From the NCBI GenBank assembly GCA_964608585.1, contig CAZSOL010000001.1:75666-139665 (forward strand): a stretch of 64,000 nucleotides of DNA. The letters are read 5' to 3'. Source of the DNA: an uncultured Candidatus Saccharibacteria bacterium. GTDB taxonomy: Bacteria > Patescibacteriota > Minisyncoccia > Phycocordibacterales > Zambryskibacteraceae. The notes under the pieces are model-generated. The model searched no databases and was not told where the DNA came from. It saw only the letters and a list, made by a program, of their open reading frames with translations. Of the stretch, positions 1 through 64,000 are shown one piece after another. Each line of letters starts with the position of its first letter. Position 1 is the first letter of the stretch. The translations under genes were made by a program, and so were the position numbers.

Positions 1-1
1 T

Positions 2-2524
2 CTAGCCAAGGATCACACCACTTCTATAGACGATGCATCTATTGAGATACATAAGAGACTTAGAGATGGCGACCTAGCTTCTGCAGAGAACGCTCGCGAG
101 TTCGTGAAGTCTATCTTTGACACTGAGAGATACGACCTCTCTCGTGTTGGACGCTTCCGCTTCAACAATCGCTTTGAGCTAAAGCAGACAGATAAGGAGA
201 TGGATAAGAGAACTCTCTCTCTTGAGGATCTTCGTATTATCGTCTCTCACATCATAACTCTCAACACCACTCCAAACTCAATGGCAGACGACATAGACCA
301 CTTGGGTTCTAGACGTGTTAGGTATGTTGGTGAGCTCTTCCAGCAGAAGATTCGTGTTGGTATGGCTCAGATCAAGAGGAACATCCAAAACAGGATGTCT
401 ACTATTGATACCGACGTCACACTCCCAGTGCAGTTCATCTCTCCTAAGCCACTTCAAGCGAGGATGAAGGAGTTCTTCACCACCAACCAACTCTCGCAGT
501 TTATGCAACAGACCAATGCCCTTGAAGAGCTTGAGCACTTGCGAACTCTCTCAGCCCTAGGTCCTGGAGGTCTTAACCGTGCTCGTGCAGGATACGAGGT
601 GCGCGACGTTCACCCATCTCACTACGGAAGACTTTGCCCTATCCACACCCCAGAAGGTCCAAACATTGGTCTTATCTTGCGTTTAGCTTCTTACGCTAGA
701 GTCAACGACTTCGGCATGATTGAGACTCCTTACGCAGTGGTAAAGGACGGCAAGATTACAAGTGAGATAAAGTATTTAAACGCGCTTGAGGAAGAGCAAT
801 ACAACATTGCTCACGCAGCTACTCCAGTTGAGGGCGACAAGATCGTGCCTGAAATTGTAGATGTTCGTCATAAGGGAGAGCCTCAGACTGTGCGTCGTGC
901 ACAAGTAGACTTCATTGACGTGGCCACCAACCAAGCCTTCTCTATCGCTACATCTTCTATCCCATTCCTTAACCACGATGATGCAAACCGAGCACTCATG
1001 GGTTCTAACATGCAGAAGCAGGGTACTCCATGTATCATCCCAGAGGCACCTCTAGTTGCAACTGGTATTGAGGAGAAGGCAATGAGAGACACAGGTAGAC
1101 TTGTGATAGCTCCAGTAGCCGGCACCATCTCATATGTAGATGGCAAGTCTATCGTGCTTACAGACAATAAGGGAGATGACCACGAGTTTAAGCTTGTGAA
1201 CTTCTCTATGACCAACGGCTTCACCGCTTTCCACCAGAGACCATCTGTTGAGGTTGGACAAAAGGTTAAGAAGGGCGATGTCTTAGCAGACACTTCCTCA
1301 TCTGAGCACGGTCAGTCAGCACTTGGGCAAAACATTTTGGTTGCCTTCATGAGCTGGTCTGGTGCTAACTACGAAGACGCCATCATTGTCTCCGAGAGAT
1401 TGGTGAAGGAGTCCAAGTTCACCTCTATACACATTGAGGACTTTGAGGTCAGTGTTCGAGACACCAAGCTGGGACCTGAGGTTACTACTTGTGACATACC
1501 AAACGTAGGTGAGAGTAAGCTCAAGAACTTGGCAGAGGACGGTATCATCCGTGTTGGAGCAGAGGTTCGCCCTGGAGACATCTTGGTTGGCAAGATTACT
1601 CCAAAGGGTGAGAGTCAGCTAACACCAGAGGAGAGACTCTTGAGGTCACTCTTTGGCGAGAAGGCAAGAGATGTGAAGGATACCTCAAAGAGGATGGAGG
1701 GAGGCAAGCGAGGTCGTGTTATCTCTGTCCAAGTGTTCTCTCGTGAAAGAGGAGACAAGCTAGACAGCGGTATCATCAAGAAGATTTATATTCAAGTTGC
1801 TCAACTAAGGAACGTATCTGTCGGAGATAAGCTCGCAGGACGTCACGGTAACAAGGGAGTTATCTCAAGGATCTTACCTGTTGAAGACATGCCATACATG
1901 GCAGATGGTACTCCTATAGACATCATCCTTACTCCACTCGGCGTGCCAAGCCGTATGAACCTAGGACAAATCTTAGAGCTACACTTAGGTCTTGCTGCTA
2001 ATACTCTAAACTACCAAGCTGTTGTACCTCCATTCGTTGGAGCAAATGATAGCGAGATTAAGGAGGAACTAAAGAAGGCAGGATTCAAAGAAGATGGCAA
2101 GATGAAGCTCTTTGACGGTCGTACTGGAGAGGCCTTTGACCAAGAGATCTCGGTTGGTTACATGTACATCTTGAAGCTCCACCACATGGTTGAGGACAAG
2201 ATACACATGCGTTCTATTGGTCCATACTCACTCATTACCCAGCAACCTTTGGGCGGTAAGGCACAAAACGGAGGTCAGAGGTTCGGAGAGATGGAAGTGT
2301 GGGCACTCCTAGGTCACGGTGTTGGACACACTCTTCGTGAGATGCTTACTATCAAGTCTGACGATATCCAAGGTAGGTCAGCAGCCTTTGACTCTATTGT
2401 TAAGGGAGAGAGGATCCAAGAGCCTGGGACACCAGCATCATTCAACGTCTTAGTGAACAACCTAAGAGGCTTGTCCTTAGATGTGGACGTTAATAAGAGA
2501 CGAGAGGAAACCAATAACCAATAA
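2..2524 (+). CDS. rpoB: DNA-directed RNA polymerase beta subunit, C-terminal ~840 aa (5' end lies upstream of the window)
   Basis: Frame open from window start; motifs GDKLAGRHGNKGVISRILP, DGTPIDIILTPLGVPSRMNLGQILE, NGGQRFGEMEVWAL. Confidence 0.95.
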   Translation, partial: LAKDHTTSIDDASIEIHKRLRDGDLASAENAREFVKSIFDTERYDLSRVGRFRFNNRFELKQTDKEMDKRTLSLEDLRIIVSHIITLNTTPNSMADDIDHLGSRRVRYVGELFQQKIRVGMAQIKRNIQNRMSTIDTDVTLPVQFISPKPLQARMKEFFTTNQLSQFMQQTNALEELEHLRTLSALGPGGLNRARAGYEVRDVHPSHYGRLCPIHTPEGPNIGLILRLASYARVNDFGMIETPYAVVKDGKITSEIKYLNALEEEQYNIAHAATPVEGDKIVPEIVDVRHKGEPQTVRRAQVDFIDVATNQAFSIATSSIPFLNHDDANRALMGSNMQKQGTPCIIPEAPLVATGIEEKAMRDTGRLVIAPVAGTISYVDGKSIVLTDNKGDDHEFKLVNFSMTNGFTAFHQRPSVEVGQKVKKGDVLADTSSSEHGQSALGQNILVAFMSWSGANYEDAIIVSERLVKESKFTSIHIEDFEVSVRDTKLGPEVTTCDIPNVGESKLKNLAEDGIIRVGAEVRPGDILVGKITPKGESQLTPEERLLRSLFGEKARDVKDTSKRMEGGKRGRVISVQVFSRERGDKLDSGIIKKIYIQVAQLRNVSVGDKLAGRHGNKGVISRILPVEDMPYMADGTPIDIILTPLGVPSRMNLGQILELHLGLAANTLNYQAVVPPFVGANDSEIKEELKKAGFKEDGKMKLFDGRTGEAFDQEISVGYMYILKLHHMVEDKIHMRSIGPYSLITQQPLGGKAQNGGQRFGEMEVWALLGHGVGHTLREMLTIKSDDIQGRSAAFDSIVKGERIQEPGTPASFNVLVNNLRGLSLDVDVNKRREETNNQ

Positions 2525-2529
2525 CGACC

Positions 2530-5500
2530 ATGACTAACAACAACAAGAAAACAATTGATACCAAGGACTTCACCTCGCTTACAATAAAGCTTGCAAGTCC
2601 AGAGCGCATCAAGGAGTGGTCGTTCGGTGAGGTGACCAAGCCGGAGACCATCAACTACAGGACTCAGAGAAGCGAGAGGAACGGACTCTTTGACGAGAAG
2701 ATCTTCGGTCCAGACAAGGACTTTGAGTGTTACTGCGGTAAGTATAGAGGTATTAGATACAAGGGTATTGTATGTGAGAAGTGTGGAGTGGAGATTACTC
2801 GCTCTATAGTTCGTCGTGAGAGGATGGGCCACATTGAGCTCGCTTCTCCGGTTGCGCACATTTGGTTCCTTAAGAACGTACCATCAAGGATCTCTCTTGT
2901 GATGGGTATCCCAGTAGCAGACCTTGAGAAGGTTATCTACTTTGCTGGTTACATTGTTACCTCTGTATCAGAGTCAGAGAAGAATAGGGTCTTGAAGGAT
3001 TTGGACTCTGAGTTCAAGAGTAAGGTTAAGAGCTTGCATGATGACAAGGCTAAGGAGGCTCTAAAGGAGCTCGCTCAGCAAGCTAAGAAGGATATAGAGT
3101 CTCTTGTGCCAGGAAGGGTCTTGGATGAAGTTGAGTACCATCGTTTTGGTATGAAGTACTCAACTATCTTTGAGGCGGGTATTGGTGCAGAAGCAATCTT
3201 TGAAATCCTAAAGTCTTTGGATCTCAAGAAGTTACATGCCGAGATAGAAGAGCAGATAACTAGAGCTCCTGCTACAGAGTTGGTCCGTCTACACAAGAGA
3301 GCTTCTACCGTACAGTGGTTGATTAGCTCAAACATCCGTCCTGAGTGGATGTTCCTTACTCGTATACCGGTTATCCCTCCAGCAATTAGACCAATGGTTC
3401 CACTAGATGGAGGTAGATACGCAACATCTGATGTAAACGACCTATACCGTCGTGTGATAAACAGGAACAACCGCTTGAGGAAACTTAAAGAGATTAATGC
3501 TCCAGATGTGATCCTCCGCAATGAGAAAAGAATTCTTCAGGAGGCAGTAGATGCACTTATAGACAACACTATAAGACATGGAAGCGCTGGTGGAAGTCAG
3601 GCACAGAGGAGACCTCTTAAGAGTTTGTCTGACAACCTCAAGGGTAAACGCGGTCTCTTCCGTCAGAATCTTTTGGGTAAGAGAGTAGACTACTCTGGTC
3701 GCTCAGTTATCGTTGTTGGTCCAGAACTCAAGCTCCATCAGTGTGGACTTCCAAAGCATATGGCCTTGGAACTCTTCAAACCTTTCGTCATTTCAGAGCT
3801 ATTGAAGCGCGAGCTAGCTTACAACATCCCTGGTGCAAGACGTCTTATTGAGGATGCTATACCAGAGGTATGGGCAATCTTAGAAGAGATTATTAAGAAC
3901 AAGTATGTGCTCCTAAACCGCGCACCTACACTACACCGCTTGGGTATACAAGCCTTCCAGCCAATCTTGATTGAGGGTAATGCGATACAACTTCACCCTC
4001 TAGTATGTACAGCCTTCAACGCGGACTTCGATGGAGACCAGATGGCTGTACACGTGCCACTCTCGGACGAGGCTCAAGCTGAGGCTAGACTCATTATGGC
4101 AGCGGACAAAAACATCCTAAAGCCGGGTAACGGTGAGCCTGTTGTCACCAACAAGATGCTAGACATCGTCCTTGGTACTTACTGGATGACTCGCATTATT
4201 GCAGGAGAAAAGGGAGAGAACTCCTTCCACTCAAGTCCAAACGCATCTATTACAGCATACGACTTCGGAGCTGTGGCTATGAGAGCCAAGATAAAGGTCT
4301 TGGCAACTGACTCAGAGAAGTACAAGCATCTTGACGGTAAGATCTTTGAGACATCTGTCGGTAGGCTACTGTTCAACTCTGTGCTTCCTTCGGACTACCC
4401 ATACATCAACCATGAGATGGATAAGAAGAAGATGGGAGAGTTGGTAGACGACCTTATTGAGAAGTATGGCATTGAGAACTTGCCTGCAATCGCTGACAAG
4501 ATCAAGAGCTTCGGCTTCAAGTATGCAACTCAGTCTGGAGTTACATGGGGGTTAGACGACGTTAAGATCCCTGAGGAAAAGTCTAAACTTGTAGAGAAGG
4601 GTAGAAAGGAGGTTGAGAAGGTTATAGAGCAGTGGAACGACGGACTTCTCTCTGAGAACGAGAGGATACAAAAGTCTGTTGAGATCTGGCAGTCCATAAA
4701 GTCTGAGATTGAGGTATTGATCCCAGCTACATTGGATATAAAAGATTCTGTATACGACATGACTTACTCTGGAGCTAGAGGAACCATGGGCAACCTTACT
4801 CAGATGGTGGGTATGAAGGGTATCATTGCTAACGTCTCTGGAGAGTCGCTAGAGTTCCCTATTACATCTTGTTACAAGGAAGGCCTTACTCCACTTGAGT
4901 ACTTCATCACCACTCACGGTTCTAGAAAGGGTCTAACAGACACAGCACTTAACACTGCTAAGGCCGGATATCTTACAAGACGTCTCTTCGATGTGGCACA
5001 AGACGAGATGATTACTGAACATGATTGTGGCACTAAGGAAGGAATCCTTATAACTAGAGAGTCTGCTTCTGGTATTCAGATTCCGATCTCTAAGTCGGTG
5101 AAGGGGCGCTTCTTGGCTCAAGATGTCTCAGATGATAAGGGTAATGTGATCTTCAAAGCGGGCCACTTCTTGACCAAGGCTGATGCTGACTCTCTTGAGA
5201 AGGCTAATGTAGAGGAGGTTGTGGTACGAAGCCCAATGACCTGTAAGTCGGAGCAGGGGCTATGTGTGAAGTGCTATGGTGCCGATCTTGGTAACAACAA
5301 GGTGATAGAACTAGGTGAGGCTGTTGGTACAGTAGCTGCTCAAGCCATTGGTGAGCCAGGTACACAGCTAACAATGAGAACCTTCCACGCTGGAGGAGTG
5401 GCAGCTCAAGGAGGAGACATTACTCAAGGTCTACCAAGAGTTGAAGAAATCTTTGAGAAGAGGAAGCCTAAGAGCCAGGCTCTCATCGCCCATGTTGATG

Positions 5501-6162
5501 GTACAGTGTCTGAGATTAGATTAGATGGTCACGACAAGGTGATAGTGCTATTGCCGAATGAAGGAGAGACAAAGTCAAAGACTAAGAAACTGGATACAGA
5601 GTATACAGTTGCTCCAAACAGAAGCATCTTGGTTAAGGTTGGAAGCGAGGTAAAGAAGGGTGACTTCCTTACTGACGGCTCTGCTGATCTGGATGAACTC
5701 TTCAAGTTTGCAGGTCGCGAGGTTACAGCCAAGTACATCATCCATGAGGTGTCAAAGCTCTATGAGCTCCAAGGAGCAGCCGTCTCGCACAAGCATATTG
5801 AGCTTATCATTAGACAAATGTTTGCTCGTAGAAGGATCAAGGACCCAGGCTCTACCACCTTTACTCGAGGTGACGTAGTAGAACTCTCAGATGTCTTGCA
5901 CACAGATGCTAAGGCTGACCCAGTTATCATGGGTATATCAGAGGTGTCTCTCTCAAGAGCATCCTTCCTCTCCGCAGCATCCTTCCAGCACACTCCAAGA
6001 GTGCTTATCCAAGCAGCTATTAGAGGGGCTGAGGACGAGCTCCTAGGACTAAAGGAAAATGTTATCATTGGTAGGATTATCCCTGCCGGTACAGGCTTCC
6101 CGGGTGGTTACAAACAAAAACTCATATGGGAGGAAATGTCGAAGAAATCAAACAACGCTTAG
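2530..6162 (+). CDS. rpoC: DNA-directed RNA polymerase beta' subunit
   Basis: 1210 aa; zinc-finger CYCGKYRGIRYKGIVCEKCGVEIT; catalytic NADFDGDQMAVHVPLS; starts 5 nt after rpoB stop. Confidence 0.95.
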   Translation: MTNNNKKTIDTKDFTSLTIKLASPERIKEWSFGEVTKPETINYRTQRSERNGLFDEKIFGPDKDFECYCGKYRGIRYKGIVCEKCGVEITRSIVRRERMGHIELASPVAHIWFLKNVPSRISLVMGIPVADLEKVIYFAGYIVTSVSESEKNRVLKDLDSEFKSKVKSLHDDKAKEALKELAQQAKKDIESLVPGRVLDEVEYHRFGMKYSTIFEAGIGAEAIFEILKSLDLKKLHAEIEEQITRAPATELVRLHKRASTVQWLISSNIRPEWMFLTRIPVIPPAIRPMVPLDGGRYATSDVNDLYRRVINRNNRLRKLKEINAPDVILRNEKRILQEAVDALIDNTIRHGSAGGSQAQRRPLKSLSDNLKGKRGLFRQNLLGKRVDYSGRSVIVVGPELKLHQCGLPKHMALELFKPFVISELLKRELAYNIPGARRLIEDAIPEVWAILEEIIKNKYVLLNRAPTLHRLGIQAFQPILIEGNAIQLHPLVCTAFNADFDGDQMAVHVPLSDEAQAEARLIMAADKNILKPGNGEPVVTNKMLDIVLGTYWMTRIIAGEKGENSFHSSPNASITAYDFGAVAMRAKIKVLATDSEKYKHLDGKIFETSVGRLLFNSVLPSDYPYINHEMDKKKMGELVDDLIEKYGIENLPAIADKIKSFGFKYATQSGVTWGLDDVKIPEEKSKLVEKGRKEVEKVIEQWNDGLLSENERIQKSVEIWQSIKSEIEVLIPATLDIKDSVYDMTYSGARGTMGNLTQMVGMKGIIANVSGESLEFPITSCYKEGLTPLEYFITTHGSRKGLTDTALNTAKAGYLTRRLFDVAQDEMITEHDCGTKEGILITRESASGIQIPISKSVKGRFLAQDVSDDKGNVIFKAGHFLTKADADSLEKANVEEVVVRSPMTCKSEQGLCVKCYGADLGNNKVIELGEAVGTVAAQAIGEPGTQLTMRTFHAGGVAAQGGDITQGLPRVEEIFEKRKPKSQALIAHVDGTVSEIRLDGHDKVIVLLPNEGETKSKTKKLDTEYTVAPNRSILVKVGSEVKKGDFLTDGSADLDELFKFAGREVTAKYIIHEVSKLYELQGAAVSHKHIELIIRQMFARRRIKDPGSTTFTRGDVVELSDVLHTDAKADPVIMGISEVSLSRASFLSAASFQHTPRVLIQAAIRGAEDELLGLKENVIIGRIIPAGTGFPGGYKQKLIWEEMSKKSNNA

Positions 6163-7715
6163 ATATTGCCGAAGTCGTAGGAGGATACATTAAACTCGAG
6201 AAATCAGGGATCAACTTCAAAGCCAAGTGTCCCTTCCATACAGAGAAGACTCCGAGTTTCTTTGTTTCCACCAACAGACAAGGCTACTACTGTTTTGGTT
6301 GTGGGGAGAAGGGAGACATCTTCACCTTCGTGGAGAAGATGGAGGGGGTAGACTTCAAGGAAGCTCTTAAGATCTTGGCGGATAAGGCTGGAGTAGAACT
6401 CAAAAATGATAGAAGTAGTGAGAAGCGAGATAACTCAAGACTATACCAAGCTCTTGAAGAAGCAACGAAATATTATCAGGAAAGGTTAAGACAAAATCCA
6501 GAGGCAGAGAAGTACTTGAAGTCCAGAGGCATCTCTGAGGAGAGTATAAAGAGTTGGAGACTTGGTTTCGCTGACGATGATTGGAGACTTTTGCGAACGA
6601 AGCTAAACTCTTTAGGTTACTCAGACTTAGAGCTCACTCAAGCTGGTCTCATTAAGAAAAGTGTTGAGCGCGAGAGTTCGGAGCCTTACGATGTCTTTAG
6701 GGGGAGGTTGATGTTTCCGATCTTTGACACTAGGGGAGAAGTGGTCGCCTTCTCGGGGAGAGCTTTGTCTAAGGATACAGAGCCAAAATACTTAAACAGT
6801 CCAGACACAGAACTCTTCAACAAAAGTGAGACTCTGTATGGCTTTGACAAAGCCAAAGAAGAGATAAGGAAGAAGGATTACACTATCCTTGTTGAGGGAC
6901 AGTTGGATCTTGTGCTCTCTCATCAGTCTGGAGTTAAGAATACAGTGGCCTCCTCTGGCACAGCCTTTACCCAAGGTCATCTTGAGAAGCTGAAGAAACT
7001 CTCTTCACGAATTCTTCTTGCTTTTGATGGAGATGAGGCGGGGATGAAGGCTTCGGAGAGGAGTACTCTCTTAGCTCACTCGCTCGGTATGGAGGTGAAG
7101 ATCGCTCAAATACCTAAGGGTTTGGATCCTGCTGACATGGTTAAGGAAGATTCAGAAAGTTGGAAGACTGCTTTGAGAGAGGCCAAGAGTGCGGTTGAGA
7201 CCTTTATAGAGTATGTTTTGTCTGTTGAGAGAGATGCCAATAAGGTTTCAAGATTGGTGGAGAGGAAGATCCTCCCCATCATTGCTGTGATGACCTCCAA
7301 GTTTGAGAAGGAGAATGCTGTATCTAAAGTAGCAAGTCTTCTTGGTCGAAGTCCAGCTATTGTAGCTGAGATGGTCTCTAAGATCCCTGTCCTTGGACAA
7401 ACATTTGGTCAAATACCAAGTGGGGATACAGCTGGTGAGGTAGAGACATTTAATGAGAGCCGTATAGAGAAGATAGAGAGAGAGCTTGCTACCGTGGAAG
7501 AATTGCAAAAGGACTTTGAGAAAGGGTCTAAGGAATACTCTCTAGCTCTCAAAAACAAGAGCGAACTTGAGAGTAACCTAAGAATTGCCAAGCTTGAGGA
7601 GAAGAGGGAGTCCTTGCTTGTAGATCTTGCGAGGGGTGGCGAGGCAGAGAGGCTACATAAGGAGATTATAGAGCTTGGGCGAGAGATAGATGACGAAAGG
7701 AGGAAATTATTGTAA
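6126..7715 (+). CDS. dnaG: DNA primase
   Basis: CHC2 zinc finger CPFHTEKTPSF...CFGCGEKGD; TOPRIM ILVEGQLD...LAFDGDEAG; overlaps rpoC 3' end by 37 nt. Confidence 0.9.
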   Translation: MGGNVEEIKQRLDIAEVVGGYIKLEKSGINFKAKCPFHTEKTPSFFVSTNRQGYYCFGCGEKGDIFTFVEKMEGVDFKEALKILADKAGVELKNDRSSEKRDNSRLYQALEEATKYYQERLRQNPEAEKYLKSRGISEESIKSWRLGFADDDWRLLRTKLNSLGYSDLELTQAGLIKKSVERESSEPYDVFRGRLMFPIFDTRGEVVAFSGRALSKDTEPKYLNSPDTELFNKSETLYGFDKAKEEIRKKDYTILVEGQLDLVLSHQSGVKNTVASSGTAFTQGHLEKLKKLSSRILLAFDGDEAGMKASERSTLLAHSLGMEVKIAQIPKGLDPADMVKEDSESWKTALREAKSAVETFIEYVLSVERDANKVSRLVERKILPIIAVMTSKFEKENAVSKVASLLGRSPAIVAEMVSKIPVLGQTFGQIPSGDTAGEVETFNESRIEKIERELATVEELQKDFEKGSKEYSLALKNKSELESNLRIAKLEEKRESLLVDLARGGEAERLHKEIIELGREIDDERRKLL

Positions 7716-7730
7716 AATATCCAGCTATTA

Positions 7731-8972
7731 ATGGTAAAGAAAAAAACCAAGAAGAATAAGGCCAGTAAAAAGACTAGCGTAAAATCGCGAGTCAAAAAGG
7801 TTAAGGCCAAGAAGTTGGTTAAGAAGGCAACAAAGAAATCCGCCAAAGTAGGAGGAGGCAAGAAGCTTAAGGCCAAGAAGTTAACAAAGAAAGTTACAAA
7901 GAAGAACCAAGAGCAAGACACAAAGACAAATCGTCTCATTGCTCGTGGTAAGGAGAGAGGGTTTATCACATATGACGAGATTCTTAAGGAGTTCCCAACC
8001 ATTGAGACCAATATCATCTTCTTGGATGACTTGTATCAGAAGTTCCAACAAGCAGGGGTAGATGTGCTTGAGGGAGGAGGCCTCTTGGAGATACCTACAT
8101 CGGACGATGATAAGAAGTTTTACTCCAAGAGTGACTCAGCTTATGACTCTATCCAGATGTATCTCAAGGAGATCGGCAGGTATCCTCTAATCTCCGGCAA
8201 TATGGAGAAGGAGCTTGCCAAGCGTATTGAGGACGGTGACGTGGAGGCAAGGAACTTGCTAGCACAGGCCAACTTGCGTCTCGTCGTCTCTATCGCCAAG
8301 AAGTATGCCAACAGGAGTCCTGACTTAACACTCCTAGACCTAATACAGGAGGGGAACCTTGGACTATATAAAGCCGTGGAGAAGTTTGATAGGACTAAGG
8401 GATTCAAGTTCTCTACCTATGCTACTTGGTGGATACGCCAAGCTATCACCCGTGCACTAGCAGACCAGTCTCGTACTATCCGTGTGCCGGTGCATATGGT
8501 GGAGACTATTGCTAAGTACAAGCAAGTTGTAAGACGCCTTACCCAAGACCTAGGGCGTGAGCCCTTGCCAGAGGAGATTGCAATGGAGATGAACCTTGAT
8601 GTAGAGAAGATCTATCAGATAGAGAAGATAGATCAGTCTACTGTATCCTTGGAGAGTCCGGTGGGGGACGAGGGAGATGATGGTAAGAGTAAGCTCGGCG
8701 ACTTCCTCGCAGACGACAAGATACTCTCTCCAGCAGAGGAGTCTTCTCGCAGAATTATTTCTGACCAAGTGAAGGAGATACTAAACGACCTCCCTCCAAA
8801 GGAGAGAAAGATTTTGGAAATGAGACACGGTCTTACAGATGGATATACTCACACACTAGAGGAGGTGGGCAAAGTTTTCGGTGTTACTCGTGAGCGTATA
8901 AGACAGATTGAGGCCAAGGCGCACGAGAAGATACGCCAACACGAGAAGATAAATAGACTAAGAGGATACTAA
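7731..8972 (+). CDS. rpoD: Primary sigma-70 factor with a lysine-rich ~65-aa N-terminal extension
   Basis: Region 2 ([14 protein letters not shown]), region 3, region 4 ([19 protein letters not shown]); dnaG-rpoD synteny; N-terminus [28 protein letters not shown]... Confidence 0.9.
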
Positions 8973-8980
8973 ACGTTGAA

Positions 8981-9009
8981 GCCCCGCACAGAATTTGTGC
9001 GGGGCTTTG
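8981..9009 (+). terminator. rpoD intrinsic terminator hairpin gccccgcaca-gaattt-gtgcggggc plus T-rich tract; core of direct-repeat copy 1 (8971..9016)
   Basis: Perfect 10-bp GC-rich stem followed by tttggttgtcttt; a near-identical copy occurs at 9484..9526. Confidence 0.75.
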
Positions 9010-9021
9010 GTTGTCTTTGAG

Positions 9022-9399
9022 CTATGCTTGACGCATCAGCTTGACGCTTGGGAGTGTGTTCTCCTCCCGAGGGATGAGACACTTGGCGAGCTCATCGCGG
9101 ATGATTCGCCGCACCTCGTTCTCGAGACCAGCTCTGATGAGGGGTCCGAGAGCTTCAGCGAGTTCGGGCCACACCTTCTCGTCCATGAGCCCAACCTCGA
9201 ACCCCCATTCTTGGAGATCGATCAGGCACTTCTGGATCTGGCCGAGAAGATGCATGATCAGGCCGTGTTTGCCGTTCCCCCTGCAGGTGAGACACTGGAT
9301 CTCCCACGTCATTGCTCTGAGTAGGTTTCGACCCGCCTCCTCACGCATCTGGGGGGTGGCGTTGAAGAACGGATTGTCCTTCGGCAGTCTGTCGCTCAT
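9022..9399 (-). CDS. Hypothetical 125-aa protein with one CxxCxGxG motif (CLTCRGNGKH); locally GC-rich cassette gene
   Basis: ATG at 9399 preceded by GAGGAG; upstream minus-strand TTGACA-18 nt-TATAAT promoter; about 62% GC in a 60-nt sample versus about 42% in adjacent rpoD; flanked by 45-bp direct repeats. Confidence 0.6.
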   Translation of the reverse strand: MSDRLPKDNPFFNATPQMREEAGRNLLRAMTWEIQCLTCRGNGKHGLIMHLLGQIQKCLIDLQEWGFEVGLMDEKVWPELAEALGPLIRAGLENEVRRIIRDELAKCLIPREENTLPSVKLMRQA

Positions 9400-9447
9400 G
9401 GACTCCTCAAGGGTTGGGGGGCGGAGCTTCGATGAACATCTACTTAA

Positions 9448-9477
9448 ATTATACTACACAAAATGTATTTTTGTCAA
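9448..9477 (-). promoter_or_regulatory. Near-consensus sigma-70 promoter for the 9022..9399 gene (-35 TTGACA at 9472..9477, -10 TATAAT at 9448..9453, minus strand)
   Basis: Minus-strand read: TTGACAaaaatacattttgtgtagTATAAT, 18-nt spacer, about 45 nt upstream of the ATG. Confidence 0.6.
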
Positions 9478-9483
9478 GTATAA

Positions 9484-9526
9484 AAACGTTGAAGCCCCGC
9501 ACAGAATTGTGCGGGGCTTGGTGTCT
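9484..9526. repeat. Direct-repeat copy 2 of the terminator-hairpin element (aaacgttgaagccccgcacagaattgtgcggggcttggtgtct); also the terminator of the minus-strand gene 9532..9780
   Basis: About 90% identical to 8971..9016 in the same orientation; together they bracket the 467-bp GC-rich insert. Confidence 0.7.
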
Positions 9527-9531
9527 CGTGG

Positions 9532-9780
9532 TCACTTTTTCAAAAATCTAGGGAGGTAGTATCCCAAGAAGAGGAAAAGCGTACCGGAGGCGAAGAGCAA
9601 GAGGGGAGCCAGCTCCATGTTGGGGATCGGACGGAAGATGGTTTCGATCCCTCTTACGATGATCAGCATACCGAATAGCATGAAGAAAAGGCTAATGAGT
9701 AGAACCATAAGACTCTTTGACACAGGTGAGCTCCTTTTGAAGTCTACCTTAATCATATCACCAAACACACCAAAAGTCAA
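9532..9780 (-). CDS. Small membrane protein (82 aa, two predicted TM helices), hypothetical
   Basis: Hydrophobic segments LMVLLISLFFMLFGMLIIV and LAPLLLFASGTLFLFLGYY; last gene of the minus-strand block. Confidence 0.5.
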   Translation of the reverse strand: MTFGVFGDMIKVDFKRSSPVSKSLMVLLISLFFMLFGMLIIVRGIETIFRPIPNMELAPLLLFASGTLFLFLGYYLPRFLKK

Positions 9781-9794
9781 GTATTAAAATAAGC

Positions 9795-11321
9795 CTAGAA
9801 TACTAGCCCAAAAAACTCTTTCCAAATTCTATACATAGCATAGGTGTCTAGCTTGCAGTACTCAAGCATCTCCTTCTCCTTTGCTTCTATTTCAGCTTTG
9901 CTTAGTTTGCCGGAATTTATCTTTCTGTACGAGTCAATGGCATCTGTACCACTCTTGACTCCAAGTTCTGCGTAACTTAGTTCTGGCACAAGGACTGGCA
10001 AGACCTTCTTGATAGATGACTTGCCCTTGAAGTCTGGATGGACGAAGTACTGCTTCTCCACGATATCCTTGAGGTCATAAGTTCTAGCTACTAAGTTTTG
10101 CAGGAAGGCGCTGTACTCAGGTACTATCCTTGCAAGTTCTTTGTTGCGACTGTTCTCAAAGGCTTTGTGCCAAGAGACCACACTGCCTCTCTCTCCAATA
10201 TTCTCTCTCAAGCTCTCCACAATTTTCTTTGATGGGTCACCTTCTAGGATTAAGCACTCCTTATGTATTGGCTCAGAGTCGGCTGACTCAAGAATGTGGA
10301 GTGAGTATTGGAAGACAATATGCTGGTAAGGGCTATACCCATCAAAGGGCGGGATGGGGGTAGGGTAGGTCTCGTAGTCTAGGAAATAGAGGGGGAATTG
10401 GAGAGTCTCAAGCTCCTCCCTTATCTTGTCTGTGTCAGCTATAGCCGAACCCTTCCTATAGGCCATTATTTGGCTCAATTTGGCCCCTTTTAGCCTATCA
10501 TCTACAGGGACGTCCTCTATGGATAGAACCCCCTGATCTATGAGTTCTTCGAGGTATTTCTTGCTATTGCCGATACGATTTAGGTCATGGACACTATACT
10601 CTGGTACATTGGGGTTTATGAGTGCAAAGGCGGTGCAGTGGGATGAGCGACCTTTGTAGTAACAAGGGCAGGGAGCCTTCGGTAGGTCTTCGCTACTTAG
10701 ATACTTATGGGCCTCTTCCATAAGAAGGGTTGCTTGGGGTCTTAGTGCATCTATGGCCTCAGACTTGTCTTCTTCTATAAATAGTTTGCTGAAGTCTAGC
10801 TCTCCGCGCCTTACATATTTTCGGTTTAATCTGATCAAATATTTTTTGTTCAGCTTCACACCGCATTCTTCTATAACGTTTGTTTGGAAGGCGAGATCGT
10901 GTTCAAACTGCAGTTCTTTCTTTTTGTTTATTCTGACTTCACCGTTCTCATCCTCTTCCTCAGATGAAGACATCTTTATTTCAAAAATGTCATAGGCCCC
11001 CGCATCCTCATTCCACTTCATAACATCCGCCGCTGCTAGATACTTGTCTGTAGAGAATACTGCTTGGAAGATGATTGGATGTTTTTCCGAGATCAGCTTC
11101 TGGGTTAGCTCTTGAGCCCCAGGGCTACGTCTTTCTACAAGGAAACCATTGGGGAACTTGCCCCGAGCTAACTCTTCTATCTCATTACCTTGAACGGCCA
11201 GAGATAGCTCAAATTCTGAAACTTCAAGCTTTGAGTAGTCTTCCTTCCTATGGTTTTTAAACCAAACATTGTTTGGGCATTCTCGGTAAAGTATGTAGTC
11301 AGTCTTAGAAAGTTTATACAC
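9795..11321 (-). CDS. DUF2779-family protein with an N-terminal PD-(D/E)xK (RecB-like) nuclease-type domain
   Basis: N-terminus MYKLSKTDYILYRECPNNVWFK; D..EIK motif (AAADVMKW...YDIFEIKMSS); C-terminal FLDYETYPTPIPPFDGYSPYQHIVFQYSLH matches the DUF2779 signature. Confidence 0.6.
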   Translation of the reverse strand: MYKLSKTDYILYRECPNNVWFKNHRKEDYSKLEVSEFELSLAVQGNEIEELARGKFPNGFLVERRSPGAQELTQKLISEKHPIIFQAVFSTDKYLAAADVMKWNEDAGAYDIFEIKMSSSEEEDENGEVRINKKKELQFEHDLAFQTNVIEECGVKLNKKYLIRLNRKYVRRGELDFSKLFIEEDKSEAIDALRPQATLLMEEAHKYLSSEDLPKAPCPCYYKGRSSHCTAFALINPNVPEYSVHDLNRIGNSKKYLEELIDQGVLSIEDVPVDDRLKGAKLSQIMAYRKGSAIADTDKIREELETLQFPLYFLDYETYPTPIPPFDGYSPYQHIVFQYSLHILESADSEPIHKECLILEGDPSKKIVESLRENIGERGSVVSWHKAFENSRNKELARIVPEYSAFLQNLVARTYDLKDIVEKQYFVHPDFKGKSSIKKVLPVLVPELSYAELGVKSGTDAIDSYRKINSGKLSKAEIEAKEKEMLEYCKLDTYAMYRIWKEFFGLVF

Positions 11322-12017
11322 TTATTCTAACGCCTCGCTTATTCTTATCCTCATCTCTTCTATTGGGGCTGCTCCTCTTATAGGTATTTGCTCACCATCT
11401 TTGTTTATTATCATTGAGTAGGGAGTGCCTTGTGGTATTCCGTCTTCTCTAGCTTGTTTTATAGAGTCTTCTATCTTTTGAGTATACTTGCCACTACTTA
11501 GGCAAGCATTGAACCTCTCTACATCTAAACCTAGGTTGCCAGCAATCTTTGGCAACTCAGCTGGGTCTAGAGAGTCGTTACCTTGTGTTGTAGCAAAGAT
11601 CTGGTCAGCATACTTCCAGAAGATGGTGTTACCACCTTGCTCAGCGGCGCACTCCGAGGCCTCAGCCTCCTTCTTAGCTCTGGCATGGAGCTCTGGTATG
11701 GGCATATGTCTGAAGACCCAAGCCACTCTGTCTCCATACTCACTTACAATTTGGTGCATTGTGTTGTGGAAGATCTTGCAGAAGGGGCACTCAAAGTCGG
11801 AGTACTCTATAACCACGACTTCGGCTTGAGGGTTACCCAGTATATGGTCTTCGGTAGTAACGGGGCTTACGACAATCTTCTCTTCTGCTATCTGGTTTGG
11901 GCTTCTAACTGGGCCTCCACCGGTGAAGTAGACCGCCACCGCTACCATCGCCCCAGCTAGGATAATAGATATGGGGACAAGGACACTACTCGTCTTGCTT
12001 TGTGGTTCTGGATTCAT
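11322..12017 (-). CDS. DsbA-like thiol:disulfide oxidoreductase, membrane-anchored
   Basis: N-terminal TM helix; thioredoxin active site DFECPFCKIF. Confidence 0.75.
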   Translation of the reverse strand: MNPEPQSKTSSVLVPISIILAGAMVAVAVYFTGGGPVRSPNQIAEEKIVVSPVTTEDHILGNPQAEVVVIEYSDFECPFCKIFHNTMHQIVSEYGDRVAWVFRHMPIPELHARAKKEAEASECAAEQGGNTIFWKYADQIFATTQGNDSLDPAELPKIAGNLGLDVERFNACLSSGKYTQKIEDSIKQAREDGIPQGTPYSMIINKDGEQIPIRGAAPIEEMRIRISEALE

Positions 12018-12459
12018 TGTTTTGTTTGTTACTCAAGAAGTATATCACCCCAACTGAAGTGATAGAAATGAGGATACTTGCTAACACGTCTAGCAGGTGG
12101 TGGACCCCAACTCCGACTCTAGATAAGGCTACTACTAAGGCTACGGCCCACATTAACAACCCGATTTTTTTGTTAAAAATGGTTGAGATTCCTGCCAAAG
12201 TCGCGACAAGAAGAGTGTGGTCGGAGGGGAAGCCGTTGTCAGCCACATGCTCTATGAGAGGTGTAATCCCATCTACGACAAAGGGTCTTGGATTGTTGTA
12301 TAAGCTTCTAGCTAGTAGCCCTAAGACATAAGAAACAGGTAGAGCCAAGACACTTATCTTTATAAATTTTCTCCTATCTGTATTGAAAAACACAAAGACG
12401 AAGATGCCTACAGGTACAATCCATAAGTATTTTGCGCCGAAGATTAATAAATGTTCCAT
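11986..12459 (-). CDS. PAP2-family phosphatase (undecaprenyl-diphosphate or lipid phosphatase type)
   Basis: PAP2 motifs FPSDHT and SRVGVGVHHLLDV; multi-TM; overlaps the downstream gene by 32 nt. Confidence 0.7.
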   Translation of the reverse strand: MEHLLIFGAKYLWIVPVGIFVFVFFNTDRRKFIKISVLALPVSYVLGLLARSLYNNPRPFVVDGITPLIEHVADNGFPSDHTLLVATLAGISTIFNKKIGLLMWAVALVVALSRVGVGVHHLLDVLASILISITSVGVIYFLSNKQNNESRTTKQDE

Positions 12460-13034
12460 TAGAAAGGTAGGGTAAAAGTTAGTTTGCTGTCGTTCATATC
12501 CTCCCAGTTTGAGGTATCTAGTTTTATTTCATAGAGTTTGCCCCCCTCTTTGAAGGTTAATTTGTTGTTCTCTCGAGCAAAGTCGTATAGCTCTTTGGTG
12601 AGCCTTACATCATCAAGGCAGTATTGTCTTATCTTCTCTATCTCGCCCTTCTTCCACCACTCTATAGCTTCTAGGCCGTGGCCACTCTTCTTCTTCCCGA
12701 GAGTCCCTTCGGCTAGTTGGTCTAGCTTCATCCTTCTACCATAGGCTTTTTGTATCTCCTTTAGGATATCCAAGCTCTTTAGTTTCGTCAGGTCTCCGGG
12801 GTAGTACTTGTTTAGTATGGGTATGTCAAAGTGGTCAGAGTTGAAGCCTATGAGCACGTCTGCTCTCTCTATGATTGGCCAGAGAAGACCAAGCTCTTCT
12901 TGTAAGTAGCTCGTATAAGCATCTGTCTCAGAGTCCCAAACTCCGATAAGAGAGAGGTCTAAGAGAGTTGGGTCACTCCCACCAACGTCGGCGAAGACGT
13001 TCTTCGTCTCAATATCAAAAACAATTTTACGCAT
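12459..13034 (-). CDS. DEDD-type 3'-5' exonuclease, RNase H-like fold (PolB-exonuclease-like, DNA_pol_B_exo2 type)
   Basis: IVFDIETKN (Exo I), GFNSDHFDIPIL (Exo II), YCLDDVRLTKELY (Exo III); a paralogue lies at 53500..54195. Confidence 0.7.
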   Translation of the reverse strand: MRKIVFDIETKNVFADVGGSDPTLLDLSLIGVWDSETDAYTSYLQEELGLLWPIIERADVLIGFNSDHFDIPILNKYYPGDLTKLKSLDILKEIQKAYGRRMKLDQLAEGTLGKKKSGHGLEAIEWWKKGEIEKIRQYCLDDVRLTKELYDFARENNKLTFKEGGKLYEIKLDTSNWEDMNDSKLTFTLPF

Positions 13035-13791
13035 TCGGCAAAAGGTTGTGAGTTTCTAAGAAGTCGCGCATAGTAATGTCGCCCATACCAAAGCCAACCG
13101 CAGGCACCGGCTCTACATCAAAGAGCTCAAGCAAGTTGTCGTACCGACCTCCTCCAGCTAATGCTCTGGGGTTCTCGCTGTTTTTATCAAAGACTTCAAA
13201 GACGATGCCGGTATAGTAAGTCTGCCCTCGAGCCAAGGAGTCGTCGAAGACTATATTTGGAGAGACATCCTTCACATCGTCTAGGTTGCAGTTGTTCACT
13301 CTTATCTCAAAGTCTTCATCCTTGGCACCAAACTCCTTCATCACTTTGTAGAGGAGAGAGAGCATTTCTTTGTCGCCATCTAATCCTGAGACTCCCAAGA
13401 GATCTGCATTGAGTTGCCAGTGCTCACGCTTCCTGCCTCTTTGAGGCTTCTCGTATCTAAAGAGGTTGGGGATAGAGAACCAGCGAAGAGGGAACTTGAG
13501 ACCCTTCCTCTTGCCAGCTACCATACGGGCAAGAGTGGGAGTCATCTCGGGGCGTAGAGTTACACTCCTCTCGCCTCTGTCTATGAAGGTGAAGGTTTGC
13601 TCGCTGACTATTTCTTCGCCAGATTTTTCTGTATAAAGCTCTGTAGGCTCAAGGGGAGACGCACCATACTCTTGGTAACCCTCTCTCTCAGCAACTTTCT
13701 TCCACACACCGAAGATATAGTTTTGTATTGCCATATCCTCGGGGTAGAAGTCGCGCACGCCCTTGTATGGCTCTGTACTTAGCTTTGACAT
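13027..13791 (-). CDS. Histidyl-tRNA synthetase-like class II catalytic core (254 aa) lacking an anticodon-binding domain
   Basis: Motif 2 TLRPEMT...FRYEKPQRGRKREHWQLNADLLG; motif 3 LAGGGRYDNL; GFGMGDITM; ORF ends about 20 aa later and overlaps the exonuclease start by 8 nt. Confidence 0.75.
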   Translation of the reverse strand: MSKLSTEPYKGVRDFYPEDMAIQNYIFGVWKKVAEREGYQEYGASPLEPTELYTEKSGEEIVSEQTFTFIDRGERSVTLRPEMTPTLARMVAGKRKGLKFPLRWFSIPNLFRYEKPQRGRKREHWQLNADLLGVSGLDGDKEMLSLLYKVMKEFGAKDEDFEIRVNNCNLDDVKDVSPNIVFDDSLARGQTYYTGIVFEVFDKNSENPRALAGGGRYDNLLELFDVEPVPAVGFGMGDITMRDFLETHNLLPNA

Positions 13792-13888
13792 ATAGAGATT
13801 ATATCAAATTTAGACCAAACAGAGCCATTGTTGACTAGATTATGACGTTGTTATATATTGCGTCAGGACATTCAACTGAGAGGTCTTT

Positions 13889-14059
13889 GTGAGTACAGAG
13901 TCAGGTAGTGACATCGGTCGTGGTAGTGGGAAACCAGACTGGGTATTTGTTTTGCTGGGTTGTGCTGTACTTCTGGCTGCGGTGCTCGTGATTGGTGTTG
14001 TCGGTCCGCATCTCTTCAAGGTTGAGAGGGTGATACCTCCAGTTCGGACTCCGAGGTAA
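13889..14059 (+). CDS. Candidate small hydrophobic peptide (56 aa, GTG start), not in the ORF track
   Basis: GAGAGG SD 5 nt upstream of GTG; in-frame TGA just upstream; TM-like WVFVLLGCAVLLAAVLVIGVVG; GC-richer than flanks; intrinsic terminator follows. Confidence 0.4.
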   Translation: MSTESGSDIGRGSGKPDWVFVLLGCAVLLAAVLVIGVVGPHLFKVERVIPPVRTPR

Positions 14060-14071
14060 CTCGGAGTTTTT
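14048..14071 (+). terminator. Intrinsic terminator actccgag-gtaa-ctcggagt followed by TTTTT, immediately before the truB start
   Basis: 8-bp stem, tetraloop, T5; plus-strand specific because there is no A-run upstream. Confidence 0.7.
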
Positions 14072-14079
14072 CATAAGAT

Positions 14080-14811
14080 ATGAAAGAAGAAATATTAAAA
14101 CTTTATAAAAATCTAGGCGAGACACCTCTTGAGTGTATTGATCGTTTTAGACTTGAGAGGCCAGAATACAAAGACACAAACATGACCTACTTGGGACGCC
14201 TTGACCCTATGGCCGAAGGTCTCATGCTTGTGCTTGCGGGCGATACAAGAGATAAGGATAAATACTTGAGCTTAGACAAGACGTATGAGTTTGAGGTGCT
14301 TTGGGGCTTTGCTACCGATACTTACGACATCTTGGGGCTAGTGACAGATACAGGCCCAATGCCGACAAAGCTTGATTTCAAGATGGAGAAGCTCTTGGAG
14401 GAGATAAGAGAGAAGAAGACTCAGAAGTATCCTCCCTTTTCTTCCAAAGTTTTTAACAAAGACTTTATGAAGGTAAGAGGGCAGACCCACGAGTTAGACA
14501 CTCCAGAACGAGGGATAAAGATATTTTCTATAGAGCACATAAACACAAGGCTAGAGAATCAAGAGGATGTTTTGGTACAAATTTTAAACAAAATAGATTT
14601 GGTAAGGGGTAATTTTAGGCAAGATGAAATTAAACAAAAGTGGGAAGAAGCAATAATCGCTGGAGAGAAAGTTTTGATCTCCCACTTTAGAGCTAGCGTC
14701 TCAAGTGGTACATATATTCGCTCTCTAGCAAACGAAATGGGTCAGAAGCTTGGTACTGTTGCCTTGGCTTACAGCATCAAGCGCACAAGGGTCGGGGAGT
14801 ACAAGATATAA
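14080..14811 (+). CDS. truB: tRNA pseudouridine(55) synthase
   Basis: YLGRLDPMAEGLMLVLAGD and KTYEFEVLWGFATDTYD motifs. Confidence 0.85.
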   Translation: MKEEILKLYKNLGETPLECIDRFRLERPEYKDTNMTYLGRLDPMAEGLMLVLAGDTRDKDKYLSLDKTYEFEVLWGFATDTYDILGLVTDTGPMPTKLDFKMEKLLEEIREKKTQKYPPFSSKVFNKDFMKVRGQTHELDTPERGIKIFSIEHINTRLENQEDVLVQILNKIDLVRGNFRQDEIKQKWEEAIIAGEKVLISHFRASVSSGTYIRSLANEMGQKLGTVALAYSIKRTRVGEYKI

Positions 14812-14839
14812 AAATAACTCACACAATGTTCTGTGTGAG

Positions 14840-15049
14840 TTATGAGAGCTCCTTCATCCGGAGATAGAAGCCAGATACAGACAACCAGAGAAAGTAACTC
14901 CCAAAAACAAGGTCAAGTGTGCCCAAGATGCGCATGCCCGTAGTATTATCCTCTATGGAAAGAAGAAATACTCCGTAGTAGATGGCACCGAGACTTATCA
15001 AACTGAAGACAATGAGTCCAACTACAGCACCAATTTTTTGCAAAAGCAT
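14840..15049 (-). CDS. Small membrane protein (69 aa), hypothetical
   Basis: Two hydrophobic helices; flanked by a bidirectional hairpin at about 14818..14846. Confidence 0.4.
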   Translation of the reverse strand: MLLQKIGAVVGLIVFSLISLGAIYYGVFLLSIEDNTTGMRILGTLDLVFGSYFLWLSVSGFYLRMKELS

Positions 15050-15113
15050 TAGGCCTCCAGAGAAGAGACTAAGTCTTTTTTGATTGTATAAGCTTAGAGC
15101 TTTTTGTCAAGTG

Positions 15114-16904
15114 TTACTTCAGGTCCTTTCGAGTGGCTTTAGAACGGGCTTGCTGGGTTAGAAGCTGTTTCCTCAAGCGCACAGAAGTAGGGGTGATCTC
15201 TATGTATTCGTCATCCTTCATAATCTCCATAGCCCTCTCAATATCTAGTTTGTAAGGAGGGACGAGGAAGATACCTTCGTCAGAGCCGGAGGCACGCATG
15301 TTGGTAAGTTGCTTACCTTTTGTAGGGTTTACATACAAGTCCTCACCCTTAGAAGTGTTGCCGATAACCTGACCTTCATATATCTCCGTGGCTGGCTCTA
15401 TGTAGAGCACTCCTCTCTGTTGGAGATTATCAAGAGCAAAGGCGAGAGCCTTACCGTTCTCCATAGAGATCATAGAGCCCACGTCGTGATGGTCTATCAC
15501 TCCAGCATACTCCTTGAAGGCGATAAAGCGTGAGGAGAAGATGCCTAGCCCTTTAGTATCAACAACGAACTGACCTCGATAGCCCAAAAGCCCTCTTGTG
15601 GGTGCTTCTAATATCAAACGAGTTTGACCGTTCTCGGTCTTCATATCCATAAGTTGAGCACGACGAGAGGTGAGGGTAGAGATAACGGTACCACTCATCT
15701 CCTCCGGCACGTCTATCACCACCTCCTCATATGGCTCGGTCTTCTTGCCGTTCTCCTCCTTAATAATTACGTGAGGTTGTGAGACCTGAAGCTCAAAGCC
15801 CTCACGACGCATGTTCTCACAGAGTATTGCGATGTGGAGCTCTCCACGACCGTATACGGTCATATACTCACTAGAGGAGAAGTCCACCTTGAGTCCCACG
15901 TTCACCTCAAGCTCCTTCTCAAGTCTCTCGCGGATTTGGCGACCTGTGACGAACTTGCCTTCTTTGCCAGCGAAGGGTGAGTCGTTTACAAGGAAGCGAA
16001 GTGAGATGGTAGGCTCGTCTACGTTGATAGCGGGTAAGCTCTCACCCTTTTGATCTCCAAGTATTGTGTCGCCTATATATATCTCTGGAAGTCCTGCTAG
16101 CATAACGATGTCTCCCGCTACAGCCTCGTTGCTCTCAACACGTTTTATCCCTTCAAAGGTGTAGAGTTTGGTGATCTTCCCTTTGTAACTCTCGCCATTT
16201 TGTTTCTTTACAAAGACTTCTTGGCCCATCTTTAGCACTCCTTCGTATACACGAGCAATGGCCAAACGTCCAAGGAAGTTGTCGTATGCAAGGTTAAATG
16301 GTTGGAGTCTTACTGGCACGTCTAACTTTTGCTCGGCTGGAGGTACGTGCTCGAGTACAACATCTAGAAGTGGGTTAAGGTCTTTGGACTCTTGAGATAA
16401 ACTCTTCTTAGCTACACCCTCGCGTCCAATAGCGTAGACGGTGGAGAAGTCTATTTGGGTATTGTCGGCTCCAAGCTCTAGGAAGAGCTCAAGTACCATC
16501 TCGTGTACTACGTCTGGTCTTGCGGCAGGCTTGTCTATTTTGTTTATAACTACTATTGGCTTTAGTCCAAGTTCAAGAGACTTCTTGAGCACGAAGCGAG
16601 TTTGAGGCATAGGACCTTCTTGAGCATCTACAACAAGAAGTACTGTATCTATAGAGCGTAGGACTCGCTCAACCTCACTTCCGAAGTCGGAGTGTCCGGG
16701 GGTATCTACAATATTAATTTTTGTATCTTTATAGAAAAGTGATGTGTTCTTGGAGTAGATAGTGATACCTCTTTCCTTCTCCAGAGCATTGGAGTCCATA
16801 CTCTCTCCTTCGGCGAACATGCCATTTTGGCGGAGGAGGGCGTCTGTGAGAGTCGTCTTACCGTGGTCGACGTGCGCAATAATAGCGATATTTCTGATTT
16901 GCAT
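15114..16904 (-). CDS. typA: Translational GTPase TypA/BipA
   Basis: [22 protein letters not shown]; 596 aa; EF-G-like domain order. Confidence 0.9.
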
Positions 16905-16927
16905 GAGCGACTATTAAAGCACAAAAT

Positions 16928-17470
16928 CTATCTTTCCTCAAGTCTACCGTCTTCGTACACAAAGGTCTTTGTTGTTGAGACACTTGGGTCTACTGCCATA
17001 GCCTCGCTTGGTAATCTATCTAGGTACCTAACAGTGATCATTCCTGCTTCGTCTATACTTACAGACTCTGGAGAAATCCTGTCTCCAACAAAGATTGCGT
17101 TAGAGCCCTTATATTCCACATTTCCAGATACATAAGCTATTAGGAAGACGAATGTGCCAGAGCCTCCTCCTTCTTGTATCACCAAGCCTACAGCATCGTT
17201 TTTCTTGTCTCCGTTAATGTCTCCGTATTCTATCTTTTTTGTGAGGAGAGTCTCTATACTTATAGCAGAGTTTGGAGAGATTTTGGTTGTCGCCTTACCA
17301 TTAGTTAGTTTTATTTCCTCTCCCTCAAAGTTGAAGGTCCCGTTGGCTATATCTGGCTTTGAGACAGTCTCCATAATTTCTACACGAGGCTCCTTTGTTT
17401 GCTTATCTTTGTGCCAAAAGAAGCTGAATCCCAATGCAACAAGAACAACGACAAGTAGTAACTTATTCAT
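16928..17470 (-). CDS. Secreted or membrane-anchored hypothetical protein (180 aa)
   Basis: N-terminal signal or TM MNKLLLVVVLVALGFSFF; no recognisable domain. Confidence 0.4.
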   Translation of the reverse strand: MNKLLLVVVLVALGFSFFWHKDKQTKEPRVEIMETVSKPDIANGTFNFEGEEIKLTNGKATTKISPNSAISIETLLTKKIEYGDINGDKKNDAVGLVIQEGGGSGTFVFLIAYVSGNVEYKGSNAIFVGDRISPESVSIDEAGMITVRYLDRLPSEAMAVDPSVSTTKTFVYEDGRLEER

Positions 17471-18228
17471 GGTTGTATTATCTCACGGATGAGCTTTTTA
17501 GTCTCCTCTATATCTTTGACAGGAACGCATTGAATACCTGTCTCCTTAGCCGGCTCGTCATTGCCTCCTTCATAAAGAGCATCACCGACAAACATCATTT
17601 TGGGTATATCAATACCTAGCTCTTTGCTGGCTCGTCTAATGCCGTAGGCTTTGTTGATCCCTTTCTTCGTGACGTCTATAGAAGTCATCCCACCCATATG
17701 GATCTCAAACTCAGGTATCTTGTCTTGCAAGAACTTTATAAGTATTTCGCGCTTCCTTCGGTCCGGGTCCCACTTCTCCTTCTCCTTTACTGGAGCATTT
17801 TGCCCCAAGGCAGAGAAGGTGATCTCTACATCTCTATCCTCAATCCTTTCTCCATAAGGGAAGTCGGGTAAGTTGAAGGGAGCTCTCTCTAATGCGTAGT
17901 AGAAAGCTGAGAAGATCCTATCCTTGTCTTCTTGTGAGAGCAGGTCGGCATATATGAGCTCTTCTCTATTGCCATTAAATTTGTACATACTAGACCCTGC
18001 TCCTGGCATGATGAAGAAGTTCGCAAAAGTCTCAGGAGTTAAGTTCATCCTCTTTATAACTTGCTTATCAAACTGCTTTAGATGCCCTCCAGATATAATA
18101 ATCACCTTGCGACGACGAAGGAGTTCTACAAGCAACCCAGCCATCTCTTCGTCTATGGGTGACTTACTTATAGCTAGAGTGCCATCCAGGTCGAAGATGA
18201 CAACCTCTTTGTCTCCATAGGCACTCAT
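17467..18228 (-). CDS. HAD-superfamily hydrolase (IIB or phosphomannomutase-like)
   Basis: VVIFDLDGTLA motif I; FVGDALYEGGNDEPA motif IV region; start overlaps the upstream GH130 gene stop. Confidence 0.6.
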   Translation of the reverse strand: MSAYGDKEVVIFDLDGTLAISKSPIDEEMAGLLVELLRRRKVIIISGGHLKQFDKQVIKRMNLTPETFANFFIMPGAGSSMYKFNGNREELIYADLLSQEDKDRIFSAFYYALERAPFNLPDFPYGERIEDRDVEITFSALGQNAPVKEKEKWDPDRRKREILIKFLQDKIPEFEIHMGGMTSIDVTKKGINKAYGIRRASKELGIDIPKMMFVGDALYEGGNDEPAKETGIQCVPVKDIEETKKLIREIIQP

Positions 18229-20120
18229 GAGAGGATTTTGAGTAAGTTTTTAAGTGAGAGAGTGGCCACTCCTACAACAGCATCAGCTCCTCCATAGTAA
18301 AGATAGATCTTGTCTCCACGTATGATGTTCCCACAAGGGAAGACCACCTTAGGTACAACCCCCTTCTTCTCATAATCTTCTTCTGGTTCAAAAAGTGGGA
18401 CTGCTGTACGAGCAAGGATATTAGTTGGATCTTTAAGATCTAAGAGGACGGCTCCAACTCTATAAGTACTTGTCTCAGATACTCCGTGGTAGAAGAGGAG
18501 CCAACCCTTAGGAGTTTTCATCGGAGGTCCAGAGATACCAACTTTGTGTCCATCCCACATACCACGTCTTGGTTGTATAAGTTCTATACAGCGGACAACC
18601 TTCTCCTTCTCAAAATCAAGAGAGCTCAATATATCGGCACAAACACTTTCGTTTATACGATGGAGGAATATGTATCCTGCAGGGGTCTTCTCCGGTATGA
18701 TGCTGGCATCTTTGTTTGTAACATCCATTGGAGTGATAATGATAGGCATACTCCATGCTCCCCACTTCTTCTTCAAAAAGTTTTCTTTAGAGATTTTGGT
18801 CACTGCGACTCTTGGTACATAGCCGTCATAGGCTGTGTAGGTCATAAGAATATCTCTACCTATCTGCATGAGTCTTGGATCTTCACAACCAGAGTTGCCT
18901 TGCTGATGCTTCTTCTCAAAGTCAGCACGAGGTGTGTAGATAGGCTCATCACTTCTTTCTTTGATGACGAAGCCGTCTTTACTTGAGGCGTATCCAAAGG
19001 TTGATGTGTCGTCATCACCCATAGCTCTATAGATAATGTGGATCATCCCTCCAAGGTCTATTGCTCCGGGGTTTAAGGTGCCGTGGGCTTCCCAGTTTTT
19101 GCCTTGTCTTGGGGTTATTATTGGGTTCCCAACAAAACGAGTGGTGAAGTGCTTCTTGTCAGGAAGCATGCTTTTTATAAGATCGTTTAGTCTTATGGTT
19201 GCTTTGCAGGAGTGAGTGTCTGCTCCACCATAATAGACCTCTAGGTTAGTTCCTTTTATAAGCGCTCCTGATGGGAAGACAATGTTTGGTATGAGTCCTG
19301 TGGTCTCATAGTATAGCTCTGGGACGAGGAAGGCTCCTTTGGTTCTACCTATGATGAGTCTTGGGTTCTTCTTATCAAGCAAGACTGCCTCAATACCGAA
19401 GGTGGTGTTGCCTTGTCCATAGTGGCTTATGTGAGAGTAGAGGACCAGCCAGCCAAATTTGGTCTTAAGTGGAGGTGCACCTAGCTCAACGTGGTCGTCT
19501 CCAAGTCTGTGGAAGTTTATGATGTGCGAGTCCTTCTCGCTGTACCACTTGTCCCAGAATTCTTTGGACCAAAGATCTTCTATCTTATTGAACTCGGCAT
19601 AAGCGATATTGGATGGAGGTCTGTCTGTGTCTATGGTAAGTAGGGCTGCATACTTACCATTAACCTTTTCTGGAAAGAGGCCCATAGCTTTAGCGTTGAA
19701 GGGGGTAACCAAGTGCTTCTCATCTACTGTCTTCATATCCTTGCTTATAGCCACAGCCACTTTGATATTGTCGGCATTGAAGGGGTAGTCTCCTAAGGCG
19801 GTATAGAAGGTGTAGTACTTCCTACCAATTTTTGTAACCCTTGGGTCTTCGCAACCAAACTTTTCAAAATCTTTTTCTGGAACGATGAAGGGGGCTCTGT
19901 CGAAGAAGTCCTTGCCGTTCTTTGTAGTAGCACGACCAATGATAGAGCGATGTATCTTAGGCTCTTCTAAAAGCTCTCTCTCAGAGAGTGCTCTGTAAGC
20001 AACATGAGTGAGAGCACCGCTCTTCACAGGAGACCAGTTGAAGGCTGCTGCCGCCTCCCAAGGGTGTTCTTTCCTTGGAGAGAGTAGGGGATTATCTTCT
20101 GATCTTTTTACAGTGAACAT
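18225..20120 (-). CDS. Tandem double GH130-family (PF04041-like) glycoside phosphorylase/glycosidase
   Basis: Two repeats of the NPLLSP...W..NP[SG]A...YRA core (AAAFNWSPV...HVAYRA and GTLNPGAID...IIYRAMG). Confidence 0.7.
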   Translation of the reverse strand: MFTVKRSEDNPLLSPRKEHPWEAAAAFNWSPVKSGALTHVAYRALSERELLEEPKIHRSIIGRATTKNGKDFFDRAPFIVPEKDFEKFGCEDPRVTKIGRKYYTFYTALGDYPFNADNIKVAVAISKDMKTVDEKHLVTPFNAKAMGLFPEKVNGKYAALLTIDTDRPPSNIAYAEFNKIEDLWSKEFWDKWYSEKDSHIINFHRLGDDHVELGAPPLKTKFGWLVLYSHISHYGQGNTTFGIEAVLLDKKNPRLIIGRTKGAFLVPELYYETTGLIPNIVFPSGALIKGTNLEVYYGGADTHSCKATIRLNDLIKSMLPDKKHFTTRFVGNPIITPRQGKNWEAHGTLNPGAIDLGGMIHIIYRAMGDDDTSTFGYASSKDGFVIKERSDEPIYTPRADFEKKHQQGNSGCEDPRLMQIGRDILMTYTAYDGYVPRVAVTKISKENFLKKKWGAWSMPIIITPMDVTNKDASIIPEKTPAGYIFLHRINESVCADILSSLDFEKEKVVRCIELIQPRRGMWDGHKVGISGPPMKTPKGWLLFYHGVSETSTYRVGAVLLDLKDPTNILARTAVPLFEPEEDYEKKGVVPKVVFPCGNIIRGDKIYLYYGGADAVVGVATLSLKNLLKILS

Positions 20121-20134
20121 AATTTATATTTATT

Positions 20135-21238
20135 CTACACCCTACCTTCGTTAGTAAGCCAGTTTAGTAATTCTTTTAAGTTGGCAGTAGCTGCACAGAT
20201 ATACTTGTCTCCTCCACCATAGTAGACATGGAGGTCGTCTCCTATGACCACTGCACCAGAGGCGTAGATTACTCCGGGTTTGCTGTCGTTCTCATAGTGC
20301 ATGTCTGGAGAAAGTATGGGGGAAGGAGATCGGTGGGTTATCTTGGTTGGATCATTTATATCAAGTAGCATCGCACCAAGTTTGTACTTATTGGGGTCGT
20401 TCTTATCCATCGCATGGTACAGAAGGAGCCACCCCTTGTCTGTCCTTATGGGTGGGGCCGCTGCTCCACGCATCCAGTTGTCCCAGTGAGTCTCTCGACC
20501 GCCTTTGGTAGGGGCATTCTGGCTTTGAATGAACTTGGTTCTCCCTAGAGAGTCAAGGTTTTCTACATAGTCTATCTTTATCTCTGGAGAGATGCTGTGT
20601 AGGATGGCGAATTTACCATCAATCTTTTCTGGGAAGAGTACCCAGTTCTTCTCCACGGTGTTTGGCGCAGAGAGGAAGAGAGGCTTCTTCCAGTTCCATT
20701 TGCCTTGCTTAAAGTCGGTGAGACCGATGGAGGTGAGAGCAATACGCACGGAGTGCCAGCCTTCAAAGGCTGTGTAGCTCATATACACCTTGTCTTCTAT
20801 CCTTACGGTGCGAGGGTCCTCACACCCTCCCCAGCCACCCCCAGACACATACAAAGCAGGGTTATACTTCTTCTCTCTTTCGTCCACTACATTGGTGGAG
20901 CTTGGTGTCTGATGATAAACGGGGTAGTTGTAAGGCTTCTCAAAGTTCTTGCCATCATCACTCCTTGCGTGGCCGATCTTTGAGAGACCATCTAGCCCTA
21001 TAGCTCTGTATAAGAGATGCACGGCTCCCTCGTCGTCCATAAAGGCTCCAGGGTTAAAGACGGAGTGTGTCTCCCAGTCGTTTAAGCCGTGTGGTGAGAG
21101 TAGTGGATTGTGAGCAACTCTCTGTAGAGGGAAGTGATGGGCAAGTCTTTTTATAGGCTCGGCAAGCAACCACAACACAAACAATAGGAAAACAATTATT
21201 CCCGCAATCAGAAGTTCATTGAAAAGAAGCTCACTCAT
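20135..21238 (-). CDS. GH130-family glycoside phosphorylase/glycosidase with an N-terminal TM anchor
   Basis: RVAHNPLLSPHGLNDWETHSVFNPGAFMDDEGAVHLLYRAIG. Confidence 0.7.
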   Translation of the reverse strand: MSELLFNELLIAGIIVFLLFVLWLLAEPIKRLAHHFPLQRVAHNPLLSPHGLNDWETHSVFNPGAFMDDEGAVHLLYRAIGLDGLSKIGHARSDDGKNFEKPYNYPVYHQTPSSTNVVDEREKKYNPALYVSGGGWGGCEDPRTVRIEDKVYMSYTAFEGWHSVRIALTSIGLTDFKQGKWNWKKPLFLSAPNTVEKNWVLFPEKIDGKFAILHSISPEIKIDYVENLDSLGRTKFIQSQNAPTKGGRETHWDNWMRGAAAPPIRTDKGWLLLYHAMDKNDPNKYKLGAMLLDINDPTKITHRSPSPILSPDMHYENDSKPGVIYASGAVVIGDDLHVYYGGGDKYICAATANLKELLNWLTNEGRV

Positions 21239-21596
21239 TTTTTACTCGCCCATACTTGTCTTCTAATCGCACAATATCGTCCTCATCAAACCCTCCAGTA
21301 GAGACCTCAAGTACTACAACCTTCTCGCTTCCGGCGGTTATCCTGTGTTTGGTGTTTGGTGGGATGACGAAGTTCGCGTTTGGTTTGATCTCAAACTTTT
21401 CTTCGCCTATCTCTATGGTTCCGGAGCCGGATATAACATACCAAGCTTCTGTGCGCTTCTCGTGATACTGGAGGCTGAAGGCTTCGTTCGGATTTACTTC
21501 CAATATCTTAACTGTTGAAGGAGAGTCCTTGGTAAATTGGATGAACTTACCCCAAGGTCTAGAAACTTCAAAATGCGAGTCGTGTGTAAGGCTCAT
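21231..21596 (-). CDS. Stand-alone cupin related to the C-terminal domain of type II phosphomannose isomerase / mannose-1-P guanylyltransferase
   Basis: RPWGKF...SLQYHEKRTEAWYVISGSG...KHRITAGSEKVVVLEVSTGGFDEDDIVRLEDKYGR. Confidence 0.75.
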   Translation of the reverse strand: MSLTHDSHFEVSRPWGKFIQFTKDSPSTVKILEVNPNEAFSLQYHEKRTEAWYVISGSGTIEIGEEKFEIKPNANFVIPPNTKHRITAGSEKVVVLEVSTGGFDEDDIVRLEDKYGRVKNE

Positions 21597-21647
21597 TAGC
21601 CTTTATTTTATAAGGATTTTTGGCTTATAGCTAGTCTTGGCTGTGTA

Positions 21648-22145
21648 TTACTTTCTGAACCTCTCCACATCATTCTTCCAAGCCTCTCTGGTGATTGGTC
21701 CAACTATCCCTTCTGGCTCTATACCGAGTGACTCTTGATACCTCTTCACACTCTCTAGAGTTACTTCGCCAAAGTAACTAGTCAGCTCTTCTTCCTCAGG
21801 CCAGAACCCTTTCCACATTAAGAAATCTTGGAGGAGCAAAACCTCTCTACTTCTCTCACCGAGAACCAAGCTTCTCTCTGGCACCTCAAACGAGGGGGGT
21901 GGGGTTCTCTTAGTGTGGTTTATAAGAGCTGGGGCTACGTCTCTGTCGATCTCTTCAAACACCAAGGTTACGTTGTGGACAAATATGTCGCCAGAGACGA
22001 TAAGACCAAGTACTCCAACTAGGAGCAAGAAGTGTAGTGAGTGAGTGGATAGGTGTTTCCTTGTGAAAGTCCTAAAGGAATTCATTACAAATATTGTACC
22101 AAAGAAATTTGATTTGAATCGTATTTTTGGTATGATTTTCCACAT
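21648..22145 (-). CDS. Membrane-anchored protein with a C-terminal peptidoglycan-binding (PG_binding_1-like) domain
   Basis: VLLLQDFLMWKGFWP...SYFGEVTLESVKRYQESLGIEPEGIVGPITREAW. Confidence 0.55.
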   Translation of the reverse strand: MWKIIPKIRFKSNFFGTIFVMNSFRTFTRKHLSTHSLHFLLLVGVLGLIVSGDIFVHNVTLVFEEIDRDVAPALINHTKRTPPPSFEVPERSLVLGERSREVLLLQDFLMWKGFWPEEEELTSYFGEVTLESVKRYQESLGIEPEGIVGPITREAWKNDVERFRK

Positions 22146-22218
22146 TCCGCGTTAGCTCAGTTGGTAGAGCGCCTCCCTGTTAAGGAGGATGTCCTAGGTT
22201 CGAGCCCTAGACGCGGAG
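22146..22218 (+). tRNA. tRNA-Asn (anticodon GTT)
   Basis: Cloverleaf: acceptor TCCGCGT/ACGCGGA, D-arm GCTC/GAGC, anticodon stem CCTCC/GGAGG with loop CTGTTAA, T-arm CTAGG-TTCGAGC-CCTAG; no encoded CCA. Confidence 0.85.
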
Positions 22219-22223
22219 CTCGG

Positions 22224-22691
22224 TTAGCCTCTTAGCTTGTTGTATCTCTCAATCCAATACTTGAGAAGTTCTTTAGGAGTACCTCCAGAGAAGAAGCTTC
22301 TACGATGATATAGGTATATTGTGATCCCGATAGGGAGTAGAGCCACTACTGGGTTTATAGCAAAGCTGACAACACTCACTCCTCCATAGAGCCACAAGGA
22401 CCACTCGCGCTTCTTCATCATCCCGTAACCAATAGAGAGCATAAGCAGACCTGTAATGAGTCTCAATATATAGAAGGGGAGCAGCATCTCTTGCGGACTC
22501 ACAATGTCGGCTAGGATAGAGGCCACGATACTGAGACCTCCTAAGGCAGATAAGAGAGAGATGATTCTTATAGGTAGTGGGAGATTGTTTTCCGGTATGG
22601 AGATGTTGAGGGTCTTGCTGATTTCCTCCACCTTCTTCTCTTCTGTTTGTGTCATAAGCTTAAGCATTATATCAGAGTGGTTATAAAGCAA
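22224..22691 (-). CDS. Polytopic membrane protein, hypothetical (155 aa)
   Basis: Four hydrophobic helices; no known motif recognised. Confidence 0.45.
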   Translation of the reverse strand: MLYNHSDIMLKLMTQTEEKKVEEISKTLNISIPENNLPLPIRIISLLSALGGLSIVASILADIVSPQEMLLPFYILRLITGLLMLSIGYGMMKKREWSLWLYGGVSVVSFAINPVVALLPIGITIYLYHRRSFFSGGTPKELLKYWIERYNKLRG

Positions 22692-22741
22692 AAACCCGCT
22701 AATTAGCGGGTTTTTGCAATCTCAACTCTTAGGGTTAGATC

Positions 22742-23125
22742 TTACCAACCTAGGAGGCTAAGCCAGTTTTGAGAGTTGAAGTGGGAGTGCATAGCGATTT
22801 TGGTTAATGGGCCAAAATAACCACTTGCGGGGAAGACCCCTTGAGCCGATTGGTATCGCGCTAGGGCTCCTTGTGTTAGTTGTCCGAAGTATCCCAGTGG
22901 CACACCTCGTGGCACCTCAAGATATCCTAACTCAGAGAGTAACCCTTGTAGCACCACCACATCTTGCCCAGTAGAGCCTATTGTCATGTCTCGGCCAGAG
23001 AGGATGTTTACTTCCTTGGCTGAGACAACGTGCACTGTGGCAATGGCAAATATCATCAAAGACACTATGCCGGCCACAACGAATATTCTGTTTTTCATGT
23101 GTGTTAGCAACTTAAACACACTCAA
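22742..23125 (-). CDS. Signal-anchored protein with a peptidoglycan-binding (PG_binding_1-like) domain
   Basis: DVVVLQGLLSELGYL...GYFGQLTQGALARYQSAQGVFPASGYFGPLT. Confidence 0.55.
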   Translation of the reverse strand: MSVFKLLTHMKNRIFVVAGIVSLMIFAIATVHVVSAKEVNILSGRDMTIGSTGQDVVVLQGLLSELGYLEVPRGVPLGYFGQLTQGALARYQSAQGVFPASGYFGPLTKIAMHSHFNSQNWLSLLGW

Positions 23126-23414
23126 CTGTTGAGTATGTCTTTGTAGTAATTTAACTTGTAACGTCTACTTTCTTTCCTTGAGAGTCTGTAATGAGTTAAC
23201 GAATTAAGTTGAACCGAAATAGATTTATCTACCGTTCATTCTGTTTGAGACGATAGACTTGGGAAGAGCGACTATTGTCCACTAAGCCTATAGTCCAATG
23301 CAACCATATCTGACTGGCTAAATCAAACCAAACTATGGATAAGCTGTGGAAAACATGTGGATTTCTTCAAATTGTGAGTAATAGACTTTTTCTGTGTTAT
23401 TCTAGAGCACAAAT

Positions 23415-24284
23415 ATGTCCGAGAAGGTCTCTCTTCACAGGAGTTTGGTCATCATAGCTTCTTTTGTGGTGGTTACCTTTCTAGTTGCTGGTTTGTACTT
23501 CTATACCAAGCTAAATGGGGAGAAGAACGATCTAAGTAATAAGTTAAGTCTTACAAGAGCCGACTTGACGGAAGCTCTGGAAACAAATTTGAAGTTAAGT
23601 GAGGAGCTCAACATTGCCAAGGGAGATATAAACGAATACAGCTCTCAGCTAGAGAGTACTCTAGAGAAGTTTAAGAAGCTTGCTGAGACAGACGATGAGC
23701 TCTTGAAGCAGTATTCCAAGGTTTATTTCTTAAACGAGAACTACGTACCAAGAGGTCTTACTGAGATAAGTCCACTCTTTTTATCCAACCCAACCAAACC
23801 CCAGCAGATTTTGGTATTAGTATATCCATTTCTCCAGAGACTGCTTGAGGAGGCAAGAGCTTTTGGTATGGACTTGAAGATTTTGTCGGCGTACAGATCC
23901 TTTGGCGAGCAGACAGTTATCAAGGACTCTTATACAGTGACGTATGGAGCTGACACCGCCAACAGCTTCTCGGCTGATCAAGGATACTCTGAGCATCAAC
24001 TTGGTACGACCGTTGACTTCACCACCTCAAAACTTGGCTCAAACCTATCAAATTTTGACGAGACGAAGGAGTATAAGTGGTTACTAGAGAAGGCGTGGGA
24101 GCATGGCTTTGTTCTAACCTATCCTGAGGACAATCCTTCGTACATCTACGAGCCGTGGCATTGGAGGTTTGTCGGTGTAGAGCTTGCCAAGAGACTCTTT
24201 GAGGAGAAGCAAGAGTTCTATACTCTTAGACAAAGACAAATAGATGCTTATCTTCTAAATCTTTTTGAAAGTGAGGTTGAATAG
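23415..24284 (+). CDS. VanY/M15B-family D-alanyl-D-alanine carboxypeptidase, membrane-anchored with a coiled-coil linker
   Basis: SAYRSFGEQ, SEHQLGTTVDF and EPWHWRFVG motifs. Confidence 0.75.
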   Translation: MSEKVSLHRSLVIIASFVVVTFLVAGLYFYTKLNGEKNDLSNKLSLTRADLTEALETNLKLSEELNIAKGDINEYSSQLESTLEKFKKLAETDDELLKQYSKVYFLNENYVPRGLTEISPLFLSNPTKPQQILVLVYPFLQRLLEEARAFGMDLKILSAYRSFGEQTVIKDSYTVTYGADTANSFSADQGYSEHQLGTTVDFTTSKLGSNLSNFDETKEYKWLLEKAWEHGFVLTYPEDNPSYIYEPWHWRFVGVELAKRLFEEKQEFYTLRQRQIDAYLLNLFESEVE

Positions 24285-24300
24285 GGTAAAATGTGACTAA

Positions 24301-25686
24301 ATGATTCCCAATTTCTCGCCTTGGATAAAGCAACTCAATCGCACAAGGCCAGTGGTTCCATTAGATCAAGATCTTTCTACAGATGTAGCCATCGTTGGTG
24401 GAGGTATTGCCGGAGTGGTTACAGCTTTCTTTACTCTTAGAGATACACTAAACAAAGTTGTGCTTATAGAGGCAGACAAGGTGGCGCATGGAGCCACCGG
24501 TCACAATGCGGGGCAACTTGCTAGTTACTTTGAGAGACCGCTGCCTAGTATGGTAGAGGAGTTTGGTGAGAAGCTCGCCCTAGAAGCAGTGCGTGATGTT
24601 GAGTCAGCTTGGCTCTTGCTGGACGAGATAGTAGATGAGACTAAGATTCGCACCCCAATACATCGTTTTACCGGTTACGCTGGTGTAACGGATATGGGCA
24701 AGCTTTTGGATTTCTTAGAGTCCAATAAGTATCGTGAGAGGAATGGGATACCAAGAGAGTCAATAATTATTTCCGAAAGCTGGGAAGAGCTTAAGGACAT
24801 ACCAGAGGAGTACCAACCTTTTTACTCTGTTGCCAAGCATGAGGATATTCTGGGTCTTTTGGACACTAACAATTCTAACTTTATTGCTTGTGTGTCTTAC
24901 CAGAAGGGGTGTACCAACAGCGCTTTATTGACCGAGGAGTTGATCGGCTATCTTATAGCCAATTACAAAGACAGATTCTCTTTTTTTGAAGAGAGTCCTC
25001 TGAAGATTGTTAGGTTAGACGAAGACTCTGCCAAGCTTGAGGTGTTGAACAAAACTATTAGTGCCAAGCGAGTAGTGCTTTGCACCAATGGATTTGAGAA
25101 CTTCTCTATAGACAACAACGTTGGCCAAGACATCAACACTGAGTTCCATCACTCTGTGGCAGGACGTATTGGCTATATGGCTGGCTATATCCAACCACTA
25201 AACCACCCTCCAACAGCTATTAGTTATTTTTTGAAAGATAAGATCGGAGGAAGCGACCCCACAGGAGACACCTACTTTTACCTCACTCGTCGTCCACATG
25301 AGAATGAGGGTACCGAAGACATAGACTTCAATCTTGTCTGTGCTGGTGGTCCTGAGAAGGTACTACCCAATTGGGCTCTATACTCTCGGGCTCATGCTTG
25401 TGACGAGGATGTGAGACAGAGTATAGATGACTTCCTTGAGACAAATTATGGTAAACATCAAAGGGATACCGAGTACGCCTTCTGTTGGCACGGTCTTATG
25501 GGTTATACACCAAGTGGGGTTAGGAGGATCGGTCCGGAGCCACTAAATCCAGTACTTTTGTACAACTTGGGGTGTAACGGAGTTGGCATCTTACCCTCCA
25601 TTTTTGGCGGGAAAAAGATTGCTAGGTTTTTAAACGAAGAGAAGATGGAAGTTTCAATCTTTGACCCTCATGACCAGAGCAAATAA
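24301..25686 (+). CDS. FAD-dependent oxidoreductase (DAO family)
   Basis: Rossmann dinucleotide motif VAIVGGGIAGVVTA near the N-terminus. Confidence 0.6.
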   Translation: MIPNFSPWIKQLNRTRPVVPLDQDLSTDVAIVGGGIAGVVTAFFTLRDTLNKVVLIEADKVAHGATGHNAGQLASYFERPLPSMVEEFGEKLALEAVRDVESAWLLLDEIVDETKIRTPIHRFTGYAGVTDMGKLLDFLESNKYRERNGIPRESIIISESWEELKDIPEEYQPFYSVAKHEDILGLLDTNNSNFIACVSYQKGCTNSALLTEELIGYLIANYKDRFSFFEESPLKIVRLDEDSAKLEVLNKTISAKRVVLCTNGFENFSIDNNVGQDINTEFHHSVAGRIGYMAGYIQPLNHPPTAISYFLKDKIGGSDPTGDTYFYLTRRPHENEGTEDIDFNLVCAGGPEKVLPNWALYSRAHACDEDVRQSIDDFLETNYGKHQRDTEYAFCWHGLMGYTPSGVRRIGPEPLNPVLLYNLGCNGVGILPSIFGGKKIARFLNEEKMEVSIFDPHDQSK

Positions 25687-25700
25687 GTTATAATAAGTAT

Positions 25701-26072
25701 ATGAAAACCAATATCAAAGCAACCAATATAGAGCTGACGGAAGCCATTAGAGAGTATGCAATGAAGAGGTTATCTAAGTTGGACAAATATTTAAGCGATG
25801 ACGTTGTGGTGTCCGTAGAGCTTGGCAAGACCTCTGACCACCACAAACAAGGAGATATCTTTAGGGCTGAGGTTCAAGTGTTGGGAGATGGTTTGGATCA
25901 TTATGCTTCTCGTCAGTCAGATAATTTGTATACAGCAATAGATCAAGTAGAGGGTGACATCGTCCAAGAGGTTACCAAAGACAAGAGCAAGAAACGCCAA
26001 CTATTGAGAAGAGGTGAGAGAGCTATCAAGGATATGATGAGAGGCTTTCCTTGGTTTGGCAGGAAGAGTTAG
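25701..26072 (+). CDS. hpf: Ribosome hibernation-promoting factor (RaiA/HPF family)
   Basis: MKTNIKATNIELTEAIREYAMKRLSKLDKYL; 123 aa. Confidence 0.8.
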   Translation: MKTNIKATNIELTEAIREYAMKRLSKLDKYLSDDVVVSVELGKTSDHHKQGDIFRAEVQVLGDGLDHYASRQSDNLYTAIDQVEGDIVQEVTKDKSKKRQLLRRGERAIKDMMRGFPWFGRKS

Positions 26073-26788
26073 TGCTTGCCTCGCAGGTAGTCCTTATAAA
26101 CCATCTCCTTCTTACCTGGGGGGATAACTCTGTCTAACACAAGCTTACCGTCTTCAATATGTGCATCAGTGACAATGAGATCTCCAAGACGTGCTCTAGG
26201 CCAGACTTCGTAGGCACGAATCTTTCTTAAAGCTTGCTCTGGGGTGTCGTTGGTGATATCCGAGTCCTCCTTCTTTATCATCTTGGTATAAGTTGCAAGA
26301 GAGTCATCTTGAGACACTTCTTCTATCTCACCACTCAACCACTTGGGTAGTACTTCTGCTAAGAGTTCTCCTCCTGACTTACCGAGTAATTCCTCAGCCT
26401 TAGAGTAGGGTGTTGGGTCTTCTGGCATCTCAACTTCTCTTTGAGCTAAGACAGGACCTTGGTCCATCTTTTCGTTTAAGCGCATAATACTGACACCAGT
26501 CTTCTCACCAGAGAGTATTGCTCCTTGTATAGGAGCTGGGCCACGAAGTTTGGGCAGGAGGGATGGATGAACGTTTAAGGTTTTGAACTTTGGTTTATAT
26601 ATGAGTGACTCTGGTAGTATTTTGCCAAAGGAGGCTACTACATAGACATCTGCATCAGGTATTTCTGGTAGTGGTCCCTTGGCTTTGTTTATGCAAAGTT
26701 TGGGTTCAAAACCTTTTTCTCGCAAAGTGTTCAAAACGTATTCAGAAAACTTAGAAGAGCCAAAGAAGACAAAGTCTATGTTACTCAT
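26069..26788 (-). CDS. fmt: Methionyl-tRNA formyltransferase, compact (239 aa from the MSNIDF start)
   Basis: NVHPSLLPKLRGPAPIQ catalytic motif; def-fmt synteny; start taken at the second in-frame Met to avoid overlap with def. Confidence 0.8.
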   Translation of the reverse strand: MSNIDFVFFGSSKFSEYVLNTLREKGFEPKLCINKAKGPLPEIPDADVYVVASFGKILPESLIYKPKFKTLNVHPSLLPKLRGPAPIQGAILSGEKTGVSIMRLNEKMDQGPVLAQREVEMPEDPTPYSKAEELLGKSGGELLAEVLPKWLSGEIEEVSQDDSLATYTKMIKKEDSDITNDTPEQALRKIRAYEVWPRARLGDLIVTDAHIEDGKLVLDRVIPPGKKEMVYKDYLRGKH

Positions 26789-27317
26789 GATGTTTGTGTG
26801 GAGGTAAGTCCTCAAGGTCAGACGCCTTGTCGGTAAAGAGAACTCCGTCTAGGTGGTCAACTTCGTGTTGGAAGATTTGGGCCAAGAGTCCAGAGGCCCC
26901 CCTCGCCACCTTGTTGCCATGCTCGTCCAACGCCTTGATACTAGCTCTTTCGTGGCGCACCACCTTGCCGTAGAGCCAGCGCACAGAGAGACATCCTTCC
27001 TCCATGCTCTTCTTCTTTTTTGAGAGCTTGGTAATCTCTGGGTTGATGAAGACAAGATCTGGATAGACCTTCTCTTTGTCCTTATCTTTCATCGCTTGGA
27101 CTTGGCCAGAGACCACGAAGATCCTTAGACTCTCACCAATCTGAGGGGCTGCTATAGCTACCCCGTCCTCCTCTCTATGCATGGCGATCTTCATCCTTTC
27201 TATGATGTTTTGGATCTTTTTGGTGCCAATAACTTTTTGGGGTACTTCCTTAGCTATCTCCCTTAGGACGGGGGAGTCTTTTTGCAAAATCTTTGTCTTT
27301 TTTGTTTCTTTTGGCAT
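26781..27317 (-). CDS. def: Peptide deformylase
   Basis: GVAIAAPQIG, EGCLS and HEVDHLDG motifs. Confidence 0.9.
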   Translation of the reverse strand: MPKETKKTKILQKDSPVLREIAKEVPQKVIGTKKIQNIIERMKIAMHREEDGVAIAAPQIGESLRIFVVSGQVQAMKDKDKEKVYPDLVFINPEITKLSKKKKSMEEGCLSVRWLYGKVVRHERASIKALDEHGNKVARGASGLLAQIFQHEVDHLDGVLFTDKASDLEDLPPHKHHE

Positions 27318-29164
27318 TAGAGGATACTCTCAGGATCTACTTTAATCAAAAAGTCTGGAGTTAGCAAAAGGAGTTTGTCCAAAAGATTTTTGTCTGGCCA
27401 GCCCTCTTTCTTTAATCTTATTATCATGGACAGAGTTTCTACATCCTTGCCACCTCTCTTACCGAGTATAAAGTGGGGTTCATACTCTAGGAAGTTGCTC
27501 TTGAGCTCGGCTGAAGCTCTCTCTAGTCTACCTCTTTTACCCTCCAAGCTTACTTTGATAAAGATGGAGAAGGGTGGGTACGACAACTCCTCTCTATCTT
27601 TGATCTCTTCTCTATAAAAGTCTAAGACATTACCAGTGGCAGCATTCTTTAGTATCTGAGCACCGGCGTTCCTTGTTTGGATGAGGAAGTTGTCCTTACT
27701 CTTCTCTCTTAGGTGGGTTATGAGGTGGAAGATTTTCTCGTTTATAAGGAAGTCGGGTATAGAGAAGAGAGGGTCTAAGGATACTACTCCGATTAGAGAG
27801 ACCTTCTTTATGTTGCTTAGGGCGAGCTCTGTGCCTACGAGGATGCTACCTTTGGAGCTTTCAAACTTCTTTAGAGTTTCTTTGACCTTACTTTTTGTGT
27901 TTGTTGTATCTTTGTCTATTACAAAGACGTTAGTCTCTGGGAAGTGGGTTTGGCACTCCTCAACGATCTTGTCTATGCCAATACCTAAGGGGTTCAACTT
28001 CCAGCTTTGGCAAGTATCGCATCTTGTCTCGGTACTTCTTTTGGCCCCGCAATGGTGGCAGAGATAAGTGTCTTTGTGCAAGACAAGAGGAGCCGAACAG
28101 TTCCTACAAAGGAGTAGTGAGGCACAATCCCCACAAATGGTTGTGGGGGAGACTCCTTTGCGTACACCAAAGAGGAAGACATTCTTACCGTCGGTTAAGG
28201 TTGCATTTATTGAGGCCACGAGCTTGTCGGAGATAACTTGGAAGTCTTTCTTCTCCCGCATGTCCATAACCTCAACATTTGAGTCAATCTTTTGTCTCCA
28301 AGAGATGGGGGTTAGCTCTGTATAATGCCCTTCTCTTTCGTGCCATAAAGTCTCTATAGAAAGAACTGAATCTCCTAGGATCAAATTAGCTCCAGAGCTC
28401 TTAGAGTAATACTTCAAAAAGGTTTTGAAGTTTATATATGGTCTAGAGAGAGTTCTGTAAGCTCTTGAACTTTCTCGCTCTATGATAAAGGTTCTTAAGT
28501 CTGTACGACTAAAGGAGGCAAAAAGCGGTGTAGTAATAAAAAGTATTGGATGCTTCTCATCCTGTGCTTTGTTTAGCACCTTACTTAACTCTTTGGGTTT
28601 AGCCAAGGTTGGGGTATAGACGAAGTCTTCTATACCCATTACAAGTTCCTCCTTAGCCAAGACAGCGTCATCGTTGTTTGGGACGACAAAGAGCACCGAG
28701 GACCCCTTGGCAAAACTCTCTCTAATAACTCCTCGGTATTCCCTGAAGCGCTCACTAATCGGAAGTTGGATAACCTTTATATCTCTGACTCCAGTCTTCT
28801 TAACGTTTATAGGCTTGCCTAATAGACTTGGATCATCAAGCAGTTTTTTTGCTAAGACTACACTCAGTACACTGCCAATAGTTGTTGCATAGTATTCCGC
28901 TGTTTGCTCTATAGCTTTGAGTAGCGAGGGGGGGATACCGCTTGATCCATTGGACAAAGAGATCTTCTTCAAGCTGAAGTCGGCCTTCTTTATAGAGCTT
29001 TTGGCTAGACGAGCGTCCTTTGACCCCACAACAAGTCCTTGAGAGTAGCCATTTCTAACTGGTATTCTCACGAAGCTTCCTAGAGGGAGCTTGTCCTTAC
29101 TAAAGTAGCTTAGAGTCGCCTTGGTGATGCCTTTAACTATGGGTATAACCTCAATGACTCGCAT
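27317..29164 (-). CDS. priA: Primosomal protein N' (PriA) homologue with degenerate helicase motifs I and II
   Basis: N-terminal 3'-DNA-binding domain; zinc ribbon CGDC...CRNC...CHHC...CDTC; C-terminal domain; Walker A position reads FAKGSS and DEAH position reads IIERESS; priA-def-fmt synteny. Confidence 0.75.
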   Translation of the reverse strand: MRVIEVIPIVKGITKATLSYFSKDKLPLGSFVRIPVRNGYSQGLVVGSKDARLAKSSIKKADFSLKKISLSNGSSGIPPSLLKAIEQTAEYYATTIGSVLSVVLAKKLLDDPSLLGKPINVKKTGVRDIKVIQLPISERFREYRGVIRESFAKGSSVLFVVPNNDDAVLAKEELVMGIEDFVYTPTLAKPKELSKVLNKAQDEKHPILFITTPLFASFSRTDLRTFIIERESSRAYRTLSRPYINFKTFLKYYSKSSGANLILGDSVLSIETLWHEREGHYTELTPISWRQKIDSNVEVMDMREKKDFQVISDKLVASINATLTDGKNVFLFGVRKGVSPTTICGDCASLLLCRNCSAPLVLHKDTYLCHHCGAKRSTETRCDTCQSWKLNPLGIGIDKIVEECQTHFPETNVFVIDKDTTNTKSKVKETLKKFESSKGSILVGTELALSNIKKVSLIGVVSLDPLFSIPDFLINEKIFHLITHLREKSKDNFLIQTRNAGAQILKNAATGNVLDFYREEIKDREELSYPPFSIFIKVSLEGKRGRLERASAELKSNFLEYEPHFILGKRGGKDVETLSMIIRLKKEGWPDKNLLDKLLLLTPDFLIKVDPESIL

Positions 29165-29190
29165 GATTGCCTCATTATAGCGGAGGAGCT

Positions 29191-31418
<2,228 letters not shown>

Positions 31419-31458
31419 AAAACCGCCCGCGAAGCGAGCGGCTTCGACGGGCGGGTTG
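31419..31458. terminator. GC-rich nested hairpin (aaccgcccg-cgaagcgagcggcttcg-acgggcgggtt), bidirectional terminator between tgt and the convergent small gene
   Basis: 9-bp outer stem with an inner 7-bp hairpin; A-rich upstream, T-rich downstream. Confidence 0.65.
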
Positions 31459-31459
31459 G

Positions 31460-31678
31460 TTACTTCTTTCCCTCGATCACACTTTCGAGCTTGCTCATGG
31501 CCGCAGTGATGAACATTGAGATCGACATTAGAGCGTTGAAGGTTGCGAGGCCGTACTGGTTACTCTCAACGTAGGACCCTGCAATTGCCGCCAGGATTAG
31601 CCCTAAAACGAACCACAAAGCAGGCATAGTGTCTCCAAATAGGTGAGAGTCGAAGAACATCTTTATTAACTTTATCAT
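31460..31678 (-). CDS. Small membrane protein (66-72 aa, start uncertain), hypothetical
   Basis: Two TM helices; minus-strand TTGACA -35 (31692..31697) only about 14-32 nt upstream, so the leader is short or the mRNA is leaderless from the second Met. Confidence 0.45.
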   Translation of the reverse strand: MIKLIKMFFDSHLFGDTMPALWFVLGLILAAIAGSYVESNQYGLATFNALMSISMFITAAMSKLESVIEGKK

Positions 31679-31742
31679 ATTACATAAGTATTGTCAAGTA
31701 CCAATTGAATACATCTAAGAAACGTTGTAATATAGGCTTTAA

Positions 31743-33785
31743 ATGAGCATTTTTAAGATAAACAACGAGTTTAAGCCTGCGGGGGACCAGCCCAAGGCCA
31801 TCAAGGAGCTCACAGAAGGGGTCAAGAAAGGGTTAAGGTATCAGACCCTTCTTGGAGTTACCGGCTCGGGCAAGACCTTCACCGCGGCCAATGTGATAGC
31901 AAACATCGGCAAACCTACTCTCGTCATTGCGCACAACAAGACTCTCGCCGCACAACTCGCACAAGAGTATAGAGAGTTCTTCCCAGAGAACGCGGTGCAC
32001 TACTTCGTCTCATACTACGACTTCTACCAACCAGAGGCCTATATGCCAGTGACAGATACTTATATAGAGAAGGAGGCCATGATAAACGAAGAGATAGACC
32101 GTCTCCGTCACGCCTCCACACAAGCCTTACTCACTCGTAAAGATGTAATCATCGTCGCATCTGTATCTTGTATTTACGGATTAGGAAGCCCTGAGGAGTA
32201 TGAGAAGGTCAATATCAAAATAGAAGTTGGGCAAAAGATTTCTAGAGCTGACTTTATACGAGAGCTTATCCGCATCCACTTCTCTAGGACGAATGCTGAT
32301 GTTACCCCTGGTACCTTCCGCGCGCTTGGTAACTCTATAGAGTTTATGCCTACAGGAGAGAGGGTTATATATAGGATAGAGATAGAGGGCAATCTTATAG
32401 AGAGTATCAAGAAGATAGATGCCGTCTCGCACTCCATCATCTCCAAGCCCACTAGCTACTTCATCTTTCCAGCCAAGCACTTTATCACAGAGGACGAGCA
32501 GTCCAAGCGTGCCTTTGAGACTATCAAGAAGGAGTTAGACGAAAGACTTAAGGAGTTAAACAAAGCGGGGAAGATCCTAGAAGCCGAAAGGTTAAAGCGT
32601 CGCACTACTTACGACCTCGCGATGATAAAGCAGATAGGCTACACAAGCGGGATAGAGAACTACTCTCGCCACTTCTCTGGCAAGAAGGCTGGAGAAGCCC
32701 CAGATACACTACTCTCCTACTTTCCACACAAGGCCGACGGCAGACCTGACTTCCTCACCGTTATAGATGAGTCGCACGTCTCTGTGCCACAGATTGGTGG
32801 TATGTATGCTGGAGACCAGTCTAGGAAGACAACTCTAGTTGAGCACGGCTTCAGACTCCCAAGCGCCAAGGATAACAGACCTCTAAGGTTTGAGGAGTTT
32901 GAGGAGAGAGTGGGGCAAGTCATCTTCACCTCCGCAACCCCCGGAGTTTATGAGAAGGAGCACTCAGACAAAGTGGTGGAGCAAGTTATCCGCCCTACAG
33001 GGCTTATAGATCCAGAGGTGACAGTAAGACCTATTCAGGAGAAGGGTAATTACAAGGGCCAAATATTTGATTTTATAGAAGAGGCGGAGAAGGTGATCAA
33101 GAAGGGCGGTAGAGCCATAGCCACCACTCTCACTAAGAAGATGGCTGAAGACCTTTCTGAATATTTGAAAGAGAAGAAGATCAAGGCCACCTATCTGCAC
33201 AGCGATATCAAGACTATTGAGAGGATAGAAATACTCACTGCATTTAGAAGGGGTGAGTTTGATGTCCTTGTGGGAGTGAATCTCTTAAGAGAGGGCTTGG
33301 ACTTACCGGAGGTGATGTTTATAGGGATATTAGATGCAGATAAGGAGGGCTTCCTCCGCTCTGAGACCTCTCTCATACAGATCATTGGTCGTGCTGCGAG
33401 GAACGTGGAAGGTAAGGTCTACCTCTATGCCGACAACGTTACAGGCTCTATAGAGCGTGCGATAGGTGAGACCAACAGAAGGCGCTCAATACAGCTTGCT
33501 TACAACAAAGAGCATGGCATTACTCCCAAGACTATCCTCAAGAAGATTAAGGATATTACTGATACCTTGAAGCGAGAGCACGAGCAGGCTGTGGGTGTAC
33601 TTCTCCAGACTGATGAGGAGTTCTTCAAAAAGAATCCAAAGAAACTTATCAAAGATAAGATGAAGGAGATGGAGGATGCGGTCCACGATCTAGACTTTGA
33701 AACCGCAGCAATACTTAGGGACGAAATCCGTGCTCTAGAGGAAAGGCTAAAAAAAAGCGCCCCCCGACCGAAGCCGAGGGGGTAG
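31743..33785 (+). CDS. uvrB: Excinuclease ABC subunit B
   Basis: [10 protein letters not shown] Walker A; helicase motifs; C-terminal UVR domain [16 protein letters not shown]. Confidence 0.95.
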
Positions 33786-33794
33786 TGCAACCAG

Positions 33795-33965
33795 CGGAAT
33801 GGATCACCTCCCGGTGCAGTATTGGCCATGATGTCGGTACCACATCCTACGTTGTCTCCTCTTCAGGTTCAGGTGAGGAAGGAAGAAACGGAAGTGCGGG
33901 CACACAATCATGATGTCACCATGGATTACTGTCTCCGGGCAGAGGGTGGACGTACGGTACTGCTC
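33795..33965 (+). ncRNA. Candidate structured small RNA, possibly SRP RNA (ffs); alternative 6S-like long hairpin
   Basis: GC-rich 250-bp uvrB-uvrA spacer; long imperfect hairpin (cacctcccgg...ccgggcagagggtg; ccatg...catgg); apex carries CAGGTTCAGGTGAGGAAGGAAG, resembling E. coli 4.5S CAGGUCAGGUCCGGAAGGAAGCAGCC. Confidence 0.35.
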
Positions 33966-34041
33966 TATTTCATATCATAAACCTAAGGCGAGAAGTGTCC
34001 AGAAAGTAATACACATGCTATAGTGCTCTGTACTAACCCCT

Positions 34042-36708
34042 ATGCGTCAAGCTAGGGGCGATAACCGTATGGCCAAAGACAAAAAGACTGATACAGAGGG
34101 CAAAATAATAGTGAAGGGAGCTCGCACCCACAACCTGAAGAACATCAGCGTGGAGATGCCGAGGAACAAGATGGTGGTCTTCACCGGTCTTTCGGGCTCG
34201 GGCAAGTCCTCACTCGCTTTTGACACCATCTTCGCCGAGGGACAGCGCAGGTATGTAGAGAGCCTCTCCTCTTATGCGCGTCAGTTCCTCCACCAGATGC
34301 AGAAGCCAGATGTAGACGAGATCATTGGCCTCTCACCAGCCATCTCCATAGACCAGAAGAGTCGCTCCAACAACCCACGCTCTACCGTGGCGACTATTAC
34401 AGAAATTTATGACTACTTAAGAATCTTGTACGCGCGTATTGGTCGCCCACACTGTCTTGTCTGTGGTAGGGAGATACAAAAGCTCTCAAACGAGGAGATA
34501 AAAAATTTCATATTAGAAAAGATAGAGGAGAAGGCGAAGGTTGTAACCAAAGGCAAGAAGATAGACTTCCCATATTATGCTGAGATCTTCTCTCCAGTCG
34601 TACGAGGCAGGAAGGGGGAGTACTACCAACTTCTATACGATCTACTTGGTAAGGGCTACATAGAAGTGTTGGTAGATGGTAAGCGTCACAACCTTCGCGA
34701 GAGGATAGAGCTCACCAAGACGAAGACCCACAGTATCTCGGTATTAGTAGACGCTATTAGTCTAGGAGACTTTGCTAGTGATGCTAAGTCAGCCAATGAG
34801 AGACTTAGCGAGGCAGTGGAGAAGGCTGTGCAAGAGTCAGAGGGGTTGGTCGTACTACGCTTCCGAGATATGGCCAAGGGAGAGAAGGGGAAGAACAAGA
34901 AGGAGGAGGTAGACAACACCGAGTTCCTCATGTCGGCCAAGTGGTCTTGTCCTCACGACGGCTTCTCCTTCCCTGAGATAGAGCCGAGACTCTTCTCCTT
35001 CAACTCACCATATGGAGCGTGTCCGGAGTGTAATGGTCTTGGGACTAAGTACTTCTTCGGTACAGAGCCATGTCCGAAGTGTAAGGGCAAACGCTTGCGT
35101 GAGGAGGCCTTGAACGTGCTTGTGGGAGGCAAGAATATTGTGGAGCTCACCACTCTCTCTATCAAGGATTGTGATGAGTTCTTCAAGAAGCTTAAGTTAA
35201 CAGCCAGAGAGAAGGGGATCTCAAACGTCGTGACAAAGGAGATATCCTCTCGCCTAGACTTTATGCTAAACGTGGGTATTGAGTACCTCTCTTTGGATAG
35301 ACGCGCGCACACTCTCTCAGGAGGAGAGGCTCAGCGCATACGTTTGGCTAGCCAGCTCGGCTCTGGTCTTGTTGGAGCTCTCTATGTGTTAGACGAGCCA
35401 ACTATAGGTCTTCATGCTAGAGACAACGACAGACTTATAAAGACTTTAGTGAACCTTCGTGATCTTGGGAACACCATACTAATAGTCGAGCACGACGAAG
35501 ACACCATCTACTCCTCTGATTACATCGTAGACATCGGTCCGGGTGCAGGTAGACACGGTGGAGAGGTGGTAGTAGCCGGCGACTTGGAGGAGCTCCTAAC
35601 TGCGAAGAAGAACACTTCGGGCTCCCTTACTCTCGCATATCTTCGTGGTGAGGAGGAGGTAACGATACCCGAGGAGAGGCGCGAGAGCGACAAGGGCACC
35701 ATACAGATACGAGGGGGGAACATCTTCAACATCAAGCATATGAACGTGGATGTCCCACTCGGCAAGCTCATCTCTGTTACCGGAGTATCTGGTTCGGGTA
35801 AATCTTCTTTTGTCTACGAAATACTTTATAAAAACCTTCAAGCCAGACTGGAGAAGAGGTATAGGAGTGCACAAACCTTTAATGCCCAAAGCTTCACAGG
35901 GAGTGAGTATATCTCTCGTGCAATACTCATAGACCAGTCACCAATAGGTAGGACACCGAGGAGTAACCCAGCGACATACACAGGGGCCTTCACCTTCATC
36001 CGAGATATGTTTGCCACGAGCGAGGAGGCGAGAGCTCGGGGTTGGAAGGCGAACCGCTTCTCCTTCAACGTGAAGGGTGGAAGGTGTGAGACTTGCCAAG
36101 GTAATGGCCTTATAGAGGTGGAGATGCACTTCCTGCCCACCGTCTATGTACCGTGTGATGTCTGCCAAGGTAAGAGGTTTATGAAGGAGACTCTGGAGGT
36201 GAAGTACAAGAAGAAGAGTATCTACGATGTGCTAGAGATGACTATAGAGGAGGCCATTAACTTCTTTGAGGACATTCCTGCGATATATGACAGACTCAAG
36301 ACTCTTGGAGACGTGGGTCTTGGATATCTTAAGCTTGGACAATCTGCTACAACCCTTTCTGGAGGAGAGGCACAGAGGGTTAAGATTGCTTCGGAGCTAT
36401 ATCGACCGCACTTAGCGAAGACGATTTATATTTTAGACGAGCCAACCATCGGTCTCCACTATGCCGATGTGAAGAAGCTTATTGAGATATTGCAGAAGCT
36501 AGTAGAGAAGGGTAACACCGTGCTTGTGATAGAACACAACTTAGATCTTATAAAATCTTCTGACTACATTATTGATATCGGCCCTGAAGGAGGAGATGGG
36601 GGAGGTAAGCTTGTGGCTAAGGGTACTCCAGAGGAGGTGGCAAATACTGATACACACACAGGCGAGTATCTCCGAAAACTTTTGAGGAAAAAGAAAAAGA
36701 GCAACTAG
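34042..36708 (+). CDS. uvrA: Excinuclease ABC subunit A
   Basis: Two ABC cassettes (GLSGSGKSSL, GVSGSGKSSF); zinc fingers; LSGGEAQR signatures; an alternative start at 34069 is possible. Confidence 0.95.
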   Translation: MRQARGDNRMAKDKKTDTEGKIIVKGARTHNLKNISVEMPRNKMVVFTGLSGSGKSSLAFDTIFAEGQRRYVESLSSYARQFLHQMQKPDVDEIIGLSPAISIDQKSRSNNPRSTVATITEIYDYLRILYARIGRPHCLVCGREIQKLSNEEIKNFILEKIEEKAKVVTKGKKIDFPYYAEIFSPVVRGRKGEYYQLLYDLLGKGYIEVLVDGKRHNLRERIELTKTKTHSISVLVDAISLGDFASDAKSANERLSEAVEKAVQESEGLVVLRFRDMAKGEKGKNKKEEVDNTEFLMSAKWSCPHDGFSFPEIEPRLFSFNSPYGACPECNGLGTKYFFGTEPCPKCKGKRLREEALNVLVGGKNIVELTTLSIKDCDEFFKKLKLTAREKGISNVVTKEISSRLDFMLNVGIEYLSLDRRAHTLSGGEAQRIRLASQLGSGLVGALYVLDEPTIGLHARDNDRLIKTLVNLRDLGNTILIVEHDEDTIYSSDYIVDIGPGAGRHGGEVVVAGDLEELLTAKKNTSGSLTLAYLRGEEEVTIPEERRESDKGTIQIRGGNIFNIKHMNVDVPLGKLISVTGVSGSGKSSFVYEILYKNLQARLEKRYRSAQTFNAQSFTGSEYISRAILIDQSPIGRTPRSNPATYTGAFTFIRDMFATSEEARARGWKANRFSFNVKGGRCETCQGNGLIEVEMHFLPTVYVPCDVCQGKRFMKETLEVKYKKKSIYDVLEMTIEEAINFFEDIPAIYDRLKTLGDVGLGYLKLGQSATTLSGGEAQRVKIASELYRPHLAKTIYILDEPTIGLHYADVKKLIEILQKLVEKGNTVLVIEHNLDLIKSSDYIIDIGPEGGDGGGKLVAKGTPEEVANTDTHTGEYLRKLLRKKKKSN

Positions 36709-36730
36709 ACTTCAGTTGCTCTTCTGCATC

Positions 36731-36982
36731 TCAACACGGCTTGTGGTCGTTGATGAAGATGCTTCCTGGTTCAAAGCCGTCCATGAGAGGACGAAATTCT
36801 GGATCCGCCTTCTCTTGAGTTGGCGGAGCTGGCATCAAGGCCTGCTCGACAGACTTGAGTGGGTTCTGCCTACCAATGTTCTCAGCAAGCCCACTCGGCC
36901 CTTCAGCGATCTGGATGATCTCATCCACTTGCTGGTCGAGATCATTGGAGATCTCCTCATCAGACAAGAATCTCTGGCGCAT
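36731..36982 (-). CDS. Hypothetical acidic 83-aa protein in the uvrA-uvrC spacer; locally GC-rich
   Basis: Perfect SD AAAGGAGGAAAT before the ATG at 36982; the upstream sequence gaccccgcaca resembles a half of the 8981/9494 hairpin; about 58% GC in a 60-nt sample. Confidence 0.45.
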   Translation of the reverse strand: MRQRFLSDEEISNDLDQQVDEIIQIAEGPSGLAENIGRQNPLKSVEQALMPAPPTQEKADPEFRPLMDGFEPGSIFINDHKPC

Positions 36983-37025
36983 ATTTCCTCCTTTGTGCGG
37001 GGTCTTTAAATATAGTAGAATAGAA

Positions 37026-38213
37026 ATGGTGAATAGTCAAGCATACAAATCCACAGCCTTACCAGACTCCCCAGGTGTCTATTACTTCCTTGGACCCAAG
37101 AAAGAGGTTTTGTATGTGGGTAAGGCCACCTCACTTAAGGACAGGGTCAAGAGCTACTTTGGCAAGGACCTCATACTTACTCGTGGACCCCTCTTGGTCA
37201 AAATGGTTACAGAGGCAGAGAGTATAGAGTTTATCTCTACCGACTCGGTCCTTGAGGCATTGATGCTCGAGGCCTACCAGATAAAGCAGTATCAACCCTA
37301 CTACAACTCCAAGGCAAAGGACGACAAGAGCTACAACTTTGTCACCATTACTGATGAGGACTTCCCTAAGATAGTTGTAACTCGTGGTGCGGGGACGTAC
37401 GGACCCTTCCCACACTCGGGAGAGCTCAAGGAGGCCTTGAAGATTATTCGCAAGATCTTCCCCTATAGAGATGAGAAGTGTAAGCTCACTGGTAAACCTT
37501 GTTTTAACGCTCAACTCGGGCTGTGTCCAGGACCTTGTGCTGGTTTAATTTCTAAGACTGAATACAGTAAGCAGATAAAGAAGATCAAACTCTTCTTTGA
37601 AGCGAAGAAGTCAGAGCTTATAAAGACATTGGACAAGGAGATGAAGTCTTTGGCCAAGAGTCAGAAGTTTGAGGAGGCAGAGAGGGTCAAGAGGCAAATC
37701 TTTGCCCTAGAGCATATCCACGACATGGCTTTGATAAAGCGCGACCTAGAAGCTAGAAGCAATAAGCTAGAACCTGTATTTAGAATTGAGGCTTACGACA
37801 TCGCACATCTATCAGGCAAGGATACTGTGGGAGTGATGGTGGTTGTAGAGGACGGTGAGCGAGCCCCGAGTCAGTACAGGAAGTTTAAGATCAAGGTAGA
37901 CAAGAACGATGATGTAGGTAATTTGAAGGAGGTGCTAACAAGACGACTTAACCATCCTGAGTGGAGGATGCCAGATGTTGTAGTAATAGACGGAGGAGTG
38001 GGTCAGATAAATGTGGCCAAAGAAGTTTTGAAGGACACTAAGCTAGACATAGTAGCAGTAACGAAGGATGAGAGACATAAAGCAAGAGATTTGGTGGGGG
38101 ACAAGGAGATAATAAAAAAGTGGGAGAAGTCTATACTCTTAGCCAACGCAGAGGCACACCGCTTCGCAATAAGTTATCATCGCAAATTGCGTGGCAAAGG
38201 TTTTAGAATATAA
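37026..38213 (+). CDS. uvrC: Excinuclease ABC subunit C, short form (395 aa, no C-terminal HhH region)
   Basis: GIY-YIG (GVYYF...LYVGKA); UVR domain QKFEEAERVKRQIFALE; RNase H-like endonuclease region IEAYDIAHLSGKDTVGVMVVV; start at the internal Met of the longer track ORF. Confidence 0.85.
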   Translation: MVNSQAYKSTALPDSPGVYYFLGPKKEVLYVGKATSLKDRVKSYFGKDLILTRGPLLVKMVTEAESIEFISTDSVLEALMLEAYQIKQYQPYYNSKAKDDKSYNFVTITDEDFPKIVVTRGAGTYGPFPHSGELKEALKIIRKIFPYRDEKCKLTGKPCFNAQLGLCPGPCAGLISKTEYSKQIKKIKLFFEAKKSELIKTLDKEMKSLAKSQKFEEAERVKRQIFALEHIHDMALIKRDLEARSNKLEPVFRIEAYDIAHLSGKDTVGVMVVVEDGERAPSQYRKFKIKVDKNDDVGNLKEVLTRRLNHPEWRMPDVVVIDGGVGQINVAKEVLKDTKLDIVAVTKDERHKARDLVGDKEIIKKWEKSILLANAEAHRFAISYHRKLRGKGFRI

Positions 38214-38225
38214 ATCAACAAAACT

Positions 38226-38612
38226 ATGAAAAGAATCATTATCTCTGGCTTTATTTTGGTGGTGATAGCTGTCATTATCGCCAATGTATACTCCGACTCC
38301 TCTACGCTCACTCCAGCTTCTCTTGGCCCTATTACTAAAGTTGTTGTAGACGGGGAGGAGAAAAATGCTATATCAATAAACCTAAACGATGCTGACCGCG
38401 TTTATATGGGCACTCGTTGTCCAGGAAATCTGAGTCAACAAGACAATAGCTCTTACATAACAAGAGAGATGGCCCCAGAAGGATATGGAGTTATCTTCCA
38501 TTACGATAACGTAGGAGAGTGCATCTACAAACTTAGATCAGTTGACCAGTTCGGAAAGGATATCCCAACAGAGCACGGAGATCTCTACTACGGTTCGTTC
38601 ATTCTTGAATAA
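38226..38612 (+). CDS. Signal-anchored hypothetical protein (128 aa)
   Basis: N-terminal TM IIISGFILVVIAVIIANV; two Cys pairs; no known domain. Confidence 0.4.
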   Translation: MKRIIISGFILVVIAVIIANVYSDSSTLTPASLGPITKVVVDGEEKNAISINLNDADRVYMGTRCPGNLSQQDNSSYITREMAPEGYGVIFHYDNVGECIYKLRSVDQFGKDIPTEHGDLYYGSFILE

Positions 38613-38661
38613 AGAACTGGTTAAATGTAGGACTTTTACGAAGTGAGGTATAATTTCTAAT

Positions 38662-39558
38662 ATGAGAATTGCAGTCCTTCGCGGAGGGCCATCCGAGCAC
38701 TATGAGGAGTCGCTTAAGACTGGTAACACGGTCTTGTCTATCCTGCGTGAGGAGCCGAAGTTTAGACCCTTAGACATCTTCATCTCCAGAGACGGCGAGT
38801 GGCACCACATGGGTAAGCCCTATGAGCCACACAATCTACTCAAGCATGTGGACTTAGTATGGAATGCTCTCCACGGCGAGTATGGCGAGGACGGCAAGCT
38901 TAGCCAACTCCTACATCAGCTAAACGTCCCATACACTGGTTCTACTCCTATGCACTTGGCCATGGCGATGAACAAGGATATGAGCAAGCGTATCTATGAG
39001 CAAAGTGGCCTACTAACCCCCAAGCACGAGGTACTCTTAGGTCATGTGTCGGAGGATGACCTTGTCAGGGTCTTTCGCAACTACTTGCACCCAGTAATGG
39101 TGAAGCCTGTAACTGGCCGAGGAGGTATAGGAATGAAGATAGCCCACTCCTTTGAGGAGCTCAAGGAGGCGGTGATACACGCCTTCAAGCACGCAGAGAG
39201 GGTCTTGGTAGAGGAGTTTGTGCGGGGGATAGAAGCTAGGTGCTCCGTGGCAGAGGGCTTCAGAGGCAAGAAGATGTACACCTTCCTCCCTATGCCAAAC
39301 GACCCGCTTTATCGGGCAGGCTTCAAATCTGATACACACAAGGAGATAGAGAGGATGGCCGAGCTCGCTCACCGCTCGCTCGGGCTTCGCCACTACTCAT
39401 CCTCTGACTTCGTTATAACCCCCAAGGGTAAGGTGTATATATTGGAGACAAACGCTCTTCCGTCTCTCGCCCCCGACTCGCATCTCCACAACTCACTTCT
39501 ACAAGTAGGTACCACCCCCAAGGAGTTTGTGCATCATGTGATTTCGTTGGTTGTGTAG
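38662..39558 (+). CDS. ddl: D-alanine--D-alanine ligase
   Basis: IAVLRGGPSEHYEESLKTG, HGEYGEDGKLSQLLHQLNVPYTGS and ATP-grasp features. Confidence 0.85.
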   Translation: MRIAVLRGGPSEHYEESLKTGNTVLSILREEPKFRPLDIFISRDGEWHHMGKPYEPHNLLKHVDLVWNALHGEYGEDGKLSQLLHQLNVPYTGSTPMHLAMAMNKDMSKRIYEQSGLLTPKHEVLLGHVSEDDLVRVFRNYLHPVMVKPVTGRGGIGMKIAHSFEELKEAVIHAFKHAERVLVEEFVRGIEARCSVAEGFRGKKMYTFLPMPNDPLYRAGFKSDTHKEIERMAELAHRSLGLRHYSSSDFVITPKGKVYILETNALPSLAPDSHLHNSLLQVGTTPKEFVHHVISLVV

Positions 39559-39561
39559 AGT

Positions 39562-39632
39562 GGACCTACGGGGAGTCGAACCCCGACCTGTTCCATGCCA
39601 TGGAACCGTTCTACCGCTATACTATAGGCCCT
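39562..39632 (-). tRNA. tRNA-Ala (anticodon GGC)
   Basis: Acceptor GGGCCTA/TAGGTCC with a G3:U70 wobble pair (Ala identity element); anticodon stem GTTCC/GGAAC with loop ATGGCAT; T-arm CGGGG-TTCGACT-CCCCG; D-stem imperfect. Confidence 0.75.
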
Positions 39633-39686
39633 GACAGCACTATTTTTATTGATTTTCGGCCTGTTGTCGAGTATATTAAAGCCCTT

Positions 39687-39759
39687 GGGCCCTTAGCTTA
39701 GTTGGTAGAGCGCCTCATTTGCAATGAGGAGGTCATCGGTTCGAATCCGATAGGGTCCA
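39687..39759 (+). tRNA. tRNA-Ala (anticodon TGC)
   Basis: Acceptor GGGCCCT/AGGGTCC with G3:U70; D-arm GCTT/GAGC; anticodon stem CCTCA/TGAGG with loop TTTGCAA; T-arm ATCGG-TTCGAAT-CCGAT. Confidence 0.85.
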
Positions 39760-39817
39760 CCCAATTTGAGCTCAAAATGTGGTAAGATAGTCGAGGTTAG
39801 CTAATATAATCAATTTT

Positions 39818-39976
39818 ATGGATCAAGTAATAGGATACTGTGTTAAGTGCAAGGAGAAGCGTGAGATGAAGGATGTACAGAAGGTAGAGATCAAGCCTGG
39901 ACGCCCAGCGGCTAAGGGTACTTGCTCTGTCTGCGGTACAGGTATGTACAAGATTCTCCCTAAGGCACAAGCCTAA
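39818..39976 (+). CDS. Small zinc-ribbon protein (52 aa, CxxC...CxxC; DUF5679-like), not in the ORF track
   Basis: MDQVIGYCVKCKEKREMKDVQKVEIKPGRPAAKGTCSVCGTGMYKILPKAQA; TATAAT 10 nt upstream. Confidence 0.5.
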   Translation: MDQVIGYCVKCKEKREMKDVQKVEIKPGRPAAKGTCSVCGTGMYKILPKAQA

Positions 39977-39994
39977 CTTTTAGAGGATAAAACG

Positions 39995-40225
39995 ATGGGT
40001 ATTAAGGACTTCATGATGAAGCAGGTTCTTAAGCATAAGCTAAAGAACCTTCCAGAGGCTCAAAGAGAGGCTATTATTGGCGCTGTGGAGAAGAACCCTG
40101 ACTTCTTCAAGCGGATAGGCGACGAGATAGAGAAGAGGAAGAAGAGTGGTCAGAGCGAGATGGAGGCTACTATGGCCGTCATGCGTGAGAACCAGAAGGA
40201 GTTACAGAACTTAATGATGCAATAA
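39995..40225 (+). CDS. Small helical hypothetical protein (76 aa)
   Basis: Open frame with K/E-rich helical character; no known motif. Confidence 0.4.
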   Translation: MGIKDFMMKQVLKHKLKNLPEAQREAIIGAVEKNPDFFKRIGDEIEKRKKSGQSEMEATMAVMRENQKELQNLMMQ

Positions 40226-40227
40226 TA

Positions 40228-40809
40228 ATGAAGAAAAAGAAGATATTTATCCTACTTGGGCACCCAGACAAGGACACTCTTAACGGCACTCTAGCTAGTG
40301 AGTACGAGCGCGGAGCCGAGGAGGTAGGACACGAGACAAGGAGGATGAACCTAGGCGACATGCAGTTTGACCCCATACTCCACAAGGGGTACAAGGTTAT
40401 CCAAGAGCTAGAGCCAGACCTAAAGGCCTTCCAAGAGAACGTGAAGTGGGCTGACCACTTCATCATCTTCTATCCATCTTGGTGGTCTACTATGCCAGCT
40501 CTTCTTAAGGGACTCATAGACCGCGTGTGGCTACCCGGCTTCGCCTACCACTTTACCCACAACGGCAACTGGTGGCAGAAGCTCCTTAAGGGGCGCTCGG
40601 CGACTATGGTGGTGACCTCCGATACTATGCCTATCATTCAGAGGATTATGTTTGGCGATACGACTAACGAGCTTAGGAAGGGTATCTTGGGCTTCTCTGG
40701 CTTCTCTCCTGTGAGGGTATACAAGTTTGGCTACCTCAAGCACTTCGGCATGTGGGCAAGCGATAGGATGAAGCGAAAGGTCTACAGACTCGGCCAAAAG
40801 GCAAAGTAA
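40228..40809 (+). CDS. Flavodoxin-like-fold NAD(P)H-dependent oxidoreductase (FMN reductase / NAD(P)H dehydrogenase (quinone) family)
   Basis: KIFILLGHPDKDTLNGTLA...HFIIFYPSWWSTMPALLKGLIDRVWLPGFAY. Confidence 0.7.
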   Translation: MKKKKIFILLGHPDKDTLNGTLASEYERGAEEVGHETRRMNLGDMQFDPILHKGYKVIQELEPDLKAFQENVKWADHFIIFYPSWWSTMPALLKGLIDRVWLPGFAYHFTHNGNWWQKLLKGRSATMVVTSDTMPIIQRIMFGDTTNELRKGILGFSGFSPVRVYKFGYLKHFGMWASDRMKRKVYRLGQKAK

Positions 40810-40816
40810 CTCACCC

Positions 40817-40852
40817 GACAAGGCAACGCCTTGTCGCAAATCTGTGGATAAC
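40817..40852 (+). repeat. Hairpin (gacaaggc-aac-gccttgtc) plus perfect DnaA-box (TGTGGATAA at 40843..40851) element, copy 1
   Basis: Near-identical copy at 51278..51312 (acaaggc-gtt-gccttgtc gcaaacctgtggataac); the loop triplet is inverted between the copies. Confidence 0.7.
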
Positions 40853-40855
40853 AAA

Positions 40856-40879
40856 AAACACGGGAACTCCGTGTTTTTT
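40856..40879. terminator. Bidirectional intrinsic terminator aaaaaacacgg-gaact-ccgtgttttttg
   Basis: 6-bp stem flanked by an A-run and a T-run; lies between convergent genes. Confidence 0.7.
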
Positions 40880-40899
40880 GTTTGCTTAACTACTTACTT

Positions 40900-41916
40900 C
40901 TAGAGACCAGAGGTAGTAGTAGCGGTGAACTCTGGAGAGTTGGTGATGTTGCCAGAGTTGTCAGTAGACTGGACTACGAAGGCGTAGGCTGTGCTTGTGG
41001 CCAGACCTGTTGCTTGTAGGCTATGACTCATGGTGGATGTACCCGAGGCAACTACGTTTGTCGTAGAAGCAGTGAGTACTAGTGGGCTCACAGTAGAGTA
41101 GAAGAGCTTAGAGGTTGCTTGCTCATTCGTACTCCAAGCAACGTTCACCGTAGAGGTGCCAACTACAAGTGCTACAGAGGAGATAACTGGAGCGACAGTG
41201 TCTGTAGGTAGACCCTTGGTGGTGAAGGAGAACTGATTAGAAGTGGCTGTGTTACCTGCTTTGTCCTTAGAGCTGACCACGGCGTAGTAGGTGGTGCTTG
41301 CTTGTAAGCCAGAGACGATGATCTTGTGGTCTCGGGTGAGGTTGCTCTTGGTACTTGAGGATGCAGTGCTCATATCTACTGGTGAGACCTTGCTCCAGAA
41401 GATGGTGCTGTCCGCCTTCTCGTTTGTGTTCCACTTCACTACCACATCGTTTATACCTGTAACACTGGTGATGCTTGTTATCACAGGAGCTATTGTGTCG
41501 GGAGTAGTGGTGCCGTTGTTCCATCCGCCAAACTTCTTAGCAATACCGAAGGGGAGGAAGCAGTAACTAGAAGGGTTTAACTCTCCGTTCTTCTTAATAA
41601 ATCCGGGAGCGATGAGATGGCCGAAGGCCTTGAGACAGCTCTTGGTGCTCTCTCTTACCTTTTCTGCCCTCTCTTTAGCTTCTTCTCTTTTATCTTCTCT
41701 CTTATCCTTCTTCTCCTCTCTATCGTCCTCATCTCTCTCCCTTTTATCCTCCTTCTTTTCTAATTTGTTTTCTAACTTTTGGACTTGAGCAACTTGAGAC
41801 TTACCTCTGTTGCCGTTGTTACTCTTCTCGTTCTTGGCGAAGGCGAGTGCAGGGGAGAAGCCAATAGTGAGTAAGAGTGCAAGTGTTACGAAACTCTGGT
41901 AACGATTTTTAGACAT
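40900..41916 (-). CDS. Secreted protein with two fibronectin-type-III-like repeats and a highly charged K/E/R/D-rich N-terminal linker
   Basis: Signal peptide; two about 95-aa repeats (TIAPVITSITSV...FSFTTKG / TVAPVISSVALV...FTATTTSG). Confidence 0.6.
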   Translation of the reverse strand: MSKNRYQSFVTLALLLTIGFSPALAFAKNEKSNNGNRGKSQVAQVQKLENKLEKKEDKRERDEDDREEKKDKREDKREEAKERAEKVRESTKSCLKAFGHLIAPGFIKKNGELNPSSYCFLPFGIAKKFGGWNNGTTTPDTIAPVITSITSVTGINDVVVKWNTNEKADSTIFWSKVSPVDMSTASSSTKSNLTRDHKIIVSGLQASTTYYAVVSSKDKAGNTATSNQFSFTTKGLPTDTVAPVISSVALVVGTSTVNVAWSTNEQATSKLFYSTVSPLVLTASTTNVVASGTSTMSHSLQATGLATSTAYAFVVQSTDNSGNITNSPEFTATTTSGL

Positions 41917-42081
41917 AATTTGTTGTTGAATGTTAATCTAAGCGGAAGATGTATATTTGGTATCCGCTTGATTGACTAAACGTATAAGCAGGCAAACTCT
42001 TTCGTAGACAAGCTTCCTTTTATATAGTACGGTTTAGAAAATTAAGACTACTTTCTGTAAGAGAACGACTACAAAATCGTT

Positions 42082-42606
42082 ATGTATATCAATGACCGCA
42101 AAAAGGATTTCACTCTCATATACGAGGCAGAGCACGATGCGGTCTTTAGGTTTTGCTTCTTTAGAGTCTCTGATAGAGAGAAGGCGCTTGATCTTACCCA
42201 AGAGTCATTCGTCAAACTCTGGAAGCATATGCTTGAGAATACTAAGGTCGATAATCCCAAAGCCTTTCTCTTTGTTGTGGCAAGACATCTCATTATTGAC
42301 TGGTATAGAAAGAAGAAGACTCTCTCACTTGATTTCTACAACTCAAATGAGCTTGGCAAAGGGTTTGATGTCGCAGATGAGAGTGGCGCAAGTGAGATTG
42401 AGACAAGTTCGGATGCTAAGCGCGTCACCTCTATGATAAGCAAACTTCCTCCACAATACAGAGATGCTGTGTATCTAAGGTTTGTGGAAGACTTACCACC
42501 TAGAGACATTGCCCAGATACTCAAGCTTAGTACTGGAGTGGTCTCTGTGCGTATTACCAGAGGGATACAGGAGCTTAGGCGTATGCTTGGTATAAATAAT
42601 AGATAA
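42082..42606 (+). CDS. ECF (sigma-24 type) RNA polymerase sigma factor
   Basis: Region 2 FVKLWKHM...ARHLIIDWYRKK; region 4 DAVYLRFVEDLPPRDIAQILKLSTGVVSVRITRGIQELRRML. Confidence 0.8.
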   Translation: MYINDRKKDFTLIYEAEHDAVFRFCFFRVSDREKALDLTQESFVKLWKHMLENTKVDNPKAFLFVVARHLIIDWYRKKKTLSLDFYNSNELGKGFDVADESGASEIETSSDAKRVTSMISKLPPQYRDAVYLRFVEDLPPRDIAQILKLSTGVVSVRITRGIQELRRMLGINNR

Positions 42607-42608
42607 AT

Positions 42609-43331
42609 ATGAAAGAAGAAGACTTAAAGAAGGCTCTAAACGAGCTCAAGGAAGTGAGGATGACCAATCTTGAGACAGAGGCGATGCTCGAGCAGGTCTT
42701 CCGTGCACCCATACCATCACCGTATTTCAAGCGCAATAAAGTCTTTGCTCTTGTGATGGTCTTGGTCCTTGTCTTCTCCACAGGTGGTGTGACCTACGCT
42801 TCAAACGATGCTCTCCCTGGAGACATTCTCTATCCGGTGAAGGTCAAGGTTGTTGAGCCTATACTTGATGTGGTTAATGCAAGCCCAGAGAAGAAGGTGG
42901 CATGGAGCGAGGAGAAGGTGACAAGACGTATCGAGGAAGCTGATGCACTAGCAAGGGAAGATAAGTTGGACGACAAGAAGGCAGAGGAGTTGGAGAAGGA
43001 GATAAGGAAGAGCTCTATAGAGTTCGCCAAGGCGGTAGAAGATAGAGATGAAGAGGATGAAGAAGAGAAGGAGAAGAGGAAGGAGGAGTTCAGGAAGAAG
43101 GTAGAGGCCAAAGAGTTTGAGGTAAAGGTGGAGTATATAGAGGAGAAGCAAGAAGGCAAAGCAGAGGAGAAGGAAGAAAAATTTAAGGAAGATATAGAGA
43201 AGCAAGAGAAGAAGGAGGAGCAGAGCGAGAAGGTGAGGAAGATCAAGGACACTGCTATAAACGCTCTAGACAAGGAGGATAGAAAGAAAAACATGAAGGA
43301 AGAGGATCGAGGTCGAAATAAAAACAAATAA
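42609..43331 (+). CDS. Single-pass membrane protein adjacent to the ECF sigma gene, putative anti-sigma factor (DUF5667-like ectodomain), with a low-complexity E/K-rich C-terminal tail
   Basis: TM helix ALVMVLVLVFSTGGV; GDILYPVKVKV segment; position after the ECF sigma gene. Confidence 0.45.
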   Translation: MKEEDLKKALNELKEVRMTNLETEAMLEQVFRAPIPSPYFKRNKVFALVMVLVLVFSTGGVTYASNDALPGDILYPVKVKVVEPILDVVNASPEKKVAWSEEKVTRRIEEADALAREDKLDDKKAEELEKEIRKSSIEFAKAVEDRDEEDEEEKEKRKEEFRKKVEAKEFEVKVEYIEEKQEGKAEEKEEKFKEDIEKQEKKEEQSEKVRKIKDTAINALDKEDRKKNMKEEDRGRNKNK

Positions 43332-43337
43332 CAAAAA

Positions 43338-43368
43338 ACCGCAATCTTCGTGATTGCGGTTTAAATTC
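43338..43368 (-). terminator. Intrinsic terminator aaccgcaatc-ttcgt-gattgcggtt; the T6 run lies on the minus strand
   Basis: Terminates the minus-strand 53-aa ORF and also abuts the 42609..43331 stop. Confidence 0.65.
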
Positions 43369-43522
43369 TGGCTTCTGCCCGATGCTTAGCTCTCAAGGTC
43401 TCAAGCACTCTCTGCTTCTCCTTGAATTCAGGCGAGTCTGGACCGTGGGTAGTCTTTGCTTCCAGAGCCTCTCTTAAGGCACGGGCCTCAGCTACAAGAA
43501 TGTTATCTCCTTCATAAGACAT
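43361..43522 (-). CDS. Candidate 53-aa protein (MSYEGDNILVAEARALREALEAKTTHGPDSPEFKEKQRVLETLRAKHRAEARI), not in the ORF track
   Basis: AAGGAG SD 5 nt upstream of the ATG; in-frame TAA immediately upstream; intrinsic terminator directly downstream; about 55% GC in a 60-nt sample. Confidence 0.45.
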   Translation of the reverse strand: MSYEGDNILVAEARALREALEAKTTHGPDSPEFKEKQRVLETLRAKHRAEARI

Positions 43523-43583
43523 TTAGTCTCCTTGTGGAAGGATGAATCTTTGGTTACAATACTGACTCAACCAAACCCTGTCA

Positions 43584-44402
43584 ATGAGTAAGCTTTCTGT
43601 CGGTATTGTTGGTCTCCCAAACGTAGGTAAGTCTACGCTCTTCAACGCACTGACCAAGAAGAGTGTGCCAGCAGAGAACTACCCCTTCTGCACCATAGAC
43701 CCCTCTGTGGGTATTGTGCCCGTGCCAGACACTCGTTTGGATAAGCTCGCAGAGATGAGCAAGTCTAAGAAGGTTGTGCCAGCAGTTGTGGAGTTCGTAG
43801 ACATCGCAGGGCTCGTGAAGGGTGCGAGTGAGGGGGCTGGGCTCGGTAACAAGTTCCTCCAGAACATCCGCGAGGTAGACGCTATCATTCAAGTGGTAAG
43901 AATCTTTGAAGATAAGGACATAATCCACGTACACGACAAGGTGGACCCACTCTTTGATATTGAGGTGATAAACATGGAGCTCCAAGCCGGAGGTATCAAC
44001 AAACCCACACTCTACGTGGTCAATACTTCTGAGATAGCGGAGAACAAGCGCGATGTGCTTGATAAGATCCTAGGGCCATACATAGAGATAGATGCAGTCT
44101 TCGGCAAGGGCTTGGACAACCTTATCAAGGCAAGCTATGACCTACTGAACCTCATAACCTTCTTCACTACAGGAGAGAAGGAGTCTAGAGCTTGGACCAC
44201 AAGGAGGAATGCCACTGCTCCCGAGGCAGGTAAGTCCATCCATACAGATTTTCAGGAAAAATTTATTCGTGCAGAGGTGGTGGCTTACGACAAGCTTATA
44301 GAAGTAGGCTCCTTCGCCAACGCACGAGCAAAAGGCCTAGTCCGCACAGAAGGCAAGGAGTATATAGTCCAAGACGGCGACGTTATAGAATTTTTGGTAT
44401 AA
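43584..44402 (+). CDS. ychF: Ribosome-binding ATPase YchF/OLA1, minimal form lacking most of the coiled-coil insertion
   Basis: GIVGLPNVGKSTLFNALT, DIAGLVKGASEGAGLGNKFL, C-terminal TGS domain GKEYIVQDGDVIEFL; 272 aa. Confidence 0.85.
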   Translation: MSKLSVGIVGLPNVGKSTLFNALTKKSVPAENYPFCTIDPSVGIVPVPDTRLDKLAEMSKSKKVVPAVVEFVDIAGLVKGASEGAGLGNKFLQNIREVDAIIQVVRIFEDKDIIHVHDKVDPLFDIEVINMELQAGGINKPTLYVVNTSEIAENKRDVLDKILGPYIEIDAVFGKGLDNLIKASYDLLNLITFFTTGEKESRAWTTRRNATAPEAGKSIHTDFQEKFIRAEVVAYDKLIEVGSFANARAKGLVRTEGKEYIVQDGDVIEFLV

Positions 44403-44411
44403 TGTGACCTT

Positions 44412-45344
44412 ATGAACAACAAAATAACCGCAAGGGACTTCTTCTTGCACTTGGGCGCTATTGTGAGCTTCTATGCCAGCGTTATTGCTCTTATCACACT
44501 GCTCTTCGAGGTTATCAACTTCGCATACCCTAAGGTGACAAATGCGTATATGTACGCCTTCCCATCTATCAGTATGCAGGTGGCCATACTCGTCGTCGCT
44601 CTACCCATATTCCTCCTCATATCTAGGTTCTTTGAGAAGGCGTATGCCGTGGATGCATCACTTCGCGAGATGCCACTCAAGAGGTGGCTTAGCTTCATCA
44701 CTATCTTTATTGCTGGTACCATCGTCGCTGGGGACCTCGTCACTGTTATATACATGTTCCTAGACGGACAAGAGCTAACCACAGCCTTCCTACTTAAGGT
44801 GCTTACTCTCCTCATCATCTCCTCCGGAGTCTTCATTTACTACATGAGGGAGATAAAGAACATCATTCTCCCCAAGGAGAGGACTATGTGGAGAGCTCTA
44901 GTACTCATCTTCACCCTTACGTCTATCGTCCTTGGCTTTGTGGTTATCGGCTCACCTCGTGCACAGCGTGAGTACAGATACGACTCACAGAAGGTTTCCG
45001 ATCTACAGAACATTCAGTGGCAGGTTATAAATTACTACCAAATGAAGGGGATTCTTCCGGAGGCACTTACGGACTTGGACGACTCTCTAAAACCAGGGCT
45101 TGTATCCAACGACCCACAAACTGGAGATGCCTACGTGTATAAGAAGACGGGGGCACTAGCCTTCGAGCTCTGTGCCGACTTCAACCGTGAGACAAGACTT
45201 GGTATCCCTATGAGTGAGGGAGACCTCGCAGCTCGAAGCAGTGTCTACTATGGAAGACAAGAAGAGAATTGGGACCACGAAGCTGGTGAGCACTGCTTCT
45301 CTCGTACGATAGACCCACTCTTGTATCCTCAAATTAAGAGGTAA
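44412..45344 (+). CDS. Polytopic membrane protein, hypothetical (DUF5671-like)
   Basis: Four N-terminal TM helices then a soluble C-terminal region; no catalytic motif seen. Confidence 0.45.
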   Translation: MNNKITARDFFLHLGAIVSFYASVIALITLLFEVINFAYPKVTNAYMYAFPSISMQVAILVVALPIFLLISRFFEKAYAVDASLREMPLKRWLSFITIFIAGTIVAGDLVTVIYMFLDGQELTTAFLLKVLTLLIISSGVFIYYMREIKNIILPKERTMWRALVLIFTLTSIVLGFVVIGSPRAQREYRYDSQKVSDLQNIQWQVINYYQMKGILPEALTDLDDSLKPGLVSNDPQTGDAYVYKKTGALAFELCADFNRETRLGIPMSEGDLAARSSVYYGRQEENWDHEAGEHCFSRTIDPLLYPQIKR

Positions 45345-45352
45345 CTTAAGTA

Positions 45353-48037
45353 ATGAAGGAGTACGACCCAAAGGATATAGAAACCAAGTGGCAGGCGGAG
45401 TGGGAGAAGAGTGGAATATACAAAGCCAAAGGAAAGGGGGAGAAGTATTACTCTCTTATTGAGTTCCCGTACCCTTCTGGAGACGGGCTTCATGTAGGTC
45501 ACCCAAGGCCTTATATAGGTATGGATGTTGTCTCTAGGAAGAGGCGTATGGAGGGTTACGACGTGCTTTACCCCATAGGTTGGGACGCCTTTGGTCTTCC
45601 TACGGAGAACTATGCCCTAAAGACTGGCAAAGACCCAAGACAAGTTACTAAAGAGAATTCGGAGAACTTCAAAAGACAGATAAAGTCTCTAGGCATATCT
45701 TTTGACTGGTCTCGTGAGGTGAACACCACTGACCCCAAGTACTACAAGTGGACGCAGTGGCTCTTCCTTAAGTTTTTGGAGGAGGGCTTGGCTTATAAAG
45801 CCAAGATGCCTATCAATTGGTGCCCAAAGGACAAGATTGGTCTTGCTAATGAGGAGGTGGTGGATGGTAAGTGCGAGAGGTGTGGTACAGAGGTAGAGCT
45901 AAGAGAGCGTGAGCAGTGGATGCTCAAGATTACTGCGTACGCAGAGCGACTCCTTAAAGACTTGGACGAGGTAGACTACCCCGAGCGAGTGAAGGCTCAA
46001 CAGAGGAATTGGATAGGCAAGAGCGAGGGCGCGCTTATAAAGTTCGACGATATCGAAGTATTCACAACTCGACCCGACACCATATACGGAGCAACCTTTA
46101 TTGTTGTGTCTGGCAAAGAGGATAGATTTACTGGTAGGTATGTGACGAACCCCGCCACGAAGGAGAAGATTCCCGTCTGGGAAGCAGAGTACGTACTCTC
46201 TGACTATGGCACCGGAGCTATTATGGCTGTACCTGCGCACGATGAGAGAGACTTTGAGTTTGCTAAGAAGCACGATTTGCCTATAAAGGAAGTGGTTATC
46301 GAGAGGATGATAGATAAAAGTAATCCTCACGTAGAAGGAAAGAAAATAATTTTTAGAGACGCAATTATTGCAGCAGTTAGGAATCCTAAGGACGGCAAAT
46401 ACATTTGCTTGAAGTGGAAGAAGCAACCATGGACCACCTTTGTCATGGGAGGTATTGAGGGAGAAGAGGATCCTGTTGTTGCAGCATTGAGGGAAGTCAA
46501 AGAAGAAACTGGATATAAAAATATAAAACATATACAAACTCTAAAGGATGCACAGTCTGAGTTTTTTGCTGCACATAAGGATGTAAATAGGGTAGCTCAC
46601 ACAAGAAACTTAATCTTTGAGCTAATAGACGAAGAGCGCGAGGAAATCTCGAACGAGGAAAAGGATACCCACGAGATAGTCTGGATGTCTGTTGATGAAA
46701 TTTTGGCTACCAAGATGACCCACAGTGAGATGCCGATATTTGTGGATTGGTTTAACGGGACAAGTAACCCCTTTGTAGGTATTGGTGTGTTAATAAATTC
46801 TGGTAAGTTTGATGGCTTAGAGTCGGAAGATGCTAAGAAGAAGATTACTAAGGCGGTTAAAGGCGAGTGGGTTACAAAGTTTAAGCTTAGAGACTGGGTC
46901 TTTAGCCGTCAGAGATATTGGGGAGAGCCTATACCAGTCATCCTTTGTAAGAAGTGCGGGATAGTGCCAGTACCAGAGAGTGACCTACCTGTAGAGCTTC
47001 CAGTTGTGGAGAAGTACGAGCCGACAGAAACAGGCGACTCCCCACTAGCCAAGATTGAGAGTTGGGTCAATGTGAGATGTCCACTTTGTGGTGATAAGGC
47101 CAAGAGAGAGACAGACGTAATGCCCAACTGGGCTGGCTCCTCTTGGTACTTCATGCGCTATACAGACCCAGAGAACGATAAGGAATTCGCTTCCAAGAAG
47201 GCCTTGAAGCACTGGATGCCAGTAGACTGGTATAACGGTGGCATGGAGCACACGACTTTGCACCTCTTGTACTCAAGATTTTGGAACAAGTTCCTCTTTG
47301 ATTTGAAATTAGTGCCTACAAGCGAGCCATACAAGAAGCGCACCTCACATGGACTCATCTTGGCAGAGGGAGGAGAGAAGATGAGTAAGTCCAAAGGCAA
47401 TGTGGTGAACCCAGACGATATTGTAGATCGTTTCGGTGCGGATACCTTACGACTCTACGAGATGTTTATGGGCCCATTTGAGCAGGCTATAGCTTGGAGT
47501 GAGTCTAGTCTTGTCGGACCAAGGCGTTTTATAGAGAGGGTGTGGAAGTTGAGAGGCAAGGTTGGTGAGGTAGAACCAAGCAACTTTCTAATGCACTCCA
47601 CAATCAAGAAGGTATCAGAAGACATAGAGAGCATGGGCTTCAACACAGCCGTATCTGCCATGATGGTTTGGGCTAATGAGTTAGATAAGAGGGAGGTTGT
47701 CTCTAGTGTTGAATATGAGACCTTACTCAAGCTTCTCTCTCCTTTTGCTCCACATGTGACAGAAGAGCTTTGGGCTAACCTTGGTCACAAAGAGTCTATC
47801 CATGAGAGTGAGTGGCCAAAGTGGGAAGAGAAGTATTTGGTCCAAGACGAGGTAACTATAGCTGTACAGATAAACGGGAAGGTGAGAGGGAAACTTGTAG
47901 TTTCTAGGAATACAGAAGAAGCAGAAGTAGAGAAGTTGGCTAAGCAACTACCAAATATTCTTAAGTGGATAGAGGGTAAAGATGTGAAGAAAGTGATAGT
48001 CGTCCCTCAAAAAATAGTAAATATTGTTATCGCTTGA
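45353..48037 (+). CDS. leuS: Leucyl-tRNA synthetase with an embedded Nudix hydrolase domain and a drastically shortened CP1 editing region
   Basis: HVGH (HIGH-type) and KMSKS; LeuRS blocks WCPKDKIGLANEEV, TTRPDT, GTGAIMAVPAHDERDFEFA, RDWVFSRQRYWGEPIP; Nudix box GGIEGEEDPVVAALREVKEETGY at about aa 366-388. Confidence 0.9.
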   Translation: MKEYDPKDIETKWQAEWEKSGIYKAKGKGEKYYSLIEFPYPSGDGLHVGHPRPYIGMDVVSRKRRMEGYDVLYPIGWDAFGLPTENYALKTGKDPRQVTKENSENFKRQIKSLGISFDWSREVNTTDPKYYKWTQWLFLKFLEEGLAYKAKMPINWCPKDKIGLANEEVVDGKCERCGTEVELREREQWMLKITAYAERLLKDLDEVDYPERVKAQQRNWIGKSEGALIKFDDIEVFTTRPDTIYGATFIVVSGKEDRFTGRYVTNPATKEKIPVWEAEYVLSDYGTGAIMAVPAHDERDFEFAKKHDLPIKEVVIERMIDKSNPHVEGKKIIFRDAIIAAVRNPKDGKYICLKWKKQPWTTFVMGGIEGEEDPVVAALREVKEETGYKNIKHIQTLKDAQSEFFAAHKDVNRVAHTRNLIFELIDEEREEISNEEKDTHEIVWMSVDEILATKMTHSEMPIFVDWFNGTSNPFVGIGVLINSGKFDGLESEDAKKKITKAVKGEWVTKFKLRDWVFSRQRYWGEPIPVILCKKCGIVPVPESDLPVELPVVEKYEPTETGDSPLAKIESWVNVRCPLCGDKAKRETDVMPNWAGSSWYFMRYTDPENDKEFASKKALKHWMPVDWYNGGMEHTTLHLLYSRFWNKFLFDLKLVPTSEPYKKRTSHGLILAEGGEKMSKSKGNVVNPDDIVDRFGADTLRLYEMFMGPFEQAIAWSESSLVGPRRFIERVWKLRGKVGEVEPSNFLMHSTIKKVSEDIESMGFNTAVSAMMVWANELDKREVVSSVEYETLLKLLSPFAPHVTEELWANLGHKESIHESEWPKWEEKYLVQDEVTIAVQINGKVRGKLVVSRNTEEAEVEKLAKQLPNILKWIEGKDVKKVIVVPQKIVNIVIA

Positions 48038-48077
48038 CACCTTGTCAAGCGGGTGATAGAAATAGGAGAAGCTAATT

Positions 48078-49115
48078 ATGAGCGAAAAGATTACACTTAC
48101 GTTCAAACCTAAGGCCGTCACGAAACGCCTCCTTTCTGTTCTAACAAAAAGAGGTGCCGATGTTATAGAGAACCGCTATGGTCTTGGTGCAAAGGCTACC
48201 AGGATGACACTAGATGCCATCGGTAAGAAGTACGATATTACTCGTGAGAGAGTCCGTCAGATTGAGAACCACTCTCTAGCTCTCATCAGGAAGTCTAAGG
48301 AGTATAAGCAAGAGCAAGATGTCTTTGATGAGCTAAAGGCTTTGGTACTTGAGCTTGGTGGTATTGTCGCTGAGAAGGATCTCTTGAAGCACATCGCTAA
48401 GGATGTTCCAACCCAAAACCAAATACATTTCCTCTTAACTATTGGTGAAGCTTTCACGCGAGAGAAGGAAGACGAAGACTTCAAGCACCGCTGGCATGTA
48501 GATGGAGAGTTGGCCAAGAAGATCCACAACTCTCTTAGGAAGCTTTACTCCAAACTTTCTGATGATGAGCTTGTACTAGAAGCTGATCTTATAGACGACT
48601 TCTTGGAAGAGATCAAGGACATGAACGACAAGTACAAGAACGAGGAGGTTATAAAGCGCTGGTTATCTATCTCAAACAAGATTGATAAGAACCCACTAGG
48701 TGAGTGGGGCAGGAGCACCTCTCCAAACGTGAACGCCAAGGGTATGCGAGATTACGCCTTCTTGGTTATAAGGAAGCACGGCTCTCCTATCCACTTCAAG
48801 GAGGTGGCTAAGGCTATATCTCAGTATTTTGATAAGAAGGCTCATGTCGCTACAACTCACAACGAACTTATAAAGGATCCACGCTTTGTGCTTGTAGGAC
48901 GTGGTCTATATGCTCTTGCAGAGTGGGGTTATATGTCTGGTGTAGTCAAAGACGTTATAAAGAAAATCATTGAGAAGAATGGACCTCTCACTAAGGACGA
49001 GATTATTAAGAAGGTGTTGAAGGAGCGTTATGTAAAGGAGAACACCATTATGGTTAATCTCCAGAACCCAAAGTATTTCAAGAAAGACAAGGAAGGTCGT
49101 TACAGCATTGCCTAA
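48078..49115 (+). CDS. Sigma-70 region-4-like HTH fused to a C-terminal HARE-HTH domain (transcription-associated protein)
   Basis: N-terminus LDAIGKKYDITRERVRQIENHSL (sigma region-4-like); C-terminus PIHFKEVAKAI...RFVLVGRGLYALAEWGY (HARE-HTH signature). Confidence 0.65.
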   Translation: MSEKITLTFKPKAVTKRLLSVLTKRGADVIENRYGLGAKATRMTLDAIGKKYDITRERVRQIENHSLALIRKSKEYKQEQDVFDELKALVLELGGIVAEKDLLKHIAKDVPTQNQIHFLLTIGEAFTREKEDEDFKHRWHVDGELAKKIHNSLRKLYSKLSDDELVLEADLIDDFLEEIKDMNDKYKNEEVIKRWLSISNKIDKNPLGEWGRSTSPNVNAKGMRDYAFLVIRKHGSPIHFKEVAKAISQYFDKKAHVATTHNELIKDPRFVLVGRGLYALAEWGYMSGVVKDVIKKIIEKNGPLTKDEIIKKVLKERYVKENTIMVNLQNPKYFKKDKEGRYSIA

Positions 49116-49135
49116 TCTTTTGGTAGAATAAAAGA

Positions 49136-50377
49136 ATGCTATTTGAAGTGTTCTCCCCTTTGTTCAATCAAACTTTTTTTTGGGAGTTTATTGATATTGC
49201 TAAGGTCAGTGCACCGGTATGGATCCCTGTATTGCTGGGAGCTGTTTTCTTCGAAGTTTGGATTAGTTTGAAGCAAAGAGAGTGGGTCGCCTCACAAGGA
49301 AGCGTACTCCTTGAGATAAAGTTGCCCAGAGAGCAGATGAAGTCTCCTGTGGCGATGGAGATGTTCTTAAACCACTTAAACCAAGGTGGGGTGGGAACAC
49401 TTCTTGATGTGTATCTTAAGGGTAGAGTGAGGACGTGGTTCTCACTTGAGCTTGTCAGTATTGGTGGAGCAGTCAAGTTTTATATATGGATGCACAAATC
49501 CCATCGTACAAGAGTAGAGGCCCAACTATATGCTCAGTTCCCCAATATTGAGATCCACGAGGTTGAGGATTATGCTATGAAGGTTGACCACAACCCAGAG
49601 AAGTGGAAGTTTGGTAAGTTGCTCCAGTTTACTCTCACTAAGCCCGATGCTTATCCGATAAAGACTTATGTTGATTATGGTTTGGACAAGGATCCGAAGG
49701 AGGAGTATAAAAACGATCCAATAGTTTCTGTTATAGAGTATCTTGGCTCTCTCAAGGCTGGTGAGCAGGCTTGGATACAAATACTTGTAAGATCACACGC
49801 TAAGGAAGGACTTAAGCTTGGTAGGATATTCGTCAAACCAGACTGGAAGAAGGCTGTTGAGAGTGAGGTCAAGAAGATTCTTAAGGAAGCTCGCTTTAAG
49901 GTAGATGAGGAGAAGGCTCCTAGTGGTCAACACATGTCGGAGGGCCAGAAGGATGTAGTAAGGGCTATAGAGCGGACTACAGGCAAGATTGCTTTTGACA
50001 CAATGATTAGAGCTTTCTACTTTGCAGAGAAGGATAGTTTTAACGGAGCAAGTATCGGAGGTCTTATCGGCACAATGACCCAGTATAATTCGGCATCTTT
50101 GAACGGTTTCAGGCCAGACTTTAGTGCTGATTATGACTATCCGTGGCAGGACCCCTTTGGCAAGAAGAGGTTAAGTAATGAGAGGAAGCTCCTAGAGGCA
50201 TACAAGAGGAGATCCTTCTTCGCTCCACCATTTAGAAACTTTAAGGGCAAACCTTTCATCCTTACAACAGAAGAGCTTGCTACAATCTTCCACTTCCCAG
50301 GAGAGGTGGCTGCTACACCTTCTCTCTCTCGCATACCTTCGAAGAAGGCCGAGGCCCCCTCAAACCTACCCATATAA
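49136..50377 (+). CDS. Membrane-anchored hypothetical protein (413 aa)
   Basis: N-terminal TM APVWIPVLLGAVFFEVWI; no recognised domain; conserved-looking C-terminal LTTEELATIFHFPGE. Confidence 0.4.
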   Translation: MLFEVFSPLFNQTFFWEFIDIAKVSAPVWIPVLLGAVFFEVWISLKQREWVASQGSVLLEIKLPREQMKSPVAMEMFLNHLNQGGVGTLLDVYLKGRVRTWFSLELVSIGGAVKFYIWMHKSHRTRVEAQLYAQFPNIEIHEVEDYAMKVDHNPEKWKFGKLLQFTLTKPDAYPIKTYVDYGLDKDPKEEYKNDPIVSVIEYLGSLKAGEQAWIQILVRSHAKEGLKLGRIFVKPDWKKAVESEVKKILKEARFKVDEEKAPSGQHMSEGQKDVVRAIERTTGKIAFDTMIRAFYFAEKDSFNGASIGGLIGTMTQYNSASLNGFRPDFSADYDYPWQDPFGKKRLSNERKLLEAYKRRSFFAPPFRNFKGKPFILTTEELATIFHFPGEVAATPSLSRIPSKKAEAPSNLPI

Positions 50378-51264
50378 TGCCACCGATAGAATTACCAAAA
50401 GACAAGAGGATATACGTGTTTGGGGGTCTTTTTTTCTTCCTATTTTTGTACGCCTTCGCCTTCTCATCTCCGAGGAACTTCCCAGTTGATACTATTATTA
50501 CTTTGGAGAAGGGGGCTGGGCTGACTCAATTAGCAAACAAGTTGGAAGATATGGGAGTGATACGTTCCAAACTTTGGTTTAGGACAGCAGTCATACTCTT
50601 TGAAAGTGAGAGAGGGATACAAGCAGGAGATTACTATCTGTCTAGAAGACAAAATGCCATCTCTCTAGCGTGGCGGATGACTCATGGTCGGCACGGCTTG
50701 GCGGAGATAAAGATCACTGTCCCAGAAGGTTTTACTAATCAAGAGATATCAGACCTCTTTGATGAGAGATTCTCTAATTTTGAAAGAGAGAGGTTCTTGG
50801 AGTTGTCTCAAGAGGGATATATGTTCCCTGATACATATTTCGTAAGAGTTAATGCTACGACCGAAGATGTAGTAGAACTCTTCAAGAGCAATTATGAGAA
50901 GAAGGTCTCTCCACTCAGAGAGAGGATGAGAGAGTTCGGAAAGACAGAAGAAGAGATTATCAAGATGGCTTCTATCATAGAAGGGGAGGTACAAACTTTT
51001 GAGGACAAGCAGACCATCTCTGGTATTCTCTGGAAGCGCCTATCTATTGGTATGGCCTTACAAGTAGATGCAGACCCAAAGACTTATGAAGAGCCGGGGT
51101 TACCAAAGCAACCTATCAACAATCCCGGGCTTCTCTCTATAGAGGCGGCTCTCACCCCCAAGAGCTCCCCGTACTTCTACTTCTTAAATGCGAAGTCGGA
51201 TGGTGCAACTTACTTTGCCGAAACCTTAGAGGAGCATATCTTAAATATCCAAAAACATCTCTAA
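50377..51264 (+). CDS. mltG: Endolytic murein transglycosylase MltG (YceG family)
   Basis: N-terminal TM; YceG-like segments IQAGDYYL, PEGFTNQEI, MASIIEGE, GLPKQPINNPG. Confidence 0.75.
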   Translation: MPPIELPKDKRIYVFGGLFFFLFLYAFAFSSPRNFPVDTIITLEKGAGLTQLANKLEDMGVIRSKLWFRTAVILFESERGIQAGDYYLSRRQNAISLAWRMTHGRHGLAEIKITVPEGFTNQEISDLFDERFSNFERERFLELSQEGYMFPDTYFVRVNATTEDVVELFKSNYEKKVSPLRERMREFGKTEEEIIKMASIIEGEVQTFEDKQTISGILWKRLSIGMALQVDADPKTYEEPGLPKQPINNPGLLSIEAALTPKSSPYFYFLNAKSDGATYFAETLEEHILNIQKHL

Positions 51265-51277
51265 CCTCAGCCCCCAA

Positions 51278-51312
51278 ACAAGGCGTTGCCTTGTCGCAAA
51301 CCTGTGGATAAC
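51278..51312 (+). repeat. Hairpin plus perfect DnaA-box (TGTGGATAA at 51303..51311) element, copy 2
   Basis: See 40817..40852; again placed directly after a plus-strand stop codon (mltG). Confidence 0.7.
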
Positions 51313-51336
51313 TTTTTATGATAGAGTCACTAGGCT

Positions 51337-52374
51337 ATGAATAAAGGGAAGAAGGTCTTTGTGGGGCTTTCAGGAGGAGTGGACTCGGCCGTGAGCGCTG
51401 CCCTGCTAAAAGAACAAGGCTACGACGTCACAGGGGTGTTTATCAAAGTCTGGCAACCAGACTTTTTGACCTGTACTTGGAGAGAGGAGAGGCGAGACGC
51501 TATGCGTGTAGCCTCCAAGCTAGAGATCCCCTTCCTCTTCTTTGACTTCTCTGAAGAGTATAAGAAGGGTGTAGCAGACTACATGATAGAAGAGTACAAG
51601 AACGGAAGAACTCCTAATCCAGATGTGATGTGTAATAGGGAGGTGAAGTTTGGCGCCTTCTGGAACAAGGCTAAGGAGATGGGAGCGGACTTCATCGCTA
51701 CAGGTCACTATGTCAGAAATGAAGATGGGAGGCTTATGGAAGGGGTAGATAGCAACAAAGATCAGAGTTACTTCCTCTATACTCTCACTCAAGAGGACTT
51801 AGAGCACATCCTCTTCCCTATAGGGCACTTGAAGAAGGATGAAGTTAGGAGGCTAGCTAAGAAGTTTGGTCTTTCTAATGCCGACAAGGCTGATAGTCAA
51901 GGCATCTGCTTCTTGGGTGATGTAGACTTAGAAACTTTCTTGTCTAACTTTATAAAAGTGGAGAGGGGAGACGTGCTTAGTGTAGATGGAGAGGTTATCG
52001 GTAAGCACAAGGGGGCACTCTACTACACTCTTGGAGAGCGACATGGTTTTGAAATATTTAAGAAAGGTGTTGTTTCTAAACCCTTCTATGTAGTGAGTAA
52101 GGATATGAAGGCAAACACCATCATTGTCTCAAACAAAGAGAAAGAGATAGAAGACTTCAAGAAAAAGGATATTGTTGTAACAAAAATAAACTGGATAAAC
52201 AAACTAAAATCTAATGATCTAGAAGCAAGAGTAAGATACAGACAAGAGAGGCTACAAATAAAATTAGAAAATAGCCGAGTCATCTTCAAAAATCCTCAAA
52301 CCGTCGCATCTGGCCAAGCTATCGTCTTTTATCATGCTGATGAATGTTTGGGGGGTGGTATAATTGAGAAATGA
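51337..52374 (+). CDS. mnmA: tRNA-specific 2-thiouridylase MnmA
   Basis: PP-loop VFVGLSGGVDSAV; CNREVKFGAF; C-terminal thiouridylase domain. Confidence 0.9.
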   Translation: MNKGKKVFVGLSGGVDSAVSAALLKEQGYDVTGVFIKVWQPDFLTCTWREERRDAMRVASKLEIPFLFFDFSEEYKKGVADYMIEEYKNGRTPNPDVMCNREVKFGAFWNKAKEMGADFIATGHYVRNEDGRLMEGVDSNKDQSYFLYTLTQEDLEHILFPIGHLKKDEVRRLAKKFGLSNADKADSQGICFLGDVDLETFLSNFIKVERGDVLSVDGEVIGKHKGALYYTLGERHGFEIFKKGVVSKPFYVVSKDMKANTIIVSNKEKEIEDFKKKDIVVTKINWINKLKSNDLEARVRYRQERLQIKLENSRVIFKNPQTVASGQAIVFYHADECLGGGIIEK

Positions 52375-53066
52375 ATATAGTAAAAGCCGATGGAACTGTA
52401 GCCATCTTTGACCCCTCTAAGCTTCGGGCATCGCTTCTTAGAGCTAAGGCGAGCGAGGAGGCAACAGAGAAGGTGATGAGTCAGATCATGCCTGAAATTC
52501 GTGAGGGGATGACAACAAAAGAGATATATAACCACGCCTTTAGGTATCTAGTAGAGCACCAAAAACCGGTAGCTCAGAGGTATTCTGTGAGACGTGCTCT
52601 TCTTGATATGGGGCCAACAGGCTTCCCCTTTGAGGACTTTGTAGCAGAAACTCTAAAGGTGAGAGGATACGAAACTCTAACAAGACAAAATGTACTTGGT
52701 GGGTGCGTTCAACATGAGGTAGATGTCGTGGCTTGGAACAAGGACGAACTCATAATGGTTGAGGCTAAGTTCCACAACGGACTTGGAGTTAAGTCGGATC
52801 TCAAGGTGGCCTTGTATGTCAAAGCAAGGATGGACGACATTAAGGAGAACGTCTTTGACTATGGAGGAGAGAACAGGAAGGTTACGGATGGATGGCTCGT
52901 GACCAACACCAAGTTCTCCTCTACTGCTCTACACTATGGACTTTGCCAAAAGTTAACCATGATAGGATGGAATTATCCGGAGAAGGGGAATCTCCAAGAC
53001 ATGATAGAGGAGAACCCCGAACTTCTAGACTTAATCTTTAAAAAACATATAGAGCAAAACTTATGA
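52371..53066 (+). CDS. ATP-cone domain fused to an Mrr-like PD-(D/E)xK restriction-endonuclease-type domain
   Basis: ATP-cone MNIVKADGTVAIFDPSKLRASLLRA; nuclease core FEDFVAETLKVRGYE...VDVVAW...IMVEAKFH; 4-nt overlap with the mnmA stop. Confidence 0.6.
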   Translation: MNIVKADGTVAIFDPSKLRASLLRAKASEEATEKVMSQIMPEIREGMTTKEIYNHAFRYLVEHQKPVAQRYSVRRALLDMGPTGFPFEDFVAETLKVRGYETLTRQNVLGGCVQHEVDVVAWNKDELIMVEAKFHNGLGVKSDLKVALYVKARMDDIKENVFDYGGENRKVTDGWLVTNTKFSSTALHYGLCQKLTMIGWNYPEKGNLQDMIEENPELLDLIFKKHIEQNL

Positions 53067-53503
53067 TGACTTATATAGAACCTTATTACATAAACCTTAT
53101 CATCGCCCTTGCTCTTGGAGTGATCATCGGGCTTGAGCGCACCATTGCTCACAAGACAGCGGGCATGCGCACATATGGGCTTGTCTCTATGGGCTCTTGT
53201 CTCTTCATTATCCTCTCTCAAATAGCTGTAGCTAACAGTGGTTTGTATGACTTTGACCCCATGCGTACAGCAGCGGGCGTCATTATGGGTATAGGCTTCC
53301 TCTGTGGAGGGGTTATCATCTTCCAGAACCATGAGCTTACAGGACTCACCACAGCGGCAGGTCTCTGGGTCTCAGCTGGTATTGGTATGGCGGTAGGCTT
53401 TGGACAAGTCGGCCTTGCAACCTTCGCCACTATAGCCACTCTACTCGTCTTCACTCTCCTCTGGACAGTGGAACATCTTATAATCAAGAGGAAAGAGAGA
53501 TGA
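53063..53503 (+). CDS. mgtC: MgtC/SapB-family membrane protein
   Basis: GLERTIAHKTAGMRTYGLVSMGSCLF and four TM helices typical of the MgtC N-domain. Confidence 0.7.
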   Translation: MMTYIEPYYINLIIALALGVIIGLERTIAHKTAGMRTYGLVSMGSCLFIILSQIAVANSGLYDFDPMRTAAGVIMGIGFLCGGVIIFQNHELTGLTTAAGLWVSAGIGMAVGFGQVGLATFATIATLLVFTLLWTVEHLIIKRKER

Positions 53504-54195
53504 CTAAACTATTTTTTGATATAGAGACGCTTCCGGCTGACAAGGACTCGTTACCTAAGCTTAAGTATCTTTATGACAAAAAAGTATCAAAGTTAGATCC
53601 AGATTCCGAAAAAGTAATAGAATCTTTTGAGAAATTTGTAGAGAAGACATCCTTTGATGGAGCCTTCGGCCGTGTGTGCTGTATTGCTTATGCGATAAAC
53701 GATAAGCCAGCAGAGTGTCTCTCTGGAGACGAGAAGGAGATAGTACAGAAGTTTTGGCAGATTGCGGGTAAGGCCGATCTTATAATCGGTCACAACATTA
53801 GAGACTTTGACCTACCCTTCGTTATGCAGAGATCTGCTATCTTGGGAGTCAAGCCAACTTGGAACAAGTTTGAGGAACCCGGTAAGAAACCTTGGGATAT
53901 GGTCAAGTTCCTCTCCTTTGCTAGATACAAGAACGCACCAATCTTTGACACTATGCACGAGTGGAGCAATTGGGGCGATACTAGAAACAACAAAAGCTTA
54001 GAGCATCTGGCTTTAGCGATGGGGATACCAACGCCTAAGGAGGGTATAGACGGCTCACAGGTGGCCAAGTTTTTTGAAGAGGGAAAGATCAAAGAAATTT
54101 GCGACTATTGCATGAGAGATGTAGAGACCACAAGAGATGTCTATAAGAGGATGACTTTTGAGGGCTTGCCGGAGACCGAATCAGAACCATTTTAA
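53500..54195 (+). CDS. DEDD-type 3'-5' exonuclease, PolB-exonuclease-like (paralogue of 12459..13034)
   Basis: LFFDIETLP, IGHNIRDFDLPFV, YCMRDVETTRDVY. Confidence 0.7.
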   Translation: MTKLFFDIETLPADKDSLPKLKYLYDKKVSKLDPDSEKVIESFEKFVEKTSFDGAFGRVCCIAYAINDKPAECLSGDEKEIVQKFWQIAGKADLIIGHNIRDFDLPFVMQRSAILGVKPTWNKFEEPGKKPWDMVKFLSFARYKNAPIFDTMHEWSNWGDTRNNKSLEHLALAMGIPTPKEGIDGSQVAKFFEEGKIKEICDYCMRDVETTRDVYKRMTFEGLPETESEPF

Positions 54196-54196
54196 T

Positions 54197-54778
54197 ATGG
54201 ATAAGGAGGGTGAGTTAAAGAAAATAAGAGACGAAGTGATAGATATAGGAGGTGAGTTGGCTGGTCTGAGAAGGTCTGGTGCTTATTTGCCCGTAATAGG
54301 AGAGGGGAGCCACTCACCCAAGATAATGTTTATCGGTGAGGCCCCAGGGGAGAAGGAGTCAAAGACAGGCAGACCCTTTGTTGGTCGAGCGGGGCAACTT
54401 CTAAACGAGCTTCTAGAGTATATAAACATAAAGAGAGAAGATGTGTACATCACCAACATTGTGAAGGATCGCCCTCCGAAGAACAGGGATCCATTACCAG
54501 ATGAGATAGACTTATACGCTCCACTCCTAGATAAGCAGATAGAGGTGATGAAGCCTGAGGTGGTGGCTACTCTAGGGCGCTTCTCTATGGAGTATGTGAT
54601 GAAGCGGTATGGATTAGAGAGTGAGCTGGGGCCAATAAGTGCTCTCCACGGCAAGGTCTTCGACTCTCCTCAAGGATTTAAGGTTGTACCCCTCTTCCAC
54701 CCCGCCGCCGCTATATATAACCAACACTTAAAGCCAGAGCTCTTCCTAGACTTCAAAGTTCTGAAAACCCTTATTTAG
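54197..54778 (+). CDS. Family-4 uracil-DNA glycosylase
   Basis: GEGSHSPKIMFIGEAPGEKE, GRPFVGRAGQLL, HPAA; start taken at MDKEGE right after the exonuclease stop. Confidence 0.8.
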   Translation: MDKEGELKKIRDEVIDIGGELAGLRRSGAYLPVIGEGSHSPKIMFIGEAPGEKESKTGRPFVGRAGQLLNELLEYINIKREDVYITNIVKDRPPKNRDPLPDEIDLYAPLLDKQIEVMKPEVVATLGRFSMEYVMKRYGLESELGPISALHGKVFDSPQGFKVVPLFHPAAAIYNQHLKPELFLDFKVLKTLI

Positions 54779-54795
54779 TGATATATTAGGCTCAA

Positions 54796-56358
54796 ATGAA
54801 ATCAGAGGAAATACGTAAGCGGTTCTTAACCTTTTTTGAGAAGCACGGGCACAAGGTGGTGCCATCTTCACCCTTGGTGACAGACGACCCATCTGTCCTC
54901 TTTACCACCGCAGGCATGCAACAATTCAAGCCTTATTACTTAGGAAAGCCCTCTCCTTATGGGCAGAATGTCGTCTCTATACAGAAGTGCGTCAGAACTT
55001 CGGATATTGAGGAAGTGGGTGATGAGAGGCATCTAACCTTCTTTGAGATGCTGGGGAACTTCTCCTTCGCTGGATACTGGAAGGAGAAAGCCATCAAGCT
55101 TGCCCACGAGTTTGTAACCAAAGAGATGGGACTCACTATAGATTACGTGACTATATTTGAGGGAGAGGAGGGTGTACCAAGAGATGATGAGTCAGAAAGA
55201 ATTTGGAAGTCTATAGATCCAAACATAAAGATTAAAGAGTTTGGTCGAGCAGACAACTTCTGGGGCCCAACTGGGGAAGAGGGTCCTTGCGGTCCAACTT
55301 CAGAGATTTATGTAGGGGGTATAGAGATCTGGAACTTGGTCTTCAACGAGTTCTACCAGAACAAAGACAAAACCTTAAAGCCATTAGAGATGAAGGGGAT
55401 AGACACAGGCATGGGTCTTGAGCGCCTTGCGATGGTAGTACAAAAAGTTCCAACCGTGTTTGATACAGATTTGTTTGATAAACCAAAAACGAGAGAGGAG
55501 AGGATCGTTGCCGACCATGCGCGTACAGCTGTTTTTATGATTATGGATGGAGTTAGACCATCTAATACCGAACGAGGATATGTTCTAAGAAGAATTATTA
55601 GACGAGCCTTTGTTAATTCTAACAACTTTCCCGAAGCAACCCAAAGAGTAATTGATCTTTATGGTTTGGATAGTAAGGAGATCCTCACTGTTGTCCAAGA
55701 AGAGATACAGAAGTTTGCAGAAGCATTAGCACAAGGAACCAAAGAAGCAAAGAAGGGGGGCGACCCATTTATCCTTTTTACCTCTTATGGCTTACCACTA
55801 GAGATTATAAAAACAATTGGTATCAAAATTGACGAAAAGGATTTTGAAGAGAAGTTCAAAAAACACCAAGAGCTGTCTAAGGCAGGTGCAGAGCAGAAGT
55901 TTAAGGGAGGCTTGGCGGGGCACTCGGAGATTGAGGTTAAGTACCACACTGCTACACACCTCTTACACCAAGCACTTAGAGATGTTTTGGGGGCTGAAGT
56001 GAGTCAGAAGGGCTCCAACATTACTCCGGAGAGACTCCGCTTTGACTTCTCCTTCCCTCGCAAGATGACAGATGAGGAGAAGAAGAAGGTAGAGGAGATT
56101 GTAAACTCTAAAATAGAAGAGGCCCTGCCTGTAGAGAACCTCGTGATGAACAAAGAGGAGGCTATAAACTCAGGTGCACTGCACTTCTTTGACCAGAAGT
56201 ATCCAGATCAAGTCTCGGTCTACAAGATAGGCGAGTACTCCAAAGAGTTTTGTGGTGGACCTCACGTCAAGAACACAAGTGAGATAGGAAAAATAAAAAT
56301 AGACAAGGAAGAAGCCGTATCGGCAGGTGTTCGTCGTATCAAAGCTACGTTACAATAA
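54796..56358 (+). CDS. alaS: Alanyl-tRNA synthetase, compact 520-aa form (catalytic + tRNA-recognition + editing-type HxxxH/CxxxH motifs; no long C-terminal extension)
   Basis: FTTAGMQQFKPYYLG, WGPTGEEGPCGPTSEIY, editing-type HTATHLLHQAL and CGGPHV. Confidence 0.85.
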   Translation: MKSEEIRKRFLTFFEKHGHKVVPSSPLVTDDPSVLFTTAGMQQFKPYYLGKPSPYGQNVVSIQKCVRTSDIEEVGDERHLTFFEMLGNFSFAGYWKEKAIKLAHEFVTKEMGLTIDYVTIFEGEEGVPRDDESERIWKSIDPNIKIKEFGRADNFWGPTGEEGPCGPTSEIYVGGIEIWNLVFNEFYQNKDKTLKPLEMKGIDTGMGLERLAMVVQKVPTVFDTDLFDKPKTREERIVADHARTAVFMIMDGVRPSNTERGYVLRRIIRRAFVNSNNFPEATQRVIDLYGLDSKEILTVVQEEIQKFAEALAQGTKEAKKGGDPFILFTSYGLPLEIIKTIGIKIDEKDFEEKFKKHQELSKAGAEQKFKGGLAGHSEIEVKYHTATHLLHQALRDVLGAEVSQKGSNITPERLRFDFSFPRKMTDEEKKKVEEIVNSKIEEALPVENLVMNKEEAINSGALHFFDQKYPDQVSVYKIGEYSKEFCGGPHVKNTSEIGKIKIDKEEAVSAGVRRIKATLQ

Positions 56359-56362
56359 AGGA

Positions 56363-57532
56363 ATGGGTTTATTCTTTGGAAAGAAGAAGGGGAGAAATAC
56401 TTTGGTTCTAGATATTTCATCAGGATCTACATCAGCCGCTATTGTTTGTACACACAAGCAAGACATGCCTGAGATTATCACCAGAGTTAGAACTCCATAT
56501 TTTGTAAAAGGGGAGCCTAATGGCGAGAACTTGGAGAAGGCGATGCTTGCCTCTCTTAAGACCACGCTACAATTTGTCCTAGCTCAGACACCAACTCTCA
56601 AGAGCAGAGGTCTTGAGAGTAAGATTGATAAGGGGCTCGTAACCCTCTCCTCTCCTTGGGCAGACTCGTATCTCAAGACGGTCCATGTGGAGAAGGAGGA
56701 GAACTTCGTCTTTGATATGGAAGCGCTTATACAAACAATCAACGACGAGAGGGACGACTTCCAAAAGAAGTTGAAGGAAAACTTTGAGGAGGAGGGAGAG
56801 ATCTTTGAAGCGGCGGTGATGGATTTGTACCTCAACGGTTACTCAGCTCCTGCTCCAACTAAGGAGAAGGTTAAGGAAGTTGAGATAAGCTTCATCTTAA
56901 GTGCCACAACCAAAGAGTTTCTGCACAAGATAGAACTTGAGATATCAAAGTCTCTCGCTATAAATCATGGTGTAATCTTCCACAGCTTCCTCTTTGCCTT
57001 CTACAAAGTGCTCTCACACTCCTTTAGGAACTTACACTCAGCTCTGCTTATCAACATGAGTTCAGAGATCACCGACATCCTCTTCCTAAGACATGGTAAG
57101 TCTGCTATAAACGCATCTCTACCCTTCGGTCCAGCTACCATTGCAAGAAGCGTGGCAGAGAGACTCCGTATCCCTTTGGAAATCGCTTACTCTTACCTTG
57201 CCTTGTTTGCAGAAGGGTCGCTAGACAAGGCTACGACAGACTCTGTAGACGCTATTATTGTTGAGAGAGAGGATGAGTGGAAGGCCTTGTGGTCTAACCT
57301 CGGACAAAAGATCCAGAAGGAGACAGACGTACCGTACTCTATCTTCCTCGTGGTGCGTAGTAGCTTTGGAAGATTGATGGAGACGTTCCTCCAGAGTGTC
57401 TTCCCCAACAGAAACATTATTGTCGTTGGAGATACGAACACCTTTACCAAAGAGTTGGTGAGAGGAGATACAGAGAATATGGGCGATGAGAAGATCTTGA
57501 TCTTATCCTCATTCTCAAATATTTTGAATTGA
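56363..57532 (+). CDS. Actin-like ATPase fold protein (FtsA/PilM-like), hypothetical
   Basis: Phosphate-1-like LVLDISSGSTSAAIV and phosphate-2-like LLINMSSEITDILFL; start at MGLFFGK after the alaS stop. Confidence 0.4.
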   Translation: MGLFFGKKKGRNTLVLDISSGSTSAAIVCTHKQDMPEIITRVRTPYFVKGEPNGENLEKAMLASLKTTLQFVLAQTPTLKSRGLESKIDKGLVTLSSPWADSYLKTVHVEKEENFVFDMEALIQTINDERDDFQKKLKENFEEEGEIFEAAVMDLYLNGYSAPAPTKEKVKEVEISFILSATTKEFLHKIELEISKSLAINHGVIFHSFLFAFYKVLSHSFRNLHSALLINMSSEITDILFLRHGKSAINASLPFGPATIARSVAERLRIPLEIAYSYLALFAEGSLDKATTDSVDAIIVEREDEWKALWSNLGQKIQKETDVPYSIFLVVRSSFGRLMETFLQSVFPNRNIIVVGDTNTFTKELVRGDTENMGDEKILILSSFSNILN

Positions 57533-57546
57533 TATACAATTAGCTT

Positions 57547-58830
57547 ATGCCAAAGAAGATAGAAGACATCGTACCCTCAAATAGAAAATCAATTAGAGAC
57601 ATACCTGTGCCTGTTAGACGTTCTAGAGTTGAACCTCAAGAAGAAGCACCAGTGAGTTACTCTGCTCCTGTTATGCCCCCTCCTCTAGAGCCAAGGTTTA
57701 ACTACAATACTCCACTGCCAAAAGAGAGGAAGAAGAAGGGCTTCTGGGTTTGGTCTGGAGTCGTCTTGATACTTATCGCCTTCGCCTTTGTCTCACTTAG
57801 GAGCGGGGCAGTTGTTTCTTATAAGCCGAAGGTCTACTCTGTTGCCTTCGCTAATGAAGTTGTAAATGCTGGGCAAAATGCTACTACAAGTGTCATAGCC
57901 TATAGCACTATCAAGCTCTCAAAGGAGAAGAGTGCTGAGGTTGTCGCAAGTGGAGAGGAGACGGTATCTCTCAAGGCCCAAGGACAGATAGTTGTATACA
58001 ACGAGCAGTCCTCAGCTCAACAACTTATAAGTAGTACTAGGTTTGAGACTCCAGATGGCAAGATATACAGGATAGAGGAAGACATCACTGTACCGGCCAA
58101 CGGTAACTTAGAGGTTAAGGTAGTAGCCGATGTAGCTGGAGAAGAGCAGAACATAGGACTCTCAGACTTTACTCTCCCTGGACTCAAAGGATCTGCTCGG
58201 TTTGAAAAAGTTTTTGGTAGGTCTAAGACTCCTATGACCGGAGGCTTCGTTGGTACAAGGAAGAAGGTTGAAGCAGGAGACTTAGCCAAAGCCAGAACCT
58301 CTCTAGAGGAGATCTTGAGAAGCGAGCTGACCGCAGAGGTGGCTACTCAAGTTCCTTTGGACTTTATCCTCTTCCCAAATCTTGTAGAAGTAAGCTACGA
58401 AATGTTACCAGTAGAGAACTCTGGTACAAACATGGCTAGAGTTACCCTTAGGGGCAACTTGAATGCTGTGATATTTAAGAAGAACGACTTAGCTCTATTC
58501 TTGGCTATACAAAAGTTAGGAGCAAACAATATAGGTAGCGAGGTTACTATGCTAGACACCTCAAAGCTCAACGCCTCTCTAATAAATGGCATCCCAAGCC
58601 AAACAAGCTCCTCAACTCTAAAGGTCAACTTCATCGGCTCTACAGACATAGTTTCGGTCACAGATGAGAAAGCCTTGGCTCAAGATCTTCTAGGTAGGCC
58701 TAAGGCAGACCTCATCAACATCATAGAGGCTTATCCATCTATAAGTGAGGCTAGTGCCGTGATAAGACCCTTCTGGAAGTCGGTCTTCCCAACAGAGGAA
58801 ACAAAGATTAAGATAGAGGCACGTAGATAA
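57547..58830 (+). CDS. Bitopic membrane protein with a large extracytoplasmic domain, hypothetical
   Basis: Pro-rich cytoplasmic N-terminus, TM WVWSGVVLILIAFAFVSL, about 350-aa beta-rich ectodomain. Confidence 0.4.
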   Translation: MPKKIEDIVPSNRKSIRDIPVPVRRSRVEPQEEAPVSYSAPVMPPPLEPRFNYNTPLPKERKKKGFWVWSGVVLILIAFAFVSLRSGAVVSYKPKVYSVAFANEVVNAGQNATTSVIAYSTIKLSKEKSAEVVASGEETVSLKAQGQIVVYNEQSSAQQLISSTRFETPDGKIYRIEEDITVPANGNLEVKVVADVAGEEQNIGLSDFTLPGLKGSARFEKVFGRSKTPMTGGFVGTRKKVEAGDLAKARTSLEEILRSELTAEVATQVPLDFILFPNLVEVSYEMLPVENSGTNMARVTLRGNLNAVIFKKNDLALFLAIQKLGANNIGSEVTMLDTSKLNASLINGIPSQTSSSTLKVNFIGSTDIVSVTDEKALAQDLLGRPKADLINIIEAYPSISEASAVIRPFWKSVFPTEETKIKIEARR

Positions 58831-59045
58831 TGGCACAAAACCCAGAACTTGAGAGAACAGGTGTCGTCACAGAAGCCCTGCCAAACATAATGTTTAAGGT
58901 TAAACTCGACAATACAGACGAAGAGATTTTGACTTATCTCTCTGGGAAGATGCGCTTGCATAGAATAAGGGTTTTGGTGGGGGACAAGGTCCAGCTTGAG
59001 CTTGAGCCATATGGGGGCAAGGCCCGTATAACCAAGCGCCTATAG
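58830..59045 (+). CDS. infA: Translation initiation factor IF-1
   Basis: TGVVTEALPNIMFKVKLDN...ILTYLSGKMRLHRIRVLVGDKVQLELEPY (S1-like IF-1 fold). Confidence 0.9.
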   Translation: MAQNPELERTGVVTEALPNIMFKVKLDNTDEEILTYLSGKMRLHRIRVLVGDKVQLELEPYGGKARITKRL

Positions 59046-59090
59046 GCGGTTGACAGGAAATGGGGGTTTGAGTTACAATACATCTTCCCA

Positions 59091-59207
59091 ATGAAAGTCA
59101 AGGCGTCAGTCAAAAAGATGTGCAGTAAGTGCCAGATTGTCAGGCGCAAGGGCTATGTTTATGTAATTTGTAAGGGTAACGCTAGACACAAGCAGCGACA
59201 AGGCTAA
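59091..59207 (+). CDS. rpmJ: 50S ribosomal protein L36
   Basis: [38 protein letters not shown]; not in the ORF track (38 aa). Confidence 0.9.
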
Positions 59208-59587
59208 TGAGACTACTCGGCATAACTATCCCAGAGGATAAGCGTATTGATATCGGCTTAACGGTGCTCTTTGGCATTGGTCGCTCTCAAGCAAGCTCTA
59301 TCCTAGAGGAGGCAAAGGTAGATAGCTCAAAGAAGCCTAAGGATATATCCATAGAAGAGGAGAACGCTATAAGAGGAGTGATAGAGAAGATGACCTTAGA
59401 GGGAGATCTCAAGCGAGAGACTCAAGCCAATGTAAAGCGTCTCAAAGATATTAAGGCATATAGAGGAGTTCGTCATCAGCGTGGGCTCCCTGTAAGAGGT
59501 CAAAGGACCAAGACCAACTCACGTACTCGTCGTGGTAACACAAGGAAGACCATGGGTACTGGTCGTCGTGCAGTAGAGAAGACATAA
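59207..59587 (+). CDS. rpsM: 30S ribosomal protein S13
   Basis: RLLGITIPEDKRIDIGLTVLFGIGRSQA...YRGVRHQRGLPVRGQRTKTNSRTRRG; TAATG overlap with rpmJ. Confidence 0.9.
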   Translation: MRLLGITIPEDKRIDIGLTVLFGIGRSQASSILEEAKVDSSKKPKDISIEEENAIRGVIEKMTLEGDLKRETQANVKRLKDIKAYRGVRHQRGLPVRGQRTKTNSRTRRGNTRKTMGTGRRAVEKT

Positions 59588-59599
59588 AAATATAAAATA

Positions 59600-60040
59600 A
59601 TGGGAAAGAAGAAAATCATCGAAGCAGATAAGGGAGAGGAAGTGGTCAAGACCGCTGAGGCTACACCTGCACCCAAGACAAGCTCCAAGAAGCGTGTTGA
59701 GACAGGCATACTTAACGTAGAGTCTACTTATAACAACACCAAGGTTGTGCTTACAGATGAGAAGGGAGGAGTACTAGCATGGTCTACTTCAGGAGCTCTA
59801 GGCTTCAAGGGGGCTAAGAAGGGTACTCCTTTTGCTGCTGCTAAGATCGGTGAGACCGTTGGAGAGAAGGCAGTGGCACTAGGAATGAAGGAGGTCTCGG
59901 TAAAGGTGAAGGGTGTTGGCTCCGGACGCGAATCTGCGATCCGGGGTTTTATTTCTAAAGGGATCAACCTCACTGTTATTACCGACAAGACTCCTGTCCC
60001 TCACAATGGACCTAAGCCGCCTAAGCCTCGTAGGGCATAA
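59600..60040 (+). CDS. rpsK: 30S ribosomal protein S11
   Basis: STYNNTKVVLTDEKGGVLAWSTSGALGFKGAKKGTPFAA...GSGRESAIRGF...TDKTPVPHNG. Confidence 0.9.
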   Translation: MGKKKIIEADKGEEVVKTAEATPAPKTSSKKRVETGILNVESTYNNTKVVLTDEKGGVLAWSTSGALGFKGAKKGTPFAAAKIGETVGEKAVALGMKEVSVKVKGVGSGRESAIRGFISKGINLTVITDKTPVPHNGPKPPKPRRA

Positions 60041-60042
60041 AT

Positions 60043-60657
60043 TTGAATATCATGAAAATCGGACCAAAATTTAAACTAGCTAGACGACTCGGTGCCCCAA
60101 TCTTTGAGAAGACTCAAGGCCCAAAGTATGCTGCCTCTCTCTCAAGAAAGGAAAAGAACGATCAGATGCCTACTCGTCCTAAGTCTGAGTTCGGCAAGCA
60201 ACTCATAGAGAAGCAGAAGGCCCGCTTCTCCTATGGAGTGATGGAGAAGCAGTTCGCCAAGTATGTGAAGCAGTCTTTGGGTGCAGGAGACCCAACAGAG
60301 AGACTCTTCTATGCTCTTGAGTCTCGCTTAGACAACGTTATCTACAGAGCTGGCTTTGCCAAGACTCGTCTCCAAGCAAGGCAGATGGCCTCACACGGCC
60401 ACACCACTGTCAACGGGCGCCGTGTGACCATCCCCTCAATGGCCTTGAGGGAGGGCGACGTGGTTGGTGTGCGCGAGGGTAGCACCAAGAGTGCTCTCTT
60501 TGCAGGCGTAGACGAGCGCCTCAAGTCGGCTCCACAGCCCACTTGGCTTACCGTAAATCCAAATGAGCTTACAGCCAAAGTCACAGGTAGGCCCACCTAC
60601 GACAAGGCGGCTCAGGTATTTGATTTGGGGGCGGTTATCGAATTTTATAGTAGATAA
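60043..60657 (+). CDS. rpsD: 30S ribosomal protein S4
   Basis: KLARRLG, S4 domain LESRLDNVIYRAGFAKTRLQARQMASHGHTTVNGRRVTIPS. Confidence 0.9.
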   Translation: MNIMKIGPKFKLARRLGAPIFEKTQGPKYAASLSRKEKNDQMPTRPKSEFGKQLIEKQKARFSYGVMEKQFAKYVKQSLGAGDPTERLFYALESRLDNVIYRAGFAKTRLQARQMASHGHTTVNGRRVTIPSMALREGDVVGVREGSTKSALFAGVDERLKSAPQPTWLTVNPNELTAKVTGRPTYDKAAQVFDLGAVIEFYSR

Positions 60658-60682
60658 TTTTAATAATTTATTTATCAAACTT

Positions 60683-61639
60683 ATGGCAGATTACACAATT
60701 CTTCTTCCCAGTAAGCCTAGGATCGTCTCCGAAGAGGGGGTCGTCGGGGTTTATGAAATAGACGGACTTTACCCAGGTTACGGACACACTCTCGGTAACT
60801 CTCTTCGTCGCATAATCCTCTCCTCACTCCCTGGAGTAGCTATCACTTCGGTAAAAATAAACGGAGTCTCTCACGAGTTCTCTGTACTTGATGGTGTTAA
60901 GGAAGATGTCATCACAATACTACTCAACCTAAAGAAGGTGCGTATGCGCTTCTCTACAGACGAAGGACAGACTATCACTCTTAAGGTTAAGGGTGAGAAG
61001 GAGGTTACAGCCTCAGACATTGAGGTTCCAGGTCAAGTTGAGATACTAAACCCTGAGCAGCACATTGCGACCATCACCGACAAGAACACTACTCTTGAGA
61101 TAGAGATGTACGCCGAGAAGGGCTTGGGCTTCGTCCAGAAGGATGCTCTACAGAAGGATAGAGTAGACATAGGCTTCATTGCTCTTGATGCAATCTTTAC
61201 CCCTATACGTCGTGCAAGCTACGAGGTGGAGAACATGCGCGTAGGCGACAGAACCGACTTCAACAAGTTGAAGCTCCACATAGAGACCGACGGAACTATT
61301 ACTCCAAACGAAGCACTCACCAAGTCTATTGAGATCATGATCAACCAACTCAAGGCTGTCATCGGCTTTAAGGAGGAAGAGGTTGTGGTGCCTACTAGCG
61401 CTAAGGTTGGTGAGTCTGAGGATAAGAGTGATATAGACCCAGAGGTACTCAAGACTCGCGTTGAGTCTCTAGACCTCTCAAGCAGAACTCAAAATGCTCT
61501 TGCCAACGGCAACATCCGCACTCTCGGTGGTCTTGCAAGGAAGAAGGAGAAGGATCTCCTAGACATAGAAGGTCTCGGGACCAAGGGTATACAAGAGATA
61601 AGGAAGGCTTTGGGCGAGTTTGGTATAACACTCAAATAG
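60683..61639 (+). CDS. rpoA: DNA-directed RNA polymerase alpha subunit
   Basis: GHTLGNSLRRIILSSLPGVAIT; C-terminal domain LDLSSRTQNALANGNIRTLGGL; start at MADYT (track ORF opens earlier, inside rpsD). Confidence 0.9.
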   Translation: MADYTILLPSKPRIVSEEGVVGVYEIDGLYPGYGHTLGNSLRRIILSSLPGVAITSVKINGVSHEFSVLDGVKEDVITILLNLKKVRMRFSTDEGQTITLKVKGEKEVTASDIEVPGQVEILNPEQHIATITDKNTTLEIEMYAEKGLGFVQKDALQKDRVDIGFIALDAIFTPIRRASYEVENMRVGDRTDFNKLKLHIETDGTITPNEALTKSIEIMINQLKAVIGFKEEEVVVPTSAKVGESEDKSDIDPEVLKTRVESLDLSSRTQNALANGNIRTLGGLARKKEKDLLDIEGLGTKGIQEIRKALGEFGITLK

Positions 61640-61657
61640 TGATAAATTAGTGCTCCA

Positions 61658-62005
61658 ATGAGACATAGCAACGCCAACAGAAAATTCGGAAGAGAGAAGA
61701 ACCAGAGAAAAGCTCTAATGAAGTCTTTGGCGCACAACTTGGTACTCAAGGGCAAGATCAAGACCACCGAGGCTAAGGCCAAGGAGCTCCGCCCCTTCGT
61801 AGAGAAGCTTGTAACCATGGGCAAGAGAGAGACCCCTGCCTCACAGAGACTCTTGGTCTCTCGTGTAGGTAAGATGGCAGCAACTAAGATAACCAACTCT
61901 CTCGCCACCACCTACAAGACACGTGAGGGTGGCTACACTCGCATCACCAAGCTCGTTCGCCGAGCTTCGGATGGAGCTAAGATGGCGGTAATAGAGTTTG
62001 TATAA
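61658..62005 (+). CDS. rplQ: 50S ribosomal protein L17
   Basis: MRHSNANRKFGREKNQRKALMKSLAHNLVLKGKIKTTEAKAKELRPFVEKL. Confidence 0.9.
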   Translation: MRHSNANRKFGREKNQRKALMKSLAHNLVLKGKIKTTEAKAKELRPFVEKLVTMGKRETPASQRLLVSRVGKMAATKITNSLATTYKTREGGYTRITKLVRRASDGAKMAVIEFV

Positions 62006-62010
62006 AGAAT

Positions 62011-62355
62011 ATGAAATACACCTTCGACGCAACAGATAAGAAGCCCGGACGACTCGCCACAGAGCTCGCAGTCTTGCTTATGGGCAAGAACAAGGCTGAC
62101 TTCGCCAAGAACAAGATCCCAGATGTCTCCATTGAGGTTACTAACGCCAATGCTATGAGCTTTGACGCCAAGAAGCTTATAGACAAGAAGTACGCCAGCC
62201 ACTCTGGTTACCCAGGCTCACTCAAGCTCCCAAGTATGCAACAAATGATAGACAAGAAGGGTGGTAAGGAAGTCCTTCGCCGTGCTGTCCTTGGTATGCT
62301 TCCTAAGAACAAGCTTCGACCAAGAATGATAAAGAATTTAAAAATCACCGATTAA
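62011..62355 (+). CDS. rplM: 50S ribosomal protein L13 (short, 114 aa)
   Basis: DATDKKPGRLATELAVLLMGKNKADF...HSGYPGSLK. Confidence 0.8.
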   Translation: MKYTFDATDKKPGRLATELAVLLMGKNKADFAKNKIPDVSIEVTNANAMSFDAKKLIDKKYASHSGYPGSLKLPSMQQMIDKKGGKEVLRRAVLGMLPKNKLRPRMIKNLKITD

Positions 62356-62360
62356 TTTAT

Positions 62361-62765
62361 ATGACAGAGAAGACTGACAAGTACATAGGTGCCACAGGAC
62401 GCAGGAAGACCTCTGTCGCACGTGTTCGTATTACTCCAGCTTCAAAGACTACTATTGAGGTCAACGAGAGAGACTTTACAGACTACTTCCCAGTGGCAGA
62501 GCTTCGTCGCAATGTGACCTCAACCTTTGACGCCGCCGAGGTAACACAGAAGTTCAAGGTTACTGTGAAGGTCGTGGGTGGAGGTATCTCCTCACAGTCT
62601 GTAGCAGTCTCCCACGGTATTGCCAGAGCTCTTGAGATATTTGATAAGGAGCTACGAGGTAAGCTTAAGGCCAAGGGCTTCCTCAAGAGAGACCCTCGAG
62701 CCGTCGAGCGCAAGAAGTTCGGCCTCAAAAAGGCCCGTAAGTCACCTCAGTGGTCAAAACGTTAG
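62361..62765 (+). CDS. rpsI: 30S ribosomal protein S9
   Basis: YIGATGRRKTSVARVRI...GGGISSQSVAVSHGIARAL...ARKSPQWSKR. Confidence 0.9.
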   Translation: MTEKTDKYIGATGRRKTSVARVRITPASKTTIEVNERDFTDYFPVAELRRNVTSTFDAAEVTQKFKVTVKVVGGGISSQSVAVSHGIARALEIFDKELRGKLKAKGFLKRDPRAVERKKFGLKKARKSPQWSKR

Positions 62766-62773
62766 TCACAACA

Positions 62774-62800
62774 ATCCGCCGCAAGGCGGATTTTGTTTTT
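62774..62800 (+). terminator. Intrinsic terminator atccgcc-gcaa-ggcggat followed by TTTGTTTTT after rpsI
   Basis: 7-bp stem, GCAA tetraloop, T-run. Confidence 0.75.
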
Positions 62801-62810
62801 CTAAAATAGA

Positions 62811-62838
62811 AAACCGCCACCGAAGTGTGGTGGCGGGT
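62811..62838 (-). terminator. Intrinsic terminator ccgccacc-gaagtgt-ggtggcgg with a T-run on the minus strand, after the SemiSWEET gene
   Basis: 8-bp GC stem preceded on the plus strand by an A-run. Confidence 0.7.
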
Positions 62839-63116
62839 TAGCGATAGTACAAGATGAGTCCGATGGTCGTGGCGCTCAAGAGAACCGACACAATCATCGA
62901 GGTCATGAGCCCGTAGCTCCGCTTGATGAAGGACTCCACTGCAACTGAGACCTGCACAAGGATGAACAGAACGAACATCCCGATGGAGACCCCGGAAGCG
63001 TTCTGGCTCCGAAGAATTGAGATTGGTTGAGGCAGAATCGCCAACACGTTCACCAACCCCATGAGCCACATCACCTTATCCCAACGAAAGCGTTGGGCAA
63101 ACTCCTCACGAGTCAT
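62838..63116 (-). CDS. SemiSWEET (MtN3/PQ-loop) sugar transporter, three TM helices, 92 aa
   Basis: PQ-loop motif LAILPQPISILRSQNASGVS; three hydrophobic helices. Confidence 0.7.
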   Translation of the reverse strand: MTREEFAQRFRWDKVMWLMGLVNVLAILPQPISILRSQNASGVSIGMFVLFILVQVSVAVESFIKRSYGLMTSMIVSVLLSATTIGLILYYR

Positions 63117-63154
63117 TTGGCACTCCTTGCTAAGAGTTCAAGTATCTATCCTTA

Positions 63155-63183
63155 ATTCTAGTATATTTTATATCGCTTGTCAA
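63155..63183 (-). promoter_or_regulatory. Sigma-70-type promoter for the SemiSWEET gene (-35 TTGACA at 63178..63183, -10 TAGAAT at 63155..63160, minus strand, 17-nt spacer)
   Basis: Minus-strand read: TTGACAagcgatataaaatatacTAGAAT about 40 nt upstream of the start codon. Confidence 0.5.
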
Positions 63184-63229
63184 GTATTTACTTAATAAAT
63201 TCTTGATTTCGGTCTAAAAATCGGTTATA

Positions 63230-64000
<771 letters not shown>

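Follow-up and report, generated by a model that had tools for sequence, protein, structure and literature searches.

A hairpin joined to a DnaA box, possibly a REP-like repeat, behind two genes of a Parcubacteria genome

The closest described counterparts of the element reported here are the REP-type repeats, short extragenic palindromes lying after genes, which are alike within a genome, differ between lineages, are present in some relatives and absent from others, and occur in tens to hundreds of copies per genome. In proteobacteria, the REP arrangements RIP/BIME-1 carry an IHF site, while the Correia elements of Neisseria are MITEs of 100-150 nt. A DnaA box is also found at the outside end of IS50/Tn5, for which DnaA is a host factor. 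Template-switch mutation is known in quasipalindromes, and in palindromes it can create stem complementarity without selection. The genomes of candidate-phyla-radiation (CPR) bacteria are tiny and very poor in repeats, and to our knowledge almost nothing is known about how they control the initiation of replication. REPINs are made of two REPs in inverted orientation, being doublets by definition (PMC3337134). Binding sites for DnaA outside the origin have been described as datA and DARS in E. coli and as DnaA-box clusters in B. subtilis (PMC3245932, PMC4447404), and small inversions of the loop between perfect hairpin arms are well known in plastid genomes (PMC12371153).

The DNA analysed here is a stretch of 64 kb (the window) on a 238-kb contig of a Parcubacteria/Minisyncoccota MAG, the closest named relatives being Parcubacteria. 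In this stretch, a hairpin is twice followed by a perfect DnaA box. The features concerned are the following:

40807-40852, + strand: copy 1, whole element TAACTCACCCGACAAGGCAACGCCTTGTCGCAAATCTGTGGATAAC, from the TAA stop of a flavodoxin-like gene to the end of the DnaA box; covariance model score 51.6 bits
40816-40836, + strand: hairpin of copy 1, a 9-bp perfect stem CGACAAGGC / GCCTTGTCG with loop AAC, read directly and by RNA fold
40816-40824 with 40828-40836, + strand: stem arms of copy 1, 9 bp
40842-40852, + strand: DnaA box of copy 1, 11-mer CTGTGGATAAC, with the 9-mer TGTGGATAA at 40843-40851
40853-40883: bidirectional intrinsic terminator (A-tract, CACGG...CCGTG stem, T-tract), separate from the element and conserved in the element-less relative L143
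51262-51312, + strand: copy 2, whole element TAACCTCAGCCCCCAAACAAGGCGTTGCCTTGTCGCAAACCTGTGGATAAC, starting with the YceG/MltG stop codon TAA and ending with the DnaA box; covariance model score 52.1 bits
51278-51294, + strand: hairpin of copy 2, a 7-bp perfect stem ACAAGGC / GCCTTGT with loop GTT, by RNA fold
51302-51312, + strand: DnaA box of copy 2, 11-mer CTGTGGATAAC, with the 9-mer at 51303-51311
51313-51323, + strand: TTTTTATGATA, a possible -10-like element of mnmA, 14 nt upstream of its ATG

Both copies match the pattern ACAAGGCNNNGCCTTGTCGCAAANCTGTGGATAAC (ACAAGGC-NNN-GCCTTGTCGCAAA-N-CTGTGGATAAC) on the + strand without a mismatch, at 40818-40852 and 51278-51312, and 31 of the 35 bases of this core are identical. 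No match was obtained in 100 dinucleotide shuffles of the window, even with 3 mismatches allowed, which excludes a chance repeat and bears out the initial annotation, where the two hairpin-plus-box copies had first been described. The copies lie 10.5 kb apart on the same strand, each directly after a + strand stop codon (TAA 40807-40809 and TAA 51262-51264) and in the same orientation, as had also been claimed. Two modules can be distinguished, a perfect hairpin of 7-9 bp with a 3-nt loop and, 6-8 nt downstream, a DnaA box whose conserved form is the 11-mer CTGTGGATAAC within AAA-N-CTGTGGATAAC. The similarity between the copies extends upstream as far as the stop codons, through a C-rich linker preceded by TAAC, giving an element of about 46-51 nt. 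A covariance model was built from five copies and used for the search of related loci; neither this model nor a generic hairpin-plus-near-box scan found a further copy in the 64-kb window.

The loops of the two hairpins, AAC in copy 1 and GTT in copy 2, are mutually inverted, and the 19-nt palindrome of copy 2 is the reverse complement of that of copy 1 except for its first base (G to A). The flipped loop had been described earlier together with unchanged stems; the inversion stands, whereas the stems are of 9 bp and 7 bp. At the borders, both copies have TAAC at their left edge as well as at their right end, which is suggestive only as a target duplication, the empty sites of relatives being too diverged to define one, and terminal inverted repeats are not clear. 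The ends of copy 2 (CCTCAG...CTGTGG) are complementary at 5 of 6 positions and copy 1 has no such ends; an outer helix CCUCAG/CUGUGG around the hairpin was dropped, as it is not kept in the flavodoxin-site copies.

Both hairpins are short palindromes in extragenic DNA between genes. Copy 1 is found after the TAA of a gene for a flavodoxin-like NAD(P)H oxidoreductase (40228-40809) and before the terminator at 40853-40883, which is common to this gene and a convergent fn3-domain gene. Copy 2 occupies the spacer that separates YceG/MltG (50377-51264, stop TAA) from mnmA (ATG at 51337). The adjoining TTTTTATGATA is conserved together with the box in the related locus L007, and in L006 it stays beside mnmA after an insertion that has parted it from the box; probably this sequence is part of the target site and not of the element. 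A promoter scan (-35/-10 at 16-18 nt spacing) reported no sigma-70 consensus at either copy or at TTTTTATGATA, and a sigma-70 promoter was also discarded because at copy 1 it would fire straight into the terminator. The two copies cannot be read as att sites of an integrated element spanning 40.8-51.3 kb, since this segment contains housekeeping genes (LeuRS, YchF, YceG) and its gene order is the same in relatives that have no such repeats.

Some neighbouring genes deserve a separate mention. The leucyl-tRNA synthetase (45353-48037) has 894 aa and an internal NUDIX domain match, most relatives having 718-727 aa and no NUDIX, and the long form is also present in L141. Directly downstream of mnmA, an ATP-cone domain and an Mrr-type restriction-endonuclease fold are fused in one gene (52371-53066), which is kept in all the relatives examined. 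At 39560-39763, a tRNA-Ala (GGC) gene on the minus strand and a tRNA-Ala (TGC) gene on the plus strand are divergent, the gap of about 55 nt between them holding sigma-70-like promoters.

In the YceG-mnmA spacer, the element is found at the same place in L006 and L007 (YceG 79% identical), with AAA-N-CTGTGGATAAC unchanged and with hairpins that read CAAGGA-ccg-TCCTTG and CCAAG-ccctccc-CTTGG, respectively. This site is without the element in L008, L009 and L011-L015, relatives at 71%, 62% and 55% identity. When L008 and the window are aligned manually, 'catttgTGATAGtgtcttagtcaATG' corresponds to 'ttttaTGATAGagtcactaggctATG', and the YceG stop of L008, a TGA within TGATAG, corresponds to the TGATAG located 20 nt before mnmA in the window. 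From this alignment, an insertion of about 54 nt at the end of YceG is deduced; in the window, L006 and L007, some 54 additional nt separate the final sense codon from the former stop. At the flavodoxin site, L140 (93% DNA identity to the window) carries the element with the hairpin of the L006 type, TAActatctaCCAAGGAccgTCCTTGGagaaaatCTGTGG, after which the contig ends. L143, from assembly GCA_013565675.1, with 86-87% DNA identity to the window, the same gene order and the same terminator, is without the element at this site and shows TAA+aatacataacacaaac, with 16 unrelated bases instead, and in the more distant L017, L011, L012, L015 and L141 the stop is followed directly by a terminator, with no element. 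Judged from these occupied and empty sites, the element is an insertion placed exactly at the stops of genes in its own orientation, and close relatives have gained or lost it.

The insertion that separates the box from mnmA in L006 (2677-3112, about 435 nt) is flanked on both sides by TTTTT(A)TGAT and has its own TTGACA-17-TATAAT promoter and an intrinsic terminator, an RNA fold with z = -3.75 and no Rfam match. It looks like a structured non-coding RNA gene, possibly itself inserted.

Hairpins in one genome resemble each other and differ from those in other genomes. The flavodoxin site of L140 and the YceG site of L006, which come from sister samples and are taken as one genome on the basis of the sample series and their matching levels of divergence, have the common hairpin CCAAGGA-ccg-TCCTTG. 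Over a 22-nt hairpin block, the two sites of one genome agree at 17/22 positions in the window, where three of the five differences are the loop flip, and at 21/22 between L140 and L006, whereas the same site compared between genomes agrees at only 11/22 and 12/22, the flanking DNA being 82-93% identical. The 5' linkers follow the site, not the genome. Between the window and L140/L006, two stem pairs have changed on both sides (A-U to C-G and C-G to A-U), and 82% of the cells are paired, against 27-44% with the partner columns slid, which with five sequences is modest support. Taking into account that the flanks and the box follow the site and the hairpin follows the genome, the element is inherited in place, with the hairpin alone kept alike in each genome and the box constant across genomes. 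These comparisons show flanks and box as inherited site by site, and a central hairpin of about 20 nt as genome-specific, its pairing preserved.

A third locus is the TGT-UvrB spacer of the distant relative L011, from assembly GCA_964504255.1, where the covariance model detected the element at 103-139 (34.5 bits, E 8e-8), with the sequence ACCGAGGC-ccg-GCCTTGGT-aaaaa-GGTGGGGATAAC. A truncated unit at 73-98 precedes it, the doublet being a direct tandem. The boxes of two near-identical strains differ, GGTGGGGATAAC in L011 and ACTGGAGATAAC in L012, where the box at this spacer reads CTGGAGATAAC; thus, since they are degenerate and different between such strains, the L011/L012 copies are decaying. 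In L143, the same spacer contains an intrinsic terminator whose stem is a window-type hairpin, CCCCCGACAAGGCtttGCTTTGTCGGGGG (CCCCCGACAAGGC-ttt-GCTTTGTCGGGGG). With this locus, the element is known from at least three different intergenic sites across the clade. The TGT-UvrB spacer is, in addition, a hotspot of change: 31419-31742 of the window, 1156-1731 of L143 and 1-465 of L011 are unalignable, and its contents include an 83-aa ORF with the window-type hairpin terminator in L143 and the tandem element with a small minus-strand ORF in L011.

The explanation that we favour, giving it about half of our belief, is that the element constitutes a lineage-restricted, REP/MITE-like non-coding repeat carrying a DnaA site. 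The REP-like nature proposed in the initial annotation is sustained by a palindrome repeated beyond chance, by an insertion present or absent in relatives, by the three loci and by the genome-specific hairpin; it is weakened by the finding of only 2 copies in 64 kb, so that a 'dispersed family' rests on three loci across several genomes. Against a mobile nature, no transposase or RAYT (HUH Y1 transposase-like) domain was found among the ORFs of the window, nor did the analysis point to a mechanism of mobilisation.

As in REP, REPIN and BIME sequences, a short extragenic palindrome stands after genes, is alike within a genome and different between lineages, and is present or absent among relatives, and, as in REP/BIME, the site of a host DNA-binding protein is attached to the palindrome. 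The differences are that single hairpins are found here instead of inverted doublets, the sole doublet (L011 73-139) being a direct tandem, that the attached site is a DnaA box where RIP/BIME-1 have an IHF site, that the host has a reduced CPR genome, that the window contains no RAYT gene and that the copy number looks low. The Correia elements are comparable as small non-autonomous insertions near gene ends that are co-transcribed, form hairpins and contain sites for host factors, but the element described here has about 46 nt instead of 100-150 nt, no clear terminal inverted repeats and a target duplication that is suggestive only. Like datA, DARS and the B. subtilis clusters, which lie outside the origin, it places consensus DnaA boxes in intergenic DNA; those loci, however, are fixed and hold several boxes, whereas here each element has a single box, which is joined to a hairpin and comes and goes with the insertion. 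The Tn5 end is likewise a mobile-element end containing a DnaA box, although Tn5 is an autonomous transposon with the box inside the end bound by its transposase, and here there is no transposase and the box lies beside the hairpin. As for the plastid inversions, the loop is flipped between unchanged arms as in aac versus gtt, but they concern one locus over time, and here both states coexist in two copies of one genome.

If the element is such a repeat, its hairpin module would be homogenised by copying between copies, likely through template switching, or conversion of short tracts, with the palindromic arms as anchor. Since these arms read alike on both strands, the loop could be copied in either orientation, which would account for the flip between aac and gtt. 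The box, for its part, would be held constant by a protein that reads double-stranded DNA, for which DnaA is by far the likeliest candidate. DnaA might act as a host factor for the upkeep of the element, the copies might be a few extra DnaA sinks, or, at copy 2, the box might be an operator overlapping the promoter region of mnmA, with TATGAT as a possible -10. A more ambitious proposal, doubtful in our opinion, is that of a self-homogenising CPR mini-element with the DnaA box as its cargo, either recruiting DnaA for its propagation or repair at replication or providing the host with DnaA-titrating or regulating sites.

If true, a mobile or self-homogenising hairpin with a conserved consensus DnaA site would give REP-like DNA a cargo of a new kind, and, if the host uses such elements as DnaA-titrating sites, they would take the place of the datA, Hda and SeqA systems, none of which, as far as we know, has been described in CPR bacteria. 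The element also offers a testable handle on DnaA in an uncultured lineage, with a defined 11-mer, empty and occupied sites in close relatives and natural hairpin swaps. If just two copies exist, it would be a minor case of concerted evolution of a short intergenic motif.

The 9-mer TGTGGATAA is the reverse complement of the DnaA consensus TTATCCACA, which is matched at 9/9 positions in both copies of the window, in L006 and in L007. The 15-nt block AAA-N-CTGTGGATAAC is identical at 14/14 to 14/15 positions in all the pairs compared, only N differing; at the flavodoxin site, both genomes have T as this base. This orthologous identity is to be set against about 50% in the hairpin and the downstream spacer, the spacer adjoining the box being about half diverged between the window and L007. 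In the distant L011/L012, with their degenerate and differing boxes, the constraint fails. DnaA binding is a reasonable inference given that the box is the conserved part of the element. When the conserved block is compared with one of a few dozen classic motifs, the rough estimate for a chance match of 9/9 (11/11 with flanks) between the conserved block of a 35-nt element and the DnaA consensus is well below 1%, which makes DnaA binding the most likely reason for the constancy of the 11-mer. The invariant 11-mer is probably kept by constraint on its sequence, and the element probably binds DnaA.

Beyond the element, the enrichment of the 9-mer for which a test had been proposed is not observed. 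Exact TGTGGATAA occurs 2 times in the 64 kb, both inside the element copies, against 0.46 expected, and 6 of 100 shuffles reach 2; thus, the 9-mer is not enriched independently of the element. Outside element copies, a single perfect DnaA box, in L017, was found in about 152 kb of related loci. Nor does the window offer evidence that the copies cluster near an origin: it holds no dnaA or dnaN gene, and its GC skew tracks the gene strand without a separate origin signal, so that origin-proximal DnaA sites are unsupported. With one box per element, there is no multi-box cluster of the DnaA-box-cluster, datA or oriC type. That the element titrates or positions DnaA, as the initial annotation had put forward, is a speculation.

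Apart from the element, three near-consensus DnaA boxes (TATGGATAA, TGTGGAAAA and TGTGGATTT) lie in one orientation with 11-nt spacing at 23334-23364, in a divergent spacer (23126-23414) upstream of a VanY-like gene and in the lowest-GC kilobase of the area, and a further DnaA-like TTTTCCACA is found at 22136. The three boxes might represent a promoter regulated by DnaA or belong to an origin; there is no nearby dnaA/dnaN and no strand-independent switch of the skew, which for + strand genes amounts to about +0.10 to either side of the candidate spacer (23.1-23.4 kb).

Several other explanations have to be weighed against the REP-like repeat. An improbable one, though it deserves attention, is a cis-regulatory motif of few sites, in which a dimeric protein would read ACAAGGC-N3-GCCTTGT and act with DnaA at the adjoining box, and the hairpin would co-evolve with that dimeric protein. 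A perfect palindrome with a fixed 3-nt centre is what such a protein would bind, both sites lie in one 10-kb neighbourhood on one strand, and the missing transposase and the coexistence of a genome-specific hairpin with a site-orthologous box and flanks fit as well. However, about 10 parallel substitutions would be needed per site while the flanks changed by 7-18%, copying being more parsimonious, and a protein that reads the sequence would have to ignore the inverted loop. Moreover, close relatives with the same genes do without the element, a decaying copy is located at an unrelated third locus, and between a stop codon and the terminator of convergent genes there is nothing for copy 1 to regulate.

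We find it quite unlikely that the element acts as RNA, as a signal for stability, processing or protein binding in a 3' UTR or operon spacer, made of the hairpin and a single-stranded CUGUGGAUAAC tail whose resemblance to a DnaA box would be coincidental. Each copy directly adjoins the 3' side of a + strand gene and has the same orientation as that gene, copy 1 is upstream of the terminator and would therefore be present in the transcript, and pairing survives changes on both sides of the stem. Such a coincidence is hard to accept given the rough chance estimate made above for the exact match, and the flipped loop with an unchanged stem fits the behaviour of a palindrome at the DNA level. The copy 2 region folds no better than shuffles (z = -1.0), and relatives live without the element. 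An Rfam search gave only tRNAs at the gathering threshold and nothing credible at E <= 1 around either copy, which rules out a known RNA family.

It is also rather improbable that copy 2 alone is functional, as an end-of-gene hairpin of YceG joined to a DnaA-controlled promoter or operator of the mnmA operon, with copy 1 as a by-product of illegitimate duplication. The conservation of CTGTGGATAACTTTTTATGATA as a 22-nt block between the window and L007 would suit this proposal, as would the position of the box, at about -26 to -18 if TATGAT is the -10, and the presence of DNA-repair genes (UDG and a PolB-exonuclease-like protein) in the downstream operon. Yet a dead duplicate should drift, and the sites stay alike within each of two genomes; in L006, the insertion of about 435 nt lies between the box and TATGATA, the box having remained beside the hairpin; the scan shows no sigma-70 consensus promoter, and the third locus in L011 does not fit.

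Finally, it is very improbable that the element is a DnaA- or hairpin-dependent terminator or roadblock at the ends of transcription units, although it lies directly after stop codons and box-bound DnaA has been reported as an obstacle to RNA polymerase in E. coli, since an A-rich tract (GCAAAYC) and not a U-tract follows the hairpin, which is absent from the list of the terminator scan, copy 2 is inside an apparent operon, 25 nt before mnmA, and, judging from footprint sizes, a polymerase stopped at the box would stall before transcribing the full hairpin. An intrinsic terminator is discarded for the same lack of a U-tract and of a scan hit, and the regulated terminator of the initial annotation is unlikely, copy 1 having a separate, canonical intrinsic terminator that element-less relatives use alone. 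A DGR, a CRISPR repeat, a dif/Xer site and 16S complementarity were dropped, no matching feature being seen in the sequence alone.

Wider searches were made with several patterns. Viral contigs gave 0 matches with two patterns, and a strict-pattern scan of metagenomes gave 0 matches; a loose metagenome scan with AAANCTGTGGATAACTTTTT returned at least 120 unrelated DnaA-box contexts, and in the first 100 of these unrelated box-containing loci the hairpin of the element is absent, all scoring <=29 bits. A scan with a hairpin+GCAAA pattern of a genome collection not including the source genome had as its sole find a REP-like family in a Bacteroidia MAG (CAZHOC01), GCGACAAGGCAnTGCCTTGTCGCAAA, nested in longer inverted repeats (L003 4336-4361, L004 2381-2406, L005 650-675 and 1232-1257). 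Its stem, GCGACAAGGCAnTGCCTTGTCGC, is nearly the same as the window hairpin, it has no DnaA box, and the genes of this MAG (a P450-like protein and others) are not CPR-like. For 20 specified bases, about 1 chance match is expected in that scan, and the resemblance is probably due to convergence or chance. Among the genes at the edges of the window, GrpE led to a single 24.5-kb Logan contig, which ends 450 nt further on.

Among the metagenome contigs, twelve of low GC (L021, L037, L048, L059, L068, L085, L095, L104, L113, L117, L125 and L126) share a conserved context, '..ttaattatctcgcat..acaatacttttt..AAAACTGTGGATAACTTTTT', which in the five scanned against Rfam (L059, L068, L104, L113 and L126) has genes for rRNA, tRNA or RNase P RNA close by. 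This context is a recurrent, DnaA-box-containing non-coding region of another lineage.

Follow-up and report, generated by a model that had tools for sequence, protein, structure and literature searches.

A small, lineage-restricted gene with a predicted helical-hairpin product in a variable intergenic slot of a Patescibacteria genome

Is a short, unannotated reading frame in the gap between a DUF5667 gene and ychF a real protein-coding gene, and is it native to the genome that carries it? The question was raised by an original prediction made on 64,000 nucleotides of a contig from an uncultured Candidatus Saccharibacteria bacterium (the whole stretch is referred to here as the window), and concerns a frame of 53 sense codons (MSYEGDNILVAEARALREALEAKTTHGPDSPEFKEKQRVLETLRAKHRAEARI; 43361..43522, minus strand, stop included), termed ORF53. 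The local gene order runs from a DUF5679 gene through a 76-aa gene, a flavodoxin-like gene and an fn3 protein gene (minus) to an ECF sigma factor gene (42082-42606, plus; Sigma70_r2/r4_2 by Pfam) and a DUF5667 gene for a membrane protein and putative anti-sigma partner (42609-43331, plus; Pfam), followed by ORF53 (minus), ychF, a DUF5671 gene and leuS. The orientation of ORF53 is convergent relative to the sigma/DUF5667 pair and divergent relative to ychF. By its ychF relatives, the window falls within Patescibacteria, close to metagenome-assembled genomes of Paceibacteria/Nomurabacteria type. The identical 53-aa protein was predicted, nameless, by the gene caller on both the 238 kb NCBI contig and a Logan contig; the identical contig is contained in SRR15237806. 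The adjacent YchF (43584-44402) is shortened, with 272 aa (272-277 aa in close relatives) as compared to about 330-370 codons in distant ones.

Signals for separate expression were found at both ends of the frame. ORF53 opens with an ATG at 43522, preceded at 5 nt by the Shine-Dalgarno (SD) sequence AAGGAG (43528..43533), and ends with a TAA at 43363-43361, each as originally predicted. The spacer between AAGGAG and the ATG reads ACTAA, and the in-frame TAA within it makes the start codon unambiguous. A sigma-70 consensus scan placed a promoter-like site, TTGACA-17 nt-TATTGT, at 43556..43584 (minus), a consensus match only, agreeing at 10/12 positions; its -35 box shares one base with the divergently oriented ychF, namely the first of the start codon (43584, plus), and the site implies a leader of ~25 nt. 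The stop codon is overlapped by a hairpin with a perfect 11-bp stem and a 5-nt loop (AAACCGCAATC-ACGAA-GATTGCGGTTT, 43362-43336), which is followed by the T-rich tail TTTGTTATTT and completes an intrinsic terminator at 43326..43362 (minus; -15.4 kcal/mol, z = -5.3 relative to shuffles). The description of a small gene with autonomous signals was thus borne out at this locus by the promoter-like site, the SD and the terminator. An 11-nt inverted repeat (43556-43566 and 43599-43609, 10/11 complementary) was also observed between the window-specific ychF leader and the conserved ychF codons 6-9; it may be a chance occurrence, or it might mask the start region of ychF.

A search for homologues of the protein returned one match. 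When 1.84 billion cluster representatives were searched exhaustively with HMMER, within a protein search space of about 15 billion predicted proteins in all, P0004 (55 aa; E = 1.3e-6) was the sole homologue of the same size, and BLASTP aligned it to ORF53 with 54% identity across 46 residues, ungapped. P0004 is encoded on a 1653-nt contig (L082), convergent with genes for a 231-aa DUF5667-type protein (49% identical to that of the window) and a 174-aa ECF sigma factor (58%). Given this shared synteny and an identity of 54% as compared to 58% and 49%, the two small proteins are conserved as well as their bona fide neighbors, at a level of divergence where neutral DNA cannot be aligned. Nucleotide identity between them by codon position is 70/67/20%. 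Across the 46 codons compared, 4 are identical, 21 differ synonymously and 21 change the amino acid, with no indels; 21/25 of the conserved residues are written with different codons. Other frames of the alignment reach 11-17% identity, save one reverse frame at 42%. P0004 also carries an SD (GGAGG, 8 nt upstream of its ATG) and, right past its stop, a hairpin with a T-run (-16.8 kcal/mol, z = -6.75) whose sequence is unrelated to that of the ORF53 terminator. As judged from these alignments, ORF53 was shown to encode a protein that two lineages have kept under purifying selection, and the signals for its translation and termination are conserved in kind. The family has two members, and the evidence for selection is therefore a single pairwise comparison.

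Other searches traced the same narrow distribution. A word-indexed protein search of 5.8 billion clusters returned nothing but ORF53 itself, and one with the two-sequence profile returned the two known members only. No match to ORF53 was obtained with tblastn among 80 ychF loci of GTDB representative genomes; in the nearest of these (L001 and L002), other genes lie directly upstream of ychF. A metagenome scan with the small-protein alignment recovered L082 again, and a further candidate (L096) was rejected as a chance match, being a high-GC membrane protein with only HGPDSPEF in common. A metagenome scan with the DUF5667 alignment, which yields poor search patterns, gave no matches.

The gap that holds ORF53 varies among relatives. 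In blastn comparisons, two close relatives (L097 and L098) are collinear with the window at ~86% identity up to 43280 and again from 43590; the intervening 43281..43589 includes the end of the DUF5667 gene, whose 3' tail has diverged, together with ychF codons 1 and 2, and is without counterpart in these relatives, which have 113 nt in its place, with an intergenic distance of 35 nt between the DUF5667 gene and ychF. Four relatives have AAGCTATTCTTG as a conserved motif ahead of ychF; this motif is missing in the window, where codon 2 of ychF is AGT as compared to TCC or TCT in relatives, indicating that the window-unique segment extends into both flanking genes. In a survey of syntenic contigs reached via DUF5667 protein homologues, the slot was 35 nt long and without a gene in L083/L097 and L084/L098, whose DUF5667 proteins are 85-87% identical to that of the window. 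In L086 (DUF5667 77%) it holds a 121-aa gene (1727-2092, minus; 58.7% GC) with a signal sequence and its own hairpin terminator, and in L087 (about 52%) 227 nt with nothing called; an uncalled minus-strand ORF with GGAGG in those 227 nt is speculative and not homologous to ORF53. A 168-aa gene (4818-5324, plus; 50.7% GC) occupies the slot in L089 and a 209-aa gene (L094 4386-5015, plus; 60.5% GC) that in L093/L094, the DUF5667 identities of these contigs spanning 43-53%; the two genes are homologous, with GC3 up to 79%. An apparent difference in slot content between L093 and L094 proved to be a gene-calling artefact, the DNA being identical. Several genes were found in L091 (about 46%), one of which (2884-3816, minus; 310 aa) matches the phage family phrog_20769. 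None of the slot cargo in L086, L089, L094 and L091 has a known function. ORF53 is a rare, dispensable, lineage-restricted accessory gene in a variable intergenic slot, as its three closest relatives (~86% nucleotide identity) are without it and other lineages have unrelated genes at this position.

Composition was examined with respect to the view that ORF53 is GC-richer than its neighbors, at about 55%, and compositionally foreign; neither point held. The GC content of ORF53 is 48.8%, as compared to 46.0% for the window, 49.0% for ychF and 45.9% for the DUF5667 gene, which lies within 0.6 sd of the window mean and is equaled or exceeded by 28% of all 162-nt windows; inside ORF53, 55-60% GC is reached by one 60-nt stretch only. 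By codon position, GC is 59/43/44%, relative to a mean of 51/35/51% for 48 long ORFs. Under a codon model trained on the window's long ORFs, the annotated frame scores 0.337 bits per codon, the best of the six frames and the 47th percentile among equal-length chunks of host genes. With both GC and codon usage resembling those of the host, ORF53 is compositionally native.

ORF53 had also been grouped with three other small frames as a class of compositionally foreign micro-genes sprinkled into intergenic gaps, and comparison of codon usage among the four gave a heterogeneous picture. The minus-strand frame at 9022-9399 (125 aa) is truly GC-rich (GC 58%; GC3 74% as compared to a host mean of 51%) and has a GAGGAG SD, a TAGTATAAT box and a GC-rich hairpin past its stop, with a 172-aa shadow ORF on the opposite strand; it gave no family match and forms a singleton cluster. 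Flanked by uvrA and uvrC, the frame at 36731-36982 (minus) is preceded by a strong AAAGGAGG SD and followed by a terminator. The corresponding gene of L097 (4377-4625, minus; 82 aa) shares only the last 14 residues (FEPGSIFINDHKPC), the rest being unalignable, while the flanks are 83-86% identical in nucleotide sequence; the protein thus appears to combine a hypervariable body with a fixed C-terminal motif. The frame at 13889-14059 (plus) has a coding score near zero and no SD, and ORF53 itself is host-like. The idea of micro-genes scattered over gaps draws partial support from gene presence and absence at slots in relatives, and none from the composition of ORF53. An SD was found at few long ORFs of the window (a 4-mer core in 8/47, a 5-mer in 1/47), and a TATAAT-like box lies within about 15 nt of the ATG in many of the 47, which suggests that leaderless or SD-independent initiation may be widespread in the window. 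Conserved small genes also carry SDs. A literature search on DUF5667 and on SD usage in Patescibacteria yielded nothing usable.

Collinear relatives differ in blastn comparison at four slots, namely DUF5667|ychF, uvrC|ddl, DUF5671|leuS and yceG|mnmA. At uvrC|ddl, 447 nt of the window (38214-38660) are absent from L097, where uvrC and ddl stand 7 nt apart; on this alignment, 38214-38660 is a second strain-specific slot. It contains a 128-aa ORF (38226-38612, plus) with an N-terminal signal/membrane segment and no family match. The DUF5671|leuS junction (45344-45352) is another variable slot, empty in the window; it holds a GNAT-like 166-aa gene and a 129-aa gene in L098 (4304-5288), and a nucleoside deoxyribosyltransferase-like 167-aa gene in L002 (7801-8304) and L093 (7449-7952). 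LeuS itself (45353-48037; 894 aa) contains a NUDIX domain (PF00293; region 46233-46877) inside the synthetase, whereas LeuS of L098 has 718 aa, and blastn breaks in leuS at this domain (644 nt in the window, 104 nt in L098). From these alignments, NUDIX in this leucyl-tRNA synthetase is taken as a lineage-specific insertion.

The product of ORF53 had been described as helical and charged with no recognized motif, and this description agrees with the present results. AlphaFold2, given the single sequence, predicted two antiparallel helices (residues 8-26 and 31-52; mean pLDDT 87), and the loop that joins them is conserved between ORF53 and P0004 as H-G-P-[DE]-S-x-E-F. No signal peptide or membrane segment was read from the ORF53 sequence. 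The best Pfam match to ORF53 was DUF1411 (E = 0.15; 12 bits, relative to a cut-off of 22), and no match was obtained in NCBIfam for ORF53, in Pfam for P0004, or in PADLOC and PHROGs for either protein. A PDB sequence search with ORF53 returned designed bundles and coronin coiled coils only, through helix-capping motifs, and structural fold matches were non-specific. The predicted fold is accordingly described as a generic two-helix hairpin that matches no known family.

Several explanations other than a native small protein gene were weighed against these observations. The first is a non-coding element, either a small RNA or a terminator/divergent-promoter region with a chance ORF. In its favor, 5.6% of simulated 252-nt gaps of the same composition contain an ATG-initiated frame of 53 codons or more; the full transcript also folds somewhat better than shuffles (z = -2.8), mostly owing to the terminator. 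Yet only 0.27% of the same simulated gaps have such an ORF with a 5-mer SD, correctly spaced SDs precede both ORF53 and P0004, and between the two lineages the frame is kept without gap or frameshift, with third codon positions saturated and amino acids retained. No sign of an RNA element was seen: across the window, Rfam 15 recovered three tRNAs only, and the best scores local to ORF53 (22 and 20 bits) are well below the gathering scores (49 and 47). A non-coding origin is therefore very improbable. Recent horizontal transfer into the gap of a compositionally foreign cassette comprising promoter, SD, ORF and terminator, in keeping with the original prediction, is unlikely as well, though better placed. 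It would account for the absence of the gene from the three closest relatives, the replacement of the ancestral ychF upstream motif and even of ychF codon 2, a strong SD that is unusual in this genome, and the GC-rich slot cargo elsewhere (58.7% in L086 and 60.5% in L093/L094, relative to ~47% for those loci). Against it stand the host-like GC and codon usage of ORF53, flanks in which no direct or inverted repeats were found, a hairpin that is single-copy in the window, and viral, phage and plasmid collections in which no relatives were found; by repeats, copies and mobile-element homologues, no integron cassette, MITE or IS was recognizable at ORF53. The sole homologue, moreover, occurs at the same position in a sister lineage and is as divergent as its neighbors, which fits vertical inheritance followed by loss. 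In a neighbor-joining tree of the sigma factor and DUF5667 core, L082 is sister to the clade of the window, L097, L098 and L086, and the distribution of ORF53 is explained about equally well by one gain with two losses or replacements and by two independent gains. A divergence equal to that of the neighbors and native codon usage favor a long-resident gene that the nearest relatives lost, and the derived ychF leader of the window favors recombinational replacement. More speculatively, certain gaps between genes may act in these Paceibacteria genomes as fixed "micro-slots", into which self-contained units of one gene are inserted again and again. Each unit would bring a promoter, a strong SD and a terminator, and many would be GC-richer than the host and oriented against the core genes. 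On this view, ORF53 and P0004 would represent one type of cargo, which may have been directed downstream of the sigma/DUF5667 operon by an undescribed site-specific process and not simply inherited. We consider this improbable; if true, the proposed micro-genes would amount, as a class, to a genuine form of mobility in reduced CPR genomes.

Our preferred reading, to which we assign a probability of roughly 0.8, is that ORF53 is a functional, separately transcribed accessory gene for a small protein, with a helical-hairpin product that is probably a small modulator. Transcription would start from the sigma-70-like promoter, back to back with the ychF start, with the strong SD in a leader of ~25 nt. 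The transcript would stop at the intrinsic terminator directly past the stop codon, which may also insulate the convergent ECF sigma/DUF5667 operon. The product would be a cytoplasmic, signal-less, charged 53-aa antiparallel two-helix hairpin, neither an enzyme nor a nucleic-acid-encoded signal. Stoichiometric action as a small modulator, through pairing with itself or docking on a larger partner, is most likely, because the hydrophobic face of each helix is no more than a narrow stripe. No partner ORF of a type II toxin-antitoxin pair was found in the 252-nt gap, and in the window ORF53 forms a monocistronic unit; on L082, the last 47 codons, all that is visible, of an unrelated gene end 15 nt upstream of P0004. 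The sole candidate partner to which the data point, and that doubtfully, is the adjacent ECF sigma/DUF5667 module, since ORF53 and P0004 both adjoin it. A dedicated regulator of this system, such as an anti-anti-sigma-like small protein, is a tentative alternative with a low likelihood of its own. Both copies lie immediately downstream of the DUF5667 gene despite ~45% sequence divergence, and the ORF53 protein is predicted to be cytoplasmic and helical, properties common among small proteins that bind sigma or anti-sigma factors. On the other hand, ORF53 is not co-transcribed with the operon, given its convergent orientation and a promoter and terminator of its own, and in 7/9 lineages examined (L083, L084, L086, L087, L089, L091 and L093) the sigma/DUF5667 pair is present but the small gene is absent, with unrelated genes in the slot in other lineages. 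Neither an anti-sigma (zf-HC2, RskA and similar) nor a STAS domain was found in ORF53 with Pfam and NCBIfam. The link to the sigma factor is weak owing to the convergent orientation, the seven lineages that have no such gene, and a position that may be inherited synteny; if the position was vertically inherited, then adjacency says little about function.

ORF53 and P0004 constitute a new two-member family of small helical-hairpin proteins, and the gene is a lineage-specific accessory gene of an ordinary kind. It adds one verified small protein to the large pool of unverified short ORFs of uncultivated Patescibacteria and leaves current views unaltered by itself. One remote homologue in conserved synteny can be enough to verify a short ORF of this kind. 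Reduced CPR genomes that are otherwise collinear vary at a few very small slots between genes, and the small genes in these slots are natural candidates for strain-specific host-interaction or regulatory functions.

Three known systems offer comparisons. The repeat unit GDIAEARALYDAIAGLAAAHPDEPALREEQAKGAVNL of TPR/PPR-like repeats in STAND NTPases (P0003, P0005 and P0002) resembles ORF53 residues 5-43, including an H-P/G-D-x-P turn, but ORF53 is a single free-standing unit, unlike these repeat proteins. HMMER matches to P0003 and P0005 have E-values summed over 8-10 units, each weak alone, and TPR/PPR profiles gave no match to ORF53, which has one hairpin and no tandem array of 34-35-residue helical hairpins; the likeness is probably convergent helix-turn-helix composition. 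Small helical proteins of similar architecture include Rop (63 aa), which dimerizes to a four-helix bundle, and the kinase inhibitor Sda (46 aa). ORF53 shares nothing in sequence with solved structures except generic helix-capping motifs; it resembles these two in its size, its lack of a signal peptide, the antiparallel helix-loop-helix predicted by AlphaFold2 and a monocistronic gene with its own signals. At the level of the genome, the closest parallel is with flexible genomic islets, variable slots between core genes that are turned over by homologous recombination in their flanks. The ORF53 slot differs from these in being very small, with one 53-aa gene and no integrase, tRNA or repeat to mark it. 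As in flexible islets, collinear genomes of ~86% identity are broken by short differences in gene content at fixed positions, and the breakpoints of the slot fall within conserved flanking coding sequence.
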